Of a stretch of DNA of 60,875 nt, positions 1 to 60,875 are shown one piece after another (position 1 is the stretch's first letter; each line of letters opens with the position of its first letter). The DNA lies in the sequence record KF766125; one strand, given 5' to 3'. The translations under genes and the position numbers were made by a program. The notes beneath the pieces are model-generated. The model worked only from the letters and a program-made list of their open reading frames with translations. It was not told the DNA's origin and did no database searches. This DNA comes from Shigella phage 75/02 Stx.

Positions 1-51
1 TTGTTGCTCACCACTTGAAAGCGTGAGCTTAACTCATTCTAATTCAATTGC

Positions 52-1215
52 TTATGCTTTCTTTGCATCCTCAAAAACCTCAGGGTGGGACAAATTTGGG
101 ACATCGTCACTCAATATGTCGTCAATTTTCCTCGCGTGCTCTGTCAAATGATTAGGTGCAAGGTGTGCGTACCTACGCACCATTTCGATAGACTCCCAGC
201 CGCCCATTTCCTGAAGTACTGACAGCGGTACACCTGACTGAATTAACCAACTGGCCCAAGTGTGGCGGAGGTCATGAAAACGGAAATTTTCAATTCCTGC
301 CCGACGACATGCTGTTAACCACGATGTGTTATAGTCCAGGCGCATCTTTCTGATGCTTGGTGTCATTGTCCCGTCAGGCCTTCTGGCAGCAGTGGTATAA
401 ACAAACACCCAGCGGTGATGTTTGCCTATTTGATCACGCAACACCTTGCAGGCAGTGTCATTCAGTGCGACCCCAATAGCGCGGTTTGACTTACTGTCTT
501 CAGGGTTTACCCAGGCAACACGTCGCTGCATATCGATTTGTTGCCACTCCAGATTAATAATGTTTGATCTCCTCAGGCCAGTTGCCAGTGCAAATTTAAC
601 TACAGATTTCAGGGGATCAGAACATGCATCAATGAGTCTCCTGGCTTCTTCTTTTTCCAGCCATCTCACGCGTTTGTTTTTTACGGCAGGTATTTTGATT
701 ACAGGTGCTTTTTCAAGCCATTTCCAGTCTCGCTCTGCGGCGCGCAGAATAGCCTTGATCATTGCCAGGTGTGTTGCTTTTGTTTGCGTGCTCACCGATT
801 TAGGTATATAGGCTGGTGGTTCTTTCCCTTTTCTTAATGCAGCCTCCACCTGCAACTTCCATCTCTCCTTTGTTTTTCGGTTATACGCTTTGCTGATAAC
901 TGAGTAGATCATTGCCTCCGATATATCCTTAATCCTTATTCCCTCGAAATGCTCAATCCAGAATGCGATTCTGGATTTATCGGAATCGATGGATTTCTTG
1001 TCGGCTTTTTCCTCAAGCCATCTCAGGCAGGCTTCTTCGAAAGTGACATCTGGCATATCCCCCAGTCTGTCTACTCGCCAGAGTTCTGCTTTTCGCTTGT
1101 CGTGCAACTCCTGAGCTTGCCGCTTGTCCTTTGTGCCAAGAGACTCCTTAATTCGCTTCCCGCCCGGGAGCGAGTACGAGGCGTACCATATTTCACCTCT
1201 GCGGAAGAGTGACAT
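52..1215 (-). CDS. int: Phage tyrosine integrase
   Basis: 387-aa ORF; N-terminus [14 protein letters not shown] typical of lambdoid integrases; C-terminal catalytic region [10 protein letters not shown]...RYAHL. Confidence 0.95.
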
Positions 1216-1442
1216 TTTCTTTCCTCTGTTATGCCATCACCCGCGCTCACCTGGACAGTATGCAGCGGTGAATGAAGTGCTGCAATGCAGGCTTGCCGGG
1301 TTGTGAGATAAGGTGATCTTTTACCGGAAGAATTTTTTCGTGTTGCCTGTAGTCGGCCCGTTCGTATCCAGTTAACAGCTGTTGGCCTTGATATCTTGAG
1401 AAACTGACAGGCCTCTTTGAGGGTGATACTGTGTGAATCCAT
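1071..1442 (-). CDS. Putative excisionase, AlpA/MerR-like HTH (internal Met of the 154-aa ORF)
   Basis: HTH-like segment [27 protein letters not shown]; sits directly upstream of int; 3' end overlaps the int start by about 145 bp, so extent is uncertain. Confidence 0.45.
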
Positions 1443-1476
1443 ATTTTTGCCATTAAAAACCGCCCGAAGGCGGTTG

Positions 1477-1737
1477 TCAGTTGATTGATGTACGTCGCAT
1501 TTTTCGAAGGCTGGCAATATGCATTTCCTTCTCAATTTCCGCTTTAATCATGTGTAGTTCGTTGTGGTCGACTCGCTCAAATTCTTCATTAAATGCACCA
1601 ATTGAAGTGGCTCGGGTTCTGCCGTCGAGTCTTCGGTAGATCACCTGAGTAAGAGTTACCTTGCAGATTTCCACCGGATAGTTGTTGGCATCGACGAAAG
1701 ATTGCCCGCGCTGGATCAGGACGAACACCGGTAGCAT
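1477..1737 (-). CDS. Small excisionase-like protein (DUF1233-type, putative)
   Basis: 86-aa ORF between exo and int; family assignment from memory of int-adjacent small proteins in enterobacterial prophages. Confidence 0.5.
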   Translation of the reverse strand: MLPVFVLIQRGQSFVDANNYPVEICKVTLTQVIYRRLDGRTRATSIGAFNEEFERVDHNELHMIKAEIEKEMHIASLRKMRRTSIN

Positions 1738-1775
1738 TCCTTAACTGTCATATCATTTGCACCTCGTTGCTACGG

Positions 1776-2456
1776 CTATCGCCATTGCTCCCCAAATACA
1801 AAACTAATTTCAGCCAGTGCTTCGTCCATTTTTTCGATGAACTCCGGCACCATCTCGTCAAAACCAGCCATGTATTTTTCATCCCGCTCGACCACGACAT
1901 AATGCAGGCCTTCACGCTTCATGCGCGGGTCATAGTTGGCGAAGTACCAGGCATCTTTTCGAGTCACCCACATGCTGAATTGCACCTGGGCCATGTAAGC
2001 TGATTTTATGGCCTCGAAACCACCGAGCCGGAATTTCATGAAATCCCGGGAGGTAAACGGACATTTCAGCTCAAGGCCGTTGCCGTCACTGCATAATCCA
2101 TCCGGAGAGCAGGCGGTACGCATACTTTCGTCGCGATAGATGATCGGGGATTCAGTAATATTCACGCCGGAAGTAAACTCAAACAGGGCTCTGGCGTCGT
2201 TCTCGTACTGTTTTCCCCATGCCAGGGCTTTGGCGTTAACTTCCGGGGCCACACCCGTGCAGACCTCAGCCAGCAGGGTGTGGAAGTAGGACATTTTCAT
2301 GTCAGGCCATTTCTTTCCGGAGCGGGGTTTGGCTATCACGTTGTGAACTTCTGAAGCTGTGATGACCCCGAGCCGTAATTTTTGCCATGCATAATCTCCC
2401 TGCTCGACACCTCTCACGTCGATCCCGGTACGTTGTAGGATAATTTCTGGTGTCAT
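1776..2456 (-). CDS. exo: Lambda-type exonuclease (Red-alpha)
   Basis: 226 aa, near-identical along its length to lambda Exo ([15 protein letters not shown]...GFVFGEQWR). Confidence 0.97.
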
Positions 2457-3238
2457 GCTGCCACCTTCTGCTCCGTGGCTTTCTGTTTCAGGAATCCAAG
2501 AACCTTCTCTGCTTCGGCCTGGGACAGTTCTGACGACGCCCGAATGTAGCGGCGAAATATCTGAGAACAGAGCGGCAAGAGGTCGTCATCCCACGTTTTT
2601 TCCATGGAAGTAAGAAGGGCGTTAATTTCCGACATGGTCTCTTCGTTAACCGGGGTGATGTCGCGTTCCGGCTGACGTTCTGTAGTATATGCGGTATTTT
2701 CGACAATGCGTTCGGCTTCATCCTTGTCATAGATACCAGCAAATCCGAAGGCCAGACGGGCACACTGAATCATCGCTTTATGCCGTAACATCCGTTTGGG
2801 ATGCGACTGCCACGGCCCCGTGATTTCTCTGCCTTCGCGGGTTTTGAATGGTGCGCGGCGACATTCATCCATCCACTCGGTAACGCAGATCGGGTGATTA
2901 CGGTCTTTGCGGTAAATCCGACATGTACAGGATTCATCGTCCTGCTCAAAGTCCATGCCATCAAACTGCTGGTTTTCGTTGATAATGCGGGACCAGCCAT
3001 CAACGCCCACCACCGGAACGATGCCGTTCTGCTTATCAGGGAAGGCGTAAATTTCTTTCGTCCATGGATTAAGGCCGTACTGGTTGGCAACGATCAGCAA
3101 TGCGATGAACTGCGCATCGCTGGCATCACCTTTAAATGCAGTCTGGCGAAGAGTGGTGATCAGTTCCTGTGGGTCGACAGAATCCATGCCGACACGTTCA
3201 GCCAGCTTCCCTGCCAGCGTTGCGAGAGCTGTACTCAT
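2453..3238 (-). CDS. bet: Single-strand annealing protein Bet (Red-beta)
   Basis: 261 aa, lambda Bet-like throughout; overlaps exo start by 4 nt as in lambda. Confidence 0.97.
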
Positions 3239-3243
3239 CTGGT

Positions 3244-3540
3244 TTATACCTCTGAATCAATATAAATCTGGTGGCGGGCAATGGTTTCAACCATGTACCG
3301 GATGTGTTCTGCCATGCGTTCCTGAAAATCGACATCGTCATCAAATGCACGGGCAATGGCTTTTTTGCTGGCTCCATGACGTTGCAGATTATCGATGCAC
3401 AGCGATTCAAACAGGTGCTGGGGCAGACCTTTTTCCAGGTCGTCCGCCAGTTCAGTCTCATTTTCTTCACGGGCAATTTGCCGGTAGTGTCGTGCCCATG
3501 ACTGCTCTTCAATGCGATCGGGGATAAGCCAGGCATTCAT
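3244..3540 (-). CDS. gam: Gam, host RecBCD inhibitor (short form)
   Basis: 98 aa matching the lambda Gam C-terminal 98 residues (QSWARHY...[10 protein letters not shown]...IDSEV). Confidence 0.9.
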
Positions 3541-5585
3541 GATTTATCACCTCCAAAATTTTCAAGCCTGTTGGCAATCATGATTGCGATATCAGGGATT
3601 GCTGGCGCTGTTGCGACGCATGCAGGGTTTGCGCACAAACCATAGACGGCTGCAAGCACGAGTTGCCTTTTCCAGTCGAAATCTGCTTGCTCTGAATCAT
3701 CATTATTGTCAGAAGCATCACTATCTGGATCGATGTGAACAACCGAATCGTGTTCCTGAGTTGTATCAACAGCATTTTTCTGAATGTATTCATTCTTCAT
3801 TTGTGCCTGGTCATCTCCAGCAGCGGTCTCATTTTCTCCAAAAGTTTCAGCGTAAGTTTCATCTCCCATTACTGGACCACAGTCAGGGCAATGCCCGCCA
3901 CTGTTCTGACCGCATGCGGTGCAAACCTTTTCCACTTCCTGTTGCATTACTGGCCCAGGCTGTTGCTCTTCCGGTCCGTTTTGTTGCGTATCCGGGCTGT
4001 TTTGTTCCACTTTGGATTGATTCTGGTCCTCAGTGTCGCGAGTCTGGATCCCCTTCACCCACTTCGGGTCGGTTGGGTCGCTGATGCCTTCAACGAACTC
4101 CCCACGAGAGGCAGCCAGCAATTTGTCTGCATCGACAGGATTTTTGGGCAAAATGTTTTTCCTGGCTTCATAGAGTTCTGCTCTCAGTTCCTGGTATTTC
4201 GTTTCTACAGATGAGACATTTTCCAGTGATTGCGTGTCCGCATTATGTTTAACTGGAATTTCTTCCACTGATTCAGGCGCTGCCTGTTCATTAGACATTG
4301 CGTCCGATGTTTGCTGCTTTTCTTCATCGTCATGTATCTCTTCTGCTGTTCCGCGCTGCGGCATCGGGGCTGATGAGCGACCGCAGGCAATTTCCACGAT
4401 TTCCGGATCCGGGTTAGAGTGATCGGTTTCGGTCAACACTTTGTTGAGATATTCAGTCACGCGCGCCGGGATAGCCTCAATGCCAATTGGTGCTTCTTTC
4501 ACTGAAGCCACCACAATGGCGCGGGAATAATCCAGCCCACCGGGCATGGCGATGAATTTGTCACGGAAAACAGAAAAGGGCGGTTTATTCTCTGCAACGA
4601 TTTCTTCAACGCGTTTTGCATGTGCAGGGTGCAGGTTATAAATATCCACATCCATTGAACGGGCCAGAACGCCAGTGGCAATGTCTCGCGCCAGTGATGC
4701 CTGATTGTGGGTAAAGCCTTCGCCACGATCGGTAAGATTTCCGCCGCCAGCGTTAGCACCGGAAGGCGTACGGGTGATGCCTGTAACACAATTTCCTTTC
4801 TGCCATTCTTTTGTCAGCAATCCCTGATCCACATAGTCTGTTTTCATCCAGGTGGAGATGAACTTGTCGAATTCGGCCGGGCCGATATGACGGGTTGTTG
4901 AGTGAGAGAATGCCTTTCCAACGGATTGTGCCAGTCTTCCCAGATGATAATTCGTCAGCTTATCCAGTTCTGGATGTGAACGCACAGCAGTAAGCAGGCT
5001 CTGAAGGTAACTGTCTTCTGTGTCCATCTCCAGACGAATCACCTGATTACGTTGTTCTGGTGTGGCGTGATGCCGGTATTTTCCATCTTCATCCTTGCTG
5101 AAGAAGAAGAGGTGAAGGAAGCGATGAGTAAGGCTCAGAGTGGCGACGGGAATTTCACACTCAGAACAGTTATCGTCGCTGTCCGGGGATTCGCTTTTCT
5201 CCACATCATCCGGAATAGTTCCGTCCAGGTTATCGTTGTCATCGCCAGCAGTTGTGGCATCTTCACCGTTGATGTTGTCATCGAAGGGGATAGCCATCAT
5301 GGTGATGCCATCGTTACCGCCTTTTTCATAGCGGTTGCAGAATTCAGTATCAAACACGCCTTCCGGTGGAAGGTCATTCACGACGGGGAAATTTACACGA
5401 ACGGGTTTTTTGAAATCATCCTCGTCGTAGCCTGCATCGTCCATGGCTGCAATGCAGCGGGAAACTGCGACAGAAAGTTTTCTGGTATCAGCCCAGAAAA
5501 AACCGCCTTTGATGCCAAGGCGTTTTCTGACTTTATCGTTTTTTGCTTCGCAGTGCAGTGCAAAAGTTTGTTTATCAGCGCTCAT
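3537..5585 (-). CDS. Large hypothetical early protein, acidic, with C-terminal Cys cluster
   Basis: 682-aa uninterrupted ORF translationally coupled to gam; D/E-rich low-complexity stretches; [16 protein letters not shown] motif; no family recognised. Confidence 0.7.
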
Positions 5586-5663
5586 TGTATTTAAACCTCT
5601 GGCTGGGTTAGAATTGGCGGCCCTTTGTCTGATTTCTCCGAATACAGTGACGCAGGGGGTAGT

Positions 5664-5692
5664 CCGGTAGCCTGCGCTGCCGGATTTTTTAT
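5664..5692 (+). terminator. Hairpin plus T-tract facing into the minus-strand operon
   Basis: ccggtagc/gctgccgg stem (one G-U), loop ctgc, then atttttt. Confidence 0.35.
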
Positions 5693-5693
5693 T

Positions 5694-6080
5694 TCAGTGT
5701 AAGGTTGCTTGGTTTGTTGTTTTGTGAGTTGTTTTTTTCTTTTCATGCTGGCAGTCAGAGCAGTTGCATTCGCCATTTTCTCTGAGAAGTTGAAGTGCCA
5801 GGGTCAGTTCCTGAATTCTTTGTGGATCAATATGACTGTCGACAATTTCAGATGCAGCATGAATATATGGGCTGGTGGTTTTGCAATATAAACCGAAGGA
5901 AACAAAGCGACTGTCTTTATATTCGTTATTTCCAACTTCTGTAAGCACTGAAAAAGAAAATACAAAGTCGATTTTGTATTCTTTGCATATTTTACTGATG
6001 CGTTCTGCAATTTCTTTGAGTTCATTTATTGCATCAGGGCTGGTTTCGGAAAATATTTCATTTTGCGCAAGTTCTTTCAT
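5694..6080 (-). CDS. Hypothetical protein
   Basis: 128-aa ORF in an AT-rich segment of the pL operon; Cys pair CNCSDC near C-terminus. Confidence 0.5.
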   Translation of the reverse strand: MKELAQNEIFSETSPDAINELKEIAERISKICKEYKIDFVFSFSVLTEVGNNEYKDSRFVSFGLYCKTTSPYIHAASEIVDSHIDPQRIQELTLALQLLRENGECNCSDCQHEKKKTTHKTTNQATLH

Positions 6081-6165
6081 TTTGATTTTTCCGTGATTGA
6101 TAATTAATGCGGTTTTTATTTCGGCTTGTCTGTTACATATATGGAAGGTGTATTTTAATTACTCG

Positions 6166-6387
6166 TCACAACGACTCTGCTTTTACGGGTAAGCCATCGC
6201 GCCCGATGAATACTTTAATCATGCAGTTGGTAATGCATGTTTTTGTAGTCAGGCTACGAATATAGAGCTTTCTCTTTTCAATATTGTTTGCTGAAGCGAT
6301 ATATGTGCGGCCTTCATGAAGAACATAATCGCCAGGTGTCACGCACTGACGTGGTATTTCATCAGTTCCGAAGTGATGAGCAATCAT
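6166..6387 (-). CDS. Hypothetical small protein
   Basis: ORF with GGAG Shine-Dalgarno 6 nt upstream of the internal ATG at 6387. Confidence 0.4.
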
Positions 6388-6561
6388 AATTATCTCCATT
6401 TTCACAAATGAACTTTGTTGATGCGGTGCCTGGTGCCTCCAGGTGACGTTAACCAGTTAACAATTAACGCCGGAGCAGGGGATGATGATTTTCCGTGACA
6501 TCCTGTAGGTTTAACTGTTCCGCGTGCGCATAGCCGCATTCACCGCATCATAAAATTCACT

Positions 6562-6605
6562 TTTAAAAAGGGCGGACATCAGCAATCGGCAAACCGATGT
6601 CCGCC
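6562..6605 (-). terminator. Intrinsic terminator in pL operon (tL-like)
   Basis: Perfect 10-bp stem ggcggacatc/gatgtccgcc with 15-nt loop; on the minus strand followed by CUUUUUAAAAG. Confidence 0.5.
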
Positions 6606-6718
6606 AAAGAGGATATTGATACATGGATGTTGCAGCGGGGTTGTCACTCAGGCGTCTGGGGCGATTTCTATTATTTACGATGCACTTGAAACATTCCTTG
6701 ATCGAAAACTTTCATCTG

Positions 6719-7096
6719 TCACCGACGGAACATCGAGTAAGCAATAACATTTAACACACACTCTAAATAACAAGGGGTGGGCTTGATACCGTTCTTTTCA
6801 AGCTCACTCGTAATCACCTCCAGAAGTCGTGCGCCCATGAGAATTGTCTTGTGGGATGAAGCTATTACGCCGTCGCTGATATTGCTGTTTATTTCTATTG
6901 CTTCATTTTCACCATTCGCGCTAACTTCGGATATGTTATTTTCACTCTCCTGTTTCAGAGCTTTTTCTGCCATCCGGATGCGTTCCTGCGTTGCGGAGTT
7001 TGGGCTAAGTCGATAAACCTGTCTGGCATCTTCCAGAAGCAGGGCGATAATGTGCTTCAGTTCTGTTTCGTTCATAGTTAACTCCGGTAGTTGCAA
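6719..7096 (-). CDS. Hypothetical protein
   Basis: 125-aa ORF, same strand and operon as N. Confidence 0.55.
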   Translation of the reverse strand: MQLPELTMNETELKHIIALLLEDARQVYRLSPNSATQERIRMAEKALKQESENNISEVSANGENEAIEINSNISDGVIASSHKTILMGARLLEVITSELEKNGIKPTPCYLECVLNVIAYSMFRR

Positions 7097-7106
7097 TTTA
7101 TTAATA

Positions 7107-7823
7107 TCAGGCGGTCAGCTCTTTAAGCTTCTGAACTGCTTTATTCATTTCATCCATACAGTCGATGAATTCGTCCAGTTTAAGCTGCATTTTTCCGGCG
7201 GCCTGAAGAATTTCAAGTTTTAAGGGCGCAAGTTTTTTGTTGAATACATCATCTTCCTGGCGTTTTTTCTCCGCAATTTCGGCGGCTTTCAGCAATTCTT
7301 CCGCCTGCTTTCTGAGTATTTCTGGTGAAGGTGAAACTGATTTTAGGTTATTCATTTCAGGTTCCTGTTGTTGCAGAATTAATTTGTTGCATTCTCTGCG
7401 TGAGCGTTTCATCGCAGATTCGCACTTCTTGCAATAAATGGCTCTCCCGTCACGTTTGCTGGCATCTGAATAAAAATCATCGACTGATTTTGTCTGCCCG
7501 CATCTGGTACATAATTTTGATTGAAGGTCCTTAATGATTGTGACGTTTCCTTCCCGCTTGGGATATCCATATTTTTTGTGGCGGAAAAAGGTTACTCCGT
7601 TACCAGAACCTTCTTTTCTGACCTTAAATACAATGATGCTTTCCCGTTTATCGATAAAATCTATGAGCTGGTTTCTCTCCTTTCCTGACAGTTCGGCAAA
7701 TGTCTTAACTTTTTTAGTAACTTCCGTAAGGCGAACGCCGTCAGGCATTTTTTCAACGAAGTTTTTAATCTCTGCAAGCGGACGCCATAATTTTTGCGGC
7801 AAAACTGAAGGCGTGGTCATCAA
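7107..7823 (-). CDS. Hypothetical protein with CxxC...CxxC zinc-ribbon motif
   Basis: 238-aa ORF immediately downstream of N; CTRCG...CKKCE; K/E-rich coiled-coil-like C-terminus. Confidence 0.6.
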   Translation of the reverse strand: MMTTPSVLPQKLWRPLAEIKNFVEKMPDGVRLTEVTKKVKTFAELSGKERNQLIDFIDKRESIIVFKVRKEGSGNGVTFFRHKKYGYPKREGNVTIIKDLQSKLCTRCGQTKSVDDFYSDASKRDGRAIYCKKCESAMKRSRRECNKLILQQQEPEMNNLKSVSPSPEILRKQAEELLKAAEIAEKKRQEDDVFNKKLAPLKLEILQAAGKMQLKLDEFIDCMDEMNKAVQKLKELTA

Positions 7824-8096
7824 TCACCTCGCTGTTATTGTTCCGGATTTGCGATAGCCAGCTGCGTAAAGTGCAGTGTTTGGAAGACAAGTAGAGCCTT
7901 CATATTTTCTGGTTAATGTCGTTATCGTGACTACTTCAGCTCGCATTGCGGCTTTGCGTTTGCACTGTAAGTACACCCGTGAAGGTGTGGGGCGGTGCAG
8001 TTTATCAGCGCTTGATGCCTCCAGACTCTGAAGCTCAGCCCGGTGTGCTCTGCGGCGGGAAGCTGCGGTGCCTTTAAATTCTGTTTTTCTGGACAT
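7824..8096 (-). CDS. N: N-like transcription antitermination protein
   Basis: Arg-rich motif ASRRRAHRAE near N-terminus; C-terminus ALYAAGYRKSGTITAR resembles P22-type N (ALYAAGHRKSKQITAR); GGGAGA SD 5 nt upstream of the ATG at 8096. Confidence 0.8.
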   Translation of the reverse strand: MSRKTEFKGTAASRRRAHRAELQSLEASSADKLHRPTPSRVYLQCKRKAAMRAEVVTITTLTRKYEGSTCLPNTALYAAGYRKSGTITAR

Positions 8097-8212
8097 AGAT
8101 TTCTCCCGAATAAACTTTGGCGATGCAATCTCGAAGCCTCCCCTGAGATGATTGCTTCGGCATTGCACCCGACAGCTTATGCGGTTGGGCGATCTGGCTT
8201 TGCAGCCACGTA

Positions 8213-8241
8213 GTCGAGTGTTCGACGTTGTTTAAAGAGCT
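8213..8241 (-). promoter_or_regulatory. nutL-like site (boxA + boxB)
   Basis: Minus strand reads AGCTCTTTAAACAAC (rrn/phage boxA-like) followed by GTCGAacacTCGAC hairpin; lies between putative pL and N. Confidence 0.5.
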
Positions 8242-8284
8242 TTCCAATTGGGACCGCGTTGTTATCGGTGACCTGTTGGTAAAA

Positions 8285-8330
8285 TGATTATTAACCGTTG
8301 GTTAGTGTTAGTCAATAACTCAAAGTTAAA
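8285..8330 (-). promoter_or_regulatory. pL promoter with OL operator palindromes
   Basis: Minus strand TTGACT-17 nt-AATAAT; palindromes TTAACCGTTGGTTA and TAACTCAAAGTTA overlap spacer and -35. Confidence 0.45.
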
Positions 8331-8458
8331 ATTATTGTAGAGGCATTCTATGTTTTTGATTTTTAGTTAATTATTATTGCTTGTTCGGTGAGCGACGGTT
8401 ATCAAGTATGAAGGGGTATAGAAGCTAGGATAGATGAGTTTTGGCTAGCTGGGTTAAT

Positions 8459-8485
8459 AAAAAACCCGGCTCTGAGGCCGGGGGA
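8459..8485 (-). terminator. Intrinsic terminator downstream of cI
   Basis: cccggc/gccggg stem with 6-nt loop, followed on the minus strand by U6. Confidence 0.6.
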
Positions 8486-8490
8486 GAGGG

Positions 8491-9261
8491 CTAAAGCAGA
8501 ACTGAATACCAGAAAACTTTTCCGATAATCTCCACGCTTTGAGTATCTGCTTCTTCGTCAGGGTACTCTTCACTGTTATAACTGCGTATGATTAGTTTTC
8601 CACCGGGGCGTCTGTACAATAGCTTTATACGCTTCAGTTTTTCATCACCGACACCAGGCTGTGCGATGGCGTAGAGTTTGCTGTCAACAATACGTTTGTT
8701 GTTTGTGTCTACTGCGATTGTTGTTCCATCTGGTATCACGGGTTCCATGCTATCACCAGTAGCCGGAAAACAAAGCACACCAGAACCATCACTGTTAGCT
8801 CCGACACGGCGCAAGGTTGCTTTTGAGAAGCGTAATTTAAAACCATTATGATCTTCGCAATGAACTCTTCCGTCACCGCATGCAAACTCAATGTCTTTCA
8901 GATATGGCACCTCAACTTCATCATCTCGTAGTGGTGTATTTCTGTCCCAAGTTTCAAGGGAACCCCATTCTGATTCGTTTGGAATAGAAGGTCGCTGTTT
9001 TACGGATGGCTCGTTACTGCCATACTCCAACCACTCCGGCTTCACGGAAAGCCAGTCACTAAGTGCCAAAATACTTGTTTTTTCTGGAATTGATGCAGAA
9101 TTAAGCCATTTCCAGATCCCCGGTTCAGAGATATCAATGCCTCGCAGTTTCATTGCATTCTGAATCCGCTTAGCCTGACCGCGTCCGCCCACACCTGCAT
9201 CTAATAATGCCTGTAGTAGTCTCTTTGAGAACGCTTCTTTTAGTTCATCTTTTTTAACCAT
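8491..9261 (-). CDS. cI: CI-type prophage repressor (HTH + S24 LexA-like peptidase domain)
   Basis: 256 aa; C-terminal GDSMEP active-site motif with downstream Lys; divergent from cro across an operator region. Confidence 0.9.
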   Translation of the reverse strand: MVKKDELKEAFSKRLLQALLDAGVGGRGQAKRIQNAMKLRGIDISEPGIWKWLNSASIPEKTSILALSDWLSVKPEWLEYGSNEPSVKQRPSIPNESEWGSLETWDRNTPLRDDEVEVPYLKDIEFACGDGRVHCEDHNGFKLRFSKATLRRVGANSDGSGVLCFPATGDSMEPVIPDGTTIAVDTNNKRIVDSKLYAIAQPGVGDEKLKRIKLLYRRPGGKLIIRSYNSEEYPDEEADTQSVEIIGKVFWYSVLL

Positions 9262-9333
9262 ACGTTAATTATCAAACATAGTTGACATAACTGTCAGCTA
9301 ATAGTTAATATTAACTCGAAGTTAACTAAATTA
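9262..9333. promoter_or_regulatory. OR region: pR / pRM with operator palindromes
   Basis: pR TTGACA(9282-9287)-18 nt-TAATAT; leaderless-type pRM with GATAAT next to the cI ATG; palindromes AGTTAATATTAACT and TTAACTCGAAGTTAA. Confidence 0.6.
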
Positions 9334-9573
9334 ATGGATAGCAGTATGAATCCGATACAATTCGCAGTAAAAGCTGTTGGTGGTCAAACAGTCGCTGCCC
9401 GTTTATGCGGGTTGTCAAATGTTGCAATTCATAAGTGGGTTAAAAACGGAGCGTTACCTCGCACCGAATACACGATGAAAACCAACTATTCGGAAATTCT
9501 CGCCAATGCATCTGATGGCAAATTTACCGCCGAATGGTTACGCAATGTAGCGAATCCTGATCGTCAACGATAA
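9334..9573 (+). CDS. cro: Cro-like HTH regulator
   Basis: 79-aa ORF divergent from cI, HTH-like segment; start may be the second ATG at 9346. Confidence 0.8.
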   Translation: MDSSMNPIQFAVKAVGGQTVAARLCGLSNVAIHKWVKNGALPRTEYTMKTNYSEILANASDGKFTAEWLRNVANPDRQR

Positions 9574-9586
9574 GCTCAATTAACAC

Positions 9587-9613
9587 TGCTCTTTTCACAA
9601 TGGACATTCGTCC
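9587..9613 (+). promoter_or_regulatory. nutR-like site (boxA + boxB)
   Basis: TGCTCTTTTCACAA boxA-like followed by GGACattcGTCC hairpin, between cro and cII. Confidence 0.5.
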
Positions 9614-9716
9614 TACGTCGCTGAAAAGCGAGCCCCAAGATATCTGACCAACTAAGGCCATATGCGTTTCCACGCATACCTTTCAACTAACTATTCACTA
9701 TTTGGAATCATAAGAA

Positions 9717-10013
9717 ATGTCACAAACAAGTTACAGCAAACTGTCGCAGCGCGATATCGATCGCGCTGAAACGGATTTACTTATCAACCTGTCAGCTCTG
9801 ACGCAAAGGGGACTGGCGAAGATGATTGGCTGCCATGAATCGAAGGTCAGTCGTACCGACTGGCGATACATTGCGGCGATTTTATGTGCGTTCCAGATGG
9901 CATCTGATATCAGTCCGATCAGCCGGGCGTTCAACCATGCCATTAACGTTCATGCAAATAAAAAACGTCCGGTTGGGGCCGGACGTTCTGAGCAAATCCT
10001 GATGAATATTTGA
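9717..10013 (+). CDS. cII: CII transcriptional activator
   Basis: 98 aa; C-terminus NKKRPVGAGRSEQILMNI matches lambda CII (NKKRPAATERSEQIQMEF). Confidence 0.9.
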   Translation: MSQTSYSKLSQRDIDRAETDLLINLSALTQRGLAKMIGCHESKVSRTDWRYIAAILCAFQMASDISPISRAFNHAINVHANKKRPVGAGRSEQILMNI

Positions 10014-10084
10014 TATTCAGGCAGGGCATGGAGCAATACACGGGAATAATTCTGCCACATCTGGAAGAATTTCGCCAGCAACAA

Positions 10085-10234
10085 CACCAACCGCAGCAGC
10101 CTGAAGCCGATTGGGTTAACCCGGAGATACCGGGACCGTCTGTGAAGATGTGCAGTCACACCAATGTGCAGTCACACCAACCGCAGCAGCCTGAAGCCGA
10201 TTGGGTTAACCCAGGAGATACCGGGACCGTCTGC
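10085..10234. repeat. Two direct copies of an approx. 58-bp iteron-like element upstream of the O-like gene
   Basis: caccaaccgcagcagcctgaagccgattgggttaaccc(g/ag)gagataccgggaccgtctg at 10085-10142 and 10176-10234; each has the 10-bp palindrome GGGTTAACCC; a third diverged copy lies inside the O-like gene at 10925-11014. Confidence 0.75.
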
Positions 10235-10266
10235 GGTATGGAGTAAATCTTGTATGCGAGGGGACT

Positions 10267-11355
10267 ATGCGTAATTACGCAACAATTTCACCTCAGTTCT
10301 GGTTAGGCGATACAGGGCGAAAACTAAGGAAGTCTGGTCCGGAATGTATGGTAGTGGCGTTGTATATGATGACCTCGCCTCATTCCAATATGCTGGGCCT
10401 TTATTACCTGCCTGTTTTGTACATTGCTCACGAAACCGGACTTGATCCTGAAGGGGCTTCTAAGGGGCTTCAAATGGCTTGCGAGGCTGGTTTTTGCAGC
10501 TATGACCATGATTCTGAGGTTGTATGGGTGCATGAAATGGCAGCATGGCAGGTTGGTGAAGCGCTGAAACCAGGCGATAACCGTTGTGCTGGGGTAAGAA
10601 ATGAATATTCCGCGTTGCTGGAAAATCCTTTTTTATCATCCTTTTATGATAGATATAAGGATGATTTCCACCTGGATGTCAGACGTGAATCATGTCGGAA
10701 AATTGAAGCCCCTTCAGAGCCCCTTTCAAGCCAAGAACAAGAACAGGAACAGGAACAGGAACAGGAAAGAGATAAAACCCTTCTGGTCCATGGCGAAAAA
10801 ATCGCCACGGACCCACTGGTGGATTCTTGTCCCGTTCTGACTGAACGTCCAGGACCAGCTGGCATGACACCGGAAGCAGATTCCGGGCGTTGTGTGCAGC
10901 AGGTGCTGCACGTCGAACCGGAGCAACAACACCAACCGCAGCAGCCTGAAGCCGATTCCGCGATGAGCGGGAAGCCGATTGGGTTAACCCGGGCGATGCC
11001 GGGACCGTCTGCGGGACGAGTTGATTATCCTGACGTGTTCGAACGGGTCTGGCGTGAATATCCGCATCGGGCAGGGTCAAACCCGAAGAAATCCGCGTTC
11101 AATGCCTGGAGGGCCAGATTACGCGAAGGGGTGTCACCGGATGTCGTGCTGGATGGCGTGAGGCGTTACGCAAGATACCTGGAGGCTACCGGGAAAGTGG
11201 GAACTGAATTTGTTCAGCAGGCATCGACGTTTTTTGGCCCGAACAGGAATTTCGAAAATCCGTGGGCGCTGCCGAAGGCTGGCGCAGTCAGCCTGCGTTG
11301 CGTGAATCACATTTCTGAACCGGACACCGAAATTCCGCCGGGTTTCAGGGGGTAA
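10267..11355 (+). CDS. Replication initiator, O-like (replisome organizer)
   Basis: 362 aa; position after cII; internal (EQ)n linker from a gaacag hexamer tract at 10735-10764; internal iteron-like copy; followed by a DnaC-like gene. Confidence 0.8.
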   Translation: MRNYATISPQFWLGDTGRKLRKSGPECMVVALYMMTSPHSNMLGLYYLPVLYIAHETGLDPEGASKGLQMACEAGFCSYDHDSEVVWVHEMAAWQVGEALKPGDNRCAGVRNEYSALLENPFLSSFYDRYKDDFHLDVRRESCRKIEAPSEPLSSQEQEQEQEQEQERDKTLLVHGEKIATDPLVDSCPVLTERPGPAGMTPEADSGRCVQQVLHVEPEQQHQPQQPEADSAMSGKPIGLTRAMPGPSAGRVDYPDVFERVWREYPHRAGSNPKKSAFNAWRARLREGVSPDVVLDGVRRYARYLEATGKVGTEFVQQASTFFGPNRNFENPWALPKAGAVSLRCVNHISEPDTEIPPGFRG

Positions 11356-11361
11356 TCAGCC

Positions 11362-12102
11362 ATGAAAAACATTTCGACAGGAGGGATTCTTGAACGGGTG
11401 CGCCGTCTGGTACCACCGCACGTTACAGCACCGTTCCGGACGACCGACGAGTGGCTGGAATGGCAACTGGCTGAGGGCCGGAAGCGCAGCGAGGAAGTTA
11501 ACCGCCAGAATCACCAGACGCGGGTTGAAAAAATCCTGAATCGTTCGGGCATCCAGCCGCTTCACAGGAAGTGCTCATTCGGGAACTACCGGGTGCAGAA
11601 CGACGGTCAGCGCCATGCTCTGAGTCAGGCAAAATCCATCGCGGCAGAGCTGCATACCGGCTGCACGAATTTCGTGTTCAGCGGTAAACCTGGCACCGGG
11701 AAAAATCACCTTGCAGCAGCGATTGGTAATCGGCTGATGGCGAAGGGGAGAAGCGTGATTATCGTCACCGTGTCCGATGTCATGAGTGTGTTGCATGACG
11801 GCTACGACAACGGCAAGTCTGGTGAGAAATTTTTACAGGAGCTTTGTGGCGTTGACCTTCTGGTCCTGGATGAAATTGGCATGCAGCGGGATACGCGCAA
11901 CGAGCAGGTCATACTGAACCAGATCGTCGACCGCAGAACGGCATCACTGCGCAGTGTCGGGATGCTGACGAACCTGAATCACGCAGCGATGAGCACACTC
12001 CTCGGCGAGCGGGTGATGGACCGTATGACCATGAACGGTGGTCGTTGGGTGAATTTTAACTGGGAGAGCTGGCGGTCAAACGTTGGGCGTCAGGGTATGT
12101 GA
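11362..12102 (+). CDS. DnaC-like helicase loader (IstB-like AAA+ ATPase)
   Basis: Walker A GKPGTGKNHLAAAIG and Walker B LLVLDEIG. Confidence 0.9.
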   Translation: MKNISTGGILERVRRLVPPHVTAPFRTTDEWLEWQLAEGRKRSEEVNRQNHQTRVEKILNRSGIQPLHRKCSFGNYRVQNDGQRHALSQAKSIAAELHTGCTNFVFSGKPGTGKNHLAAAIGNRLMAKGRSVIIVTVSDVMSVLHDGYDNGKSGEKFLQELCGVDLLVLDEIGMQRDTRNEQVILNQIVDRRTASLRSVGMLTNLNHAAMSTLLGERVMDRMTMNGGRWVNFNWESWRSNVGRQGM

Positions 12103-12127
12103 GAATTTTTGACGAGGTAAATTTTCG

Positions 12128-12898
12128 ATGGAAACCGTATTGCATGCACTGAAAGCGATGGGTAAAGCCAATTCTGTTGAACTGGCGGCGCGGCTTGATA
12201 TCAGCCGTGAAGAAGTTCTCAACGAACTGTGGGAACTCAAAAAAAATGGTGTTGTTGATAAAACGGGTCACACCTGGTTTCTGGCTGTCGAAGGTGAATC
12301 CGGGGTAACCGAAGGGCAGGCACTACAATCTGAAGCGCCGGATGTGGTAACCGAAGAGGTCGCTCCAAAAGTTAGCGCTGACATGATGATTGAGTTTATC
12401 GCTCAGGAGGGGGCTAAAACCTGTGAAGAAATAGCGGGTAAGTTCGGAGTTACCACTCGTAAGGTTGCTTCCACTTTGGCGGTAGTAACAGCAACGGGGC
12501 GCCTGGTGCGCGTGTCTATCAAGGGAAAATTCCGTTATAAAGTGCCTGACGTCGAAAACGGCGATTTGAGCGCGTCATCATCGCAGGATGAGAATATCAC
12601 ACACGAAGCAGAAAACAGCGCGTCAGGCGACGAACTGAATCGCTTTCCGTTGATGTCAGAGGGCACGGCAAAGGCCTGTACAGATGAGTTTATCCGGGAT
12701 GTTCCGTCGTTCACCGAAAAATATGCTGGTGCAGTGACCCTTCCACCTCTACGGGCCGCCAGTCGTGAACTTCGTCGCGCCAAAAAACAGGTCCAGAAGT
12801 GGGAGCGTGTCTGTGCTGCACTACGTGAGCTGAATAAACACCGGGAACTTGTCATGCAGATTACCGATTCATCCAGCAGTATTGCATCGGAAAAGTGA
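12128..12898 (+). CDS. Hypothetical protein, winged-helix-like N-terminus
   Basis: 256-aa ORF after the replication genes; acidic central region. Confidence 0.65.
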   Translation: METVLHALKAMGKANSVELAARLDISREEVLNELWELKKNGVVDKTGHTWFLAVEGESGVTEGQALQSEAPDVVTEEVAPKVSADMMIEFIAQEGAKTCEEIAGKFGVTTRKVASTLAVVTATGRLVRVSIKGKFRYKVPDVENGDLSASSSQDENITHEAENSASGDELNRFPLMSEGTAKACTDEFIRDVPSFTEKYAGAVTLPPLRAASRELRRAKKQVQKWERVCAALRELNKHRELVMQITDSSSSIASEK

Positions 12899-13344
12899 TA
12901 ACTGGAGAGCTTATGGCAAAAGTATTTACACCCGAACAGCGGGAAGAACTGAAGGCACGTATTGTGGAGCTCGTGCGCCTGAATGGTCGGGGAACGTTCA
13001 GGCAACTGGCTACTGAAACCGGAGTCAGCAAGACAGCTGTCAGACGTTTGTCCAGAGAACTGGTTGTCAGTGGCGCTATATTCGACTCAGGTTATGGTTT
13101 ATTCCCGTCTGATCAGGCGCGTAAGGACTGGCAAAATGCCCGCAAAAAACTCTCGAGAGCAAAGGCAAAGAAACCGGTTGTTATTGACCCTGGTCTTATC
13201 CGGGCATTACCTGATGGGGAAATCCGGCGCTACGACAGACGCTACAACATAATTTGTCGCGAGTGCCGTAACAGCGAAACGATGCAGCGTGTGCTGGCAT
13301 TCTGGCGGGGGAGTGCAGAGGGATTGATGTTCTCCCCGTCGTGA
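12895..13344 (+). CDS. Hypothetical protein
   Basis: 149-aa ORF translationally coupled to the upstream gene; basic C-terminal half. Confidence 0.55.
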   Translation: MITGELMAKVFTPEQREELKARIVELVRLNGRGTFRQLATETGVSKTAVRRLSRELVVSGAIFDSGYGLFPSDQARKDWQNARKKLSRAKAKKPVVIDPGLIRALPDGEIRRYDRRYNIICRECRNSETMQRVLAFWRGSAEGLMFSPS

Positions 13345-13376
13345 ATGACGGGGGCTTACGTGTTCAGAAAAGTGAT

Positions 13377-14051
13377 TCATATAGAGGCTGAATCTGATCT
13401 TTTTTGTTCACGTCTGGCTGCCACCATTGCAGGCAGAGTGAAGGCGTAGACTAAAAACATTTCGGTAAAACTCAGGATCTGGCTTGCCTCAATTGGTGTG
13501 AAAACTTCATCTGTATGAACTGCTTTATTGGCATCAATTCGTACAATATGAGCCCATTCCTTCATCTGTTCAGTGATCAGCCCTTTTTTGTAAATCATCT
13601 GAATACGTTGCGACAGCGATTCTTTTCCTGCTTCATCGCCGAGCAGTTTTTTCGTGGAGATATCGAGGACTCTGCGACAAAGAATTACCACTGTGTCGTA
13701 CCGCCTCCTCTGTAAATCCTCTTTTGCCTCAACAAAAGTACGGTCTGCAACCGGGGGCGTATATTCTGGTGCGGTAATTTTTTTGACCGCAGGATAGATC
13801 TTGCGGAAACGGTACTGGCTATTTCCTGAAATCAGAATATCGAGGTCTTTTTTCTGGCTTTCCGCCATGGGGCCGTGATAGTGGTCTGATGGGATTTCAA
13901 CAATAGCAACACCTCCTCGATGACAACTTCTGCATACAAAAGCGACGTTAAAAAGAGGTGTTTTTTCAATTTGTTTTTCGGCAAATGCCTCAATAACAGC
14001 TCGCTCTTTTAAACAGTGTGGGCATGTAATGTCAAAGGAGACTAAACTCAT
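13377..14051 (-). CDS. Zn-ribbon protein with C-terminal DUF4145-like (HEPN-related) domain
   Basis: Start at ATG 14051 with GAGAGG SD; CPHC...CRSCH; C-terminal pattern LCRRVLDIS...WAHIVRIDANKAVH...FTEMFLVYAFTLP recalled as DUF4145-like. Confidence 0.7.
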   Translation of the reverse strand: MSLVSFDITCPHCLKERAVIEAFAEKQIEKTPLFNVAFVCRSCHRGGVAIVEIPSDHYHGPMAESQKKDLDILISGNSQYRFRKIYPAVKKITAPEYTPPVADRTFVEAKEDLQRRRYDTVVILCRRVLDISTKKLLGDEAGKESLSQRIQMIYKKGLITEQMKEWAHIVRIDANKAVHTDEVFTPIEASQILSFTEMFLVYAFTLPAMVAARREQKRSDSASI

Positions 14052-14295
14052 GGATATTCCTCTCGAAATTAAAGAAATTAACGAAATCATTGAGGTTACT
14101 GATCGCCCCGAGTTTACCCTCATGCGTCGTTATGAAACAGGAACCGACGAACAAAAATACATCATGGTTGCAGCATTGGCTGTGATGGCGATAGAAAGGG
14201 AGCGGAGGGAAAAGGACGTAATGGTTATTCCGGCGAGAAATGATTCACCGGATTTGAGATGGCAGGATCCGGAGTGGGATGTGGCAATCCGGTGA
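14050..14295 (+). CDS. Hypothetical small ORF, possibly spurious
   Basis: AAGGAG SD 9 nt upstream of ATG 14050, but the start codon overlaps the divergent DUF4145-like start (CATG) and lies antisense in the gap of a minus-strand operon. Confidence 0.2.
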   Translation: MDIPLEIKEINEIIEVTDRPEFTLMRRYETGTDEQKYIMVAALAVMAIERERREKDVMVIPARNDSPDLRWQDPEWDVAIR

Positions 14296-14349
14296 TTGAT
14301 ATTTCTCTGGGGTAAAGCGCCGCCAGAATGACGGCGCGGTAGTGGAGAG

Positions 14350-14658
14350 TTAAACGAAGCGGATCTGGAGTTTTTTCCCTGTAGCACGGGCGAATTTTTT
14401 CAGTGTGGCAAATGATGGGCCGCTTATACCTGATGCAAGATTGCTTTCCATTCTGGTGATCGCAGTCGCTTTTGTTCCCATACGTTCAGCAACTTCAGCC
14501 TGGGTTAAGCCTGCTTCTTTTCGTGCTGCCAGCATTTCATCAAGTAGTGCGAATTCGTCGGCGATGGCGTCGTATTCTGCTTTGAAAGCCGGATCCTCCA
14601 TCCATTTGGCTGCCATTTCGTCGTGTGTCATGGTAGGTGTAATGCGTTTACCAGTCAT
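14350..14658 (-). CDS. HigA-like HTH (XRE-family) antitoxin
   Basis: 102 aa; HTH segment GLTQAEVAERMGTKATAITRMES; overlaps the upstream toxin gene by 11 nt. Confidence 0.8.
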   Translation of the reverse strand: MTGKRITPTMTHDEMAAKWMEDPAFKAEYDAIADEFALLDEMLAARKEAGLTQAEVAERMGTKATAITRMESNLASGISGPSFATLKKFARATGKKLQIRFV

Positions 14659-14977
14659 GCTTAACCTCCTTCATTCTGGCTTCAGCTTTTTTGCGTTCGG
14701 CTGGCGGTGTTTTCTGCGTTTTCTTAATGAAACTATGCAGCATAATGATGCGTTTCCCTGTCAGAGTGCAGTAAAAAACACGTGCAATCCCATCGTTGCC
14801 TTTAATTCTGAGTTCGAAAAGCCCATCACCAAAGGCGCTGGTATGAGGTTCTCCGAGATTGCTGCCGTATACCTTCATACGTTCAATGAGATGTTTGTAT
14901 CGGACACGCATACTCAATGGAAGCTGATCGACTTCCAGCCGGACCTCTTCACTGTAGTATTCGATAGTGTAGTTCAT
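14648..14977 (-). CDS. HigB/RelE-ParE-superfamily toxin (gp49-like)
   Basis: Internal-Met start at 14977; motifs GDGLFELRI, ARVFYCT, IMLHSFIKKTQKTP typical of gp49/HigB-like toxins; toxin-first order as in higBA. Confidence 0.8.
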   Translation of the reverse strand: MNYTIEYYSEEVRLEVDQLPLSMRVRYKHLIERMKVYGSNLGEPHTSAFGDGLFELRIKGNDGIARVFYCTLTGKRIIMLHSFIKKTQKTPPAERKKAEARMKEVKHDW

Positions 14978-14988
14978 AGGTATCAACA

Positions 14989-15004
14989 TAACAAATTTGT
15001 TATA
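14989..15004. promoter_or_regulatory. Perfect 16-bp palindrome upstream of the toxin gene (candidate autoregulatory operator)
   Basis: ATAACAAATTTGTTAT, 12 nt upstream of the higB-like start. Confidence 0.45.
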
Positions 15005-15205
15005 TGTATTCAAGGACTGTACTGTGTTGACGACAACACATATCAAGCAGACAGTCATGCTGTTAGATCACGGTTTGCTTGATGGAAGGTTGACAACTCA
15101 TAAGAAATTAAATTTATTAATAAGACTCATTAAATTTTATGTTAGATTTGCAAGATGACAGGAAACAAAATATTAGGAGCAATAAAAAAAACAGGAGCAG
15201 CATTA

Positions 15206-15631
15206 ATGTTTATTATTCTGCTGATCTTTGTAAAGATAATTGCAACTGAGTTCGGTGATAATAAAATTGATGATATTTTATCAAACAAAGAAGATGCAGA
15301 TAAAATTGCCTCATACTTAAAAAATGAACTATCCAAGAAAAAATTCCCTATTAAAGTAGATGATTATACTACATGGATTGCTGCAACCGTAGAAGGAAAT
15401 ACACTTAATCATTACTATAATATTTATGGGATTAATGAAGATATGTCGCCATTTTTTGATGGTGAAGAGATTAAAAACTTAATGAGCCTAGAAATACAAA
15501 AAAAATTAAATTCTGTCGAGTGTAAAATGATGCAGGAGTATAATTATACATTCAAATATCATTATAACATAATAAACACGAAATATAATGACTTAGTTAT
15601 AATTATGACAAAGAGTAATTGTCCACAATGA
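15206..15631 (+). CDS. Hypothetical membrane-anchored protein
   Basis: AGGAG SD before ATG 15206; N-terminal hydrophobic helix MFIILLIFVKIIA; very AT-rich. Confidence 0.5.
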   Translation: MFIILLIFVKIIATEFGDNKIDDILSNKEDADKIASYLKNELSKKKFPIKVDDYTTWIAATVEGNTLNHYYNIYGINEDMSPFFDGEEIKNLMSLEIQKKLNSVECKMMQEYNYTFKYHYNIINTKYNDLVIIMTKSNCPQ

Positions 15632-15642
15632 AGGGGATGCAT

Positions 15643-16314
15643 ATGGATAACTCAAAACTGAAGAAAATGCTTATTGCATCTATTATCGGAAACATACTTT
15701 TAGTTTTTTTAAATATTCAAGTGTTCAACCAAAAACACTCCTCAAACGTCATAGACACACAAAAAAAAGAGGATAAAAGTAAGTGGACTGATATAGAAAA
15801 CATTTATCCTGTGTGTAAGGTTCACAATAATAACACATCTTATAGCGGGCAATTAAAGCCAGAATGGTACTGTTATTGGTTTAATCCAATAACATACAAA
15901 TACACATATTTAGAAAAGACTCTGATAACATCACCCAGTGATGGTGTTTTCTATTTTTCGAACGAGTATACACCAACTATTGAATTACGTCATAAAGCAA
16001 GTGACATAAGTGTTCCTGTTGATATATATGCCAAACAATTATTAGACCGACTGGAACGTGAATCAAATGCTAAAATTTTTCTACCTAAGGAGGCCAAACA
16101 GATAAAAAGTAAAAAGTTGGAAAAATGGACTTCATTTATTACAGTTATTCCCAAAGACAATTCAAAGGATATAGAGACTTTTCTTTTATCTTTCATTAAA
16201 AAGGAAGAGGTTTTATGGACGGTTTTCGTTGAATACCCAAATGATGATAAAAAGTACTGGTACATTGATGAGAAGACATTTGATCTAATAGATAAGATAA
16301 CCAGTACTTTTTGA
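15643..16314 (+). CDS. Hypothetical membrane-anchored protein
   Basis: AAGGGG SD before ATG 15643; N-terminal hydrophobic segment MLIASIIGNILLVFLNI; AT-rich. Confidence 0.5.
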   Translation: MDNSKLKKMLIASIIGNILLVFLNIQVFNQKHSSNVIDTQKKEDKSKWTDIENIYPVCKVHNNNTSYSGQLKPEWYCYWFNPITYKYTYLEKTLITSPSDGVFYFSNEYTPTIELRHKASDISVPVDIYAKQLLDRLERESNAKIFLPKEAKQIKSKKLEKWTSFITVIPKDNSKDIETFLLSFIKKEEVLWTVFVEYPNDDKKYWYIDEKTFDLIDKITSTF

Positions 16315-16333
16315 TGCGACTATCTGGCGGGGA

Positions 16334-16723
16334 TTAAATACTATATGCACCGTATTTATTATCCCCTTTTTCTGACGGGATACAGTACATAACGAACAAT
16401 ATAAAGCCACCAATATACGGGATGCACCAGATAAACAAGTACCAGGCACTTAACCCAATATCATGGAGTCTGCGGACTTTCAATGTAATGGATGGAATAA
16501 TCGTAGCTAATACGTAAACGCAAGGTATATAAAACCCATAACTAATGCCAGTATTATCTAATGTATATCCGATAAAAAAAAGAACTCCCAAGAATATTAA
16601 ATTAAACAGATAATACCACCAGAACTCTCTTCGACTGGCTCGCCCTGAATAATTGAAGTAGTTATTAAAAAGAACATCCGTATACCATGCCAAAGGGGAT
16701 TTTCTCATGCTTTTATACTCCAA
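16334..16723 (-). CDS. DUF805-family inner membrane protein
   Basis: Motifs GRASRREFWWYYLF and RRLHDIGLSAWY typical of DUF805 (YhaH-like); several TM segments. Confidence 0.7.
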   Translation of the reverse strand: MEYKSMRKSPLAWYTDVLFNNYFNYSGRASRREFWWYYLFNLIFLGVLFFIGYTLDNTGISYGFYIPCVYVLATIIPSITLKVRRLHDIGLSAWYLFIWCIPYIGGFILFVMYCIPSEKGDNKYGAYSI

Positions 16724-17052
16724 ACATTAATATTAAATTGATGATTATTAACAACTTAAAACAACGTTAATGTTTTACCTAATAGGGTGTCAACATCTAC
16801 ACAAGGAAATGTTGACACACCACACATTCTGTCGGATACTCTGCGTCAGGTGCTCAAAACACCTTAGCAAGTAGCGGTTACCGCGCCCGACAGACATGCG
16901 GTTTTTTTGTGTCCAGTCTTCTTGGTTTATGACCGGGCGTGCGGCTAATACAATACCAGCAATGGGAATATGCCCGCCGACTACTTGCGGTTTTGAGCGC
17001 CCGGTCACCCTCTCAAAAGGGGTAAATCAAAATATCAAGTAGGACACAAAGC

Positions 17053-17721
17053 ATGAAAACCATCTCCGTGGAGTCCCTCTCCATAATTTCATTTAGTAAT
17101 ATACCTGTGGTGACTACAGAGCTTCTTGCCAGCTTATATGGCACAGAACCAGATTACATCCGAAAAAATTTCAATCGGAATTCTGGACGATTTGTTATCG
17201 GTAAGCACTACTTTTTACTTGAGAATGAGGAGTTGCGCGAATTTAAGCACAGCATGTCTTTAAGACCTTCTGTGAAAATCGCCCGTAACGTTCGCTCCCT
17301 CATCCTCTGGACAGAACGCGGAGCAGCCCGTCACGCAAAAATGCTCGAAACTGATCAGGCATGGGAAGTGTTCGAAAAACTGGAAGACTGCTATTTCAGC
17401 CAGGGAAAAACAACACAAACCGAACAGCAGTCGCATATTCAGCCACAATTCACAGCCGAGGAAATCATCCTCCTTTGCTACATGCAGCTCTGGATGGAAA
17501 AAGCCCAGGGCATCAGCAAACACCTGTACCCCATTATGAAAGAGCTGAACTCCTCATACACGAACAAGCTGTATGACATTGCGTTTGAGACTATCTACAT
17601 GGTGACGAAGAACAGAGACGCGCTACTGAGGGAGGTAACACGTCTCGACATGTCAAGTTCCGTTGTCCAGAGGGCCATGCCAATGCTGAAAAGCCTGCGG
17701 GCAAGACAATTTGAATTCTGA
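17053..17721 (+). CDS. Phage antirepressor-like protein
   Basis: 222 aa; C-terminal domain shared with the Bro-N protein at 59262-59885 (AEEIILLCYMQLWMEKAQ...LKSLRARQFEF), different N-terminal domain. Confidence 0.7.
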   Translation: MKTISVESLSIISFSNIPVVTTELLASLYGTEPDYIRKNFNRNSGRFVIGKHYFLLENEELREFKHSMSLRPSVKIARNVRSLILWTERGAARHAKMLETDQAWEVFEKLEDCYFSQGKTTQTEQQSHIQPQFTAEEIILLCYMQLWMEKAQGISKHLYPIMKELNSSYTNKLYDIAFETIYMVTKNRDALLREVTRLDMSSSVVQRAMPMLKSLRARQFEF

Positions 17722-17775
17722 AACCAAAGGAGCTTCGGCTCCTTTTTTGTTGGGAAAATCCAGTGAGAGGGAATA

Positions 17776-18186
17776 ATGAACCAGACTATCTTCCTCCGAA
17801 GTAAGCAGCAGCAACAATTCGCCATTAACGCAATCCTTGCAACAACTCTCGATAAAGACAAACCCGTTACGATCCGCATCACCGATTACAAGCGTAATCT
17901 CGCTCAAAATGCAAAATTTCACGCGATGGTCGCTGATATCTCCCGACAGGTTCAGTGGTGTGGCAGGTGGCTAAAACCAGAACAGTGGAAAGTTTTGTTG
18001 ATCAGCGGTCATGCCGTGGCGACAAAACAGGAAGCCGATGTTTTACCTGGTCTTGAAGGCGAATGCGTCAATATCCGCGAAAGCAGTGCGCAGATGAGCG
18101 TGAAGCGTATGGCAAGCCTGATTGAGTACACAACTTCCTGGGCTGTGGAGCAGGGGGTCAGATTTACCGACAGGAGGTACGAATGA
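17776..18186 (+). CDS. ninB: NinB (Orf) recombination protein
   Basis: 136 aa, lambda NinB-like (QQQFAINAI...[11 protein letters not shown]...GRWL). Confidence 0.85.
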
Positions 18187-18374
18187 GACGACAGCGACGA
18201 AGCATTACCGATATAGTCTGTGAAAACTGCAATTACCTTCCAACGAAACGCTCCCGAAATAAACCCAGGCCAATCCCCAACGAATCTGATGTAAAAACCT
18301 TCAATTATACGTCTCACCTGTGGGATGTCCGGTGGCTCAGACGTCGTGCAAGATTTAATAGTCACTCCGGATAG
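18183..18374 (+). CDS. Small nin-region protein
   Basis: 63-aa ORF coupled to ninB; CENC motif. Confidence 0.4.
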
Positions 18375-18394
18375 TTCAATGTACGAGGAATAAG

Positions 18395-18688
18395 ATGATG
18401 GCAAACCTACGCAAAGAAGCGCGTGGCAGAGAATGTCAGGTACGGATTTACGGCGTATGCAATGGCAATCCTGAAACTACAGTTTTGGCGCATTACCGAA
18501 TAGCTGGAATTTGCGGAACGGGAATGAAGCCAGATGACCTGTTGGCTGCATGGGCCTGTAGTGACTGCCATAATGAAATCGATCGCCGTACTCGCATTCT
18601 CGACAACAACGACTCCAGACTTTACCACCTGGAAGGCGTGATCAGGACGCAGGCGATACTGCTGAAGGAGGGGAAAATTAAGTCATGA
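18395..18688 (+). CDS. YbcO-like DUF1364 protein (nin region)
   Basis: RKEARGRECQVRIYGVCNGNPETTVLAH...CSDCHNEIDRR, close to DLP12 YbcO as recalled. Confidence 0.8.
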   Translation: MMANLRKEARGRECQVRIYGVCNGNPETTVLAHYRIAGICGTGMKPDDLLAAWACSDCHNEIDRRTRILDNNDSRLYHLEGVIRTQAILLKEGKIKS

Positions 18689-19047
18689 ATGAATATGAGT
18701 TTGTGCTTCCCTGGCCGCCGACGGTGAATACCTACTGGCGAAGACGGGGAAGCCAGTACTACATCAGCGATAAAGGCCAGAAATACCGAAAAGACGTACA
18801 GCAAATTATCCGGCAACTCAGATTAGACATTTTCACTAAATCACGACTTTGCATCACAATTATTGCTGAACCACCAGATTCCCGCCGTCGCGACCTCGAT
18901 AACATCCTGAAAGGTTTACTCGACTCTCTTATCCACGCCGGATTTGCGGAAGACGACGAGCAATTCGATGACATTCGCGTAATTCGCGGCGTGAAAGTGC
19001 CTGGCGGTAGAGTGGGGATAAAAATCACCGAACTGGAGAATATTTGA
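18685..19047 (+). CDS. rusA: RusA Holliday-junction resolvase
   Basis: LPWPPTVN...RRRDLDN motifs matching RusA. Confidence 0.9.
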   Translation: MNEYEFVLPWPPTVNTYWRRRGSQYYISDKGQKYRKDVQQIIRQLRLDIFTKSRLCITIIAEPPDSRRRDLDNILKGLLDSLIHAGFAEDDEQFDDIRVIRGVKVPGGRVGIKITELENI

Positions 19048-19241
19048 TGAATGCTAAAATTCAAACGATACCTGAATTACTGATCTGCACCAGGGGAAAT
19101 CAGACAGAAGTCGCCAGAATACTGAACTGCAATCGTGCCACAGTCAGAAAATACATTGATGATAAAGATGCGAAAAAGCACGCCGTCGTCAATGGCGTCC
19201 TTATGGTTCATCGCGGATGGGGTAAAGATACTGATGCGTGA
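19044..19241 (+). CDS. ninH: NinH-like HTH protein
   Basis: [25 protein letters not shown]...VLMVHRGW, lambda NinH-like. Confidence 0.8.
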
Positions 19242-38970: not shown

Positions 38971-39483
38971 ATGGGGATAACATCGGGATGGGTAGGTTCT
39001 TCGGCTAAGAGCGAAACAGGTGAGCAATGGATGGGGGCTGCTGGCACTAAACTAGGATTGGATAAACCTTTTATGATGAGTCAAATGGTGGGGCGAGCTA
39101 TGGGTTGTAAAATAGAAACCGCTTACTATAAATGGAACTCTTCGGATCAAGTTGAAAACTGGGGGGCGGTTGGAGCTGATTGGCCATTAGAAGAAAAAAG
39201 CAAAGGGACAATTACAAACGCTGAAAACTGTGGTTCTGGGAGACTGGTGGGGGCTGTCGTTACACTTTCTCACTTTTTGACGAACTCTACACCGACAGCT
39301 GCTGTTTATTTATCCGGTGGTAAAGCAGGTAACATCACCGTAAACGTAGGTGGTGCTACACAAACCATGATTTATCAGGGCGTTGTTAGTGGGTTCCAGT
39401 ATTACTGGTCAGGTTCTGTTAGTTCCGCTTTCGTGGAGGCAATGAAAAAGACGGGAGTAACCCAGGATCTAAAAATTAGTTAA
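38971..39483 (+). CDS. Hypothetical protein (tail-associated?)
   Basis: 170-aa ORF, lower GC, after the fiber gene. Confidence 0.45.
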   Translation: MGITSGWVGSSAKSETGEQWMGAAGTKLGLDKPFMMSQMVGRAMGCKIETAYYKWNSSDQVENWGAVGADWPLEEKSKGTITNAENCGSGRLVGAVVTLSHFLTNSTPTAAVYLSGGKAGNITVNVGGATQTMIYQGVVSGFQYYWSGSVSSAFVEAMKKTGVTQDLKIS

Positions 39484-39650
39484 ATGGTAAATGAATAATT
39501 TTAAAAACTTCACGTTCTACATACCGGAGACGCCGGATATATAGGATATTGTTTTAAGTTGCCAGAGAAATTTTTCCGGACGGATGCTGATAATAATGAT
39601 GTAATTTTTCAAGATTTCTGGAAATCTGTATTCTGCACAGGCGCAATTGT

Positions 39651-41342
39651 ATGCCGCCTTTAAAACTTCAATTCAGTGACTCACCTGCCATTCAAATTTT
39701 CGGATACCAGACAACCATGCCTTATATCGATATAACAACTATGCGCGGGATGATGCCAGGCGTTATTGCATCTATGCTGCCAGATCATTCTGCTGTACTG
39801 GCAGAAAACTGTCATTTTCGCTATGGAGTGATCACGCCTGAACACCAGATGTCAGAGGCTGAGAAAACATTCGCGATTAAGCCGAAAACCATTTTTCATT
39901 ACCGTGACGATTTCTGGTTTGCATGGACGGATGTGGTGGATGTGATCCGCAGTCCGATCGCTCAGGACCCCCACGGGCGTATTTACTACACTGACGGGCG
40001 TTTTCCTAAAGTGACGGATGCAACCATTGCCACAAAAGGGGACGGGAATCATCCGGCATCATCGTATCGTCTGGGGATCCCCGCGCCGACGACAGCACCT
40101 GTCTGTACTGTTCAGCAGGGCGGTGATGTTTCTGACGATAACCCGAATGATGACGAAACCCGGTTTTATACGGAAACCTTTGTCTCAGATTATGGTGAAG
40201 AAGGTCCGCCAGGTCCGGCGTCTCTGGAGGTAACACTCCGTACTCCGGGGACTGCGGTACAGCTGACGCTGTCTCCGGTGCCATTGCAGAATGCCAGTAT
40301 TAAACGCCGCCGGATTTATCGCTCTGCATCAGGTGGAGGGGAGGCGGATTTTTTACTTGTGGCTGAACTGGATGCATCCGTGCTCAGTTACACGGACAAA
40401 ATACCGGGGAAAAACCTTGGACCTTCTCTGGCGACATGGGATTACCTGCCGCCGCCAGAGAATATGACAGGCCTTTGCCTGATGGCTAATGGTATTGCCG
40501 CCGGGTTTGCCGGTAATGAAGTGATGTTTTCGGAAGCGTATCTGCCGTATGCATGGCCGGAAGTGAATCGTCACACGACGGCAGAAGATATTGTGGCTAT
40601 CCGTCCGCTGGGAACGTCACTGGTGGTGGCGACAAAGGGGGAGCCTTATCTGTTCAGTGGGGTATCACCGTCCACAATTTCTGGCTCCAGAATTCCTTCC
40701 ATGCAGGCATGCCTGAGCCGAAGAAGTATGGTGGCGATGGAGGGATTCGTACTCTATGCCGGGACAAACGGTCTGGTATCTGTTGATGTAAACGGTAATA
40801 CAGCACTGGCAACGGAAAAGATTATTTCACCTGAACAGTGGCAGAGTCAGTTTAACCCGGCGTCCATTGTGGCTTATTCCTGGCGTGGTGAGTACATTGC
40901 CTGTTACACGAAACCGGATGGTAAGCAGGATGTGTTTGTATTCAGTCCGGTGAACATGGATATCCGTTATCTCAGTACACCGTTTGACTGCGCATGGGTT
41001 GATCTCGCGAAAGATATGATGCGCGTGGTGACAGGAGACAAAATGTCAGTGCTTGCCGGGGGCTCTCTGCCCTCCACGATAAGGTGGCATTCAAAAATTT
41101 TTTCATTACCTGAAAGAACCTCTTTTTCCTGTATCAGGGTGAAATCTCCGGCGCCTGAGCGGGTGGGGATCACCATTATGGCTGATGATGTTCCTGTGAT
41201 TCATTTTGCGCCGGGTACGTTTAAGGGAAGTGTGGTGAGACTTCCGGCAGCAACCGGGCAAAACTGGCAGGTGATGGTATCCGGATTCGGGCAGGTGGAA
41301 CGAATAACCCTGAGTACATCGATGTCGGAGATGCCGGTATGA
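39651..41342 (+). CDS. Putative tail protein
   Basis: 563-aa ORF coupled to the downstream J-like gene. Confidence 0.65.
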   Translation: MPPLKLQFSDSPAIQIFGYQTTMPYIDITTMRGMMPGVIASMLPDHSAVLAENCHFRYGVITPEHQMSEAEKTFAIKPKTIFHYRDDFWFAWTDVVDVIRSPIAQDPHGRIYYTDGRFPKVTDATIATKGDGNHPASSYRLGIPAPTTAPVCTVQQGGDVSDDNPNDDETRFYTETFVSDYGEEGPPGPASLEVTLRTPGTAVQLTLSPVPLQNASIKRRRIYRSASGGGEADFLLVAELDASVLSYTDKIPGKNLGPSLATWDYLPPPENMTGLCLMANGIAAGFAGNEVMFSEAYLPYAWPEVNRHTTAEDIVAIRPLGTSLVVATKGEPYLFSGVSPSTISGSRIPSMQACLSRRSMVAMEGFVLYAGTNGLVSVDVNGNTALATEKIISPEQWQSQFNPASIVAYSWRGEYIACYTKPDGKQDVFVFSPVNMDIRYLSTPFDCAWVDLAKDMMRVVTGDKMSVLAGGSLPSTIRWHSKIFSLPERTSFSCIRVKSPAPERVGITIMADDVPVIHFAPGTFKGSVVRLPAATGQNWQVMVSGFGQVERITLSTSMSEMPV

Positions 41343-42607
41343 CCAGAAAACCGTGGCGTGCGGGGAAGGATTTATCCACAGTTGTGGAGAACATGGAAAT
41401 TGGCACCGGGCAGCGTGGTGACGGACGCCACGCATTTGTGACCCGTGAGGAACTGGTTGGTCTTAAACTCGCCCGGCGTCGAACATCGGGTGGTGCCTCA
41501 TATGCACTGAATCCGGGTATTGAGATTGACAGTACTTTAATGACTGTTGATTTTCCCACAAAACCGCTGAATTTTAAGGCGACAGGAGGATTTGGCTCGG
41601 TTCTTCTTGAATGGGATATGCCTAATTATCGCGGACATTCACTGACTGAAATCTGGCGGGGTACGGAGGATGACCTTGCTGATGCAGTGCTGGTTGCCAC
41701 GACGCCGGGGCAGGTTTACGGCGATCCGGTTGACCCTGGCTGGTCGGGATTTTACTGGATACGTTTTGTTAACGCGGCAGGAGTGAAAGGTCCATGGAAT
41801 GCTGAAAAAGGCACTCAGGCACAAACACAGATCGGCGTGAAGGCCATCATTGACCAGATCCGCGATGAGGCTGCAAAGTCGCCGGTTGTGTCCGAGCTGC
41901 GTAAAGAAATAAAAAACGCGCAGGGGCAGGCTGTAAAGGATGCTGCAATTAAGACAACCGAAGTTGTGGGGACTCTCAGGGAAGAAACGACAAGAACGAT
42001 TGGTGGTATTGAAACCCGCATTAGCACACTGGATTCGTCAACCAGTGAATCGCTTAATGAGGTCGACAAGCGCATCACTAAACTGGATAAAGAAGGCGGT
42101 GAGGCGTTTCTGGCAATGTGGTCAAAAAAAGCGGGAGTTGATGGTATCACTGCGGGGATCGGGATTGTCGCCGGAAAAGACAGTGAAGGCAGGCCTGTAA
42201 GTCAGGTTGCAATTTCTGCGTCGCAGTTGTTTGTCTTTGACCCGAACAACCCGGATAACACCGCCTATCCGTTTGCGGTATCAGGTGGCAAGGTTGTGAT
42301 CCCGAAAGCGATGATTTATGACGCGGTGATTGAAACACTGGTGTCGCGGAAGGTTGTGGCGGATGAGGTAAAAGCCGGGGTAAGTATCACTTCGCCAGTT
42401 ATCCGGAGTGCCGTTATTCAGAACGGAAACTTTCAGGTTGATTCTCAGGGTAACCTGAATATTGGAGGCCTTTTCAGTGTTACGTCACAAGGGCAACTGA
42501 CAATTCGTTACTCTAATCAGAATGTAGGACTGGTGATCCGCAATGATAAAATTGAGGTTTATGATCAGAATGGACGACTGGCTGTTCGCATAGGCAGATT
42601 ACGCTGA
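41339..42607 (+). CDS. Putative host-specificity / tail fiber protein (lambda J C-terminal-like)
   Basis: FN3-like segment (FKATGGFGSVLLEWDMP...GFYWIRFVNAAGVKGPW) and C-terminal region reminiscent of the lambda J C-terminus. Confidence 0.6.
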   Translation: MTRKPWRAGKDLSTVVENMEIGTGQRGDGRHAFVTREELVGLKLARRRTSGGASYALNPGIEIDSTLMTVDFPTKPLNFKATGGFGSVLLEWDMPNYRGHSLTEIWRGTEDDLADAVLVATTPGQVYGDPVDPGWSGFYWIRFVNAAGVKGPWNAEKGTQAQTQIGVKAIIDQIRDEAAKSPVVSELRKEIKNAQGQAVKDAAIKTTEVVGTLREETTRTIGGIETRISTLDSSTSESLNEVDKRITKLDKEGGEAFLAMWSKKAGVDGITAGIGIVAGKDSEGRPVSQVAISASQLFVFDPNNPDNTAYPFAVSGGKVVIPKAMIYDAVIETLVSRKVVADEVKAGVSITSPVIRSAVIQNGNFQVDSQGNLNIGGLFSVTSQGQLTIRYSNQNVGLVIRNDKIEVYDQNGRLAVRIGRLR

Positions 42608-42621
42608 TCAGGAGGTGAGTA

Positions 42622-42900
42622 TTGGAATACGGTTTTGCCATTTATAACAGAAATAACGTTAATGTTACGGGCGTGCTGACTCCGGTATTTTTCCTGGACA
42701 GATTTACAGCGGAGTCTGGCTCAAAGACGTACACGAATAAACCCGACGGGAAATCATTGCAGGCTGTATGTTGTTTATTTCCCTGGAATAATGTATTTGC
42801 GGATCGGAAAGTACCGAAGATAACCATTAATGGCAATACGGTGACGTGGTCGAATCTTGAGCAGGGTATGGGATCTTATATTTATACATTCTGGGGATAA
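42622..42900 (+). CDS. Hypothetical protein
   Basis: 92-aa ORF, AT-rich. Confidence 0.4.
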   Translation: MEYGFAIYNRNNVNVTGVLTPVFFLDRFTAESGSKTYTNKPDGKSLQAVCCLFPWNNVFADRKVPKITINGNTVTWSNLEQGMGSYIYTFWG

Positions 42901-42905
42901 GTGTC

Positions 42906-43523
42906 ATGTATGGTTTGAGCATTATGAAGCCGGATGGCAGCGTATGGATAAGTCCAGGTTTTACGCCGCAGTGTCTGATCAACAAAGGCACCATACCGGC
43001 GACTGAAAAGTCTTTTTTTAAAACATCAATCCCGTCAGGCAAAAGTTGTTTTTTCTTTATCAGAACAGAGAAGAAGGCCGATGTCATGTACACGCATGAA
43101 CAGATTGATGGATATCATGCACTAAGGCTTCATGTAATTGTCAGGGGAACGAACCCTGGTGTTACGACGGTTTATGCTTTCGCGAATATGGTTACTCCAC
43201 CTTCTGAGTATGGTATCGCCATGTATAACCCGGACGGTGAGATGATTTATCATGGCGAAATGATGCTGCTTGACGCGAAGTTAATACCTGTTGATATCAA
43301 ATTTGAAAAGGACCTTGGATATCCATGCGCAATCATGCCTGCACTGGTCGGGTATTATAACTGGAAAAGAACTCCTTATGATCGACCGATTTATACCACA
43401 TCCACTGGTGCTACAGGAAATAAAATATATTCCTGTGAGCATTATTCCGGCGGTGCAACATGGGATATTCGAAAGCCGTATATAGATAAGGTCCTGGTTA
43501 TTAATACATCAGTATATGATTAG
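42906..43523 (+). CDS. Hypothetical protein
   Basis: 205-aa ORF, AT-rich. Confidence 0.5.
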   Translation: MYGLSIMKPDGSVWISPGFTPQCLINKGTIPATEKSFFKTSIPSGKSCFFFIRTEKKADVMYTHEQIDGYHALRLHVIVRGTNPGVTTVYAFANMVTPPSEYGIAMYNPDGEMIYHGEMMLLDAKLIPVDIKFEKDLGYPCAIMPALVGYYNWKRTPYDRPIYTTSTGATGNKIYSCEHYSGGATWDIRKPYIDKVLVINTSVYD

Positions 43524-43613
43524 TTGAAGCGAGTCTTTAATATTCATTTAAAATGTCTAAAAAGATGTATTATTAAAAAGTTTAGCGTGTTATCTGAATA
43601 CAGGATATCTTAA

Positions 43614-44348
43614 ATGAAGAGTATAGCAACACTGGTTGTGTGTGCAATCTCCGGGATTGCCTGTGTAAATTTATCTGCACATGCAGCAGAAGGAAACCAT
43701 ACAATTTCTCTGGGGTATGCGCACTTTCAGTTTCCGGGACTGAAGGATTTTGTAAAGGATGCGACTGCTCATAACAGGGAGACTTTCAGTCATTTCGTCA
43801 ACAGAAACTACTTTTCTTCATTGGGCGAATATACAGATGGTCGGGTCAGTGGATATGAAGGCAAGGATAAAAATCCACAGGGCATTAATATCAGGTATCG
43901 CTACGAGATAACGGATGATTTTGGCGTTATCACCTCTTTTACATGGACGCGTTCTCTCACTAACTCACAGACATTTATTGATGTGCAGTCAGCCGATCAT
44001 ACCAGGAAGATTAAGAATCCGGCAGCTTCTGCCAGAACGGATATCAGGGCGAATTACTGGAGTCTGTTAGCGGGGCCTTCATGGCGGGTTAATCAGTACA
44101 TGAGTTTATATGCGATGGCAGGGATGGGCGTTGCTAAAGTTAGCGCTGACCTGAAAATTAAGGACAATATTAACAGTAGTGGCGGATTTTCTGAAAGCAA
44201 CAGCACGAAAAAAACCTCCCTTGCGTGGGCTGCAGGTGCACAGTTTAACCTGAATGAGAGTGTTACACTGGATGTGGCTTACGAAGGTTCCGGCTCTGGC
44301 GACTGGCGCACGAGTGGCGTTACTGCTGGCATTGGCCTGAAATTCTGA
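43614..44348 (+). CDS. lom: Lom/Ail-family outer membrane beta-barrel protein
   Basis: Signal peptide; alternating beta-strand pattern; C-terminal aromatic residue (GIGLKF). Confidence 0.85.
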   Translation: MKSIATLVVCAISGIACVNLSAHAAEGNHTISLGYAHFQFPGLKDFVKDATAHNRETFSHFVNRNYFSSLGEYTDGRVSGYEGKDKNPQGINIRYRYEITDDFGVITSFTWTRSLTNSQTFIDVQSADHTRKIKNPAASARTDIRANYWSLLAGPSWRVNQYMSLYAMAGMGVAKVSADLKIKDNINSSGGFSESNSTKKTSLAWAAGAQFNLNESVTLDVAYEGSGSGDWRTSGVTAGIGLKF

Positions 44349-44371
44349 CCTGTATCCGGTAACCGTTTACT

Positions 44372-44396
44372 ACCCGCTGTGATGGCGGGTTTTTTA
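44372..44396 (+). terminator. Intrinsic terminator after lom
   Basis: acccgc/gcgggt stem, 7-nt loop, T6. Confidence 0.7.
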
Positions 44397-44439
44397 TTGC
44401 CCGTACAGGGCAAAAACCGTAAATTATGCGTGGGTGCCT

Positions 44440-44580
44440 TTCGGCTGATGGCTGGAGGGAGAACCTGAAGGCCTGATGTGGAAAGGCCCCGAGTCAACCT
44501 AACGTTAACCCGAGGCCCTAACACTTCGTACCTTAAGCAAGTAGAAGGTTAGCGCCTCTCTGTAAAAGGAGTCAAGCGCT
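44440..44580. promoter_or_regulatory. hok mRNA leader; expected location of mok frame and Sok antisense RNA
   Basis: Structured GC-rich leader upstream of the hok-like ORF; specific elements not mapped. Confidence 0.3.
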
Positions 44581-44721
44581 ATGTCGCAAAAATCGCTTAT
44601 CACCGTCACAATTTGCATGACGGTTATCTTCACCATCTGGATGTTGCACGGTTCACTGTGTGAGTTCCGGCTGAATTTGTGGGGAGCGGAGTTTGCGGCG
44701 TTCTTACAGTGTAAGCAGTAG
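44581..44721 (+). CDS. Hok/Gef-family type I toxin (46 aa), not in the ORF track
   Basis: MSQKSLITVTICMTVIFTIWMLHGSLCEFRLNLWGAEFAAFLQCKQ: TM helix then SLCE motif and ELAAFLACK-like tail, as in HokA. Confidence 0.8.
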   Translation: MSQKSLITVTICMTVIFTIWMLHGSLCEFRLNLWGAEFAAFLQCKQ

Positions 44722-44730
44722 GAAAACCGC

Positions 44731-44752
44731 GACGGGGACGAAAGTCCCCGTC
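44731..44752 (+). other. Perfect 9-bp stem hairpin at the 3' end of the hok locus
   Basis: gacggggac-gaaa-gtccccgtc. Confidence 0.6.
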
Positions 44753-44801
44753 AACTGGTTGCTGAGGTTCAGCCGATATGGCACCCGTTTCAGGTGAGAG
44801 A

Positions 44802-45179
44802 ATGAACGATAAAATTCTCCGGTATATGCAGCGTGTTGTGAGAAATTCCCGCAACCCTGAATTTATGAATGAAGTTAAAGACGCCTGCCTTAAAAAGCAG
44901 GCGTTTTGTTTTGAGGCACCTGATGGCTTTCTGGTGCTGCGTTCTGTGCTCAGTGCTGATGGTATCCCTTATGTTCTGGTGTTGCTGGGCGTGTGTACGG
45001 GGAGTAACAGCGTTGAGCGTTATCTGCCGGAGGTGAAGACATTAACCCGTCTGGCTGGCGGACGTTGGGCTGAATTTCATACGGCAAGGCGGGGATTTAT
45101 CCGGCTGGGAAAAAGTCTGGGCTTTGAGCGAATGCCGGATGATGAGGATGGCTTCATGGTGTTCAGGATAGCGGTCTGA
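44802..45179 (+). CDS. Hypothetical protein
   Basis: Internal Met with GGTGAGAG SD; 125 aa. Confidence 0.5.
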   Translation: MNDKILRYMQRVVRNSRNPEFMNEVKDACLKKQAFCFEAPDGFLVLRSVLSADGIPYVLVLLGVCTGSNSVERYLPEVKTLTRLAGGRWAEFHTARRGFIRLGKSLGFERMPDDEDGFMVFRIAV

Positions 45180-45272
45180 CTGCCACAGTATTCATTATCG
45201 TGTGTAAACCAATTGCAATTCACATTCTGACCCTGCCCCGGCAGGGTTTTTTGTTATCCAGGGGGGGCCATT

Positions 45273-45929
45273 ATGGGTGGAAGTAAAGGCGGTGGTGATA
45301 CCAAAGTAAAACCAACAGCAGCGCAAATAGCACAGGAAGAAGTGGCCTGGAAAGGGTGGCAGGATTACAAAAATATCCTCCGCCCGGCTGAAGATAACTT
45401 CATGGAAAAGGTCGATGACCTGAACAGTGAGCAGCAGTACGACAATATTGCTGGCACCACAAATCTGGGGTATCAGAAACAGTTTGGCGAAGCACGGAAG
45501 AAGCTGGCGGGTAATCTTGCTCAGTCCGGTGTTGACCCGTCCAGTGGTCGCTTTAACGCGGTAATGAATGCGAACCAGAGTGATCAGGTAACCGGGCAGA
45601 TTGACACAACCACACGGGGGCAGGTATCGCAGGCAGATAAGTATGTTGCCGGGCTACAGGATGTTGCAGCTCTCGGTTCAGGTCAGAAGGCGGATGCGTT
45701 ACAGAGTTTTAACTCGCTGGCAGACAGCAGTCTGGCAAAAGCTAAATCGGACGCACAGGCTGCGTTTACGAAACAGCAGGGGCGAGCCTCTCTTGTTGGC
45801 GCTGGTTTGGGTGCGGTAGGTGCATATGCGATGCATAAGGCTGGTGGTAGCGGAGGAAGTGGCGGTGCTAAAACACCGGGCACCGGCGCTAATGCCATTC
45901 AGCATCAGGCTCAGAACTGGAGACTGTGA
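45273..45929 (+). CDS. Hypothetical virion protein
   Basis: 218 aa, Gly-rich ends. Confidence 0.6.
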   Translation: MGGSKGGGDTKVKPTAAQIAQEEVAWKGWQDYKNILRPAEDNFMEKVDDLNSEQQYDNIAGTTNLGYQKQFGEARKKLAGNLAQSGVDPSSGRFNAVMNANQSDQVTGQIDTTTRGQVSQADKYVAGLQDVAALGSGQKADALQSFNSLADSSLAKAKSDAQAAFTKQQGRASLVGAGLGAVGAYAMHKAGGSGGSGGAKTPGTGANAIQHQAQNWRL

Positions 45930-46378
45930 TTATGGAGTACGGTAAATACGAAACACTTGCGAGATACGGTTATACCGGAGCTGCCCGTCCACAGGGTGAC
46001 TGGCAGACGTCAGCAGCGCTGACACGCCAACAATACGACGACTGGCGAACCAGATATTTGCCCCGCGTGGCAAGGCTGGCTGACCTTGGCGAGAACAACA
46101 GCCTGATGAATGCACAGCTTGCCCGGGTGGGCGGCCTTGCCACTTCCAGTCTCCGTACAGCGCAGATGGCGCAGGATAACCAGATGGCGAGATACGGGGT
46201 AAGCCGCCCGGATAATCCCGACAGTAATACGCTGGGGTTACGTAATGCCCTGGCAATTGCTGGCGCGAAAAATGGTATCCGTGAAGCCGAACAGGATCGC
46301 CAGATGAACATACTGACGGGGGCTTCTGCACCGGCAAGACAGAAACTGAGTGTTGGCGGACAACTGGTGGCAGCGTAA
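45926..46378 (+). CDS. Hypothetical virion protein
   Basis: 150-aa ORF coupled to neighbours. Confidence 0.6.
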   Translation: MIMEYGKYETLARYGYTGAARPQGDWQTSAALTRQQYDDWRTRYLPRVARLADLGENNSLMNAQLARVGGLATSSLRTAQMAQDNQMARYGVSRPDNPDSNTLGLRNALAIAGAKNGIREAEQDRQMNILTGASAPARQKLSVGGQLVAA

Positions 46379-46387
46379 GGAGGAAAT

Positions 46388-46639
46388 ATGGGGTACGGCT
46401 TACTGGATATTGCGAATCAGTCACGGCGTGAGGCATTACAGGGAATAAGTGACGCAGACCGACGACGTGAAGAAATTGAGGCTGCGAACAAACAGATGGC
46501 GGCGCAACAGAAAGCGCAGAACAAGCAGAATATCGGTACGGGCATTGGTACGGGGGCGGCTATTGGCGCATCCGTTGGTGGTCCTGTTGGTGCTGTTGCT
46601 GGAGCAGTAATTGGCGGCATTGCTGGTTCTTTGTTTTAA
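46388..46639 (+). CDS. Small protein with Gly/Ala-rich C-terminal TM-like segment
   Basis: GTGIGTGAAIGASVGGPVGAVAGAVIGGIAGSLF. Confidence 0.55.
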   Translation: MGYGLLDIANQSRREALQGISDADRRREEIEAANKQMAAQQKAQNKQNIGTGIGTGAAIGASVGGPVGAVAGAVIGGIAGSLF

Positions 46640-46649
46640 GGAGTGGTGA

Positions 46650-47915
46650 ATGAGCGGATTTGCACAGGGGTTACTTGCCGGATTCAGCACGGTTGACCAG
46701 GCAATGACCCGTCGTAAGGAGCTTGGTCTGCGTGAAGCACAGCTTGCCCGGCAACAGAAAAATAACGAGCGCGATTTTGAGTTTGCGCAGTCTCAGTTTG
46801 AACATAATAAAAACGTTGATCAGCGGAACTTTGATTACAGAGCCAAAGTTGACGACCGTAATTATGCACTGAAGGAAAGGGAGTTTAACGCTAACCAGAA
46901 TTACCGGAATGCGTCGCTGGGTATGGAGCAGCAGCGACTCCGGATGCAGAAATACAACCAGCGACGGCTTGAGTATAACGATATGCTGGCGCGCGATCAG
47001 CCTGTGATGGCGGCGCTTGGAAAGGCTGTGGATGCTGGCGATCGGGATGCAGCAATGCGTCTTTACGGCCAGTTGTCAGAGGGTAATCCGCTGAGGCTGA
47101 TGGCGAATGATGGCTATGTAGCGAAAGCGGGTCAGGCCGTGAACAACCTGCAAAAAATCTTTGATGACAAGCCAGACAGGGCTATCGCTTCACTTAATAC
47201 GCCGGAGAATCTTGATGTCCTTTCCGGGGTGTTTGGCCCGGAACTGCAACAGCGTATTGGCATGCCCGATTCAACCGGGAAAAAGACGATAAAAGAGGCC
47301 AGGATTGGCAGTATAGTACCGGCACAGCAGGAAGGGTACATACTTATCGGCCTTGATCTCACATACAGTGATGGCTCTACAGCACATAAACCTGTAACAG
47401 AATACGGCAGTGCGCACCCTGATGATCAAACCGTGCTGGCGATACCCGTTGATAAGGCTATCGCTCAGGTCAGGGATCGCAGCAAATTTGCAGAGATATC
47501 GAAAAATTATGGTTATTTTATGCCGAAGCAGCAGGGACTTTCTCTGAAAGAGCTTCAGAAGGGGGCCAGCAACGTCGCGGCGGACGCGATCAAGAATGGC
47601 GGTAATGCACAGGCTGCGGTGGATGAATATTATGCTGCGACTGGTTCACAACCGCATCAACAGAAAATTCAGCAACAAAAACTTCAGCAACAGGTTATCA
47701 ACTGGGCGGGAGATGATCCTGATAAGCTGTCATTTGCCAGAAATGTAGCGGCCCGTCAGCCTGAAATGCTGGAGCCTCAGAATCAGAAATTGCTGGAGAA
47801 CGGGTATGCGAATTTTCTCCGTATTCAAAAGGCCAGGGGGGAACAGGCCAGAGATGAAAGTGCTTCATCTGCATCTCAGTTTATCCGTGGACTGAAACAG
47901 AATTACGCCCAGTAA
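46650..47915 (+). CDS. Hypothetical virion protein
   Basis: 421 aa, Q-rich, upstream of the giant gene. Confidence 0.65.
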   Translation: MSGFAQGLLAGFSTVDQAMTRRKELGLREAQLARQQKNNERDFEFAQSQFEHNKNVDQRNFDYRAKVDDRNYALKEREFNANQNYRNASLGMEQQRLRMQKYNQRRLEYNDMLARDQPVMAALGKAVDAGDRDAAMRLYGQLSEGNPLRLMANDGYVAKAGQAVNNLQKIFDDKPDRAIASLNTPENLDVLSGVFGPELQQRIGMPDSTGKKTIKEARIGSIVPAQQEGYILIGLDLTYSDGSTAHKPVTEYGSAHPDDQTVLAIPVDKAIAQVRDRSKFAEISKNYGYFMPKQQGLSLKELQKGASNVAADAIKNGGNAQAAVDEYYAATGSQPHQQKIQQQKLQQQVINWAGDDPDKLSFARNVAARQPEMLEPQNQKLLENGYANFLRIQKARGEQARDESASSASQFIRGLKQNYAQ

Positions 47916-47948
47916 TTCACGATATTCCATTAATACCATTTCCTGATG

Positions 47949-47973
47949 CCCGGCCATTGTGCCGGGTTTTTTT
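47949..47973 (+). terminator. Intrinsic terminator immediately upstream of the giant gene
   Basis: cccggc/gccggg stem, loop cattgt, T7; the GGAG SD and ATG 47985 follow directly. Confidence 0.7.
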
Positions 47974-47984
47974 ATGGAGTCTGT

Positions 47985-50900
47985 ATGGCCTATTCAGAGG
48001 AACAGCGTCCTGAGGCGCAACTCGGTAACCAGAATCGTAACAGCCTGAACATTCAGCAACCCGGCGAAACTGACAGCTATGAAGCATTTTTCTCTGATCC
48101 GAATCGCTGGAAGGATAACAGTACGTCGTTCAGCCTGGGCGATGTATTGCCAACAATGGGTAAAGGTTTCGCCCAGTCCGTCCGGGGAACAGGGGAAATG
48201 GCCCGTGGACTCGGTGATGCGATGATTCAGAGCCCGGTAAAAACAGGGGCGCGTATTTTAAATGAGTTCAGCCGTATGGGGCTGCCGGGTGTCGCAACTG
48301 TGCAGGATATTTTTGCCGGTGGCAGCAGGGGGGCTGATGAGGTCATCGATACCCTGCCTGATGGCAAAAACGCGGTTACTGATACTGTCGGTAAAGGTCT
48401 GAAGGCAACCGGTAAGGCTGTCAGTGATGGTGCTGAAGCCACTGATGAATGGCTGACCGGTAAGATGTCGCCGGGTGCAGTTCGTGCGCTGAATACGCCG
48501 ATGACCGAAGGCTATGATGATTCTGCGGTCTGGGTGGCGAAGGGTGTAAACCTGATTGGTGCGCTTGTACCTGATATGGTTGCTGGCGGTGTGGCTAAAA
48601 AGGTGGGTGATGTCACACTGCGAAAAATGCTGACCGCCGGGCTGGAGAAAAAATACATCGCGGCAGGGATGCAGCCGGAAAGAGCCACGGCACTGGCAGC
48701 AGAAGCTGTCGATAAAAAAATGCCGGATTTATTCCAGGCGGGCCTGATCACCCATTCCACAGCCAGTGCACAGGGGCAGAGTGCAATGGCGGCAGCAGAT
48801 GCTGTTCTTAATGCGGATTACTCTGAGCTGGCGCAGTCACCGAAATTTCAGCAGACGTTTTTGTCCATTGACGCCGACCCGCAGCACGCACAGCTTACTG
48901 ATCGCCAGAAAATGGATCTGGCAAAAGAGCGTGTTGCCGATGAGGTGCGCGCGCAGCTGGCAACCGATCCTGAATTGCTGGCTGTGAATGCCATGGCGGC
49001 AAAACTGGGTGACGCACAACTGTTTAATCTGGTGACACGAGGCACAGCGAAGACCGTTAAAAGCGGCATTGTCAGAAATGCCACGGAACAGGGGGCGATT
49101 AATGCGGCGCAGGGCGGCTATTCACGCTATCAGGAAAACACGGCATTGCGTGAGACCGCCGGAATGGATGTGTCACCGTGGGAGGGCGTGGCTGACGCAA
49201 CGATCGAAGGTGCAGCCTTTGGTGCTGCGATGGGGGCTCCATCCGGTGCGGTTGCCGGATATCGTGGCAGACGTCAGGCCGCAGAAGAAGCAGCCATGCG
49301 TGATGCTGAAACCGTGCAGCAGGACGACGCAGCCCCGCAACCAGAATCTGTTGATCCGGTGGCGCAGCATCGTGAATCCATGCAGGGGATGAATCGCGAG
49401 CAGCTTCTGGAGCAGTATGCTGATGCGGATATGGCAACAGAGGGGGACGCATCCGCAGCTCATCGCCGGGAAGCTGCCAGCCAGTTGTTGAATGAACTGG
49501 ACGAACAGGCGAAGCGACAGGCTGTGATGAATGAGCTGAAGGCGAAGCCGCGTTCTGAACTGCTTGAGGAATACCGCAGACTCAGCCAGAAAGAGGAGCG
49601 CACCGAGACTGAAGAACAACAGTTTCAGGCAATACGAGAAGTCATTCGCCCACAACAGGAAGTGACGCCGGAAGCACAGTCACAGCCTGAAAATGCGGAG
49701 GATGGTAACGGGAGCATTTACCCGACGGTGCGGTTCCGGGACCCGAATGAAGTCCGCATTGAAATTAACGGGAATGGTGCGTCCAGACCAGCGGAACGCA
49801 TTGAAAAGGTGCGCCCGGACAACCGTTATTTCACGGATGAGAAAAGCGCCATGGGGAGTGATGTTTTCCGTAATGCCGCCGCCACCGGCCTGAAACCGTC
49901 CGTAGTGAAGAAAGGCGAGACTCAATATGCTGTTGAAATGGATAATCCTGCGTTCTCTGAAGATGTGGCAACGGAAACCATTAACACCCTGGCTGACGGA
50001 GAGCGTATTGCTGATGCTGACCCGATGGAGCAGCCCGCGTTCATGCGTGACCCACGATTCCGTGGTTTCACGGGGGATGATACGGAGGTACAGGCCCGCC
50101 TTGCCCGTGGCAACGTGCCGACGGCAGAGGAGCTTGTACGTTCACAGATGGCTGAAGGTGATGCCGGTCCGACAGCACAGGAGTTAACTGAGCGTCCACG
50201 CCTGCCCGCTCCCGGCGATATTCATCCCGGACAGGGATATCCGTTACCGGGAGAGGTGGCGCGTACGCCGGATGAGAATCAGGCAGGACGTGGTGGTCGT
50301 TTTACCACAACCGGTGAGGTTAAGGGCCAGAGTTTCCAGAAAGGACAAGCTCTGGCACCGGAAAACGCCGCTGGTCGCCAGGGGGAAACACTCGAGGGTG
50401 AAATGGTTCGTCGTGGTCTGCCGTCACCGGATGCGCAGAACGCGACAGCACCGGTACGTGAAGGGCTACCGGCTCCGGACATTACACACAATGTCCGTAT
50501 GCCTCAGCCTGATCAGCTTCCCCGAACTGTTCGTAACTCATTGCCTGAGCTCGCACAGCAGGCAGAAGTACGTCGACAGGCCGGAGGAAATCGTGACATC
50601 CCGCAGCCTGAGACAATCGCACCTGAATCTGAAACAACAGTCGCTACTGACAGGGAAGCTACCGTGCGCGGAGGTGAAGTCAGGGGCAAAAAAATTGAAG
50701 ACTTTGGTGAAGAAATTAAGGGCGCGGCAAAACACCGTTATGCACAGCTTGCTGAAACACTGGGTAAAACGCTGGAAGACAGGGATTATGTCACGCAACC
50801 GCTGAGCAAACTGTTCCCGAAACCGGACTACGCAAAACTGGCGAGCGAAGGGGCTGATGCTGACACCCTGGCAATGATAGCGCTGTATCGTAGCGATATT

Positions 50901-53900
50901 CCGGTGAAGACGAAACACAATACGGCAGGCTGGGGGGAGAGCGTAAAAAAAGTACGACACAGTGTATCGGAAATGCTGAACGGAACGGTCAGCGCGAAAC
51001 GCCTCGCAGAATGGATGGAAGGCAGAATGCCCTCCCGTTACGCGGACACCTGGCAACTGTTACGCACTCTGCCACCCTCACAGATGGACAAGGCTTCTGC
51101 TTATCGGGTGGTATCGGGTGTGTATCAGGCGGCAGGAGGGAAGCGTTACGATCCGCCACAGAAACTTTATTCACTGCGCAATAAGGACAATAAGGGGAGT
51201 AACCTCTTTTTCTCGGAAAGCAGGGATGAATTACTGGCAAAGGCGAAAGTCTGGTTTGCAGAGCAGGAGGAAAAATCACAGGCGAAAGGTGATGAAAAAA
51301 CAGCACCGTCTCCGGATGACAAAATCCGCTTTGACGTTTACCGGAATACCCGCAGTGGCGATATTTTTATCGCTTACGGTAAAAACAAAATGCGGGTGAG
51401 AGGTGGCTTTAAGTCAGCCAGTGATGCGCGTAAGTACATTGATTTACATCGTGATGAGCTTGTTCGTCATGTGAAGGAGATGCGGGAGATTTCGCGTGAG
51501 GAGCAGCGCAACGCCACCAACCGCGACCGTACCGGACCAGAACGCCGCAAGGGGGATGTTTCACCGGAGCAGTTCAGTGATGCGTTTGGTTTTCGTGGTG
51601 TGCAGTTTGGTAATTATGTGGAAAGTCCGCGTCGTCAGGCTGATTTGAACCGGGCTTATGACTCGCTGCATGACCTGGCTGACGTGCTGAATGTACCGAC
51701 AAAAGCGCTTTCTCTGAACGGTCGTCTTGGGCTTGCTTTTGGTGCCCGTGGTAAGGGTAAGGCGGCGGCACACTATGAGTCAGGTGAGGTGGCAATCAAC
51801 CTGACAAAAGGTAACGGACCGGGTGCGCTGGCGCACGAATGGTTCCATTCTCTGGATAATTATTTTGGTCGTTATGACGTTTCCAGTGACGGGAAAATTA
51901 CGTCAGGTGGCGACTTTATGACGGAAGCACAGCGTGTCAGGCGCATATTTAAAGACGGCAGGTATGTTGATGCTGAATATCCGGTACGTCAGGAGGTTTA
52001 CGACGCTTTTAAAGGTGTGATTCAGGCCATTAAAAACAGTGACATGCCGCGTCGTTCAGCGCTTCTTGATGAGGTGCGCTCAAAACCGTACTGGTCAACG
52101 GATGTTGAAATGGCGGCACGTGCCTTTGAGCGTTATGTTCAGGATAAGGCGCGTATGGCTGGCGTGGAGAATGATTATCTGGTCAATATCCGTAAGGCAC
52201 CTGAGCACAACACAGATAACACCTACGCTTATCCGACGAATGCGGAACTGGATGGCGGTATTCGTGAGGCATTCGATCACCTGTTCCGCACCCTGAAAAC
52301 CCGTGAGACGGACAAGGGCGTTGCGTTTTATTCCCGTAAGGGCATGACCCGCACACCTGAAGGTAATCTCATTTCGGATGTTAACCGTAGTGCGGAAGCC
52401 AAAGGCAGCCCGGTCCCGCAGGTTGAAGCGGTTGCCCGTGGCGTGATGAGCGGCATTAAGGACAGTGACCTGACGGTCCGTGTGGTGAAGTCACAGAAAG
52501 AGGCTGAAGCGCTGGCGGGTGAATCGTTCGACGGTTACGGCAGGGTGCACGCATTCTATCGTCCGGATAAACGAGAAATTGTCCTGGTGGCGGATAACAT
52601 CCCTGACGGGCAGACCGTACGCGAGAAGTTGCGTCACGAGATTATCCACCATGCCATGGAGCATGTTGTCACGCCAGCGGAATATCAGACGATTATCAAA
52701 ACCGTGCTGAAAACCCGCGACAGTGATAACGCCACCATCCGTGAAGCCTGGCGTAAGGTTGATGCGTCCTATGGTAAGGAATCACCGGAAGTACAGGCGG
52801 GTGAATTTCTGGCACATATGGCGGAGAAACAGCCGAATAAATTCGTGGCGGCATGGGAGCGTGTTGTTGCCCTGGTCAAAGGGGTACTGCGTCGTACGGG
52901 GTTACTGAAGCCGACGGAACTGAACGATATCAGACTTGTTCGCGAGACCATCCGTACGTTAGGCCAGCGTGTGCGGGAAGGTTACACGCCGCGTGAGGAT
53001 GGCGTGGGCGCATCGTCTCAGTACTCCCGTAGTGGTAAGCCTGATCCGTTCAAAGTGCCGGAAGGTGAGGGTGAACGTTATCGCGATGACCTTGCCAGAA
53101 TGATGAAATCTCTGCGTACCACAGATTTAACGGTAAACATCGGGCGTACGCCGCCGGTATTGCGTCACCTTGGTGCACCGGATTTGCCGCTGGTTATTTC
53201 CCGCGATACTGTGCGGAAGGCCACCAATGGTGTGAAACATGTGGTGCCGATGGATGTTATCGAGAGACTACCGGAACTGATGCACGATCCGGATGCAATT
53301 TACCGCTCAGCGACAGAAAGAAATGCGGTTGTGATGCTGCTTGATGCCGTGGATAAAAATGGTGATCCGGTAGTGTCTGCGGTGCATATGAAGGCAACCC
53401 AAAAACTTCTGGAAGTTAACCGTATTGCTTCTGTTTACGGAACGGAAAACGGGAAAAAACTGAAGAGTATGGAAACGGCTGGCTTAACATTATACAGGAG
53501 AGAAAAACTAAACCCTGATGGTTCTCTGTACAGAGGGCTCCAATTGCCCAAAGATGAGCACTCCCGTCAGGGTTCTGCGGATAAAATACTCTATCCTGAA
53601 GATATTCGCAAGGGGCCGTATTACTCCCGTACCAGCAGTCTGACACCGGAAGAGACAATTGCATCGCGTTTTGTGCGCCAGATGCAGGATAAATTCCAGG
53701 TGCTGAAAGCTGTTCAGGAGAATATCCGTAAAACTGGTGGAAAAATAGACGACAGTAACAACGCTTATATGGCGGAAGAACTCTTCCACGGGAAGGCGGA
53801 AAACGACCTGAACGTGATGAAGGAGCGCTACGTTCAGCCACTGGCTAAATTACTGGCGGACTACAAAATTGCGCAGGCCGATCTGGATGAGTACCTCTAC

Positions 53901-56366
53901 GCCCGTCACGCGCCGGAACGTAACGCGCATATCGCGAAAATCAACCCGAAAATGCCGGACGGCGGTTCGGGGATGACCAACGCGGAGGCGGCGGAAATCA
54001 TGCAGCGTGTACGTAACAGCGGCAAACAGGCACAGTATGACCGTCTGGCAGGGATTGTTGACGATATGCTGGCCCGTCGCCGTGAGCTTATCCGTGAGGC
54101 AGGACTGGAAGAGAGCGGCGTGGTGGATGCCTGGCAGAAAGCCTACCGTTACTACGTTCCCCTGAAAGGGCAGGATGTTGACGGTGTGGTGTCACTGCCA
54201 CGTACAGGCAAGGGATTCACCATCGGCGGGCGTGAAAGTAAGCAGGCCATGGGGCGCGCATCCCGCGCACAGTCTCCTTCCACTCAGGCGATACAGGATT
54301 TGAGCGAATCACTGATCCGCAATCGCAAAAATGAAGTGGGTAACGCCTTCCTGAAACTGGTACAGGATAATCCCGACAAGGATTACTGGCAGGTATTCAC
54401 CGATGACAGACCGGATACCATGCGGACGATTGCAGAGCGCAAGGACCAGGAAACTGGTGAAACCATTCGCGAAGTTGTCGAACGCCCTGTACCGATGGCA
54501 ATGATGGCAGACCGGTACTTCACCACCAAAAAGAACGGCAAAACGTACTACATCAAACTCCATGATCCGCGCCTGATGCGTGCGATGAAGAATATGGGAC
54601 CGGAAACCAGTAACGCCGTAATCCGCACGCTGGGGAAAGTTAACCGCTTCCTGGCAACGGTGAACACGTCGTATAACCCGGAATTCCTGGTCAGTAACTT
54701 CATCCGTGACGTACAGACGGCGGTGATGAACCTGAAGGCGGAGCAGGGAAGGAGCGACGGCAAACTGAAAGGGCTGGATAACTTATCCGCACTGGCTGTG
54801 GTGAAAGACAGTCGGTCTGCCATGTCTGCCGTATACGCCAGTCTGCGTGGTAAAACCCTCACGGGCAACGGTGCGCAGTGGCAGAAGGTGTGGAAAGAGT
54901 TTGTTGAGGACGGAGGTAAAACCGGCTGGTTTAACATGGGTGACCTTGAAGGCCAGCAGAAGGAAATGGATCGCCTTGTATCGCTGGCGAAGGGAGGATG
55001 GAAAGGCCAGAGTATCGGTGCATGGAATTCGTTCCTTAACCTTGTCGAGGATGCCAACGGGGCGGTTGAAAACGCTCTGCGTCTTTCTGCCTATAAACAC
55101 GCCCGTGATGCCGGTTTGTCACGCCAGCAGGCGGCGTCTCTTGCCAAAAACATGACGGTGAACTTTAACCGTCGTGGTGAGCAGGGGGCGCTGATGAACT
55201 CGCTGTACATGTTCGCCAACGCCAGTATTCAGGGAACGGCAAATCTGGTGAGAACGCTCGGACATCTTAATGGTGAGGGACCTTTACTGGAGCGCCTTCG
55301 CTGGAAGAATCTGAATGTTCCGCAGAAAATCGCGCTTGCCGCTGTGGGAGCGGGTTATCTGCTTGGCTCGCTTAACCGCAGCGTGGCGGGTGAGGATGAT
55401 GACGGGGTTAACTGGTATGACAAAGTACCGTCTCATGTGAAAGAGCGTAACCTCGTCATTATGAAATCGGTGTTCGGGGGCAAGGCCGGAGAGTACTGGA
55501 GTATTCCTCTGCCTTACGGGTACAACGTTTTCTTCCTGCTTGGTCACACAGCCGAAGGGGTGGCAGCGGGCGACCTGACCGCTTCACGTGCTGCCGGTAA
55601 TGTTGTTGGTGGTGTGCTTGGGGCATTCAGTCCTGTGGGCAGTGAAACGTCGGAAACACTGTCCGGGGCATTGCTGAAAAATGCAGCGCCGACCATTCTG
55701 CGTCCGTTTGCGAACCTTGCCATGAATGAAAACTTCATGGGGGCGCAGATTTACCAGGAGAACATGCCGTTTGGTACACCAAAACCTGACAGCCAGCTGG
55801 GAAGACATTCAACGCCAGAAGCGTACAAGGCGTTTGCATCCTGGCTGAATGCGTTCTCAGGTGGCAGCCAGTACCGTCCCGGCGCGGTGGATATCACACC
55901 GGAATCGCTGAAATTCTGGATTGACTATATCTCCGGAGGGACAGGGCGCTTCATTTCCAAAACCACGGATGCGGCGGTGAAATCGCTGAATGGTATTGAT
56001 ATACCGGAACAGCAGGTGCCCTTCCTGGGGAAAATTTCGGGTGAGGTGATGCCGTATGCAGACCAGCAGAAGATGTACGACCGGATGACAGAGGTTGCGC
56101 AGTATCACGCAGAGCTGAAGAGTCTGACCGGTGCAGAAAGAACGGCGTTCATTGACGAGAACAACGGAAAATTGTCGATGAACGGGCTTATGCAGGATAC
56201 CCGGAAGAGACTGAAGGATTTGCGCAAACAGCGCGATGCCATTTATGCCGACAGTTCTCTCAGTCTGGCGCAGCAGGCGGCGATGGTGAAATCGGTAGAG
56301 CGGGATATGAAGGTTGCCGTGGATCGGTTTAACCGCGAGTACAACAAAAAAGTGGGAGTGGATTAA
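47985..56366 (+). CDS. Giant virion-associated protein (2793 aa) with two HExxH motifs
   Basis: Uninterrupted 8.4-kb ORF from the ATG at 47985; HEWFH (about 51835-51849) and HEIIH (about 52635-52649); Gly-rich hydrophobic segments near C-terminus. Confidence 0.85.
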   Translation: MAYSEEQRPEAQLGNQNRNSLNIQQPGETDSYEAFFSDPNRWKDNSTSFSLGDVLPTMGKGFAQSVRGTGEMARGLGDAMIQSPVKTGARILNEFSRMGLPGVATVQDIFAGGSRGADEVIDTLPDGKNAVTDTVGKGLKATGKAVSDGAEATDEWLTGKMSPGAVRALNTPMTEGYDDSAVWVAKGVNLIGALVPDMVAGGVAKKVGDVTLRKMLTAGLEKKYIAAGMQPERATALAAEAVDKKMPDLFQAGLITHSTASAQGQSAMAAADAVLNADYSELAQSPKFQQTFLSIDADPQHAQLTDRQKMDLAKERVADEVRAQLATDPELLAVNAMAAKLGDAQLFNLVTRGTAKTVKSGIVRNATEQGAINAAQGGYSRYQENTALRETAGMDVSPWEGVADATIEGAAFGAAMGAPSGAVAGYRGRRQAAEEAAMRDAETVQQDDAAPQPESVDPVAQHRESMQGMNREQLLEQYADADMATEGDASAAHRREAASQLLNELDEQAKRQAVMNELKAKPRSELLEEYRRLSQKEERTETEEQQFQAIREVIRPQQEVTPEAQSQPENAEDGNGSIYPTVRFRDPNEVRIEINGNGASRPAERIEKVRPDNRYFTDEKSAMGSDVFRNAAATGLKPSVVKKGETQYAVEMDNPAFSEDVATETINTLADGERIADADPMEQPAFMRDPRFRGFTGDDTEVQARLARGNVPTAEELVRSQMAEGDAGPTAQELTERPRLPAPGDIHPGQGYPLPGEVARTPDENQAGRGGRFTTTGEVKGQSFQKGQALAPENAAGRQGETLEGEMVRRGLPSPDAQNATAPVREGLPAPDITHNVRMPQPDQLPRTVRNSLPELAQQAEVRRQAGGNRDIPQPETIAPESETTVATDREATVRGGEVRGKKIEDFGEEIKGAAKHRYAQLAETLGKTLEDRDYVTQPLSKLFPKPDYAKLASEGADADTLAMIALYRSDIPVKTKHNTAGWGESVKKVRHSVSEMLNGTVSAKRLAEWMEGRMPSRYADTWQLLRTLPPSQMDKASAYRVVSGVYQAAGGKRYDPPQKLYSLRNKDNKGSNLFFSESRDELLAKAKVWFAEQEEKSQAKGDEKTAPSPDDKIRFDVYRNTRSGDIFIAYGKNKMRVRGGFKSASDARKYIDLHRDELVRHVKEMREISREEQRNATNRDRTGPERRKGDVSPEQFSDAFGFRGVQFGNYVESPRRQADLNRAYDSLHDLADVLNVPTKALSLNGRLGLAFGARGKGKAAAHYESGEVAINLTKGNGPGALAHEWFHSLDNYFGRYDVSSDGKITSGGDFMTEAQRVRRIFKDGRYVDAEYPVRQEVYDAFKGVIQAIKNSDMPRRSALLDEVRSKPYWSTDVEMAARAFERYVQDKARMAGVENDYLVNIRKAPEHNTDNTYAYPTNAELDGGIREAFDHLFRTLKTRETDKGVAFYSRKGMTRTPEGNLISDVNRSAEAKGSPVPQVEAVARGVMSGIKDSDLTVRVVKSQKEAEALAGESFDGYGRVHAFYRPDKREIVLVADNIPDGQTVREKLRHEIIHHAMEHVVTPAEYQTIIKTVLKTRDSDNATIREAWRKVDASYGKESPEVQAGEFLAHMAEKQPNKFVAAWERVVALVKGVLRRTGLLKPTELNDIRLVRETIRTLGQRVREGYTPREDGVGASSQYSRSGKPDPFKVPEGEGERYRDDLARMMKSLRTTDLTVNIGRTPPVLRHLGAPDLPLVISRDTVRKATNGVKHVVPMDVIERLPELMHDPDAIYRSATERNAVVMLLDAVDKNGDPVVSAVHMKATQKLLEVNRIASVYGTENGKKLKSMETAGLTLYRREKLNPDGSLYRGLQLPKDEHSRQGSADKILYPEDIRKGPYYSRTSSLTPEETIASRFVRQMQDKFQVLKAVQENIRKTGGKIDDSNNAYMAEELFHGKAENDLNVMKERYVQPLAKLLADYKIAQADLDEYLYARHAPERNAHIAKINPKMPDGGSGMTNAEAAEIMQRVRNSGKQAQYDRLAGIVDDMLARRRELIREAGLEESGVVDAWQKAYRYYVPLKGQDVDGVVSLPRTGKGFTIGGRESKQAMGRASRAQSPSTQAIQDLSESLIRNRKNEVGNAFLKLVQDNPDKDYWQVFTDDRPDTMRTIAERKDQETGETIREVVERPVPMAMMADRYFTTKKNGKTYYIKLHDPRLMRAMKNMGPETSNAVIRTLGKVNRFLATVNTSYNPEFLVSNFIRDVQTAVMNLKAEQGRSDGKLKGLDNLSALAVVKDSRSAMSAVYASLRGKTLTGNGAQWQKVWKEFVEDGGKTGWFNMGDLEGQQKEMDRLVSLAKGGWKGQSIGAWNSFLNLVEDANGAVENALRLSAYKHARDAGLSRQQAASLAKNMTVNFNRRGEQGALMNSLYMFANASIQGTANLVRTLGHLNGEGPLLERLRWKNLNVPQKIALAAVGAGYLLGSLNRSVAGEDDDGVNWYDKVPSHVKERNLVIMKSVFGGKAGEYWSIPLPYGYNVFFLLGHTAEGVAAGDLTASRAAGNVVGGVLGAFSPVGSETSETLSGALLKNAAPTILRPFANLAMNENFMGAQIYQENMPFGTPKPDSQLGRHSTPEAYKAFASWLNAFSGGSQYRPGAVDITPESLKFWIDYISGGTGRFISKTTDAAVKSLNGIDIPEQQVPFLGKISGEVMPYADQQKMYDRMTEVAQYHAELKSLTGAERTAFIDENNGKLSMNGLMQDTRKRLKDLRKQRDAIYADSSLSLAQQAAMVKSVERDMKVAVDRFNREYNKKVGVD

Positions 56367-56757
56367 CAGAAATGGCCCCGTACGGAAGTGCGGGGCTGAT
56401 TAAGAAATAAACACACATTAACCTGTAATAACCGGAGCTATTAACATATAGTCAGAAAGAGTATTTCATGTGAGACAGAGAGCCGATTTATGTTTAATGA
56501 AGAAAAAGTTGCGCAAATGGCAGCGTATTTGCTGAAAAAGCATGGCGGATCTATGCGTTTCATTAAGCTGATGTATCTCTCTGACCGCAAAGCAATGGAG
56601 TCTTTAACCGGGAAGGGGAGAGGTTTGAATGCTCCCCCACAATTCCCCGGCATCAAATCTCCATGCAGGTGAACTATTTTACCCCCAGCGGCAAATCGCA
56701 AAACAATCAGTGCGATCGAAATGGCAGCCACTACAATTGCAAATGCTTCAGGCTAGG

Positions 56758-57261
56758 TCATTGGCGTACCTCCTTTGGCGGTTCTGGTAGCGGCATCCAG
56801 AACAAGGCATTCCCTAACCACGATAAAGTGCCGTCGCTCAACTCCACGTATTCCCCTTGTACCTGTCCTGCCATATACTCGCCGTGCTTTGAATAAATTA
56901 AAATCCAATCATCTTGAGCGGGCATTCGCGCACTACAGCTTATCCAACCATCCGGAGTTACCGGCACTGGCTGAGCGGTATAAAGCGGTGTTATATCTGC
57001 CCGAAAATTACATGCTTTATGCAGCCGCACCCACCGTTCGACTTCTGCTTTGTCAGGATACATACCAGTGAACGTGTTATATTCACGGTCAATTTGCGTG
57101 AAGGTTATCTTCCACGCCACCGGCTCTGCCTCAAGCGATGCCAGTGCAATTCGTGCCAGTTCTTCCGCTTCTTCTGCTGGCAGTACAACGTTGCTACCAG
57201 GTCCGTATGTTTCGCGCCACTGCTTGATTGTCAGTAGTCGCTCTTTGGTAATAGTGATCAT
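56758..57261 (-). CDS. DUF551-like phage protein
   Basis: C-terminal WISCSARMPAQDDWILIYSKHGEY...WMPLPEPP. Confidence 0.65.
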   Translation of the reverse strand: MITITKERLLTIKQWRETYGPGSNVVLPAEEAEELARIALASLEAEPVAWKITFTQIDREYNTFTGMYPDKAEVERWVRLHKACNFRADITPLYTAQPVPVTPDGWISCSARMPAQDDWILIYSKHGEYMAGQVQGEYVELSDGTLSWLGNALFWMPLPEPPKEVRQ

Positions 57262-57773
57262 GCCGCGTTTCCTTCTTTCTTATTAACAATTACACCGTCA
57301 TATATTTCATTAAGGTGCCCTCTCAACTCCATGCGCCTTAATGCAGATAACATGTAATCGCATTCAACCTGCTTATTCCCAATAAAAGGTTTATCTTCAG
57401 GGTTACCCCAACAGCAATTCCCCTTGGGCCATCCATGTACTTTCCGTACTCTTCCGTTAACAACGTGAAGTAATCCCCAGCCAGGTGGTAAATCCTCAAT
57501 TGAAATAATTCCCGGCTCACTAATAAAGAATCGCCAGTCGCCCATTCCAAGAGACGGATTTTTACGAAAACGCTTTTTTCTATCTGCCAACAAGTCAGCA
57601 CGAGAACATTTCGCCTCTATCAGGCATGATGCTGAATTTCTGAATCCCATAGCATCTGGCTGTTCTCCGGTACTGGTTACAGCTATAAAGCGGTCATGAA
57701 AACAAACCTTGAACCCGTTGCGCTTAAGGAACTTGTACGCAATCTGACAGAGTTCGCGGTGTGTTAACGCCAT
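57258..57773 (-). CDS. Hypothetical protein with PD-(D/E)xK-like motif
   Basis: Internal Met with AAGGAG SD; ...GEQPDAMGF...SCLIEAKCSRAD resembles the PD...E-x-K nuclease core. Confidence 0.55.
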   Translation of the reverse strand: MALTHRELCQIAYKFLKRNGFKVCFHDRFIAVTSTGEQPDAMGFRNSASCLIEAKCSRADLLADRKKRFRKNPSLGMGDWRFFISEPGIISIEDLPPGWGLLHVVNGRVRKVHGWPKGNCCWGNPEDKPFIGNKQVECDYMLSALRRMELRGHLNEIYDGVIVNKKEGNAA

Positions 57774-57774
57774 A

Positions 57775-58725
57775 TCACTCTCCTTTGATGCGAATGCCTG
57801 CAAGCCAGTTTCTTATGCCGATATATTCAGCGTTCCGGAAACCGCTTTTTACATATATAAATGGCAAGCGAAGATTGTGACCATTGACTGCCAGGTAGTC
57901 TTTACAACCCTGTTCGGTGAAACAGCAGGTAACGAATTCATCAATATCTTTCACAGCAACGCGCCGCCATTTTTCTGGTGGCTCTCGAAAGTTTTCATGA
58001 AGTAGCTCGAGACGACGACTATGGCGTTTATTGGCTTCATTGCCATCTTCGTCAACCCAGACAATCCGGTCATGGTCATAATCAGCATCAACAACGATTT
58101 CGCGCTTTTGATACACACAAAACATGGGATCTGACGTTATTCGATTGTCCTGTGTTCGAATATTTTCACCGATGATGCCAAACGAATCTGGTGCAGATTT
58201 TGTCTGCATCTCTTCGATACGTTCAGCCATCGCAGCACACTCTTCAAAGTTGCTTAATGCTTTTCGCTCCCATTCGGCGCATTGTTTTTCCAGTTCTGCT
58301 ATGCGCTTACTTCCATCCGCGATTACTCCCTCGTAATATTCACGCTGCTCGTTGAGTTTTGATTTTGCTGCTTCAAGCTCAACGCGCAGCTTCCCTACCG
58401 TAAGCGCAATATCCTCGTTCTCCTGGTCGCGGCGTTTGATGTATTGCTGGTTTCTTTCCCGTTCATCCAGCAGTGCCAGCACGGTAGCCGGATTGGCTGC
58501 GGCGATGAATTCAGCATTGGCCTGCTGTTCCATTTGGAAATCTTCATCGAAACCGCTTTCAGGATGTGCTCCTTCAATTCTGCAAATGGGAATATATCCA
58601 GCAGCCTCGCGATGAATTAGTGCATCATCACCATCAAATCGGTTCTCTCCATATTCGAGCGACCACTCACCACGCGTTGCTTTTTCTGCCTTTTCACGCA
58701 GTACCTGATAGTTAATCTCGCTCAT
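57775..58725 (-). CDS. ead/Ea22-like protein
   Basis: Coiled-coil middle region and C-terminal domain reminiscent of lambda Ea22-like proteins. Confidence 0.65.
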   Translation of the reverse strand: MSEINYQVLREKAEKATRGEWSLEYGENRFDGDDALIHREAAGYIPICRIEGAHPESGFDEDFQMEQQANAEFIAAANPATVLALLDERERNQQYIKRRDQENEDIALTVGKLRVELEAAKSKLNEQREYYEGVIADGSKRIAELEKQCAEWERKALSNFEECAAMAERIEEMQTKSAPDSFGIIGENIRTQDNRITSDPMFCVYQKREIVVDADYDHDRIVWVDEDGNEANKRHSRRLELLHENFREPPEKWRRVAVKDIDEFVTCCFTEQGCKDYLAVNGHNLRLPFIYVKSGFRNAEYIGIRNWLAGIRIKGE

Positions 58726-58996
58726 TTTTCTCTTCGCTCCGGTATACAAGAATTACAACGTCACCTCTGCTAATTACGCGAGCTGGATCTCCTGGCTCCA
58801 TGCTGTCAATCCCGAAGGCTTCGGAAAACGCATTCATTGCCTTCTGGCGTTGATCCTGCTTACGGCATTTATTCCATTTTTTCAGTAACAACAGCGATAG
58901 CCACCGCCCGGCGCAGAACATAATGTAAAAATAACCAAGAAGCGCCAGACCTGTGTTGAGGGCCGTATCGATCGTTATAGTGGTGTCTATGCTCAC
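58712..58996 (-). CDS. Hypothetical small membrane protein
   Basis: 94-aa ORF with N-terminal hydrophobic segment; coupled to neighbours. Confidence 0.4.
   Translation of the reverse strand: MSIDTTITIDTALNTGLALLGYFYIMFCAGRWLSLLLLKKWNKCRKQDQRQKAMNAFSEAFGIDSMEPGDPARVISRGDVVILVYRSEEKNERD

Positions 58997-60875: not shown

Follow-up and report, generated by a model that had tools for sequence, protein, structure and literature searches.

Linker-derived tandem repeats between cII and the replication-initiator gene of Shigella phage 75/02 Stx: most likely a minisatellite-like recombination scar

The analyzed stretch of DNA, here called the window, comprises 60,875 nucleotides of Shigella phage 75/02 Stx (KF766125), and the repeats described below lie between its cII gene and its O-like replication-initiator gene as well as within the latter. 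The region is 98-99% identical to Shigella phage POCJ13, phiSTEC1589-Stx1c, PhiR5_2, and the Stx prophage of E. coli O104:H4. The surrounding genes and signals are as follows.

8491-9261, minus strand: gene for a cI-like repressor
9334-9573: cro-like gene
9717-10013, plus strand: cII gene
9962-9989, minus strand: intrinsic terminator within the cII 3' end, with homology to the oop terminator region of lambda
10267-11355, plus strand: replication-initiator (O-like) gene, 362 aa
10735-10767, plus strand: (GAACAG)5.5 microsatellite in the initiator gene, encoding an (EQ)n run and differing in length among relatives
11362-12102, plus strand: gene for a DnaC-like helicase loader, the partner of the initiator

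Homology to approximately 290 other cII modules, from Stx and lambdoid phages, breaks off at the stop codon of cII (window positions 9997-10011), which on this criterion marks the module junction on the left. Positions 10014-10266 have counterparts in the present lineage only. On the antisense strand, positions 9950-10060 fold as two hairpins (z = -3.4), while positions 10040-10076 show a weak alignment (59%) to the start of lambda O, covering its ribosome-binding site and first codons, the region that holds pO in lambda. The repeat array extends from just past the presumed pO-like promoter region (approximately 10045-10075) to the initiator ribosome-binding site; it likely adjoins a remnant of a lambda-type junction between cII and O, and its location between this remnant and the initiator ribosome-binding site points to a module joint. 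A consensus scan of the array for promoters and terminators returned none, a terminator-like match at 11006-11018 is within chance expectation, and inspection of the repeat unit by eye for DnaA boxes, CRP sites, and cII half-sites gave nothing convincing.

According to the alignment of homologues, the initiator consists of a conserved N-domain (aa 1 to about 140), the (EQ)n run, a variable linker (about aa 170-245), and a C-domain (about aa 245-362). The (GAACAG)n run is the boundary between the N-domain module and a module of linker plus C-domain, which starts directly after it and is shared at 77-79% nucleotide identity by three unrelated N-domain types, namely N1 (this window, MRNYAT/MRDYAK), N2 (phage Tritos, MANAWL), and N3 (P0119, MARYRK). 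In the species survey, the back-translated pattern coincided with the low-complexity (EQ)n run; the survey yielded at least four loci, which were informative. The C-domain weakly matches the C-terminal domain of DnaT (PDB 2ru8, 6aep, and 9zbt; E 0.004-0.013), and its C-terminus, SEPDTEIPPGFRG, carries the SEPDxxIPPGFRG tail found in DnaT; the domain search of the initiator returned no Pfam match and only the DnaT tail from NCBIfam. A DnaT_C motif in O-like (DopC-type) proteins has already been reported (PMC5509034). The AlphaFold model of the N-domain is mediocre (pLDDT 62), with a core of helix-helix-helix-strand-helix-helix-strand-strand, and Foldseek matched it weakly to winged-helix regulators only (E 0.006 or worse), so that a winged-helix-like N-domain is suggestive only. 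A DUF1627 HTH protein is also encoded downstream.

Repeat search and MAFFT alignment located three copies of the repeat, of which the first two lie head to tail, 90 bp from start to start, between cII and the initiator gene.

10077-10143, plus strand: upstream copy A, with GAAGCCGATT at 10103-10112, the palindrome GGGTTAACCC at 10113-10122, and GGGACCGTCTG at 10132-10142
10148-10180, plus strand: perfect 16-bp tandem duplication (ATGTGCAGTCACACCA, 2.1 units) in the spacer of about 30 nt between copies A and B
10167-10236, plus strand: upstream copy B, with GAAGCCGATT at 10193-10202 and the palindrome GGGTTAACCC at 10203-10212
10922-11014, plus strand: intragenic copy C in the linker of the initiator gene, with GAAGCCGATT at 10948-10957 and 10971-10980 and the palindrome GGGTTAACCC at 10981-10990

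The core common to the copies reads CA(A/C)CACCAACCGCAGCAGCCTGAAGCCGATT-GGGTTAACCC-(8-9 nt spacer)-GGGACCGTCTG and spans 61-62 bp in A and B, the spacer of copy A being 1 nt shorter than that of copy B. Copy C is collinear with A and B except for 23 extra nucleotides at 10958-10980 (CCGCGATGAGCGGGAAGCCGATT), an internal duplication that supplies the second GAAGCCGATT unit. A further GAAGCCGATT unit with one mismatch occurs ahead of copy C at 10873-10882. Exact GGGTTAACCC is found at only three sites in the 60,875-bp window (10113, 10203, and 10981); with up to one mismatch there are eight matches against 1.3 expected, a number reached in 0/100 shuffles of the window. The 36-nt block 10077-10112 is 100% identical to 10922-10957, far above chance, and the rest of the unit is about 90% identical. 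The last upstream unit may show homology to the linker over about 18 nt more, reaching the start of the C-domain. The original prediction, which described two tandem upstream copies of an approximately 58-bp element and a third, diverged copy inside the O-like gene, each with a perfect palindrome, thus agrees closely with the layout found here. The alignment with the O genes of relatives that it proposed shows that the upstream copies come from part of the O-like gene, being paralogous to the linker DNA at 10922-11014.

The array is highly variable among near-clonal relatives, with one, two, or three upstream units and a period of 90 or 113 bp, although the N-domain DNA is 98-100% identical across the 78 E. 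coli genomes that carry it. Two units are the majority state, including most IMG/VR contigs; one unit is present in IMG/VR contigs L009, L012, L024, and L025 and among complete E. coli genomes (H103-107), and three units in P0121 (25 contigs). The number of ATGTGCAGTCACACCA units in the spacer between copies also differs in relatives (P0122). Copies with a mutated palindrome (GGGTTATCCC) persist in L036 and in P0128, the latter on 22 contigs. The array was found in 81/5,426 E. coli genomes and four phage records, while the upstream copies are absent in the Rac-like, ydaS/ydaT, and Klebsiella contexts of the initiator gene family. Far from being missing in all close relatives, which would have spoken against the original prediction, the array is present in 78/78 E. 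coli genomes with the allele; because this carrier lineage is 98-100% identical, such retention says nothing on function.

One relative, E. coli 23CRST049 (locus L042), carries three units upstream, repeating every 113 bp (2.7 copies, 98% matches), and its N-domain DNA is 98.3% identical. Each of these units includes the 23-nt segment and is collinear with the L042 linker over 85 nt, and the third unit differs from the L042 intragenic copy by one substitution. All four L042 copies carry CCTGATGCC, in place of the CCTGAAGCC of all three window copies, and such a SNP, common to every copy in one genome, suggests gene conversion more than selection on individual sites. On these comparisons, the upstream array and the intragenic copy evolve in concert, with sequence exchanged between them. 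A second relative, strain SW071611 (locus L043), has the cII-proximal flank joined to the C-domain via a hybrid unit, and the N-terminus of the gene is marked as missing in RefSeq. As read from this hybrid unit, an upstream unit and copy C have recombined in this genome, an event that removed everything from the N-domain through to the linker, the N-terminal two-thirds of the initiator, and left a pseudogene in a dead prophage.

According to these results, the array is best explained as a linker-derived, tandemly amplified, and recombinogenic scar at the joint between cII and the replication module, with no required role, a reading to which we assign a probability of roughly 0.6; the feature would then most likely be of an ordinary kind. 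An ectopic copy of the linker, later tandemly amplified, would have left this minisatellite-like scar between the cII/oop and replication modules of POCJ13/O104:H4-type Stx phages. The comparisons show the paralogy of the unit with the linker and an array that shifts, by unequal crossing-over or slippage, between one, two, and three units of 90 or 113 bp. They also show that the array trades sequence with the intragenic copy, that recombination of an upstream unit with that copy has cost the dead prophage its N-domain together with the candidate iterons described below, and that the open reading frame across the array lacks conservation. The first copy may have arisen by illegitimate recombination as the replication module joined a lambda-type junction between cII and O; this part is a reconstruction. 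A parent in which cII is followed by a gene running from a short MEQY... start through the linker to the C-domain was searched for among extant sequences and none was found, nor was a longer ancestral protein starting MEQYTGIILPHLEEF. The presence of the array in every genome with this replication allele counts against the scar account, and so, weakly, does the sequence conservation of the element described below. Nothing on this repeat array was found in the literature that could be searched.

The alternative that survives best, though we regard it as unlikely, is that the units are auxiliary binding sites, composed of GAAGCCGATT, GGGTTAACCC, and GGGACCGTCTG boxes. Their ligand would be a factor that accompanies every N-domain type; candidates are the DnaT-like C-domain, the DnaC-like loader, the DUF1627 HTH protein, and a host protein. 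Through titration or handcuffing, the array would then adjust initiator expression or replication, much like iterons outside the origin in plasmids and P1. The presence of the array in every genome with the allele speaks for this reading. Several features of the element are consistent with this view. GGGTTAACCC and GGGACCGTCTG are near-invariant across copies, with variation in the 8-9-nt spacer that separates them, and about 50 nt of the element are read in different frames in two linker variants, so that protein constraint cannot explain its conservation. When the window is compared with an N3-type gene (77% identity), the longest identical run, the 28-nt TGAGCGGGAAGCCGATTGGGTTAACCCG (p about 0.09), spans the palindrome, and the element holds 3 of the 5 longest. 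In each of the three initiator types there are also two pairs of GAAGCCGAT units, 23-24 bp apart, close to the lambda iteron period of 20-24 bp.

These DNA-level conservation signals are weak, since they come from 2-3 independent lineages whose loci were partly retrieved by the motif itself, and gene conversion, which is demonstrably at work, could also yield them. The invariance of the palindrome was not used as evidence, because the retrieval patterns contained the palindrome and the lineage is near-clonal. Against auxiliary sites, moreover, most of the family, some members with the same loader among them, lacks the element, the array is hypervariable in a near-clonal lineage in which palindrome mutants persist, its period of 90 or 113 bp shows no helical phasing, and AT-rich DNA is not adjacent. 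It is more doubtful still that the linker-derived unit with its three boxes represents a second class of cis-acting site, read by a component common to the three initiator types. If that were true, the variable array would be a copy-number-tunable control of O104:H4-type Stx phage replication, and hence of toxin gene dosage.

The palindromic repeats had also been described as iteron-like, with the intragenic copy fitting an origin within O. Other repeats in the initiator gene fit an origin better, and their positions are given here.

10449-10473, plus strand: candidate origin iteron cluster 1, two GAAGGGGCTTC units in an 11-bp phase, encoding EGASKGL
10590-10680: AT-rich stretch (GC 0.30-0.35), the only one in the initiator gene, between the two GAAGGGGCTTC clusters
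10703-10727, minus strand: candidate origin iteron cluster 2, the GAAGGGGCTTC unit inverted (GAAGCCCCTTCAGAGCCCCTT), encoding EAPSEPL

Every N-domain type has its own repeats, arranged in two clusters 230-260 bp apart in the N-domain coding region, the second of them just before the acidic run.

N1 unit: GAAGGGGCTTC, 11-bp phase
N2 unit: GTCAC(G/A), 10-bp phase, 4+5 copies
N3 unit: AAGGCTTC/AAGCCTTC, 12-bp phase

Across 162 loci, the counts of the type-specific repeats (GAAGGGGCTTC, GTCACG, and AAGGCTTC) co-vary with the N-domain type. In six lineages, ranging from E. coli to Stenotrophomonas and Methyloversatilis, the N1 clusters keep the gene offsets +184/+195 and +428 to +462; those of the lambda iterons in O are +348 to +432. 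The codons GAA GGG GCT ... AAG GGG CTT keep invariant third positions even in hosts of 63-65% GC, and the second N1 cluster occurs in either orientation, encoding EGA(S/L)KGL or EAPS(K/E)PL, with the DNA motif kept. That the motif is kept whichever peptide is encoded, with its third positions invariant, indicates selection on DNA. We infer that the origin is probably 10449-10727, where the GAAGGGGCTTC clusters flank the AT-rich stretch, a candidate unwinding region with a hairpin (ATCATCCTTTTAT/ATATAAGGATGAT) at 10635-10665. The winged-helix-like N-domain would bind the cluster pair, the DnaT-like C-domain would recruit the DnaC-like loader and DnaB, and the array would have no required role in initiation. 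Two clusters of own repeats about 250 bp apart in the coding sequence of each N-domain type appear to be a general rule in this initiator family. A search of the literature for the origin of this replication module, or for any of the three motifs, found nothing.

The palindromic repeats behave differently from these clusters. The gene holds one palindrome unit, the upstream period is 90/113 bp, and closely spaced phased repeats (at least three) are absent, so that the description as iterons is not supported. The DNA is GC-rich (0.53-0.60 over 10077-10236 and 0.60-0.67 over 10920-11014), with no AT-rich neighbor. The palindromic linker variant occurs with N1 in this lineage and with N3 in L048, which has a ydaS/ydaT context and lacks the upstream copies, while a non-palindromic linker variant, GGGTAGTCCC, accompanies N2 (81 loci) and also N1 in Rac-like prophages; across these loci, the presence of the palindrome does not follow the initiator's type of N-domain. 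The Tritos-type linker, at about 100 IMG/VR loci, lacks the palindrome-bearing unit, and neither AAGCCGAT units nor the palindrome was found in the homologues of Klebsiella, Serratia, Stenotrophomonas, and Methyloversatilis, although the Klebsiella homologues keep a DnaC-like loader. The linker segment is wholly missing in 302-aa Klebsiella-type proteins and partly deleted in P0008. With its GC richness, patchy distribution, and independence of the N-domain, copy C thus does not suit an origin within O, and of the two explanations first offered for the additional upstream copies, an extended origin or a recombination scar, the paralogy with the linker favors the scar, while the extended origin is not supported by these tests.

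It is accordingly very unlikely that copy C and the linker GAAGCCGATT units are part of the true origin and that the upstream copies extend it. Copy C does lie in the inter-domain linker, the general region of the lambda O origin, and it contains several short palindromes and folds, as RNA or DNA, somewhat better than shuffles (z = -2.2); its palindrome is nevertheless independent of the N-domain type, whereas the clusters at 10449-10727 co-vary with it, the surrounding GC is 60-67%, and the linker segment is missing or partly deleted in the proteins named above.

A small open reading frame also crosses the array and was annotated as a hypothetical protein in phage records.

10028-10246, plus strand: 72-aa open reading frame (78 aa from a TTG at 10010), reading through copies A and B and assigned to phrog_2751

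In near-identical relatives its length is 42, 46, 51, 58, 62, 72, 76, 88, or 102 aa, with ten variants of length or frame, and in L042, where it is unannotated, a stop follows after 37 codons. The protein database holds forms corresponding to one, two, and three units, to an extra 16-bp spacer unit, and to several frameshifts (42-102 aa). Because length and frame are not conserved, the reading frame is a by-product of the repeats, as first suspected, and is probably not a gene. That it encodes a functional small protein, with the repeats as its coding repeats, is hardly credible: the frame stays open with identical start and stop in the one-, two-, and three-copy forms (42, 72, and 102 aa), follows a weak Shine-Dalgarno-like AGG, and has a PHROG of its own, but in L042 it is cut short by a stop, frameshifts have commonly given forms of 46, 51, 58, and 76 aa (P0128 on 22 contigs), the family is limited to one near-clonal E. 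coli phage lineage, no Pfam or NCBIfam match was found, and where it spans the repeats it is linker DNA, translated in part out of the linker frame.

A role at the RNA level was considered separately and rejected. The plus-strand transcript of 10014-10270 folds no better than shuffles (z = -0.48), and the Rfam matches are sub-threshold and at the level of chance.

The value of the scar reading is mostly corrective. The palindromic repeats would be the wrong place to seek the origin of a clinically relevant Stx-phage replication module, which is common to the O104:H4 outbreak phage and POCJ13, and the open reading frame over them should not count as a gene. The array is, on the other hand, a hypervariable marker that could tell apart near-identical Stx prophages, and it provides a built-in route of prophage inactivation, since recombination with the intragenic copy removes the N-domain of the initiator. 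As a by-product, the analysis yields a testable origin prediction at 10449-10727 and the rule that modules of this initiator family are swapped at the (GAACAG)n run.

Among known systems, E. coli DnaT (primosomal protein I) resembles the initiator in its C-domain and tail, and the DnaC-like gene follows the initiator gene as dnaC follows dnaT; this likeness concerns the protein whose gene hosts copy C rather than the repeats, and apart from the tail the match is weak. In plasmids and phage P1, iteron arrays also occur outside the origin, at control loci of the incA/incC type. The present array is alike in being related to sequence of the rep-gene region and placed upstream of the rep gene, but it is unlike the N-domain-specific repeats in sequence and is hypervariable and absent from most relatives.

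The lambda origin consists of four 18-bp O-binding repeats inside gene O, followed by an AT-rich region. The repeats described here share with it a location within a lambdoid initiator gene, in the inter-domain region, and a comparable GAAGCCGAT spacing. They differ in that the gene holds one palindrome unit, that AT-rich DNA is not adjacent, and that co-variation with the DNA-binding domain is lacking. A closer counterpart of the lambda arrangement is the pair of GAAGGGGCTTC clusters at +184 and +437, on either side of the AT-rich stretch.

With bacterial VNTR loci or minisatellites, the array shares head-to-tail units of 90/113 bp in one to three copies among near-identical genomes, a nested variable 16-bp repeat, and no visible coding constraint; here, however, the unit is paralogous to the linker of a functional gene and homogenized with it, and the array is situated in the early operon of a temperate phage. 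Lambdoid phages are also known to carry mosaic-junction scars, with short common linker sequences at module boundaries (e.g., in HK620/HK97 comparisons). Similarly, the present array lies exactly where homology of the cII module stops and is made of duplicated DNA of the neighboring module, but unlike those scars it has grown by amplification to a variable array of tandem units that still recombines with its source copy.

The replication origin of the phage is probably situated inside its O-like initiator gene (window 10267-11355, 362 aa), where an 11-bp unit, GAAGGGGCTTC, is repeated in two clusters that, with an AT-rich stretch, make up the region predicted from sequence (window 10449-10727). 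The repeat features of this gene, whose N-domain is of type N1, and of the relatives with unrelated N-domains (N2 in phage Tritos, N3 in P0119) are as follows:

Window 10449-10473, N1 cluster 1, 11-bp unit GAAGGGGCTTC
Window 10590-10680, AT-rich stretch, the sole one in the initiator gene
Window 10703-10727, N1 cluster 2, 11-bp unit GAAGGGGCTTC inverted
Window 10735-10767, (GAACAG)5.5 microsatellite, encoding (EQ)n
Locus L001 2037-2075 and 2297-2345, N2 clusters, GTCACG x4 and x5, 10-bp phase
Locus L048 3187-3217 and 3451-3498, N3 clusters, AAGGCTTC/AAGCCTTC, 12-bp phase

The AT-rich stretch is bracketed by both GAAGGGGCTTC clusters. Across E. coli, Klebsiella, Serratia, Stenotrophomonas and Methyloversatilis, these clusters occupy equal gene offsets, have invariant third codon positions and occur in either orientation. 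The N2 and N3 genes, which share the C-terminal module of the window initiator, possess their own repeat clusters, also inside the N-domain coding region and spaced by ~250 bp.

The (GAACAG)n run is the exact joint at which the three N-domain modules meet the shared linker and C-domain module, and every distant homologue has an EQ/DQ run after cluster 2. The length of the microsatellite differs by 6-bp steps between relatives, so that the palindromes are spaced by 766, 772 or 778. Further downstream, the palindromic and Tritos-type linker variants (window 10964-11010 vs L001 2585-2635) differ by -1 and +1 indels, and ~50 nt of the linker are consequently read in different frames (SGKPIGLTRAMPGPSAG vs QREADRVVPENTGQPVG). 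Since both frames are open, the linker peptide is unconstrained there. A natural deletion allele was found in E. coli SW071611 (L043 2000-2135), in which a crossover within GAAGCCGATTGGGTTAACCC, between a palindrome-bearing unit upstream of the initiator and the copy in its linker (copy C, window 10922-11014), has deleted both the N-domain and the putative origin.

Upstream of the initiator, an element lies on the opposite strand at the 3' end of cII and beyond:

Window 9950-10060, minus strand, oop-like antisense element

This antisense region adopts a two-hairpin fold (z = -3.4), and its intrinsic terminator (9989-9962, minus strand), which lies within the 3' end of cII, has its homologue in the oop terminator region of lambda. 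A possible extended -10 for the element, TGGCAGAAT, is seen near 10048-10056. The lineage-specific segment 10014-10076 aligns weakly (59%) to the cII|O junction of lambda and the opening codons of its O gene, and might be what is left of a lambda-type O gene that was replaced, kept along with pO.

The initiator CDS in RefSeq POCJ13 (NC_025434) starts 81 nt downstream of that in other records (10348 vs 10267); an alignment of homologues favours 10267, with the ATG that begins MRNYAT..., as the start. At its C-terminal end (window 11275-11355, aa 337-362) the initiator bears the DnaT tail SEPDTEIPPGFRG. A DnaC-like helicase loader gene (11362-12102) comes next, and after it a further gene:

Window 12128-12898, DUF1627 protein gene with weak N-terminal HTH matches

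The DUF1627 gene likewise comes after the loader in the L048 and Serratia contexts, and its product is a candidate DNA-binding partner for the replication module. A homologue from Serratia that shares this N-domain carries an acidic tail where the DnaT tail would be, and is followed by a lambda-P-like gene; the initiator tail thus tracks the loader. In the phage studied here, the initiator with its DnaT tail and the adjacent DnaC-like gene mirror the order of the host dnaT-dnaC pair.

Follow-up and report, generated by a model that had tools for sequence, protein, structure and literature searches.

Do the three minus-strand genes between the replication genes and the nin region of Shigella phage 75/02 Stx (record KF766125) form one defence system, or does this interval combine genes that merely share a preferred insertion site? 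A sequence-only reading of the window, the whole analysed stretch of 60,875 nucleotides, had described a single minus-strand unit consisting of a toxin gene, an overlapping antitoxin gene, a 300-bp gap and a gene for a DUF4145-like protein. The coordinates of the three genes and of a palindrome upstream of them were all confirmed, and Pfam searches returned DUF4145, a Gp49/RelE-type toxin and an HTH_3 antitoxin. The proposed placement in a hotspot likewise holds, with a DnaC-like gene (11362-12102) on one side and ninB (about 17.8 kb) on the other. In this prophage hotspot, cargo appears in exchangeable slots: an RNase slot, with two alleles or other cargo, and a toxin-antitoxin (TA) slot, in which four TA families occur. 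Rfam and tRNA scans of 13377-15058 gave no match.

The supposed gap, 298 bp long (14052-14349), is not empty: it carries a conserved gene on the plus strand (14050-14295). Comparative context and an intervening hairpin also speak against a single unit. In our view the interval, which belongs to the replication-nin hotspot for accessory genes ('morons') of a POCJ13-like Shiga-toxin phage, probably consists of two modules that are independent of each other: a gene for a RAZR-like anti-phage RNase with a divergent small gene (module 1, 13377-14295), and an ordinary type II TA operon (module 2, 14314-15013).

A probable distant relative of RAZR

The DUF4145 gene (13377-14051, minus strand) had been read as coding for 225 aa; the open reading frame and the domain are real, but the product has 224 aa plus the stop. 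It comprises a Cys4 zinc ribbon (residues ~1-55), a proline-rich linker (~61-99) and a HEPN/DUF4145 domain (~100-224), in which Pfam DUF4145 matches residues 118-197 (E 3.8e-9; 36.9 bits, cut-off 23.1). The N-terminal CxxC...CxxC ribbon is borne out as CPHC at residues 10-13 and CRSC at 40-43. In an alignment of 36 homologues its four predicted zinc-binding cysteines are invariant (minus-strand codons within 13923-14024: C10, 14022-14024; C13, 14013-14015; C40, 13932-13934; C43, 13923-13925). The same alignment shows invariant R171, N175 and H179 in the predicted HEPN catalytic motif R171-x3-N175-x3-H179 (RIDANKAVH; 13515-13541, minus strand). The linker prolines P87, P95 and P99 are also invariant in the family, of which the zinc-ribbon domain and the linker are otherwise among the most variable parts. 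In the AF2 model (pLDDT 89.9) the zinc-ribbon domain is four-stranded and the C-terminal domain has the HEPN fold, with the HEPN-MNT structures 5yep and 7ae2 among its matches. This fold agrees with the suggested kinship with HEPN proteins; the invariant R and H form an R-x7-H dyad, and the catalytic loop (residues 174-177) is modelled at low confidence (pLDDT <50). The family profile collects at least 209 clusters at E <= 1e-30, mostly of about 210-230 aa and with nearly full-length matches, and family hits number 3321 in all; PHROGs and RefSeq label the family "DNA binding protein".

The closest known system, RAZR/PD-T7-4, which has the identical two-domain architecture, had been overlooked in the sequence-only reading. 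RAZR (ring-activated zinc-finger RNase) was described from E. coli UMB1727 and Klebsiella variicola (Zhang et al., Nature 2026; PDB 9Y9C, 9Y6U; PMC13017515). It acts as a single protein, assembles around the ring-forming portal or Erf-like phage proteins that trigger it, cuts ssRNA in an abortive-infection response, and is not toxic when overproduced alone; replacement of R146 or H154 by alanine abolishes defence, and its zinc-ribbon domain is reported to be variable (PMC13017515). BLASTP against RAZR-Ec, a query reassembled from two database fragments that agrees with the residue numbering of that paper, gave 27% identity over 109 aa, or half of the protein (E 1e-5). This alignment spans the linker prolines and the R/H dyad: it pairs IYPAVKKITAPEYTPP with IIPAAGNVELPNPDMP across the conserved linker (RAZR residues 66-79), while R171 and H179 align to R146 and H154, with RIDANKAVH opposite ICRIVGNQAVH in RAZR. 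Profile comparison by hhalign agrees (probability 83%, E 8.9e-6, 94 columns). The PADLOC model for PD-T7-4 matches weakly (E 1.3e-3, 16.2 bits), the family profile reaches only E 0.11 with RAZR chain 9y9c_OA, and a single-sequence phmmer search of the PDB with the 224-aa protein found no match. The zinc-ribbon domains of the family and of RAZR are unaligned because most RAZR gene calls in the database are without this domain; the family profile weakly matches zinc ribbons of the RPB9/TFIIS type, among them 1QYP, to which the RAZR ribbon is likewise compared in its paper (PMC13017515). HEPN proteins have an alpha-helical core and an R-x4-6-H motif (Anantharaman et al. 2013, PMC3710099), and the R-x7-H spacing of the family lies one residue beyond this classical range, as does that of RAZR.

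By sequence comparison the 224-aa protein appears to be a distant relative of RAZR and has the RAZR architecture, and by analogy it is most likely a single-protein abortive-infection RNase. If it works like RAZR, the lysogen would synthesise it as an oligomer that is inactive, and its variable zinc-ribbon domain would bind a multimeric protein of a superinfecting phage; this binding would bring the HEPN sites into an active arrangement, and non-specific RNA cutting would stop translation and abort the infection. The gene lies antisense to the surrounding phage operon, an orientation typical of genes expressed during lysogeny; a consensus scan for its promoter found none.

A small gene interlocked with the putative RNase gene

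The plus-strand gene at 14050-14295 encodes a protein of 81 aa (WP_000354190, PHROG 8371) that is conserved together with DUF4145 homologues. The start codons of the two genes interlock: the small-gene ATG (14050-14052) and the ATG of the DUF4145 gene (14051-14049) overlap in the palindrome CATG (14049-14052). The CATG interlock places the ribosome-binding site of each gene, and presumably the promoter too, inside the other gene. Read from the sequence, the Shine-Dalgarno motif of the small gene (AAGGAG, 14035-14040, plus strand) falls within codons 4-6 of the DUF4145 gene, and that of the DUF4145 gene (GAGAGG, 14059-14064, minus strand) within small-gene codons 4-5. Such motifs are frequent at the position of the small-gene motif across the family; conservation at third codon positions along the small gene pointed to no convincing embedded element beyond the Shine-Dalgarno region.

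In 67 of 109 loci the small gene adjoins a DUF4145 homologue (down to 35% identity), and each time the CATG junction is there; reciprocally, DUF4145 abuts the small gene in 52 of 60 loci. All 38 distinct cassettes with an overlapping start have the CATG junction, and the cassette occurs in several different prophage positions, with the genes flanking it on the strand of the small gene. Close E. coli variants offered too few substitutions by codon position to settle the coding status of the small frame, which was decided by distant homologues: pN is 0.36 vs a pS of 0.75 (dN/dS about 0.29), and the small gene is under purifying selection as judged from these substitutions. AF2 predicts helices at residues 5-16, 20-30 and 33-57, which make up a three-helix core (~1-57), and a disordered tail. 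Searches of Pfam, the PDB and folds returned no Pfam, PDB or informative fold match.

The association is close, but the small gene is not an obligate partner, because it is absent from two prophage clades with solo DUF4145 genes and from the canonical RAZR loci examined, is kept by eight phages that have lost DUF4145, and is nearly constant (96% identical) where the DUF4145 allele next to it has just 70% identity.

What might the small protein do?

The mechanism of RAZR raises the question of how a phage that encodes such a sensor of ring proteins avoids setting it off in its own lytic phase. Large phage rings such as portals trigger RAZR-type proteins, so that a carrier prophage would have to silence the RNase while building its own portal, here putatively the 714-aa product of 30703-32847 as judged by size and gene order. 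A candidate answer is the small gene, conserved and interlocked at its start. It lies on the strand of the phage operon, and because of this position and of its interlocked start one may speculate that the small protein is made in lytic growth, as read-through transcription runs antisense over the RNase gene. The three-helix protein could then neutralise RNase that has already been made; by helping to switch the RNase off, or by regulating it, it might keep the phage's own ring proteins from triggering it. That the small gene is a lytic-phase off-switch or regulator is a guess, and we advance only tentatively, as a possibility that may well prove wrong, the narrower claim that with the 81-aa gene the phage encodes an off-switch for its own RAZR-like RNase.

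The small protein can be interpreted in two other ways. On the one hand, it could be a DNA-binding transcription regulator that acts on the RNase gene or on the hotspot at the shared CATG control region, with the RNase working alone as RAZR does. Small divergent regulators are common beside defence genes, the predicted core is a three-helix bundle with a faint, non-significant resemblance to the winged-helix domain of RFX1 (E 1.1), and both neighbouring slots vary around a constant small gene; even so, we consider this reading unlikely. On the other hand, the small protein might restrain, as a classical antitoxin or inhibitor, a HEPN RNase that is constitutively toxic, in a two-gene TA-like module unlike RAZR, which would be released when the small protein is degraded or titrated at infection. 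Dedicated neutralisers, MNT for one, commonly accompany HEPN toxins, and the tight linkage, the interlocked start codons and a disordered tail like that of many antitoxins would all fit. However, divergent genes are not co-transcribed and are poorly suited to stoichiometric co-expression, the small gene is missing from the canonical RAZR loci and from two prophage clades, and it barely changes while the RNase allele changes by 30%; the harmlessness of RAZR overproduced alone (PMC13017515) points the same way. Altogether an antitoxin role appears quite improbable.

The toxin-antitoxin operon

The type of the TA pair had been recognised correctly. The toxin (14648-14977, minus strand; 109 aa) is of the Gp49/HigB type in the RelE/ParE superfamily: it matches Pfam Gp49 over profile positions 3-90 of 90 (E 1.8e-25) and PHROG 2523 end to end, and its closest solved relative is HigB of S. 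pneumoniae (PDB 6AF3, E 8.7e-6). The start at 14977 is preferred to an ATG at 15058 and to the RefSeq call of 87 aa in phage POCJ13, because PGAP calls the identical 330-nt gene in two E. coli genomes and the Gp49 and PHROG matches are full-length. The toxin gene comes first and overlaps by 11 nt that of the antitoxin (14350-14658, minus strand; 102 aa; PHROG 1373, E 1e-36), whose N-terminal extension is followed by a C-terminal HTH_3 domain (residues 44-98, E 3.4e-11).

Upstream of the toxin ATG, at a distance of 11 nt, is a perfect 16-bp palindrome, ATAACAAATTTGTTAT (14988-15003). With three perfect 16-bp palindromes in the window vs 0.9 expected, and at least one in 62% of shuffles, we rejected statistical significance for it; it gains credibility from where it lies and from being conserved in diverged relatives. 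It fills the 17-nt spacer of a putative promoter/operator on the minus strand (14985-15013) between a -35 element TTGAAT (15008-15013) and a -10 element TATGTT (14985-14990). Hexamers and palindrome are invariant in three diverged versions, in which the flanks vary; the putative promoter matches the consensus at only 8 of 12 positions and was not called by a promoter scan. The mRNA may be leaderless, because 7 nt, with no Shine-Dalgarno motif, separate the -10 element from the ATG. Just past the antitoxin stop lies a terminator-like hairpin (14314-14337, minus strand) with a 9-bp GC-rich stem (14317-14337) followed by UUU (14314-14316); at -19.1 kcal/mol (z -4.4) its fold is more stable than that of any of 200 shuffles, and with its short U-tract it is a putative terminator. 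Module 2 thus has the appearance of an ordinary type II TA operon with a Gp49/HigB-type toxin and an HTH antitoxin: the toxin would be a RelE-like enzyme that cleaves mRNA, the antitoxin would regulate its own synthesis by way of the palindrome between the promoter hexamers, and transcription of the operon would stop at its own hairpin.

Probable independence of the RAZR-like protein from the TA pair

The DUF4145 gene of this phage type adjoins HigB/HigA; elsewhere its TA neighbours belong to other families or are missing. Three further families fill the TA slot of sister phages (four in all), and the sister phages that have the small gene without DUF4145 carry TumE/HVO_A0114 or RelE/HTH there; Enterobacter homologues of DUF4145 have no TA neighbour. 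Among the 109 homologue loci these TA pairs occur only beside the E. coli copies (at least 96%, or 70%, identical), and the pair is also found at other loci without DUF4145. The three genes hence fail to co-occur consistently in relatives, as one system should. The DUF4145 protein probably works independently of the TA pair, since its TA neighbours vary or are missing, the TA pair occurs alone, and a terminator-like hairpin lies between them. That toxin, antitoxin and DUF4145 protein form one three-gene defence system, in which, for example, the TA pair senses infection and the HEPN protein executes or all three are transcribed from the palindrome promoter, is very improbable, even though all lie on the minus strand within 1.7 kb, the DUF4145 gene of E. 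coli phages nearly always has a RelE-superfamily TA pair upstream and a Photorhabdus relative also adjoins a ParE/HTH pair, given the exchangeable TA families, the solo DUF4145 clades, the stable hairpin and conserved opposite-strand gene between the units, and the action of RAZR as a single protein (PMC13017515).

Implications

RAZR was first described in 2026, and the related family in lambdoid prophages is barely detected by the PADLOC PD-T7-4 model. Since this family is labelled "DNA binding protein", hardly detected by PADLOC, and comprises at least 209 clusters, many anti-phage RNases of prophages are probably unannotated, including some in the Shiga-toxin phages of clinical E. coli and Shigella. 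The off-switch reading, if true, would reveal self-immunity of a new, built-in class, with the 81-aa product as a natural anti-RAZR protein.

Comparison with known systems

Module 2 resembles S. pneumoniae HigBA (6AF3/6AF4) and gp49/gp48 of phage N15 in its toxin-first order with an overlapping antitoxin gene, its RelE-superfamily toxin, its antitoxin with a C-terminal HTH_3 domain and a palindrome at the promoter. In N15, gp49 pairs with gp48, and the Pfam family Gp49 is named after it. There is no notable difference from HigB-type (Gp49, PF05973) systems; the pair of phage 75/02 sits in an exchangeable prophage TA slot, and its mRNA is perhaps leaderless.

Module 1 differs from the HEPN-MNT systems (Shewanella SO_3166/SO_3165, 5YEP; Aphanizomenon HEPN/MNT, 7AE6) in that the 224-aa protein is without an MNT nucleotidyltransferase partner, has an R-x7-H instead of an R-x4-6-H dyad, and carries a fused N-terminal zinc ribbon. 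Another validated E. coli defence protein with zinc finger and HEPN domain is DS-38 (HEP2, WP_001313577, 366 aa) from the DefensePredictor study (PMC13092281; bioRxiv 10.1101/2025.01.08.631726), whose authors report that its HEPN domain alone aligns with PD-T7-4 (PMC13092281). We rejected an identity of the 224-aa protein with DS-38, from which it is set apart by length and accession.

RAZR is the closest comparison. The two differ in that identity is just 27% over the linker and HEPN core, a level that the PADLOC model usually does not detect. The phage-75/02 family lies inside functional lambdoid prophages, antisense to the phage operons, whereas the RAZR relatives examined sit in the same orientation as an island integrase that lies upstream of them; and 61% of the family have a start-overlapping divergent small gene, which the examined RAZR loci do not have. 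What they share is a size of about 210-225 aa, an N-terminal Cys4 zinc ribbon whose first knuckle is CPHC and whose domain is among the most variable parts, a proline-rich linker in which P87/P95/P99 align with RAZR P66/P74/P76, a DUF4145/HEPN domain with an R-x7-H dyad around a conserved N, and carriage on mobile elements.

A probable RAZR-like RNase of the DUF4145 family

The 224-aa protein encoded on the minus strand at 13377-14051 combines an N-terminal zinc ribbon with a C-terminal DUF4145 domain of HEPN fold. The sequence-only reading had proposed a DUF4145-like C-terminus behind a CxxC...CxxC motif, and both parts are borne out: the Pfam DUF4145 profile matches above its curated cut-off (E 3.8e-9), and the two knuckles are CPHC (residues 10-13) and CRSC (residues 40-43). 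Residues C10, C13, C40, C43, R171, N175 and H179, together with three linker prolines, are invariant in 36 homologues; the catalytic loop is poorly modelled.

The same plan is known from RAZR (renamed from PD-T7-4), in which one protein carries a Cys4 zinc ribbon at its N-terminus and, at its C-terminus, a DUF4145 domain working as a HEPN RNase with the catalytic residues R146 and H154 (PMC13017515). RAZR does no harm until a 24-mer of it has formed around ring-shaped proteins of a phage, either portals or an Erf-like recombinase, whereupon it cuts RNA and the infection is aborted; the range of phages recognised is set by the zinc-ribbon domain (PMC13017515). For comparison, the E. coli sequence (RAZR-Ec) was reconstructed from two database fragments, in which AGN 68-70, R146 and H154 match the published numbering. 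The window protein is 27% identical to it over 109 residues (BLASTP, E 1e-5), in an alignment spanning the linker prolines through the R-x7-H dyad, and a profile-profile comparison of the DUF4145 family with the RAZR family gave 83% probability (E 8.9e-6). Because this relationship is distant, we class the window protein as a RAZR-like variant. The label of RAZR orthologue was rejected: the score with the PADLOC PD-T7-4 model is no more than 16 bits, the family profile reaches E 0.11 against the RAZR chain 9y9c_OA, and no alignment was obtained between the two zinc ribbons.

The family is large, with 3321 cluster representatives at E <= 0.001 and 209 at E <= 1e-30, and among the matches listed most are about 210-230 aa long with near full-length coverage. 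Public records carry annotation problems here: PHROGs labels the ZF-DUF4145 family (PHROG 1305) 'DNA binding protein', and many RAZR relatives (e.g. P0235 and P0237) are called at 146-169 aa and lack the first zinc knuckle.

An interlocked partner gene

The RNase gene has a conserved partner on the opposite strand. What was previously described as a 300-bp gap, the 298 bp separating the antitoxin gene from the DUF4145 gene, holds a conserved ORF of 81 aa on the plus strand (14050-14295), for which AAGGAG is a good ribosome-binding site. This ORF is present in 67 of 109 DUF4145-homologue loci, representing 39 distinct sequences, in 38 of which its ATG overlaps that of the DUF4145 gene in the four-base palindrome CATG; the ribosome-binding site of each gene lies within the first codons of the other. 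It ranges from E. coli to Photorhabdus and one Zoogloeaceae genome, whose DUF4145 protein is only 35% identical, and relatives of 35-53% identity lie directly against distant DUF4145 homologues (tblastn). A core of about 56 residues (..DRPEFTLMQRYE..QK..ALIGKLIEQDR) is conserved, third codon positions are free, and pN is 0.36 against a pS of 0.75 (dN/dS ~0.29). Judged from these comparisons, the small ORF is a real gene.

In a reciprocal search with the small-protein profile, an opposite-strand ZF-DUF4145 gene abuts in 52 of 60 viral loci; in the other eight, all from E. coli phages, unrelated ORFs fill the DUF4145 slot. In these E. coli-type contigs the slot (L120 1686-2355; L138 1687-2355) contains a plus-strand ORF of 166 aa and a short ORF on the minus strand (96 aa in L120, 76 aa in L138), and the small gene is kept with an altered N-terminus; the L120 replacement ORFs scanned have no Pfam match. 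The two-gene cassette is found after replication genes, beside lysis genes and elsewhere in prophages, which indicates that the two genes move as a unit. The phage genes that flank it nearly always share the strand of the small gene, so that the RNase gene runs antisense to the operon of the phage.

Structure prediction gives the small protein three helices and, after them, a disordered tail, and searches of Pfam, the PDB and folds gave no match or no informative fold match. The partner gene appears to be undescribed, having no Pfam family and a PHROG without function, and the RAZR paper, in its text as searched, makes no mention of an accessory or partner gene (PMC13017515).

Possible role of the partner

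By analogy with RAZR, we infer that the RNase would be made during lysogeny as an inactive oligomer, that its zinc ribbon would recognise a multimeric protein from an infecting phage, and that assembly would switch on the HEPN sites, leading to RNA cleavage and an aborted infection. According to the RAZR authors, the host escapes auto-immunity because it has no large rings (PMC13017515); a prophage is without that protection. Speculatively, the small gene might be expressed with the phage lytic transcripts, which would also cross the RNase gene in antisense, and might switch off or regulate the RNase, in which case the phage's own ring proteins would be no trigger.

The small protein might instead be a classical antitoxin or a DNA-binding regulator, and sequence alone does not separate these from the proposed off-switch. 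Several observations count against a strict partnership: there are two solo clades, the small gene is an orphan in the eight phages, a search for an RNase promoter found none, and a second E. coli RNase allele (related locus L004, 6001-6675) is only 70% identical to window 13377-14051 beside a small gene that is 96% identical. Most of the divergence of this allele falls in the linker and N-terminal half of the HEPN domain (~50% identity) and in the zinc ribbon (75%), whereas the C-terminal 38 residues are nearly unchanged (97%), a pattern suggestive of allele replacement or of diversifying selection within the RNase gene.

The toxin-antitoxin pair

The toxin, the antitoxin, the DUF4145 ORF and the palindrome all lie where the sequence-only reading had placed them. 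The 109-aa toxin (14648-14977, minus strand) aligns with the full length of the Gp49 profile (E 1.8e-25), with S. pneumoniae HigB as closest solved relative (6AF3, E 8.7e-6), and overlaps by 11 nt the gene of a 102-aa HTH_3 antitoxin (14350-14658, minus strand), in agreement with the proposed gp49/RelE-like pair. The PGAP start in two E. coli genomes agrees with the 109-aa call; the 87-aa RefSeq call in POCJ13 (NC_025434 14636-14899) is probably too short. Perfect 16-bp palindromes are not rare in the window (three against 0.9 expected; the others, TTTTACGTACGTAAAA and TCGCCAAATTTGGCGA, are at 20394-20409 and 59696-59711), and the one at 14988-15003 is credible because of its context: in three diverged operon versions it is invariant together with the hexamers TTGAAT and TATGTT, whose 17-nt spacer it occupies, while nearby bases differ. 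The toxin ATG follows TATGTT by 7 nt, with no Shine-Dalgarno sequence ahead of it. From this arrangement we infer an autoregulated, possibly leaderless operon; the pair itself is ordinary.

A three-gene system of toxin, antitoxin and DUF4145 protein, a possibility that the sequence-only reading had left open, is disfavoured by the comparative context, which indicates that the DUF4145 protein works without the TA pair. An identical DUF4145 gene adjoins a HigB (PF05015)/HigA pair instead in other E. coli prophages, one phage has the Gp49 pair plus an orphan HigA, and Enterobacter homologues are solo, beside xis/int or between lysis and terminase genes. Among the 109 loci from genomes and viral contigs, these TA pairs are limited to the surroundings of the E. 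coli copies; the Gp49 pair is present elsewhere too. On the minus strand, a stable hairpin (-19.1 kcal/mol, z -4.4) and a short U run follow the antitoxin stop. Sister phages with the small gene and without the DUF4145 gene carry TumE/HVO_A0114 or RelE (PF06296)/HTH in the TA slot. The pair is thus an exchangeable cassette, and the slot looks like a dedicated TA-exchange hotspot. Four TA families stand beside the small gene in sister E. coli phages (Gp49/HTH_3, HigB PF05015/HigA, TumE/HVO_A0114 and RelE PF06296/HTH_3), and a Photorhabdus relative has ParE/HTH at the opposite side of the cassette (variant loci L003 4544-5127, L120 2797-3445, L138 2797-3860, L016 3489-4440 and L023 6844-7529).

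Genomic setting

Shigella phage POCJ13 (NC_025434), a lambdoid, Stx-converting member of the Sepvirinae, is nearly identical to the window, and a further match is a prophage of E. coli 2012C-4502; over the stretch searched (13300-15150), identity to each is 99.9%. The genes described here occupy the interval from the replication genes to the nin region: upstream are a DnaC-like gene (11362-12102), a DUF1627 gene and, as the nearest, a DUF977 gene (12895-13344, plus strand), and downstream is ninB (~17.8 kb). The DUF977 protein is labelled 'Ren-like exclusion protein' in PHROGs and RefSeq, so the hotspot may begin with another exclusion function. An AT-rich island at 15000-16800 (GC 27-35% against ~50% in its surroundings) is probably another accessory-gene ('moron') cluster, with two plus-strand ORFs of unknown function (158 aa, PHROG 19308, 15155-15631; 231 aa, PHROG 21161, 15619-16314) and a DUF805 membrane protein (16334-16723, minus strand). 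Rfam detects three copies of sRNA-Xcc1 (16931-17014, plus; 59926-60011 and 60463-60551, minus; 71-80 bits, gathering score 53), STnc100 (22220-22418, plus; 141 bits) and, barely over threshold, the anti-GcvB sRNA AgvB (22414-22473, minus; 56.6 bits). The end of STnc100 overlaps AgvB (22220-22473), both downstream of a 318-aa ORF (20906-21862); the similarly positioned ORF of L004 has a Pfam RIP (Shiga-toxin A type) domain.

Comparison with RAZR

The RNase is a new version of a kind published in 2026, and the interlocked partner gene makes a real question testable. Built on the RAZR plan, the window protein belongs to a family in which, as in RAZR, the zinc-ribbon domain and linker are the most variable parts. 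Canonical RAZR relatives, in contrast, have an island integrase just upstream of them and lack the small partner.

Follow-up and report, generated by a model that had tools for sequence, protein, structure and literature searches.

The classical small phage-encoded envelope exclusion proteins, Imm and Sp of T4 and SieA of P22, act once a phage has adsorbed. The T4 pair consists of the polytopic membrane protein Imm and the periplasm-facing Sp, and P22 sieA is a neighbour of the immI/antirepressor region. Sie2009/Ltp-type proteins, the products of exclusion genes in the lysogeny modules of lactic-acid-bacteria phages, are N-terminally anchored and carry extracellular domains, and their genes lie in AT-rich cargo slots. 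Lambda carries rexA-rexB as cargo immediately downstream of cI, and Rex brings about abortive infection through an ion channel. On the host side, the E. coli DUF805 inner-membrane protein YhaH was reported in 2025 to be needed by phages PhiWec188 and PhiWec190 for infection: cells with an in-frame yhaH deletion were resistant and complementation brought sensitivity back, evidence that comes from one study of two related lytic phages (PMC12548472). Host yhaH and yhaI are uncharacterised members of the CpxR envelope-stress regulon.

Here we describe a three-gene cassette in a Shigella Stx phage that resembles these systems in layout. Its DUF805 protein, polytopic by prediction, is paired with two putatively periplasm-facing proteins, A and B, much as Imm is with Sp; it lies beside ant, as sieA lies beside its antirepressor region; and A and B share with the Sie2009/Ltp type the predicted N-terminal anchor and the AT-rich cargo slot. 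In contrast to T4 Imm/Sp and P22 SieA, to which it has no detectable sequence relationship, the cassette is known from its genes alone. We favour, at a probability of roughly 40%, the reading that it is a lysogen-protecting inner-membrane module for superinfection exclusion or envelope-level anti-phage activity.

The cassette and its edges

The window, by which we mean the whole stretch of 60,875 nucleotides analysed (Shigella phage 75/02 Stx, KF766125), is 100% identical to Shigella Stx1 phage POCJ13 (NC_025434), with window coordinates equal to record coordinates plus 12. Its most AT-rich stretch lies at 15057-16835, with 31% GC versus 49%: GC is 0.312 at 15059-16788, the window minimum, versus 0.491 window-wide (sd 0.046 for windows of the same size), and same-size windows below 0.38 GC occur only in this region. 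In 100-nt steps the edges are sharp: GC drops from 0.41 to 0.23 near 15100 and climbs from 0.25 to 0.52 near 16800. The left homology breakpoint, 15057, is common to loci L017/L018 and L004, and on the right 157 other E. coli Stx-type prophages are homologous from 16836 onwards. From the GC minimum and these breakpoints we delimit a mobile cassette (15057-16835) of three genes with their own flanking control regions, in the order A (plus strand), B (plus strand) and a convergent DUF805 gene (minus strand). A first-pass annotation of this DNA had described an AT-rich block of three membrane-protein genes between a toxin-antitoxin (TA) module and an antirepressor gene. The GC scan, ORFs, hydropathy and Pfam matches agree with that description, and Pfam matches recover both flanks; the three genes lie where they had been placed, but the breakpoints make the cassette wider than the block had been drawn (15057 to about 16835).

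To the left, on the minus strand, an HTH antitoxin gene (14350-14658; Pfam HTH_3, 3.4e-11) and a Gp49/HigB-like toxin gene (14648-14989; Pfam Gp49, 3.4e-25), both with matching RefSeq annotation in locus L002, form a type II TA pair at 14350-14989, a RelE/HigB-type toxin beside an HTH antitoxin. We place this pair outside the cassette because other loci have RelE, VapBC, HicAB or restriction-modification (RM) genes there. To the right, on the plus strand, lie an sRNA-Xcc1-family RNA (16931-17014; Rfam RF02221, 79.6 bits versus a gathering threshold of 53, E = 5e-14) and an ORF6N/P22AR antirepressor gene (17053-17721; Pfam ORF6N 2.3e-19 and P22_AR_C 4e-7; PHROG 377, anti-repressor Ant). Seven related loci have the RNA ahead of ant; it belongs to the antirepressor leader, which 157 cassette-free genomes share, and not to the cassette.

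Genes A and B

By ORF and hydropathy analysis gene A (plus strand, 158 aa) occupies 15155-15631. Its start is most likely 15155 rather than the alternative 15206, because the segment it adds, 17 residues long (M-x-G-x-[KR]-I-L-x-x-I-K-K), is kept in frame in a 66% identical homologue; the N-terminus of the 30% homologue is similarly rich in Lys, although a better Shine-Dalgarno sequence precedes 15206 and counts against this choice. A single N-terminal hydrophobic segment fits a signal or anchor followed by a predicted periplasmic domain of about 125 aa, and the Cys123/Cys156 pair is conserved in the prophage homologues (91%, 66% and 30% identity). Gene B (15643-16314, plus strand, 223 aa; also from ORF and hydropathy analysis) begins 11 nt past the A stop codon, with the Shine-Dalgarno sequence GAAGGGGA ahead of it. 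Its product, again with a single N-terminal hydrophobic segment, fits a bitopic inner-membrane protein with a predicted N-in, C-out topology. B homologues are 97%, 52-56% and 27-30% identical, and Cys58 and Cys77 are invariant in 7 of 7 B sequences, with the motif C-[YF]-W-[FV]-N-P-x-T.

An inner-membrane anchor with a periplasmic domain is then the prediction for both proteins, in keeping with hydropathy, the positive-inside rule and the conserved pairs of Cys; the AF2 models, with pLDDT of 47-49, give no structural support. A VirB8/TraE-type bitopic protein with a periplasmic NTF2-like domain is a lead only: the region in question is modelled with pLDDT of about 55-65, the NTF2-like fold is very common, and the cassette proteins have no Pfam VirB8 match.

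Neither A nor B has a match in Pfam, NCBIfam, PADLOC, the PDB or the functionally annotated PHROGs, in keeping with the first-pass annotation, which had recognised no known system here; in PHROG the two proteins match only tiny families of their own (19308 and 21161), neither with a known function. Judged by these searches, A and B are undescribed protein families, outside every domain database checked. Profiles of the two families found nothing among PDB sequences beyond one chance match (E = 0.12), and Pfam searches with all members of the A family gave chance-level matches only, T4_Spackle among them (E = 0.037, in 1 of 8 members), plus a Zn-ribbon in one distant member. That A and B are distant paralogues of each other was rejected (hhalign probability 3%). 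A search of JGI metagenome contigs brought up no relatives of B. Distant A-like proteins beyond the enterobacterial prophages have no DUF805 neighbour at loci L031-L033, and two long A-like matches, P0118 and P0120, were rejected as HYR-repeat or compositional matches.

A diverged paralogue of YhaH and YhaI

For the third gene, on the minus strand, the most likely start is the ATG at 16708 and not the TTG at 16723. We prefer the ATG because of a GGAG 9 nt upstream, and it yields a gene at 16334-16708 and a protein of 124 aa, as in RefSeq. The protein belongs to DUF805 (Pfam PF05656, E = 1.7e-30, 106.1 bits versus a cut-off of 25.7, profile positions 1-111 of 111) and matches PHROG 12855, annotated as 'membrane protein'. 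It has three hydrophobic segments, predicted by the positive-inside rule to be transmembrane (TM) segments with N-in, C-out topology. With this family membership and the hydropathy profiles of all three proteins, the first-pass proposal of envelope proteins stands at the level of prediction.

By sequence comparison the phage protein is a full-length, diverged paralogue of host YhaH and YhaI. All three are of the same family and length, each has three hydrophobic segments, and the phage protein lacks none of the conserved motifs (GRAxRxE-W, RRLHD and G-x-N-x-[YF]-G; the invariant residues are G22, R23, A24, R26, E28, W30, R79, R80, L81, H82, D83, G115 and G120), and full-length identity is 34% to K-12 YhaH and 35% to YhaI (BLASTP E = 3e-22 and 1e-24). 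The phage gene differs in being AT-rich and phage-borne, and it is no recent copy of a host gene; its nearest non-prophage relatives are at most 50% identical. It is always paired with convergent A and/or B, whereas yhaH and yhaI have no such partners, and the periplasm-facing segment is its variable part. Hetero-oligomerisation of the phage protein with host YhaH would, at 34% identity, be a guess. Nothing was learned from the gene neighbourhoods of more distant DUF805 proteins (P0009, P0010).

Because all family motifs are kept, the phage protein has probably retained native DUF805 activity. This speaks for a lysogenic-conversion factor for envelope physiology, in which an extra YhaH/YhaI-type protein with two periplasmic helpers would alter stress tolerance, permeability or gut colonisation, by analogy with bor and lom in lambda lysogens. 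The place of the host genes in the CpxR regulon and a carrier that is a virulence-converting Stx phage also favour such a role, as does the AT-rich composition, AT-rich cargo with its own promoters being typical of conversion genes. We nevertheless consider conversion somewhat unlikely: it leaves unexplained the replacement-rich periplasmic face of DUF805, the ancient split of the B ectodomain, the TA and RM genes that always lie nearby and the extreme rarity of the cassette, all described below.

Control regions and direction of transcription

The region upstream of gene A (15057-15154, plus strand) is a candidate promoter that always travels with gene A, as a block shared by L017, L018 and L004. 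It has a perfect TTGACA at 15090-15095; a consensus scan called no full promoter at 15057-15154, and we infer one there. At the convergent junction a 13-bp perfect stem (AAAAAGTACTGGT / ACCAGTACTTTTT, 16249-16312, z = -1.9) is a possible bidirectional terminator, and the other enterobacterial loci (Salmonella, uncultured) show a compact, A/T-flanked GC hairpin between the convergent stop codons. By sequence comparison, a control region specific to the cassette precedes the DUF805 gene (16709-16835); it is identical in POCJ13, L017, L006 and L004 and replaced in O104:H4 and O157 phages. Here an inverted repeat (16788-16817) carries two back-to-back TTGACA boxes and is unique in the window (1 match, 0 expected); its single occurrence led us to reject it as a repeated phage operator. 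The consensus scan also marks a promoter-like TTGACA-17-GATACT at 16812-16840 on the plus strand.

In each context examined (nin, early-left and cI-proximal) A and B point the same way as the early operon around them, so that they could serve the phage's own cycle, and in most loci the cassette abuts the antirepressor leader on its upstream side. In a lytic-cycle role, early-operon transcription would read through into A and B, and the inner membrane would be modulated by DUF805 during infection, possibly to block secondary infection or re-adsorption, to time lysis or to assist DNA transit. We think this unlikely. DUF805 always runs antisense to the lytic operon and has an upstream region of its own, terminator-like hairpins would insulate the convergent units, and A or B can be lost. 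Moreover, nearly all related Stx phages lack the cassette, with Rha or ORF6N genes in that slot, which makes it dispensable for the lytic cycle.

Distribution and neighbours

The cassette sits in at least three different slots of E. coli lambdoid prophages, with shared breakpoints: the nin region (POCJ13), the early-left operon and a cI-proximal slot. This pattern supports the horizontal acquisition proposed in the first-pass annotation, and by comparison of these loci the cassette is a discrete, horizontally moving unit. DUF805 is its constant member, present in every related locus, whereas A or B may be absent (L004/L005 have A only; L013-16 and L027 have B only). The same order of A, B and convergent DUF805 recurs in other enterobacterial (Salmonella, uncultured) prophages, L022 and L026, at protein identities of 30% for A, 28-30% for B and 44-48% for DUF805. 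The intact-frame conservation that was to be checked in related prophages is found throughout, every copy being an intact frame down to 30-48% identity. A and B occur in 8 of 5,426 complete E. coli genomes, and no relatives of either were found in 185,579 species-representative genomes (GTDB). The analysis thus delimits a shuffling cargo unit with a constant core, optional partners and exact breakpoints, a comparative result that is useful even without a function assignment, and it identifies one gene absent from the POCJ13 reference annotation. The POCJ13 literature, by its titles and abstracts, apparently does not discuss the A, B and DUF805 genes.

The neighbours are always TA or restriction cargo (Gp49/HigB-HTH, RelE-HTH, VapBC, or HicAB with SocA/Panacea; an Eco57I plus BsuBI/PstI RM pair). 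At loci L017-L021 the cassette occupies the cI-proximal cargo region, co-directional with cI and among RM or TA systems, and in one context it is directly downstream of cI. This is the region equivalent to that of lambda rexA-rexB; the cassette has no homology to those genes, and the POCJ13 copy is in the nin region instead. The adjacency to TA and RM genes may instead reflect shared insertion hotspots.

A small polytopic membrane protein amid TA cargo could also be an abortive-infection or toxin-like effector, DUF805 depolarising or permeabilising the membrane when triggered and A and/or B acting as periplasmic sensors or restraints. Convergent transcription could allow antisense control, and RexB-like membrane effectors, which hold the same cI-proximal slot in lambda, would be a precedent. 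We find this quite improbable, given that the two DUF805 paralogues on host chromosomes have no dedicated antitoxins and that PADLOC returned no abortive-infection matches; DUF805 is found with A alone or with B alone, so neither is an obligatory antidote.

Age, selection and allelic variation

Every copy of the cassette is AT-rich, with GC of 0.27-0.39, and this holds even where synonymous divergence from the POCJ13 copy has reached saturation. The AT-richness had earlier been read as a sign of recent acquisition; that part of the proposal is not supported, since anciently diverged copies are equally AT-rich and the composition is therefore an old, maintained property, silent on the time of arrival. 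A and B are under purifying selection, with dN/dS of 0.2-0.45 (0.21-0.45 for gene A), and long-range values are 0.2-0.3. These values bear on whether the cassette is a decaying or functionless AT-rich hitch-hiker, its ORFs kept by chance or by linkage to the antirepressor. Its rarity, the lack of recognisable domains in A and B and a dN/dS of about 1 for close DUF805 alleles would suit that idea, which we nonetheless hold to be very improbable: copies are intact across saturated synonymous divergence, long-range dN/dS is low, length differences among B alleles keep the reading frame, with internal stops in none of the copies, the Cys pairs and DUF805 motifs are invariant, and the gene order is common to E. 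coli and other enterobacterial prophages.

Over shorter distances, two DUF805 alleles differ by 20 non-synonymous versus 3 synonymous codons, a dN/dS of 1.4 that is based on 23 differing codons. Of the 20 replacements, 12 fall in residues 45-77, a stretch running from the outer half of TM1 through the periplasmic loop and TM2 (p = 0.0026 for a region picked after seeing the data). In B, comparison with the L006 allele gives 90% identity in the TM segment and 50% in the ectodomain, and anciently diverged B ectodomain alleles are flanked by near-identical A and DUF805 genes. A hypervariable ectodomain on a conserved helix is the pattern that would be expected under arms-race pressure. The combinations of B and DUF805 alleles (B1+C1, B2+C1, B2+C2 and none+C2') indicate independent assortment, which argues against a tight ectodomain-to-loop interaction.

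A possible role in phage exclusion

The exclusion reading draws circumstantial support from the defence-cargo neighbourhood, the paralogy to YhaH and the replacement-rich variation on the periplasmic face. Gene order kept despite deep divergence, the invariant presence of DUF805, the B ectodomain alleles and the occurrence of DUF805 genes in lysogeny modules are further points in its favour. Its core would be the phage-borne DUF805 protein, expressed in the lysogen from its own promoter and transcribed against the phage early operon, which would occupy, mimic or poison an inner-membrane site used by incoming phages after adsorption. A and B, co-transcribed, disulfide-bearing and facing the periplasm, would be either optional accessory or specificity subunits, perhaps in a three-protein complex, or independent exclusion factors like T4 Imm and Sp. 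A narrower version, exclusion by receptor paralogy, in which the phage would express a diverged copy of a YhaH/YhaI-family protein that incoming phages require for genome entry, and this copy, tuned by one or both of the interchangeable partners A and B, would poison or mask the entry site, strikes us as doubtful.

Searches against described systems speak against the exclusion reading: PADLOC-DB v2.0.0 has 0 families for A, B or DUF805 at E <= 0.1, none of the three has a sequence relationship to known exclusion or defence proteins in Pfam, PADLOC or PHROG, and none belongs to the Pfam or PHROG families of the T4 Imm/Sp, P22 SieA, HK97 gp15 or Cor/Llp type. Among the papers searched, none connects DUF805 with phage defence. 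If phage exclusion is its function, a three-gene inner-membrane module, two of whose protein families are in no domain database, would join the short list of DNA-entry-step defences, and the DUF805 family (YhaH, YhaI; "y-ome") would be tied to phage entry from both the host and the phage side. Receptor paralogy, if true, would give a first functional handle on this very widespread, uncharacterised family. Because the cassette is carried by a Shiga-toxin-converting phage of Shigella/E. coli, an excluding function could affect which phages, therapeutic ones included, infect Stx lysogens.

DUF805 genes also recur as lysogeny-module cargo in unrelated temperate phages. Lactobacillus phage LBR48 has a DUF805 gene, gp11, between its repressor/ImmA pair and its integrase, and the adjacent gp12 encodes a bitopic protein of Zn-ribbon-TM-ectodomain layout, which we rejected as an A or B homologue because hhalign aligns the Zn-ribbon only. 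The gp11-gp13 block differs from the cassette in belonging to Gram-positive hosts, and its genes are likewise known by sequence; the gp11 slot is where phages of lactic acid bacteria place superinfection-exclusion genes.

Gene content and predicted topology of the cassette

The 1.7-kb query matches Shigella phage POCJ13 at 100% identity; this Stx1-converting phage belongs to the Sepvirinae (window coordinates are those of the POCJ13 record plus 12). The block lies in the early-right region, flanked upstream by replication genes, a DUF977 "Ren-like" gene, a DUF4145 gene and a Gp49/HigB-like toxin with an HTH antitoxin, and downstream by an ORF6N/P22AR antirepressor (ant), ninB, rusA, ninH, Q and stx1AB. 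With a GC content of 0.312 versus a window mean of 0.491 (sd 0.046 for same-size windows), 15059-16788 is the GC minimum of the window, and nowhere else do same-size windows go below 0.38. At 100-nt resolution the left edge is a fall from 0.41 to 0.23 near 15100 and the right edge a rise from 0.25 to 0.52 near 16800.

Three ORFs fill this block: gene A (15155 or 15206 to 15631, plus strand), gene B (15643-16314, plus strand) and, convergent to both, a DUF805 gene (16334-16708 or 16723, minus strand). The first-pass annotation had described an AT-rich block with this layout, encoding two plus-strand proteins with single N-terminal hydrophobic segments and a DUF805-type polytopic protein, and all of these points stand: hydropathy places one N-terminal segment in each of A and B and three in the DUF805 protein, which matches Pfam DUF805 over the whole profile (E 1.7e-30). 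For A we prefer the start at 15155, because the 17 extra residues are conserved in frame in a 66% identical homologue and a 30% homologue has a similar Lys-rich N-terminus, but the choice is not settled, since a better ribosome-binding site sits ahead of 15206. For the DUF805 gene we prefer the ATG at 16708, given a GGAG 9 nt upstream and the same RefSeq choice for an identical E. coli gene; the gene is without annotation in the POCJ13 records (KJ603229, NC_025434), and the identical gene is annotated by RefSeq in E. coli chromosomes.

Cys58 and Cys77 of B are invariant in seven of seven sequences, Cys123 of A is invariant among five prophage homologues, and every full-length one of these has a C-terminal cysteine. 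These cysteines, together with lysines preceding the hydrophobic segment, fit a prediction in which A and B are anchored N-in/C-out, or A is exported by a signal peptide, with disulfide-bonded periplasmic domains. A distant A-like protein differs in having a signal of lipoprotein type.

A discrete mobile unit in variable company

BLASTN against related prophage loci gave common blocks at 15057-17060 (L017 and L018), at 15057-15632 plus 16329-17310 (L004, from which B is precisely missing) and at 14348-16921 (L006 and L003). In a further 157 complete E. coli genomes, with O157:H7 and O104:H4 Stx prophages among them, homology starts only at 16836 and extends rightward, in the antirepressor leader (16836-16921, 95-97% identical). 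These breakpoints and the onset of homology at 16836 set the extent of the cassette at 15057 to about 16835. In these phages, a Rha-family or ORF6N gene replaces the cassette in the position upstream of the leader, which marks it as a variable cargo slot.

E. coli prophages carry the cassette in at least three places: the nin region (POCJ13), the early-left operon close to int at wrbA/yccJ (L006-L012, L003), and a cI-proximal cargo region (L017-L021), where either an Eco57I plus BsuBI/PstI restriction-modification pair or a HicAB plus SocA/Panacea pair precedes it. Other enterobacterial prophages, from Salmonella assemblies and uncultured viral contigs (L022, L026), have the order minus-strand TA pair (RelE-HTH or VapBC), A, B, convergent DUF805, at 28-48% identity. 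Some loci carry B and DUF805 only (L013-16, L027) and others A and DUF805 only (L004/5), so that only DUF805 is constant, and A and B are partners that can be separated. Judged by its common breakpoints and several positions, the cassette is a discrete mobile unit, and to that extent the proposed horizontal acquisition holds. The accompanying claim that acquisition was recent does not: low GC (0.27-0.39) is common to all copies, even those at synonymous saturation relative to POCJ13. On this comparison the cassette has long been AT-rich and has stayed so, and composition cannot date its arrival.

The cassette is present in 8 of 5,426 complete E. coli genomes and, among 50,697 phage records, in POCJ13 only; no relatives of A or B were found in 185,579 species-representative genomes, and none of B in JGI metagenome contigs.

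The TA neighbour to the left (14350-14989, minus strand) swaps between loci, being Gp49/HigB-HTH with or without an extra HigA, RelE-HTH or VapBC, or is replaced by HicAB plus SocA/Panacea or by the Eco57I plus BsuBI/PstI pair, while the cassette stays; on these comparisons the left flank is a cargo-exchange hotspot. Immediately to the left of the TA pair, the DUF4145 protein (13377-14051, minus strand; Pfam 4.8e-9) weakly matches PADLOC PD-T7-4 (E 0.0015). Its gene accompanies the TA pair and cassette into a different prophage setting (L003, 96% identity) and may be one more cargo gene of defence type. An imperfect inverted repeat at 15042-15083 (17-nt arms, 82% complementary) spans the left breakpoint at 15057 upstream of the toxin gene and could be a TA operator or a recombination scar.

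Predicted transcription layout

A and B look like one operon, given their 11-nt spacing and the strong Shine-Dalgarno sequence ahead of B, and a perfect TTGACA box lies upstream of A at 15090. Between the DUF805 gene and the ant leader is a unique inverted repeat (16788-16817; TGTCAACAT-N12-ATGTTGACA) containing two back-to-back TTGACA boxes, identical in all E. coli cassette copies and missing from phages without the cassette; it could be a shared operator of divergent promoters. Compact, GC-rich hairpins with A/T flanks lie between the convergent stop codons in L022 (6186-6210), L013 (6402-6427), L026 (4699-4727) and L004 (6477-6550), for example AAGCCTCT-loop-AGAGGCTT; that of L026 folds far better than shuffled versions (z -3.2). 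They look like bidirectional terminators. The E. coli copies have a 13-bp perfect stem within the 3' end of B.

In every context A and B are co-directional with the flanking early operon and the DUF805 gene is opposed to it. A role for the cassette in the phage's own lytic cycle is unlikely in our view. The predicted layout, with putative promoters of its own and insulated convergent units, is how prophage cargo genes are usually built.

An sRNA-Xcc1-family RNA (Rfam RF02221; 79.6 bits versus a gathering score of 53) lies at 16931-17014 (plus strand), 39 nt 5' of the antirepressor start codon. Seven related loci (L003, L004, L006, L017, L018, L026, L027) likewise have it upstream of an antirepressor of ORF6N or AntA type; in two Salmonella loci its place ahead of ant is taken by isrK and C4 antisense RNA. 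The pattern suggests that ant is under immI-like RNA control in Stx-type phages.

Conservation and allelic variation

Homologues were found at 91%, 66% and about 30% identity for A, 97%, 52-56% and 27-30% for B, and 99%, 84%, 80% and 44-48% for the DUF805 protein, and all gene copies are intact, so the expectation of intact frames in related prophages held down to about 30% identity. For A, dN/dS is 0.35-0.45 among E. coli alleles and 0.21 versus the most distant enterobacterial copy (L022); long-range values are 0.30-0.34 for B and 0.24 for DUF805. By these measures the genes are real and maintained, and such conservation makes it extremely improbable that the cassette is functionless DNA.

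Between the POCJ13 and L006 types, A is 92% and DUF805 98% identical, versus only 56% for B, whose membrane helix is 90% and ectodomain 50% identical (dS about 0.9). This contrast points to ancient B alleles exchanged by recombination. Between the POCJ13 and L017 types, DUF805 has 20 non-synonymous and 3 synonymous codon differences (dN/dS 1.4); 12 of the 20 replacements fall within residues 45-77 (outer half of TM1, periplasmic loop and TM2; Fisher p 0.0026 for a region picked after inspection), and the cytoplasmic motifs are free of them. Such variation in B and DUF805 is the pattern expected of arms-race surfaces, albeit in small numbers. Alleles of B and of DUF805 occur in independent combinations, which is evidence against close co-evolution of an interface between the two.

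Relationship to host DUF805 proteins and possible function

Neither single sequences nor family profiles of A and B matched Pfam, NCBIfam, PADLOC or the PDB, and the only PHROGs they fall into are very small and functionally uncharacterised. Models built with AF2 from alignments of three sequences were of poor quality (pLDDT 47-49), so fold searches carry little weight; with such a model nothing was found for A, nor anything in the viral library. A and B were also considered as relatives of each other, which we rejected because no relationship is detectable. The cassette matched no catalogued defence system or known exclusion family, its one established family membership being DUF805. Overall, the initial reading of a candidate exclusion or envelope-defence island is partly supported, in its mobility and its lack of a known counterpart, but not in its recent date. 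That the cassette is a toxin-like abortive effector seems very doubtful.

The DUF805 protein aligns end to end with the K-12 inner-membrane proteins YhaH (34%, E 3e-22) and YhaI (35%, E 1e-24) and keeps all family-invariant motifs. yhaH and yhaI are members of the CpxR envelope-stress regulon and still carry the label uncharacterised; that the cassette is a conversion factor for envelope physiology is a somewhat unlikely alternative. E. coli TK001 with an in-frame yhaH deletion is reported to be resistant to PhiWec188 and PhiWec190 (Stephanstirmvirinae) and to become sensitive again on complementation (2025 J Virol, PMC12548472); a DUF805 protein of the host can thus serve as an infection factor in the inner membrane. 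DUF805 genes also recur in lysogeny modules of unrelated temperate phages: Lactobacillus phage LBR48 encodes gp11 between repressor and integrase, next to a bitopic membrane protein with a Zn-ribbon, and in Lactococcus phage PLg-TB25 a DUF805 gene is antisense cargo.

Our tentative preference, at a probability of roughly 40%, is that the cassette is a lysogen-protecting inner-membrane module. For this speak the gene order conserved at deep divergence, the constant DUF805 core with optional, predicted-periplasmic partners, the constant TA/RM cargo company (including a rexAB-equivalent slot), the paralogy to a host protein that some phages need, the replacement-rich variation on the periplasmic face, and the recurrence in other lysogeny modules. 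One mechanism, which we consider a long shot, is that the phage DUF805 copy would mimic or poison a YhaH/YhaI site serving genome entry, with A and B acting as specificity subunits or independent exclusion subunits. In function the cassette would most resemble T4 Imm and Sp, P22 SieA, whose gene lies beside immI, and anchored Sie proteins known from phages of lactic acid bacteria; these are analogies and not homologies.

On sequence comparison the three membrane-protein genes form a cassette that is rare, conserved and so far undescribed, of a kind already known (prophage envelope cargo, probably exclusion) but with new components and a possible new mechanism. It lends itself to a direct, cheap experiment that could link the uncharacterised DUF805 family to phage entry.

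A distant A-like protein, P0121, is encoded on a metagenome contig (L032, 4001-4423; 30% identity over about 118 residues) among large unknown proteins and an AHH-nuclease toxin gene, a setting that hints at polymorphic-toxin or immunity contexts as another possible home of the A domain.

Follow-up and report, generated by a model that had tools for sequence, protein, structure and literature searches.

A probable hok/sok-type toxin-antitoxin cassette without mok beside lom in the late region of a Stx1-converting Shigella phage

The hok/mok/sok (parB) system of R1 combines a small Hok/Gef membrane toxin with a long structured leader, pairing between the tac and fbi ends of the mRNA, an alternative tac/ucb pairing and a nascent 5' hairpin. 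In addition, ucb pairs with a GAGG box, GAGGC/GCCUC closes the target hairpin, trimming leaves a stable 3' stem-loop, and there is a cis-antisense RNA of ~60 nt, whose promoter lies over the hok Shine-Dalgarno (SD) region with an aligned -10 of the form TA(A/T)CCT. The locus described here shares all of these features, the 3' stem-loop after trimming and the antisense RNA being predicted in our case. In R1, mok is required for Hok translation, and mutations in the equivalent 3' stem abolish the truncated mRNA. Another type I module of the hok family, hokW-sokW with mokW, is found in the group of Stx phages to which ours belongs. This hokC/gef-type locus has a mok-hok frame of 70 codons. It sets a precedent for a prophage hok that is released at induction (Takada et al. 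2021, PMC8621323). The K-12 loci hokB and hokC differ from our locus in having mok frames and in passing the Rfam gathering threshold (110 and 118 bits, respectively). In tisB/istR-1 and zorO/orzO the site bound by the antisense RNA lies far upstream of the ribosome-binding site of the toxin gene; their toxins and RNAs are unrelated to the present ones and serve as a mechanistic analogy only.

We analysed a window of 60,875 nt, the whole stretch available to us from Shigella phage 75/02 Stx (KF766125), a 933W-like, Stx1-converting phage. Positions 44412-44786 probably form a self-contained unit of ~375 bp in the late region, namely a hok/sok-type type I toxin-antitoxin cassette, with the following coding sequence and neighbours.

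43614-44396, plus strand: lom (43614-44348, Pfam Ail_Lom) and its terminator (44372-44390 plus a T-run)
44581-44721, plus strand: hok coding sequence, 46 aa, stop codon included in the coordinates
44802-45179, plus strand: next late-region gene, homologue of 933W L0129 and VT2-Sakai orf66, PHROG 610

The Ail_Lom match and the terminator confirm the placement, proposed earlier from the sequence alone, between the lom terminator and the next late gene. The latter most likely starts at ATG 44802 and not at 44778, because alignment to the PHROG 610 profile begins at residue 9 of the ORF starting at 44778. The sequence-only reading had put the locus at 44430-44760; it is indeed there, but homology to copies in unrelated contexts spans 44412-44786 and ends at these positions, so the earlier range is too narrow and omits both fbi (44769-44786) and the hok promoter. 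The description of the cassette as a moron fits, as sharply bounded copies of the 375-bp unit were also found at the ends of prophages, P2-like ones among them, and within an O157 island. Of 5426 complete E. coli genomes, 1675 have the unit, a single genome having as many as 8 copies, and its carriers are prophages and islands, unlike R1 (plasmids account for just 14 of 2547 places). The search of Stx phages returned 111 records covering at least 80% of the query, and no phage with both flanks but without the cassette occurs among the matches listed (24 of 40).

The encoded peptide (MSQKSLITVTICMTVIFTIWMLHGSLCEFRLNLWGAEFAAFLQCKQ) matches Pfam PF01848 (HOK_GEF) at 33.2 bits (E 4e-8, profile positions 6-42 of 42), above the curated gathering cut-off of 22 bits, and PHROG 251 at E 2.8e-24. 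In an alignment of 31 homologues, the features conserved are a hydrophobic helix at the N-terminus, C-x-T, L26-C27-E28 and a tail reading AEFAAFLQCK. Compared with the residues of the Hok/Gef family logo (M1, C16, T18, L30, C31, E32 and E41 in a peptide of ~50 aa), the window peptide has C12-x-T14, L26-C27-E28 and E37. Among the 31 homologues C27 is invariant, as are C44 and AFLQCK, while at least 90% keep L26, E28 and E37 and the majority keep C12 and T14. The C-terminal cysteine in an A-x-x-x-C context is shared with K-12 HokB. Homologues were found in Escherichia, Shigella, Salmonella and Citrobacter and, judging from a median pairwise dN/dS of 0.24, the peptide is under purifying selection. 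The gene also has a strong SD (AAGGAG, 9 nt from the start codon), and the great majority of copies retain a strong, properly spaced one. The NCBIfam models give scores below their thresholds: the best match is HokA (NF007290, 38.4 bits versus a cut-off of 89), followed by the Hok family toxin model (NF007279, 22.7 versus 73), in a test where the R1 Hok control reached 126.4. Identity with R1 Hok, which has 52 aa, is ~34% over 32 residues. The earlier claim of a 46-aa Hok/Gef ORF holds on the Pfam and PHROG matches and the conserved motifs, and the sequence comparisons support 44581-44721 as a Hok/Gef-family toxin gene.

This locus is already known, both as a kind of system and as a catalogued gene. 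RefSeq labels the peptide "Hok/Gef family protein", and the gene is also annotated in several phage records, although the reference records of 933W and VT2-Sakai leave the hok gene beside lom unannotated, an annotation gap. A recent survey of Hok peptides includes one, 72_1589 of the high-abundance cluster 72, that is identical in sequence to the window peptide and was cloned as pAZ3::72_1589; the nucleotide differences between this allele and the window are synonymous (Escalera-Maurer et al., bioRxiv 10.1101/2025.08.07.668861). Toxicity was recorded for 42 of the 45 constructs, and those named as non-toxic are 19_179, 60_1482 and 69_1540 (bioRxiv 10.1101/2025.08.07.668861). Because the text names only these three other constructs, 72_1589 appears to be toxic on over-expression, which by identity implies the same for the window peptide. 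The survey covered coding sequences only and explicitly left out Mok, Sok and the mRNA elements (bioRxiv 10.1101/2025.08.07.668861). It was the only report that we found in the literature searched for the locus, a mok-less hok or a small RNA at this place; the same searches returned no description of mok-less hok regulation and no observation of a hok mRNA or antisense RNA at the locus.

The predicted RNA elements of the cassette are as follows, the ends of the hok mRNA being placed by analogy with R1 hok.

44397-44425, plus strand: candidate hok promoter (-35 TTGCCC 44397-44402, 17-bp spacer, -10 TAAATT 44420-44425)
44432-44786, plus strand: predicted full-length hok mRNA, 355 nt, equal to the core of the conserved module
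44432-44448, plus strand: tac element, the 5' end (GGGUGCCUUUCGGCUGA), with three alternative partners
44432-44466, plus strand: 5' hairpin, analogue of the metastable hairpin, sequestering tac in the nascent transcript
44480-44490, plus strand: ucb (GGAAAGGCCCC), partner of tac once the 3' end is trimmed, and of the GAGG box while the mRNA is closed
44512-44515, plus strand: GAGG box at the position of the R1 mok SD, invariant in alignments, with no start codon after it
44512-44558, plus strand: antisense-target hairpin (GAGGC...GCCUC closing stem, CUAAC/GUUAG inner stem) in the RNAalifold consensus
44558-44571, plus strand: small anti-SD/SD hairpin, CUCU (44558-61) with GGAG of the hok SD (44568-71)
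44686-44701, plus strand: coding segment (codons for AEFAAF) pairing with the hok start region, 44581-44596
44726-44760, plus strand: 3' stem-loop, AACC.../...GGUU outer helix and 9-bp GACGGGGAC/GUCCCCGUC core with a GAAA loop
44769-44786, plus strand: fbi, UCAGCCG-AUAU-GGCACCC, complementary to tac
44546-44575, minus strand: Sok-type antisense promoter (-35 TTGACT 44575-44570, 18-bp spacer, -10 TAACCT 44551-44546)
44479-44539, minus strand: predicted Sok-like RNA, ~57-61 nt, with a ~20-nt single-stranded 5' tail, a 16-bp hairpin and UUUCC

The -10 of the candidate hok promoter aligns with a conserved TAGATT/TAAATT of the homologues, while its -35 lies outside the conserved module; transcription is predicted to start at G 44432. 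Both this promoter and the Sok-type promoter match the consensus at 8 of 12 positions, and a consensus scan with a threshold of 9 of 12 called neither of them, in the window or in two relatives. The long structured leader noticed earlier is borne out: it has 149 nt (~20-24 nt fewer than in R1), and the folding that had been proposed as a check gives the 355-nt transcript a minimum free energy (MFE) of -153.4 kcal/mol (z = -6.4), equalled by 0 of 100 shuffles. The RNAalifold consensus contains the tac/fbi pairing, the target hairpin, the pairing of the AUG region with the coding sequence and the 3' stem-loop, with compensatory changes in 21 of 75 pairs; these come from few clades, mainly E. coli-type versus Salmonella-type, and therefore represent few independent covariation events. 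The three SNPs relative to 933W all fall in predicted loops, as against a share of 29% for unpaired bases in the RNA.

Folding gives tac a different partner in each form of the RNA, namely fbi in the full-length transcript, ucb in the truncated one and, within the first 40 nt, the segment next to it, and columns 35-36 of the alignment (in tac) show covariation with ucb as well as with fbi. All 15 homologues that retain the 5' end form the 5' hairpin (-14.8 to -20.0 kcal/mol for the first 40 nt), with the stem variants CGGCU/GGCUG, CGAC/GUCG and CGAU/GUCG. The tac/fbi pairing comprises 7 bp and 8 bp in the window, with 94.5% and 78.4% of cells paired over 16 sequences (81% overall, versus 31-47% for slid controls) and compensatory changes in 6 pairs. 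In its distal helix the changes are CG:9/UA:6, GC:9/CG:6 and AU:8/GC:6. The GGCACCC of fbi is kept in 14 of 16 homologues (the O157-island copy differs and one extract is truncated), and homology to other contexts ends directly after fbi. The alternative tac/ucb helix is 90% paired, and two of its pairs covary (CG:7/UA:7 and CG:7/GC:7). Together with the target hairpin, whose helix is 86% paired and which is also paired in the Rfam RF01794 alignment, it forms the MFE structure of the truncated RNA; 87.6% of the cells of this combination are paired versus 33-53% for slid controls, and its covariation score was reached by 0 of 500 shuffles.

The perfect 9-bp stem noticed downstream of hok is present (44731-44739/44744-44752). 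As a hok terminator it was rejected, because no T-run follows on the plus strand and the hairpin is terminator-like on the minus strand only; since it also aligns with the stem at the processed end of R1 hok, it appears from the alignment to be the counterpart of the stem-loop that protects the 3' end of processed hok mRNA. In the consensus it pairs columns 337-351 with 363-379, and six pairs show compensatory changes (e.g., GC:13/CG:3 and GC:12/AU:4). No conserved terminator was found 3' of fbi across contexts. The pairing of the start region with the coding segment (columns 183-198 with 291-306) is present in every MFE fold, and these columns are nearly invariant, with one-sided GU/GC changes only. 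The anti-SD/SD helix is 87.5% paired. In the thermodynamic model the probability that the SD is unpaired is 0.01 in the full-length RNA, 0.35 in the truncated RNA and 0.01 again when the Sok target of the truncated RNA is blocked. This rise in accessibility is modest; its direction is as expected in the window and it is small or absent in many relatives (0.00-0.36 across copies), so the folding model lends the SD switch weak support.

Opposite the hok leader we found a putative cis-encoded antisense RNA gene, and the search for a Sok promoter yielded a conserved antisense -10 and a minus-strand hairpin in 16 of 16 homologues. The -10 reads TAACCT in 14 of them and TATCCT in the other two, the latter being the sequence that R1 carries at the aligned position. 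The Sok-like RNA folds at -27.9 kcal/mol (z = -3.4), and its hairpin is more stable on the antisense than on the sense strand (-27.4 versus -11.6 kcal/mol), as it is in all 16 homologues (mean -22.7 versus -14.4 kcal/mol). The basal 8 bp are 100% paired and covary (GC:10/AU:5), and an invariant U·G in the stem would turn into a C·A mismatch if the sense strand folded. As a terminator tail, the UUUCC that follows is weak. The 5' tail of the predicted RNA is complementary to the loop of the target hairpin, and ~26 nt separate the predicted duplex from the hok SD downstream, so that the RNA would repress by means other than direct occlusion of that SD. Under this model repression would have to involve cleavage or refolding, or else a standby or entry site would have to be lost.

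The sequence-only reading had called for a mok frame, a Sok promoter and fold-back elements to be sought in the leader. The Sok promoter and the fold-back elements, tac/fbi and the alternative tac/ucb, both covarying, were found, whereas a mok frame is absent; the expected regulatory elements are thus mostly in place, with mok as the exception. Upstream of hok every frame is closed. No start codon stands at -57/-58, with ACT where ATG would be expected at -58, and none of the three frames is open between -60 and the hok ATG, either in the window or in 10 of the 16 other copies examined. Searches with canonical starts and independently of start codons found no conserved leader ORF, and the open leader frames of E. 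albertii and of one Salmonella copy are isolated and look accidental. The controls hokC, hokB and R1 were detected with an ATG at -57/-58 and an open frame, and we reject a mok frame as part of this locus. The Rfam family RF01794, which is named 'sok' and is in fact a hok-leader model, has no match at the locus at its gathering threshold of 59 bits. A permissive search of 551 nt returned a full-length alignment at 33.1 bits (E 9e-6); sister copies score 44-55, hokC 118, hokB 110 and R1 87.

By analogy with R1, a weak constitutive promoter would produce the mRNA of ~355 nt, whose 5' hairpin hides tac during synthesis. The finished mRNA would be locked by tac/fbi pairing, with the SD and AUG base-paired and the antisense target hidden, and slow trimming from the 3' end to the stem-loop would take off fbi. 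Then tac could re-pair with ucb, and the target hairpin would form. The Sok-like RNA (44539 to 44479) may bind the trimmed mRNA and lead to its inactivation or cleavage; once this short-lived RNA is lost, Hok would be made and would depolarise the inner membrane. We infer that the biological role is prophage addiction or stabilisation.

Without mok there is no translational coupling as in R1, and Hok would have to be translated from its own strong SD. The cluster keeps every RNA-switch element of hok save mok, and can serve as a natural experiment on what the R1 model can do without. We tentatively propose, with somewhat less than even confidence, that the 46-aa Hok of cluster 72 belongs to a naturally mok-independent hok/sok system in which the GAGG box is a structural decoy, and that the copy in Stx phages is wired to induction. 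In the open, trimmed mRNA the GAGG decoy would pair with the CCUCUC box, which would free the hok SD for direct translation; binding of the antisense RNA upstream would re-capture the decoy and let CCUCUC return to the SD. Head-on late transcription across the Sok promoter would provide the wiring to induction. It counts against the hok/sok-type model that, with mok missing, it gives no step for opening the paired AUG region.

Several other explanations were weighed against a functional cassette. The region has many short ORFs on both strands, and a small ORF and a hairpin could have met by chance in an intergenic spacer; the Pfam E value, the conservation across genera, the dN/dS of 0.24 and the structural z of -6.4 lead us to reject this, and we give it practically no credence. 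It is scarcely less far-fetched that the locus is simply the published hokW-sokW of Sakai prophage 5 and 933W (Takada et al. 2021), with everything about it known. The phage family is shared, and PHROG and Pharokka call the ORF 'MokW-like host killing', but HokW is a different peptide of 51 aa (MKQQKAM...DYESEK), and the hokW primers and 5' mRNA sequence have no match in the window with up to 3 mismatches. The map position differs as well: hokW lies on the opposite strand at 57.5-57.8 kb in VT2-Sakai and at ~58.7 kb in 933W, ~13 kb from lom, and tblastn finds one hok only in the window. We therefore reject this identity on the peptide, the map position and the primers. A less remote, still improbable view takes the locus as a silent or decaying relic whose toxin frame is kept in an unexpressed or unregulated cassette, as in several K-12 hok loci. 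The weak promoter matches, the sub-threshold Rfam and NCBIfam scores, the loss of the mok that R1 needs for Hok translation and the absence of the 5' tac end from at least one relative (Salmonella L017) would fit such decay. They stand against purifying selection on the peptide, compensatory changes that preserve several alternative helices, an antisense -10 kept in every homologue, the well-spaced SD of most copies, the toxicity that the survey text implies for the identical peptide, and the spread of the unit through E. coli genomes in multiple copies.

The cassette lies on the strand of stx, S, R, the head and tail genes, lom and orf66-71, within the late operon, so late transcripts must cross it and meet the Sok promoter head-on. 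Because the cassette is co-directional with this operon, late read-through against the Sok promoter could trigger Hok at induction, as for hokW-sokW. It is possible, if on balance unlikely, that the main function is an accessory one in lysis or late development, in which Q-antiterminated late transcription yields or unleashes Hok and speeds lysis and the release of toxin and phage; this is set against post-segregational killing or addiction, yet is compatible with the cassette favoured here. In Sp5, sokW is lost at induction, Hok appears before endolysin and deletion halved phage release (PMC8621323), and the Stx phages with both flanks among the matches listed all keep the cassette. Copies at the outer edges of prophages, P2-like ones among them, and in a chromosomal island speak against a mainly lytic role, because late transcription does not pass through the cassette at these sites. 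Lying in the late operon, the cassette could affect lysis timing, Shiga-toxin release or prophage stability. Stx phages can carry two different hok modules, of which one only has been studied so far, and in this Stx1 phage the lom-adjacent hok is the sole one.

The 453-bp gap between lom and the next late gene contains a hok ORF. The sequence-only reading had described a 46-aa ORF with a Hok/Gef signature, followed by a perfect 9-bp stem and placed between the lom terminator and the next late gene, and every one of these elements is present (stem at 44731-44752, with a GAAA loop).

43614-44348, plus strand: lom (Pfam Ail_Lom)
44372-44390, plus strand: lom terminator (hairpin prediction)
44581-44721, plus strand: hok ORF, 46 aa
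ATG 44802, plus strand: next late gene, homologue of 933W L0129 (PHROG 610; start from the profile)

The start of the PHROG 610 gene is most likely ATG 44802, preceded by AGGTGAGAG, rather than the annotated 44778, because the profile begins at residue 9 of the longer ORF; the annotated start overlaps the 3' fold-back element (fbi) of the hok mRNA. Within this coding sequence, the plus strand has a terminator-like hairpin with an adjoining downstream T-run at 44881-44910 (GCCTGCCTTAAAAAGCAGGCGTTTTGTTTTG), mirrored on the minus strand, which could end transcripts from the hok promoter or be a chance match.

The hok peptide scores above the cut-off of Pfam HOK_GEF (33.2 bits, cut-off 22, E 4e-8) and matches PHROG 251 ('MokW-like host killing', 2.8e-24). 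A protein-collection search returned 56 relatives; the complete ones, from Escherichia, Shigella and Salmonella, are nearly all 46 aa long, and wherever a name is given it is 'Hok/Gef family protein'. A genome scan added relatives from E. albertii and Citrobacter braakii. C27 of the S-L-C-E motif, C44 and AFLQCK are all invariant in the alignment. The median pairwise dN/dS of 0.24 is conservative, because synonymous sites are also under RNA-structure constraint. The peptide falls under the cut-offs of the narrow NCBIfam models (HokA, 38.4 vs 89; Hok family, 22.7 vs 73), hence its generic RefSeq name.

RefSeq annotates the hok gene in E. coli genomes, and we detected the hok locus in 1675 of 5426 complete E. 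coli genomes, at up to 8 places per genome. Several phage records name the ORF 'small toxic polypeptide', 'host toxic membrane protein' or 'MokW-like host killing'; those of 933W and VT2-Sakai leave it without annotation. The identical peptide is entry 72_1589 of cluster 72, a 'high-abundance cluster' in the survey of Escalera-Maurer et al., and was cloned there as pAZ3::72_1589 (bioRxiv 10.1101/2025.08.07.668861). As 42 of the 45 Hok constructs were toxic and the three named non-toxic ones are others, 72_1589 is toxic by implication (bioRxiv 10.1101/2025.08.07.668861). The gene, its family and its implied toxicity can already be found in public databases and the survey preprint, and the finding is to that extent not new. 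Mok, Sok and the mRNA elements lay outside the survey's analysis by its own statement (bioRxiv 10.1101/2025.08.07.668861), and our literature searches returned no description of the cluster's full RNA anatomy, of a Sok-like gene or of a consistent absence of mok.

Among the hok loci of these phages, only hokW-sokW of Sakai prophage 5 (Sp5) has been studied by experiment; it encodes a HokW of 51 aa (MKQQKAM...DYESEK; PMC8621323). Identity with this locus was rejected: its primers have no match in the window, and the peptide, position and strand are different. In VT2-Sakai and 933W, hokW-sokW sits on the opposite strand some 13 kb further along and has a 70-codon mok-type frame. The counterpart there of 56571-58676 carries hokW/mokW-sokW and a YgiW-like gene; in the window this region (~56.6-58.7 kb) is replaced by unrelated ORFs.

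56758-57261, minus strand: ORF in the replaced region
57258-57803, minus strand: ORF in the replaced region
57775-58749, minus strand: ORF in the replaced region

The lom-adjacent hok is therefore the only one of this phage, and tblastn finds a single hok in the window.

Relatives with 61-85% DNA identity occupy quite different genomic places. In UTI89 and an ETEC strain they follow ogr at the end of a P2-like prophage; in O157 one lies next to the urease island; and in Salmonella prophages they come after the tail-fibre genes, where prophage and host DNA meet, some of them in tandem pairs. In every context, homology to the window begins near 44412 and ends at 44786, which gives a cassette of ~375 bp, as long as a classical hok/sok locus. 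The extent of 44430-44760 proposed in the sequence-only reading is too narrow. Among the records listed with both the lom and L0129 flanks, all span ~1196-1201 bp, that is, the 826-nt query plus the 375-bp cassette. The tandem copies of two Salmonella loci are ~490 bp apart and 81-93% mutually identical (L020, 2501-2641 and 2991-3131; L021, 2501-2641 and 2995-3135). In the O157 island (L004), Rfam matches to STAXI (134 bits) and EFASI (48.9 bits, below gathering), at 5059-5210 and 5686-5839, lie ~2 kb from the cassette copy.

We set position 1 of the mRNA at 44432, 7 bases past a TAAATT -10 box. RNAalifold on 16 copies predicts 75 pairs, of which 21 show compensatory changes. The structure includes the fold-back pairing of the 5' element (tac) with fbi for which the leader was searched.

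44769-44786, plus strand: fbi, UCAGCCG..GGCACCC, pairing with tac, 5' GGGUGCC..CGGCUGA
44512-44558, plus strand: target hairpin, GAGGC...GCCUC
44686-44701, plus strand: AEFAAF codons, paired with the start-codon region
44726-44760, plus strand: extended 3' stem-loop with the 9-bp hairpin as its core

Folded alone, the window RNA adopts the consensus structure (-153.4 kcal/mol, z = -6.4). Trimming the RNA after the 3' stem-loop is predicted to release tac for pairing with GGAAAGGCCCC (ucb, 44480-44490) and to let the target hairpin form. Both states are supported by alignment counts. The tac/ucb and target hairpin pairings hold in 87.6% of cells vs 33-53% with slid partners, and none of 500 shuffles reached their covariation score; tac/fbi is paired in 81% of cells vs 31-47% in slid controls. 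Two tac columns covary with ucb (CG:7/UA:7 and CG:7/GC:7) and also with fbi (CG:9/UA:6 and GC:9/CG:6). Variation in the alignment as a whole comes mostly from two or three clades and hence represents few independent compensatory events. The first 40 nt form a hairpin hiding tac in all 15 copies with a 5' end (-14.8 to -20.0 kcal/mol, with covarying variants). The hok mRNA of plasmid R1, the paradigm, has the same set of elements: metastable hairpin, tac/fbi, tac/ucb, SD/dcb stem and protective terminal stem.

Only three SNPs distinguish 44340-44800 from 933W and phi346, and presumably from the other 99.3%-identical Stx phages. All are in predicted loops (29% of bases are unpaired): 44460 in the 5' hairpin, 44499 in the Sok/target hairpin and 44742 in the 3' tetraloop (GAAA vs GAGA). 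In one Salmonella locus (L017, ~2349-2400) a different sequence (GCCTCCGCCGCC...) replaces the tac 5' end while fbi, the Sok promoter and the hok frame are retained, possibly a rearranged or decaying copy.

Although named 'sok', the Rfam model RF01794 corresponds to the leader's sense strand, and its full length can be aligned to 44432-44594. The score of this alignment, 33.1 bits (E 9e-6 in a small search), is under the gathering score of 59; sister copies score 44-55 bits, hokC 118, hokB 110 and the R1-type locus 87. The leader is thus a divergent relative, one likely to be overlooked when annotation relies on Rfam.

The leader also holds a promoter-like site of the Sok type, which had been sought there, and a predicted antisense RNA.

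44575-44546, minus strand: Sok-type promoter, -35 TTGACT (44575-44570), -10 TAACCT (44551-44546), 18-bp spacer
~44539 to 44479, minus strand: predicted Sok-like RNA (-27.9 kcal/mol, z = -3.4)

The -10 is TAACCT in 14 of 16 copies and TATCCT in the other two, as at the aligned place in the R1-type locus. A promoter scan called neither the hok nor the Sok promoter, each matching 8 of 12 consensus positions. The predicted RNA comprises a ~20-nt single-stranded 5' tail, a 16-bp hairpin and a UUUCC tail with a short U-run. The window hairpin is far more stable on the antisense than on the sense strand (-27.4 vs -11.6 kcal/mol), a difference due to three positions with G·U on the former and C·A on the latter; all 16 of 16 copies likewise favour the antisense strand. 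Among the pairs, one U·G never varies, and covariation is seen at the closing pair (GC:10/AU:5). This asymmetry would be hard to explain unless a minus-strand RNA is the selected molecule. Together, these observations support the hok/sok-type reading.

The mok frame, also sought in the leader, was not found. The loci of hokC, hokB and R1 type each have an ATG 57-58 nt upstream whose frame runs across the hok start, whereas the aligned triplet is ACT in the window. Leader frames initiated by ATG, GTG or TTG end before the hok SD in the window and most copies, and even with the start codon disregarded each of the three frames meets a stop between -60 and the hok ATG, both in the window and in 10 of the 16 other copies examined. 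Leader indels have lengths that are not multiples of three. The GAGG box, which in R1 acts as the mok SD, is kept without variation and contributes both to the antisense hairpin and to the stem that closes the target hairpin. The E. albertii copy (L013) is the only one with an ATG-initiated frame from leader across hok (79 codons, 103 nt upstream to +134); its ATG also occurs in E. coli-type copies, where early stops close the frame. As R1 needs mok translation up to the hok SD for Hok synthesis, this cluster must use its own SD (AAGGAG, 8-9 nt before the AUG) for direct initiation.

By homology, the finished mRNA would be inert until 3' trimming strips fbi, whereupon the 5' end would change over to tac/ucb pairing. 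The antisense RNA would then bind the target hairpin thus exposed and inactivate the mRNA; were this labile antisense RNA lost, Hok synthesis and membrane damage would become possible. In place of mok, a CUCU(C) box beside the target hairpin may pair with the hok SD whenever the GAGG box is engaged elsewhere. The modelled probability of an unpaired SD in the window is 0.01 at full length, 0.35 when trimmed and 0.01 with the antisense target blocked. This switch is hypothetical, because trimmed values range from 0.00 to 0.36 across copies, and it does not account for the paired AUG region. Since the cassette points the same way as the entire late operon (Q, stx, lysis, head, tail, lom, orf66-71), antiterminated late transcription must cross it head-on to the Sok promoter. 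We infer that this could lower the antisense RNA at induction; the drop of sokW RNA at prophage induction is a precedent (PMC8621323).

The phage is a short-tailed Shiga-toxin phage of the 933W/VT2-Sakai type, with a late region 93-99% identical to VT2-Sakai. It carries what we take to be stx1A and stx1B (20915-21862 and 21872-22141) instead of stx2, the A and B subunits being recognised from ORF translations; the VT2-Sakai stx2 region has no megablast match in the window. Rfam also places other small RNAs in the window.

22220-22418, plus strand: STnc100 (141 bits, gathering level)
22414-22473, minus strand: anti-sRNA AgvB (56.6 bits, barely over threshold)
16931-17014, plus strand; 59926-60011, minus strand; 60463-60551, minus strand: three copies of sRNA-Xcc1 (71-80 bits)

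What the first reader, a model, noticed from the sequence alone, without database searches (positions are those of the whole stretch)
47949..56366. 2793-aa virion protein with two HExxH motifs, gated by an intrinsic terminator
The last late gene is an 8.4-kb ORF with HEWFH and HEIIH motifs about 270 residues apart in its middle (candidate zincin-like metallopeptidase modules) and Gly-rich hydrophobic segments near the C-terminus that could insert into membranes. That is the profile of a polyvalent ejection or internal virion protein. A canonical terminator (47949-47973) sits directly before its ribosome binding site, implying expression depends on antiterminated read-through.
Basis: partly seen in the sequence, partly recalled or inferred. 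Interest (0 to 1): 0.55.

Follow-up and report, generated by a model that had tools for sequence, protein, structure and literature searches.

The report
Giant ejected polyvalent protein of Stx phage

Summary
A 2793-aa ORF (47985-56366, +) ends the late operon of a Sepvirinae Stx phage, 99.3% identical in DNA to Ss-VASD and 97.3% to VT2-Sakai/Sp5. It equals Sp5 ORF80 (essential) and phi24B gp47 (abundant in virions, invisible by cryo-EM).

Proposed architecture: N-terminal module, acidic linker, X-LPD5-zincin1/LPD1, zincin2, MuF_C (RNase-like), then a 913-aa helical C-terminal module with no PDB counterpart. That last module closes many phage giants that carry other cargo.

The protein has no cysteine, and 94 homologues hold 0.01% Cys. 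Schitoviridae ejection proteins show the same hallmark.

The terminator is real and kept with compensatory changes across Sepvirinae. It is one of at least six in the Q-dependent operon and is absent from most distant relatives, so it is not a gene-specific gate. The Gly-rich segments fall below transmembrane hydrophobicity.

Verdict: mostly known, with modest added detail.

The parts
47948..47973 (+). Intrinsic-terminator hairpin (stem 47948-47967, loop CATTGT) plus T7 tract, between the 421-aa ORF and the giant gene
   Evidence: Conserved in divergent Sepvirinae with compensatory changes: G-C to A-U in ArgO145 and PhiR12_3, G.U to A-U in Stx2_PV06-102.
47976..47979 (+). GGAG ribosome-binding site, 5 nt before the ATG at 47985
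   Evidence: Sequence; invariant in the 5-phage alignment.
47985..56366 (+). Giant CDS: 2793 aa, 307.9 kDa, no cysteine. Equals Sp5 ORF80/ECs1242, VT2-Sakai orf71 and phi24B gp47
   Evidence: phrog_616 matches full length. Literature.
47985..49694 (+). N-terminal module (aa 1-570; conserved core about aa 165-430, with a Gly-zipper-like stretch at aa 408-425). Found at the N-terminus of many 2000-4665-aa phage giants
   Evidence: No Pfam family matches.
49695..50564 (+). Acidic, Pro-rich variable linker (aa 571-860, pI 4.9)
50565..51584 (+). Unnamed conserved domain X (aa 861-1050) followed by LPD5 (aa 1051-1200)
   Evidence: Pfam LPD5, E 1e-44. Domain X co-occurs with LPD5 in giants and in solo proteins.
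51585..52319 (+). Zincin module 1 (aa 1201-1445): HEWFH at aa 1284-1288 (nt 51834-51848), conserved H1263 and D1291, and the helix E1375-R1379-E1382 that lies inside Pfam LPD1 (aa 1361-1440)
52320..53084 (+). Zincin module 2 (aa 1446-1700): RHEIIHH at aa 1550-1556 (HEIIHH = nt 52635-52652) and conserved E1607/E1614 on a downstream helix. Homologues often read HExxxHH
   Evidence: Solo proteins with zincin 2 plus MuF_C exist.
53085..53624 (+). MuF_C domain (Pfam aa 1750-1837), the PBECR RNase-like fold, with conserved K1745, H1752, H1801, S1816 and Y1818
   Evidence: Domain definition from Iyer 2017.
53625..56363 (+). C-terminal 913-aa helical module (aa 1881-2793), which includes LPD38 (aa 2476-2681, nt 55410-56027). 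It is the constant C-terminal part of phage giant proteins
   Evidence: 33-58% identity over 97-99% of its length in proteins with other N-terminal domains. AF2 pLDDT 88, pTM 0.85. No real PDB match. BFVD matches the last chunk of many phage giants, including PTXU04.
46650..47915 (+). 421-aa ORF (Sp5 ORF79 homologue), essential and cysteine-free. A homologous gene precedes the giant in Vibrio phage D96a, and a gene of similar size does so in JC1
45273..46639 (+). Three small cysteine-free ORFs (218, 150 and 83 aa) between the terminators at 45229 and 47948. Candidate partners in ejection (inference)
19135..19611 (+). Q antiterminator gene, at the head of the roughly 37-kb late operon that ends with the giant gene
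   Evidence: Pfam Phage_antitermQ, E 1e-51. A tR'-like terminator lies at 20452.

Best explanation
The gene encodes the giant 'polyvalent' internal virion protein of Sepvirinae Stx phages.

Shown, here or in the literature:
- It is made late, as the last gene of the Q-dependent operon.
- It is present in virions in several copies but is not part of the resolved capsid or tail.
- It is required to obtain tailed, infectious particles.

Inferred mechanism:
- It is packed inside the T=9 head and is expelled unfolded through the tail ahead of or with the DNA. This would explain the near-total avoidance of cysteine.
- Its conserved N-terminal module and its 913-aa helical C-terminal module act as the constant delivery and conduit chassis.
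- The variable middle is cargo: domain X and LPD5, two gluzincin-type metallopeptidase modules (HEWFH...D...E-helix and RHEIIHH...E-helix), and a MuF_C/PBECR RNase-like domain with an active-type His/Ser pair.
- The two zincins most likely cut the 308-kDa chain, or host proteins, after delivery and so release the cargo.

The hairpin at 47948 is a true intrinsic terminator that Q-modified RNA polymerase reads through. It is one of several such sites that partition the late operon. It probably blocks non-antiterminated transcripts from reaching the giant gene and gives a stable 3' end to upstream messages.
For: Identity: 99.3-97.3% DNA identity to Ss-VASD and VT2-Sakai, and matches in 184 Stx phages.

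Polyvalent domains: LPD5, LPD1, MuF_C and LPD38.

Zincins:
- Motif conservation.
- H1263 and D1291 match the phage-type MPTase clade described by Iyer 2017. The HExxxH variants in homologues match their second clade.
- AF2 pLDDT is 80.8, and each HExxH helix follows three strands.

Chassis:
- The C-terminal module is conserved under different cargo.
- The N-terminal module sits at the N-terminus of giants.

Ejection:
- phi24B gp47 is abundant in the proteome and absent from the cryo-EM model.
- JC1 gp69 is in virions.
- The protein has 0 Cys in 2793 aa against 19.5 expected, and the family has 27 Cys in 262,022 aa. This is the signature reported for Schitoviridae ejection proteins.
- Gene order is small, then medium, then giant, as in N4 gp52-gp51-gp50.

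Essentiality: the Sp5 ORF80 deletion and knock-down of PTXU04 gp25, whose C-terminal chunk shares the fold.

Terminator. Q gene.
Against: - No experiment shows ejection into the cell, zinc binding, proteolysis or processing of this protein.
- I could not inspect model coordinates, so the third zinc ligand is inferred from conservation and helix position only.
- Pfam's own MPTase models did not match.
- The Sp5 ORF80 deletion gives DNA-filled heads that do not bind tail-fibre antibody. Classic ejection-protein mutants of P22 (my own knowledge) are not expected to behave this way.
- No canonical transmembrane helix is present.
- No detectable homology to the N4 vRNAP C-terminal domain or to gp51.
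- The terminator is absent upstream of the giant gene in most distant relatives.
Confidence: 0.7

Rival explanations
1. It is a tail-assembly factor or tail component, possibly energy-using (Mondal et al. 2016 suggested an AAA+ ATPase), and not an ejected internal protein.
For: The Sp5 ORF80 deletion packages DNA and makes normal heads, but tail-fibre antibody does not bind. The authors conclude it takes part in tail assembly and cite a COG1483 hit.
Against: There is no Walker A motif and no ATPase family in Pfam or NCBIfam. The phi24B cryo-EM model accounts for portal, adaptors, nozzle, fibres and needle without gp47, although gp47 is abundant. Cysteine avoidance is not expected for a cytoplasmic assembly factor. 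The phenotype also fits an internal protein that must sit on the portal before the tail can attach (inference).
Confidence: 0.12
2. It is a dispensable anti-defence effector of the DarB type: antirestriction cargo that matters only in restricting hosts.
For: PHROG 10089, 'DarB-like antirestriction', matches aa 2351-2681. Relatives in Bcep22-like phages are annotated DarB-like. Iyer 2017 views polyvalent proteins as counter-defence weapons.
Against: The match covers only the shared C-terminal module, and no helicase or methylase domain is present. The gene is essential in Sp5, and its relative is essential in PTXU04.
Confidence: 0.06
3. The metallopeptidase modules digest peptidoglycan to let the conduit cross the wall, as proposed in the phi24B preprint.
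For: The proposal is in the preprint. Other family members carry a lytic transglycosylase domain (LT_GEWL) in front of the same C-terminal module, so wall breaching by this protein class is plausible.
Against: The preprint assigns the peptidase to MuF_C, which is the PBECR RNase-like domain. The real HExxH modules resemble the endopeptidases MtfA, lethal factor and PPEP, not cell-wall peptidases. No lysozyme or transglycosylase domain is found in this protein.
Confidence: 0.1
4. The hairpin is a dedicated regulatory gate that sets the dose or timing of the giant protein specifically.
For: It lies 11 nt before the start codon and is conserved with compensatory changes across Sepvirinae. An unrelated hairpin plus T-run sits at the same position in Vibrio phage D96a and in loci L027 and L044/L046.
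Against: Comparable co-oriented terminators follow the portal gene, the capsid gene, the 129-aa ORF after it, lom and another ORF in the same operon. About 45 distant relatives with a visible gene start lack one; only 2 distinct hairpins were seen against roughly 1 expected by chance. JC1 has none predicted there.
Confidence: 0.2

Closest known systems
Phage-type polyvalent proteins (Iyer, Burroughs, Anand, de Souza & Aravind 2017, PMC5512222)
   Same: One giant chain joins unrelated domains (LPD5, LPD1, MuF_C/PBECR, LPD38) with zincin MPTases as hubs. It is encoded among virion genes. Zincin 1 has the His-at-strand-2 plus Asp-after-HExxH signature, and homologues of zincin 2 have the HExxxH form, both described there.
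   Different: That paper treats the domains as a network. It does not mention the Stx phage protein in its main text. It says nothing about cysteine avoidance. It lists LPD1 as a separate domain, whereas here LPD1 holds the conserved Glu helix of zincin 1.
Sp5 ORF80 (ECs1242) and phi24B gp47
   Same: The same gene at 97-98% DNA identity. It is essential in Sp5 and is a virion protein proposed to be ejected in phi24B.
   Different: Published annotations give COG1483/AAA+ (not reproduced) or a 'MuF-C metallopeptidase' (a mis-assignment). The two HExxH modules, the modular chassis and the cysteine-free signature are not in the passages of those two papers that I read, which I consulted by term search and single sections only.
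N4/DEV virion RNA polymerase (gp50/gp71) with gp51/gp52 (gp72/gp73), the Schitoviridae ejection operon
   Same: A giant protein of about 3000-3500 aa is packed in a T=9 podovirus head and is invisible in reconstructions. It has an HExxH subdomain followed by a large all-helical C-terminal domain with no known fold. Cysteine is almost absent. The gene order is small, medium, giant.
   Different: There is no RNA polymerase domain here. No sequence or profile similarity to the N4 C-terminal domain or gp51 was detected (hhalign probability 0.2%). Homology therefore remains untested at the structure level.
T7 gp14/gp15/gp16 and P22 gp7/gp16/gp20 ejection proteins
   Same: Internal proteins of short-tailed phages that leave the head and extend the tail across the envelope (review listed; my own knowledge).
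   Different: Those are several separate small or medium proteins, and T7 gp16 carries a transglycosylase. No fold or sequence match was found. The Sp5 mutant loses tails.
Gluzincin endopeptidases MtfA, anthrax lethal factor and Pro-Pro endopeptidases
   Different: Only 12-14% identity, and no sequence-level match. The substrate is unknown.

Membership tests
Phage-type polyvalent protein (Iyer 2017) | Several unrelated globular domains in one very large polypeptide | tested here: met
   Pfam LPD5, LPD1, MuF_C and LPD38 above their cutoffs, plus two HExxH modules.
Phage-type polyvalent protein (Iyer 2017) | Encoded among late or virion genes of a phage | tested here: met
   It is the last + strand gene after portal, capsid, nozzle and fibre genes.
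Phage-type polyvalent protein (Iyer 2017) | Delivered into the host together with the DNA | not testable with these tools
   Only virion presence is shown, in phi24B. Cysteine avoidance is indirect support.
Zincin (gluzincin) metallopeptidase, module 1 | HExxH on a helix that follows a three-stranded sheet, conserved in homologues | tested here: met
   HEWxH in 80/80 homologues. Strands at aa 1249-1252, 1262-1265 and 1270-1273 precede the helix at aa 1282-1295 in the AF2 model.
Zincin (gluzincin) metallopeptidase, module 1 | Third zinc ligand (Glu) on a later helix facing the site | tested here: inconclusive
   E1375 and E1382 are at least 95% conserved on the helix at aa 1373-1391. The geometry could not be inspected.
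Zincin (gluzincin) metallopeptidase, module 2 | HExxH/HExxxH helix after a sheet, plus a downstream Glu helix, conserved in homologues | tested here: met
   RHExx(x)HH in about 52 of 57 homologues. Strands at aa 1497-1535 precede the helix at aa 1542-1561. E1607 and E1614 are conserved (small alignment of 6 sequences) on the helix at aa 1601-1615.
Zincin metallopeptidase (both modules) | Fold similarity to solved zincins | tested here: met
Zincin metallopeptidase (both modules) | Match to a curated peptidase family model | tested here: not met
   No Pfam peptidase or MPTase model matches above threshold; Peptidase_M76 reaches only E 0.11. NCBIfam CLCA_X scores 150 bits against a cutoff of 260.
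Zincin metallopeptidase (both modules) | Zinc binding and proteolytic activity | not testable with these tools
   Needs biochemistry.
Schitoviridae-type ejection operon (N4 gp52-gp51-gp50) | Near absence of cysteine in the ejected proteins | tested here: met
   0 Cys in the giant protein and in the four ORFs upstream (3665 aa in total). The family has 0.01% Cys.
Schitoviridae-type ejection operon (N4 gp52-gp51-gp50) | Homology to gp50 C-terminal domain, gp51 or gp52 | tested here: not met
   hhalign probability 0.2%; BLASTP E at least 0.39. A structural comparison with the 2026 N4 model was not possible.
Schitoviridae-type ejection operon (N4 gp52-gp51-gp50) | Virion RNA polymerase domain | tested here: not met
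   No RNA polymerase family is detected.
P1 DarB-like antirestriction protein | Helicase and DNA methyltransferase domains | tested here: not met
   None is detected; the PHROG match is confined to the C-terminal module.
AAA+ ATPase (COG1483, as suggested for Sp5 ORF80) | Walker A/P-loop and an AAA domain | tested here: not met
   No [AG]xxxxGK[ST] motif and no AAA family hit.
Intrinsic (Rho-independent) terminator | G+C-rich hairpin immediately followed by a U tract, co-oriented with transcription and intergenic | tested here: met
Intrinsic (Rho-independent) terminator | Structure kept by compensatory substitutions | tested here: met
   G-C to A-U, and G.U to A-U or G-C, in ArgO145, PhiR12_3 and Stx2_PV06-102.
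Intrinsic (Rho-independent) terminator | Terminates RNA polymerase, and is read through with Q | not testable with these tools
   Inferred from lambdoid Q biology and the presence of a Q gene.

The most novel reading that the evidence does not exclude
The block 45273-56366 (cysteine-free ORFs of 218, 150, 83, 421 and 2793 aa) would be the genome-ejection operon of Sepvirinae. It would be evolutionarily or mechanistically equivalent to the Schitoviridae gp52-gp51-gp50 set.

The giant's N-terminal module and its 913-aa helical C-terminal module of unknown fold would form a universal delivery chassis of the T=9 podoviruses for which capsid structures are known (933W-like and GP4; N4-like phages are T=9 too), and by homology of Bcep22-like phages. 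Lineages would plug different cargo into it: RNA polymerase, ADP-ribosyltransferase, methylase, RelA/SpoT, transglycosylase, and here two zincins plus an RNase-like domain. The embedded zincins would cut the cargo free after injection.
Probability: 0.3. Interest if true: 0.6.

Novelty: already known. Interest (0 to 1): 0.33.

Why it matters
Short-tailed Stx phages spread Shiga toxin genes, and how they cross the envelope after binding BamA is unknown. This one protein takes up 14% of the genome and is essential.

Three things become directly testable. The catalytic residues of its two peptidase modules and of its RNase-like domain are now defined and can be mutated. The constant N- and C-terminal modules are candidates for the delivery machinery. 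The cysteine-free signature offers a simple way to find ejection proteins in unrelated podoviruses.

The terminator result is a caution. Hairpins inside a Q-dependent operon should not be read as gene-specific switches.

Tried and rejected
- Sequence and profile searches of PDB chains with the whole protein, with alignments A1 and A2, and with the 421-aa ORF found nothing meaningful.
- Relaxed Pfam scans of eight sub-segments added no family.
- The AAA+/COG1483 idea was rejected: no Walker A motif.
- The DarB idea was rejected: only the C-terminal module is shared.
- Homology to the N4 gp50 C-terminal domain and gp51 was not detected.
- Family-wide positional conservation of the terminator was tested on 80 IMG/VR loci. 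It holds in Sepvirinae only.
- A search for loci with the N-terminal-module alignment failed, because no stretch was conserved enough.
- The genomic context of a solo C-terminal-module protein (P0175) turned out to be a decayed prophage and was uninformative.
- Canonical transmembrane helices were not found.
- A first HExxH count in the giants gave false zeros, because many carry HExxxH. This was corrected.

Full report
**What is there**

The window is a short-tailed Shiga-toxin-converting phage of the subfamily Sepvirinae. The region 47900-56400 is 99.3% identical to Shigella phage Ss-VASD and 97.3% identical to VT2-Sakai/Sp5. It matches 184 phage records over at least 80% of its length.

The ORF is real. 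ATG 47985 follows GGAG by 5 nt and opens a 2793-codon frame that ends at 56366. The longer 2806-aa reading used in old annotations starts at ATG 47946, at the foot of the terminator hairpin. RefSeq uses 2793 aa.

HEWFH (aa 1284) and HEIIH (aa 1551) are present, against 0.04 HExxH expected from composition.

The hairpin at 47948-47967 plus a T7 tract lies in the 69-nt gap after the 421-aa ORF. A strict scan finds 10 such elements in the window against 0.04 in shuffles.

**What is already known about this gene**

- It is Sp5 ORF80 (ECs1242). Its deletion abolishes plaques and lysogenisation. DNA is still packaged and heads look normal, but tail-fibre antibody no longer binds (PMC5155283).
- It is phi24B gp47. 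That protein is abundant in the virion proteome and absent from the cryo-EM and negative-stain model. The authors therefore propose a capsid-packaged ejection protein (bioRxiv 10.64898/2026.04.10.717836).
- RefSeq calls it an LPD5 domain-containing protein. That places it in the polyvalent proteins of Iyer et al. 2017 (PMC5512222).
- Relatives in Bcep22-like phages are virion proteins (JC1 gp69).
- A 2198-aa relative in coliphage PTXU04 is required for infection by CRISPRi-ART. The C-terminal chunk of that protein shares the fold modelled here.

**The two HExxH motifs**

Among homologues below 90% identity, motif 1 reads HEWxH in 80 of 80, and motif 2 reads HExxH in 15 of 16.

In 57 homologous regions from giant proteins, motif 2 reads RHExxHH or, with one more residue, HExxxHH (for example HEILAHH). 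Four copies have Glu in place of the first His, and one further copy (P0329/1274-1415) was not tallied.

Around motif 1, these positions are at least 95% conserved: H1263, E1265, D1291, R1357, D1362, E1375, R1379 and E1382. A His at the end of strand 2 and an Asp three residues after HExxH are the signature Iyer et al. give for a widespread phage-type MPTase clade. HExxxH is their second clade.

The AF2 model of aa 1041-1700 has pLDDT 80.8. It places each motif on a helix that follows three strands:
- Module 1: strands at aa 1249-1273, then the helix at aa 1282-1295.
- Module 2: strands at aa 1497-1535, then the helix at aa 1542-1561.

It also places the conserved glutamates on later helices (aa 1373-1391 and aa 1601-1615).

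No curated peptidase model matches. NCBIfam CLCA_X covers aa 1182-1437 at E 6e-44 but falls below its cutoff.

I conclude that both motifs belong to real zincin-fold modules. The third ligand is inferred, not seen. Pfam LPD1 (aa 1361-1440) contains the Glu helix of module 1 and is probably part of that peptidase.

**Architecture**

- LPD5, zincin 1 and LPD1 occur together as solo proteins of about 480 aa.
- Zincin 2 plus MuF_C also occurs as solo proteins of about 450-490 aa.
- MuF_C is the PBECR RNase-like domain of Iyer et al., not a metallopeptidase as the phi24B preprint states. Its K1745, H1752, H1801, S1816 and Y1818 are conserved in about 50 of 52 homologues. This matches the active His plus Ser/Thr configuration.
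- The last 913 residues form one module. It is 33-58% identical over 97-99% of its length in more than 100 proteins whose upstream parts differ: ADP-ribosyltransferase, methyltransferase, LPD3 and others.
- Its AF2 model is confident (pLDDT 88, pTM 0.85) and mostly helical. It has no real counterpart in the PDB.
- In BFVD the module matches the final chunk of many phage giants. These include PTXU04 and proteins annotated with LT_GEWL, RelA/SpoT or methylase parts.
- The first roughly 570 residues (core about aa 165-430) recur at the N-terminus of giants of 2000-4665 aa.

The protein is therefore a constant N-terminal and C-terminal chassis with exchangeable cargo in between.

**Support for ejection from composition and gene order**

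The protein has no cysteine, where 19.5 would be expected from the other late proteins. Ninety-four giant homologues hold 27 Cys in 262,022 residues, and 81 of them have none. The four ORFs just upstream (45273-47915) also have none.

The same suppression is reported for the Schitoviridae ejection proteins gp71/gp50, gp72/gp51 and gp73/gp52. It is explained there by passage through the oxidising periplasm (PMC11445570).

N4 gp50 also ends with an HExxH subdomain followed by a helical domain of about 110 kDa and unknown fold (PMC13434306). Its gene follows a small and a medium gene. The same order is seen here and in Vibrio phage D96a, where the medium gene is a homologue of the 421-aa ORF (29% identity, E 1e-13).

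Profile and BLAST comparisons with the N4 proteins are negative, however. The parallel is functional, not demonstrated descent.

**The C-terminal hydrophobic segments**

They exist (aa 2449-2467 and 2515-2556) but are only mildly hydrophobic. They are modelled as helices within the compact module. Membrane insertion remains speculation. The N-terminal module has a comparable segment (aa 182-200) and a Gly-zipper-like run (aa 408-425).

**The terminator**

All Sepvirinae loci examined keep it, in three sequence variants whose differences preserve pairing. These include a G-C to A-U double change in ArgO145 and PhiR12_3.

The operon starts at Q (19135-19611, Pfam E 1e-51) and runs through stxA (20906-21859) to the giant gene. 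It contains other strong co-oriented terminators:
- 20452 and 22387;
- 32866, after the portal gene;
- 35268 and 35708, after the capsid gene and the 129-aa ORF that follows it;
- 44372 and 45229, after lom and the next ORF.

The hairpin is therefore one of a set that only an antiterminated polymerase can pass, not a private gate.

Among about 45 distant relatives with a visible gene start, only two distinct loci carry a hairpin within 150 nt upstream, against about one expected. Vibrio phage D96a has one as well.

**Verdict**

Compared with the passages I read in the cited papers, this analysis adds:
- the definition of the two zincin modules and their candidate ligands;
- the correction of two published domain assignments;
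- the chassis-plus-cargo architecture;
- the fold novelty of the C-terminal module;
- the cysteine-free signature;
- the demotion of the terminator from 'gate' to one of several Q-dependent sites.

Noticed in passing
window 45273-56366: The giant protein and the four ORFs before it (218, 150, 83 and 421 aa) contain no cysteine at all (3665 aa), while the other late proteins have 0.70%. Ninety-four giant homologues average 0.01% Cys.
   Followed up: yes
window 20452, 22387, 32866, 35268, 35708, 44372, 45229 (+ strand): Several strong intrinsic-terminator hairpins lie inside the Q-dependent late operon: after the portal gene, the capsid gene, the 129-aa ORF after it, lom and others. They divide the operon into cassettes.
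   Followed up: partly
window 47946: Older annotations (VT2-Sakai orf71, 2806 aa) start the giant gene at an ATG at the foot of the terminator hairpin; the phi24B preprint gives 2811 aa for gp47, an upstream start I did not inspect. The RBS-backed start is 47985.
   Followed up: yes
window 52065-52304 (aa 1361-1440): Pfam LPD1 coincides with the conserved E-x3-R-x2-E helix that follows HEWFH. It is probably the C-terminal subdomain of the zincin and not an independent domain.
   Followed up: partly
window 53232-53495 (aa 1750-1837): The phi24B preprint calls MuF_C a metallopeptidase. It is the PBECR RNase-like domain, here with conserved H1752 and S1816.
   Followed up: partly
L009 11510-11625 (Vibrio phage D96a): A distant relative (29% identity) has an unrelated hairpin plus T-run at the same position between the medium gene and the giant gene. 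An AT-rich spacer of about 80 nt follows, which could hold a promoter.
   Followed up: partly
window 22220-22473: Rfam finds STnc100 (+) and the anti-sRNA AgvB (-) back to back, just downstream of stxA (20906-21859).
   Followed up: no
window 16931-17014 (+), 59926-60011 (-), 60463-60551 (-): Three copies of the Rfam family sRNA-Xcc1 score above the gathering threshold.
   Followed up: no
window about 56432-56548 (-): By mapping from the Ss-VASD annotation, a Hok/Gef-family toxin gene lies convergent to the giant gene, immediately after its stop codon. Rfam reported no Sok or hok RNA at gathering score.
   Followed up: no
window 46388-46639: The 83-aa ORF annotated 'bacteriocin' has a YMGG-like glycine-zipper (Pfam E 9e-06, below cutoff). 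phi24B proteomics detected its homologue in virions but dismissed it as a contaminant.
   Followed up: no
window 1-60875: ARAGORN finds no tRNA genes anywhere in the window.
   Followed up: no
L007 10001-12946: A solo 981-aa copy of the C-terminal module (Amphritea sp.) sits next to an integrase and excisionase in what looks like a decayed prophage.
   Followed up: partly
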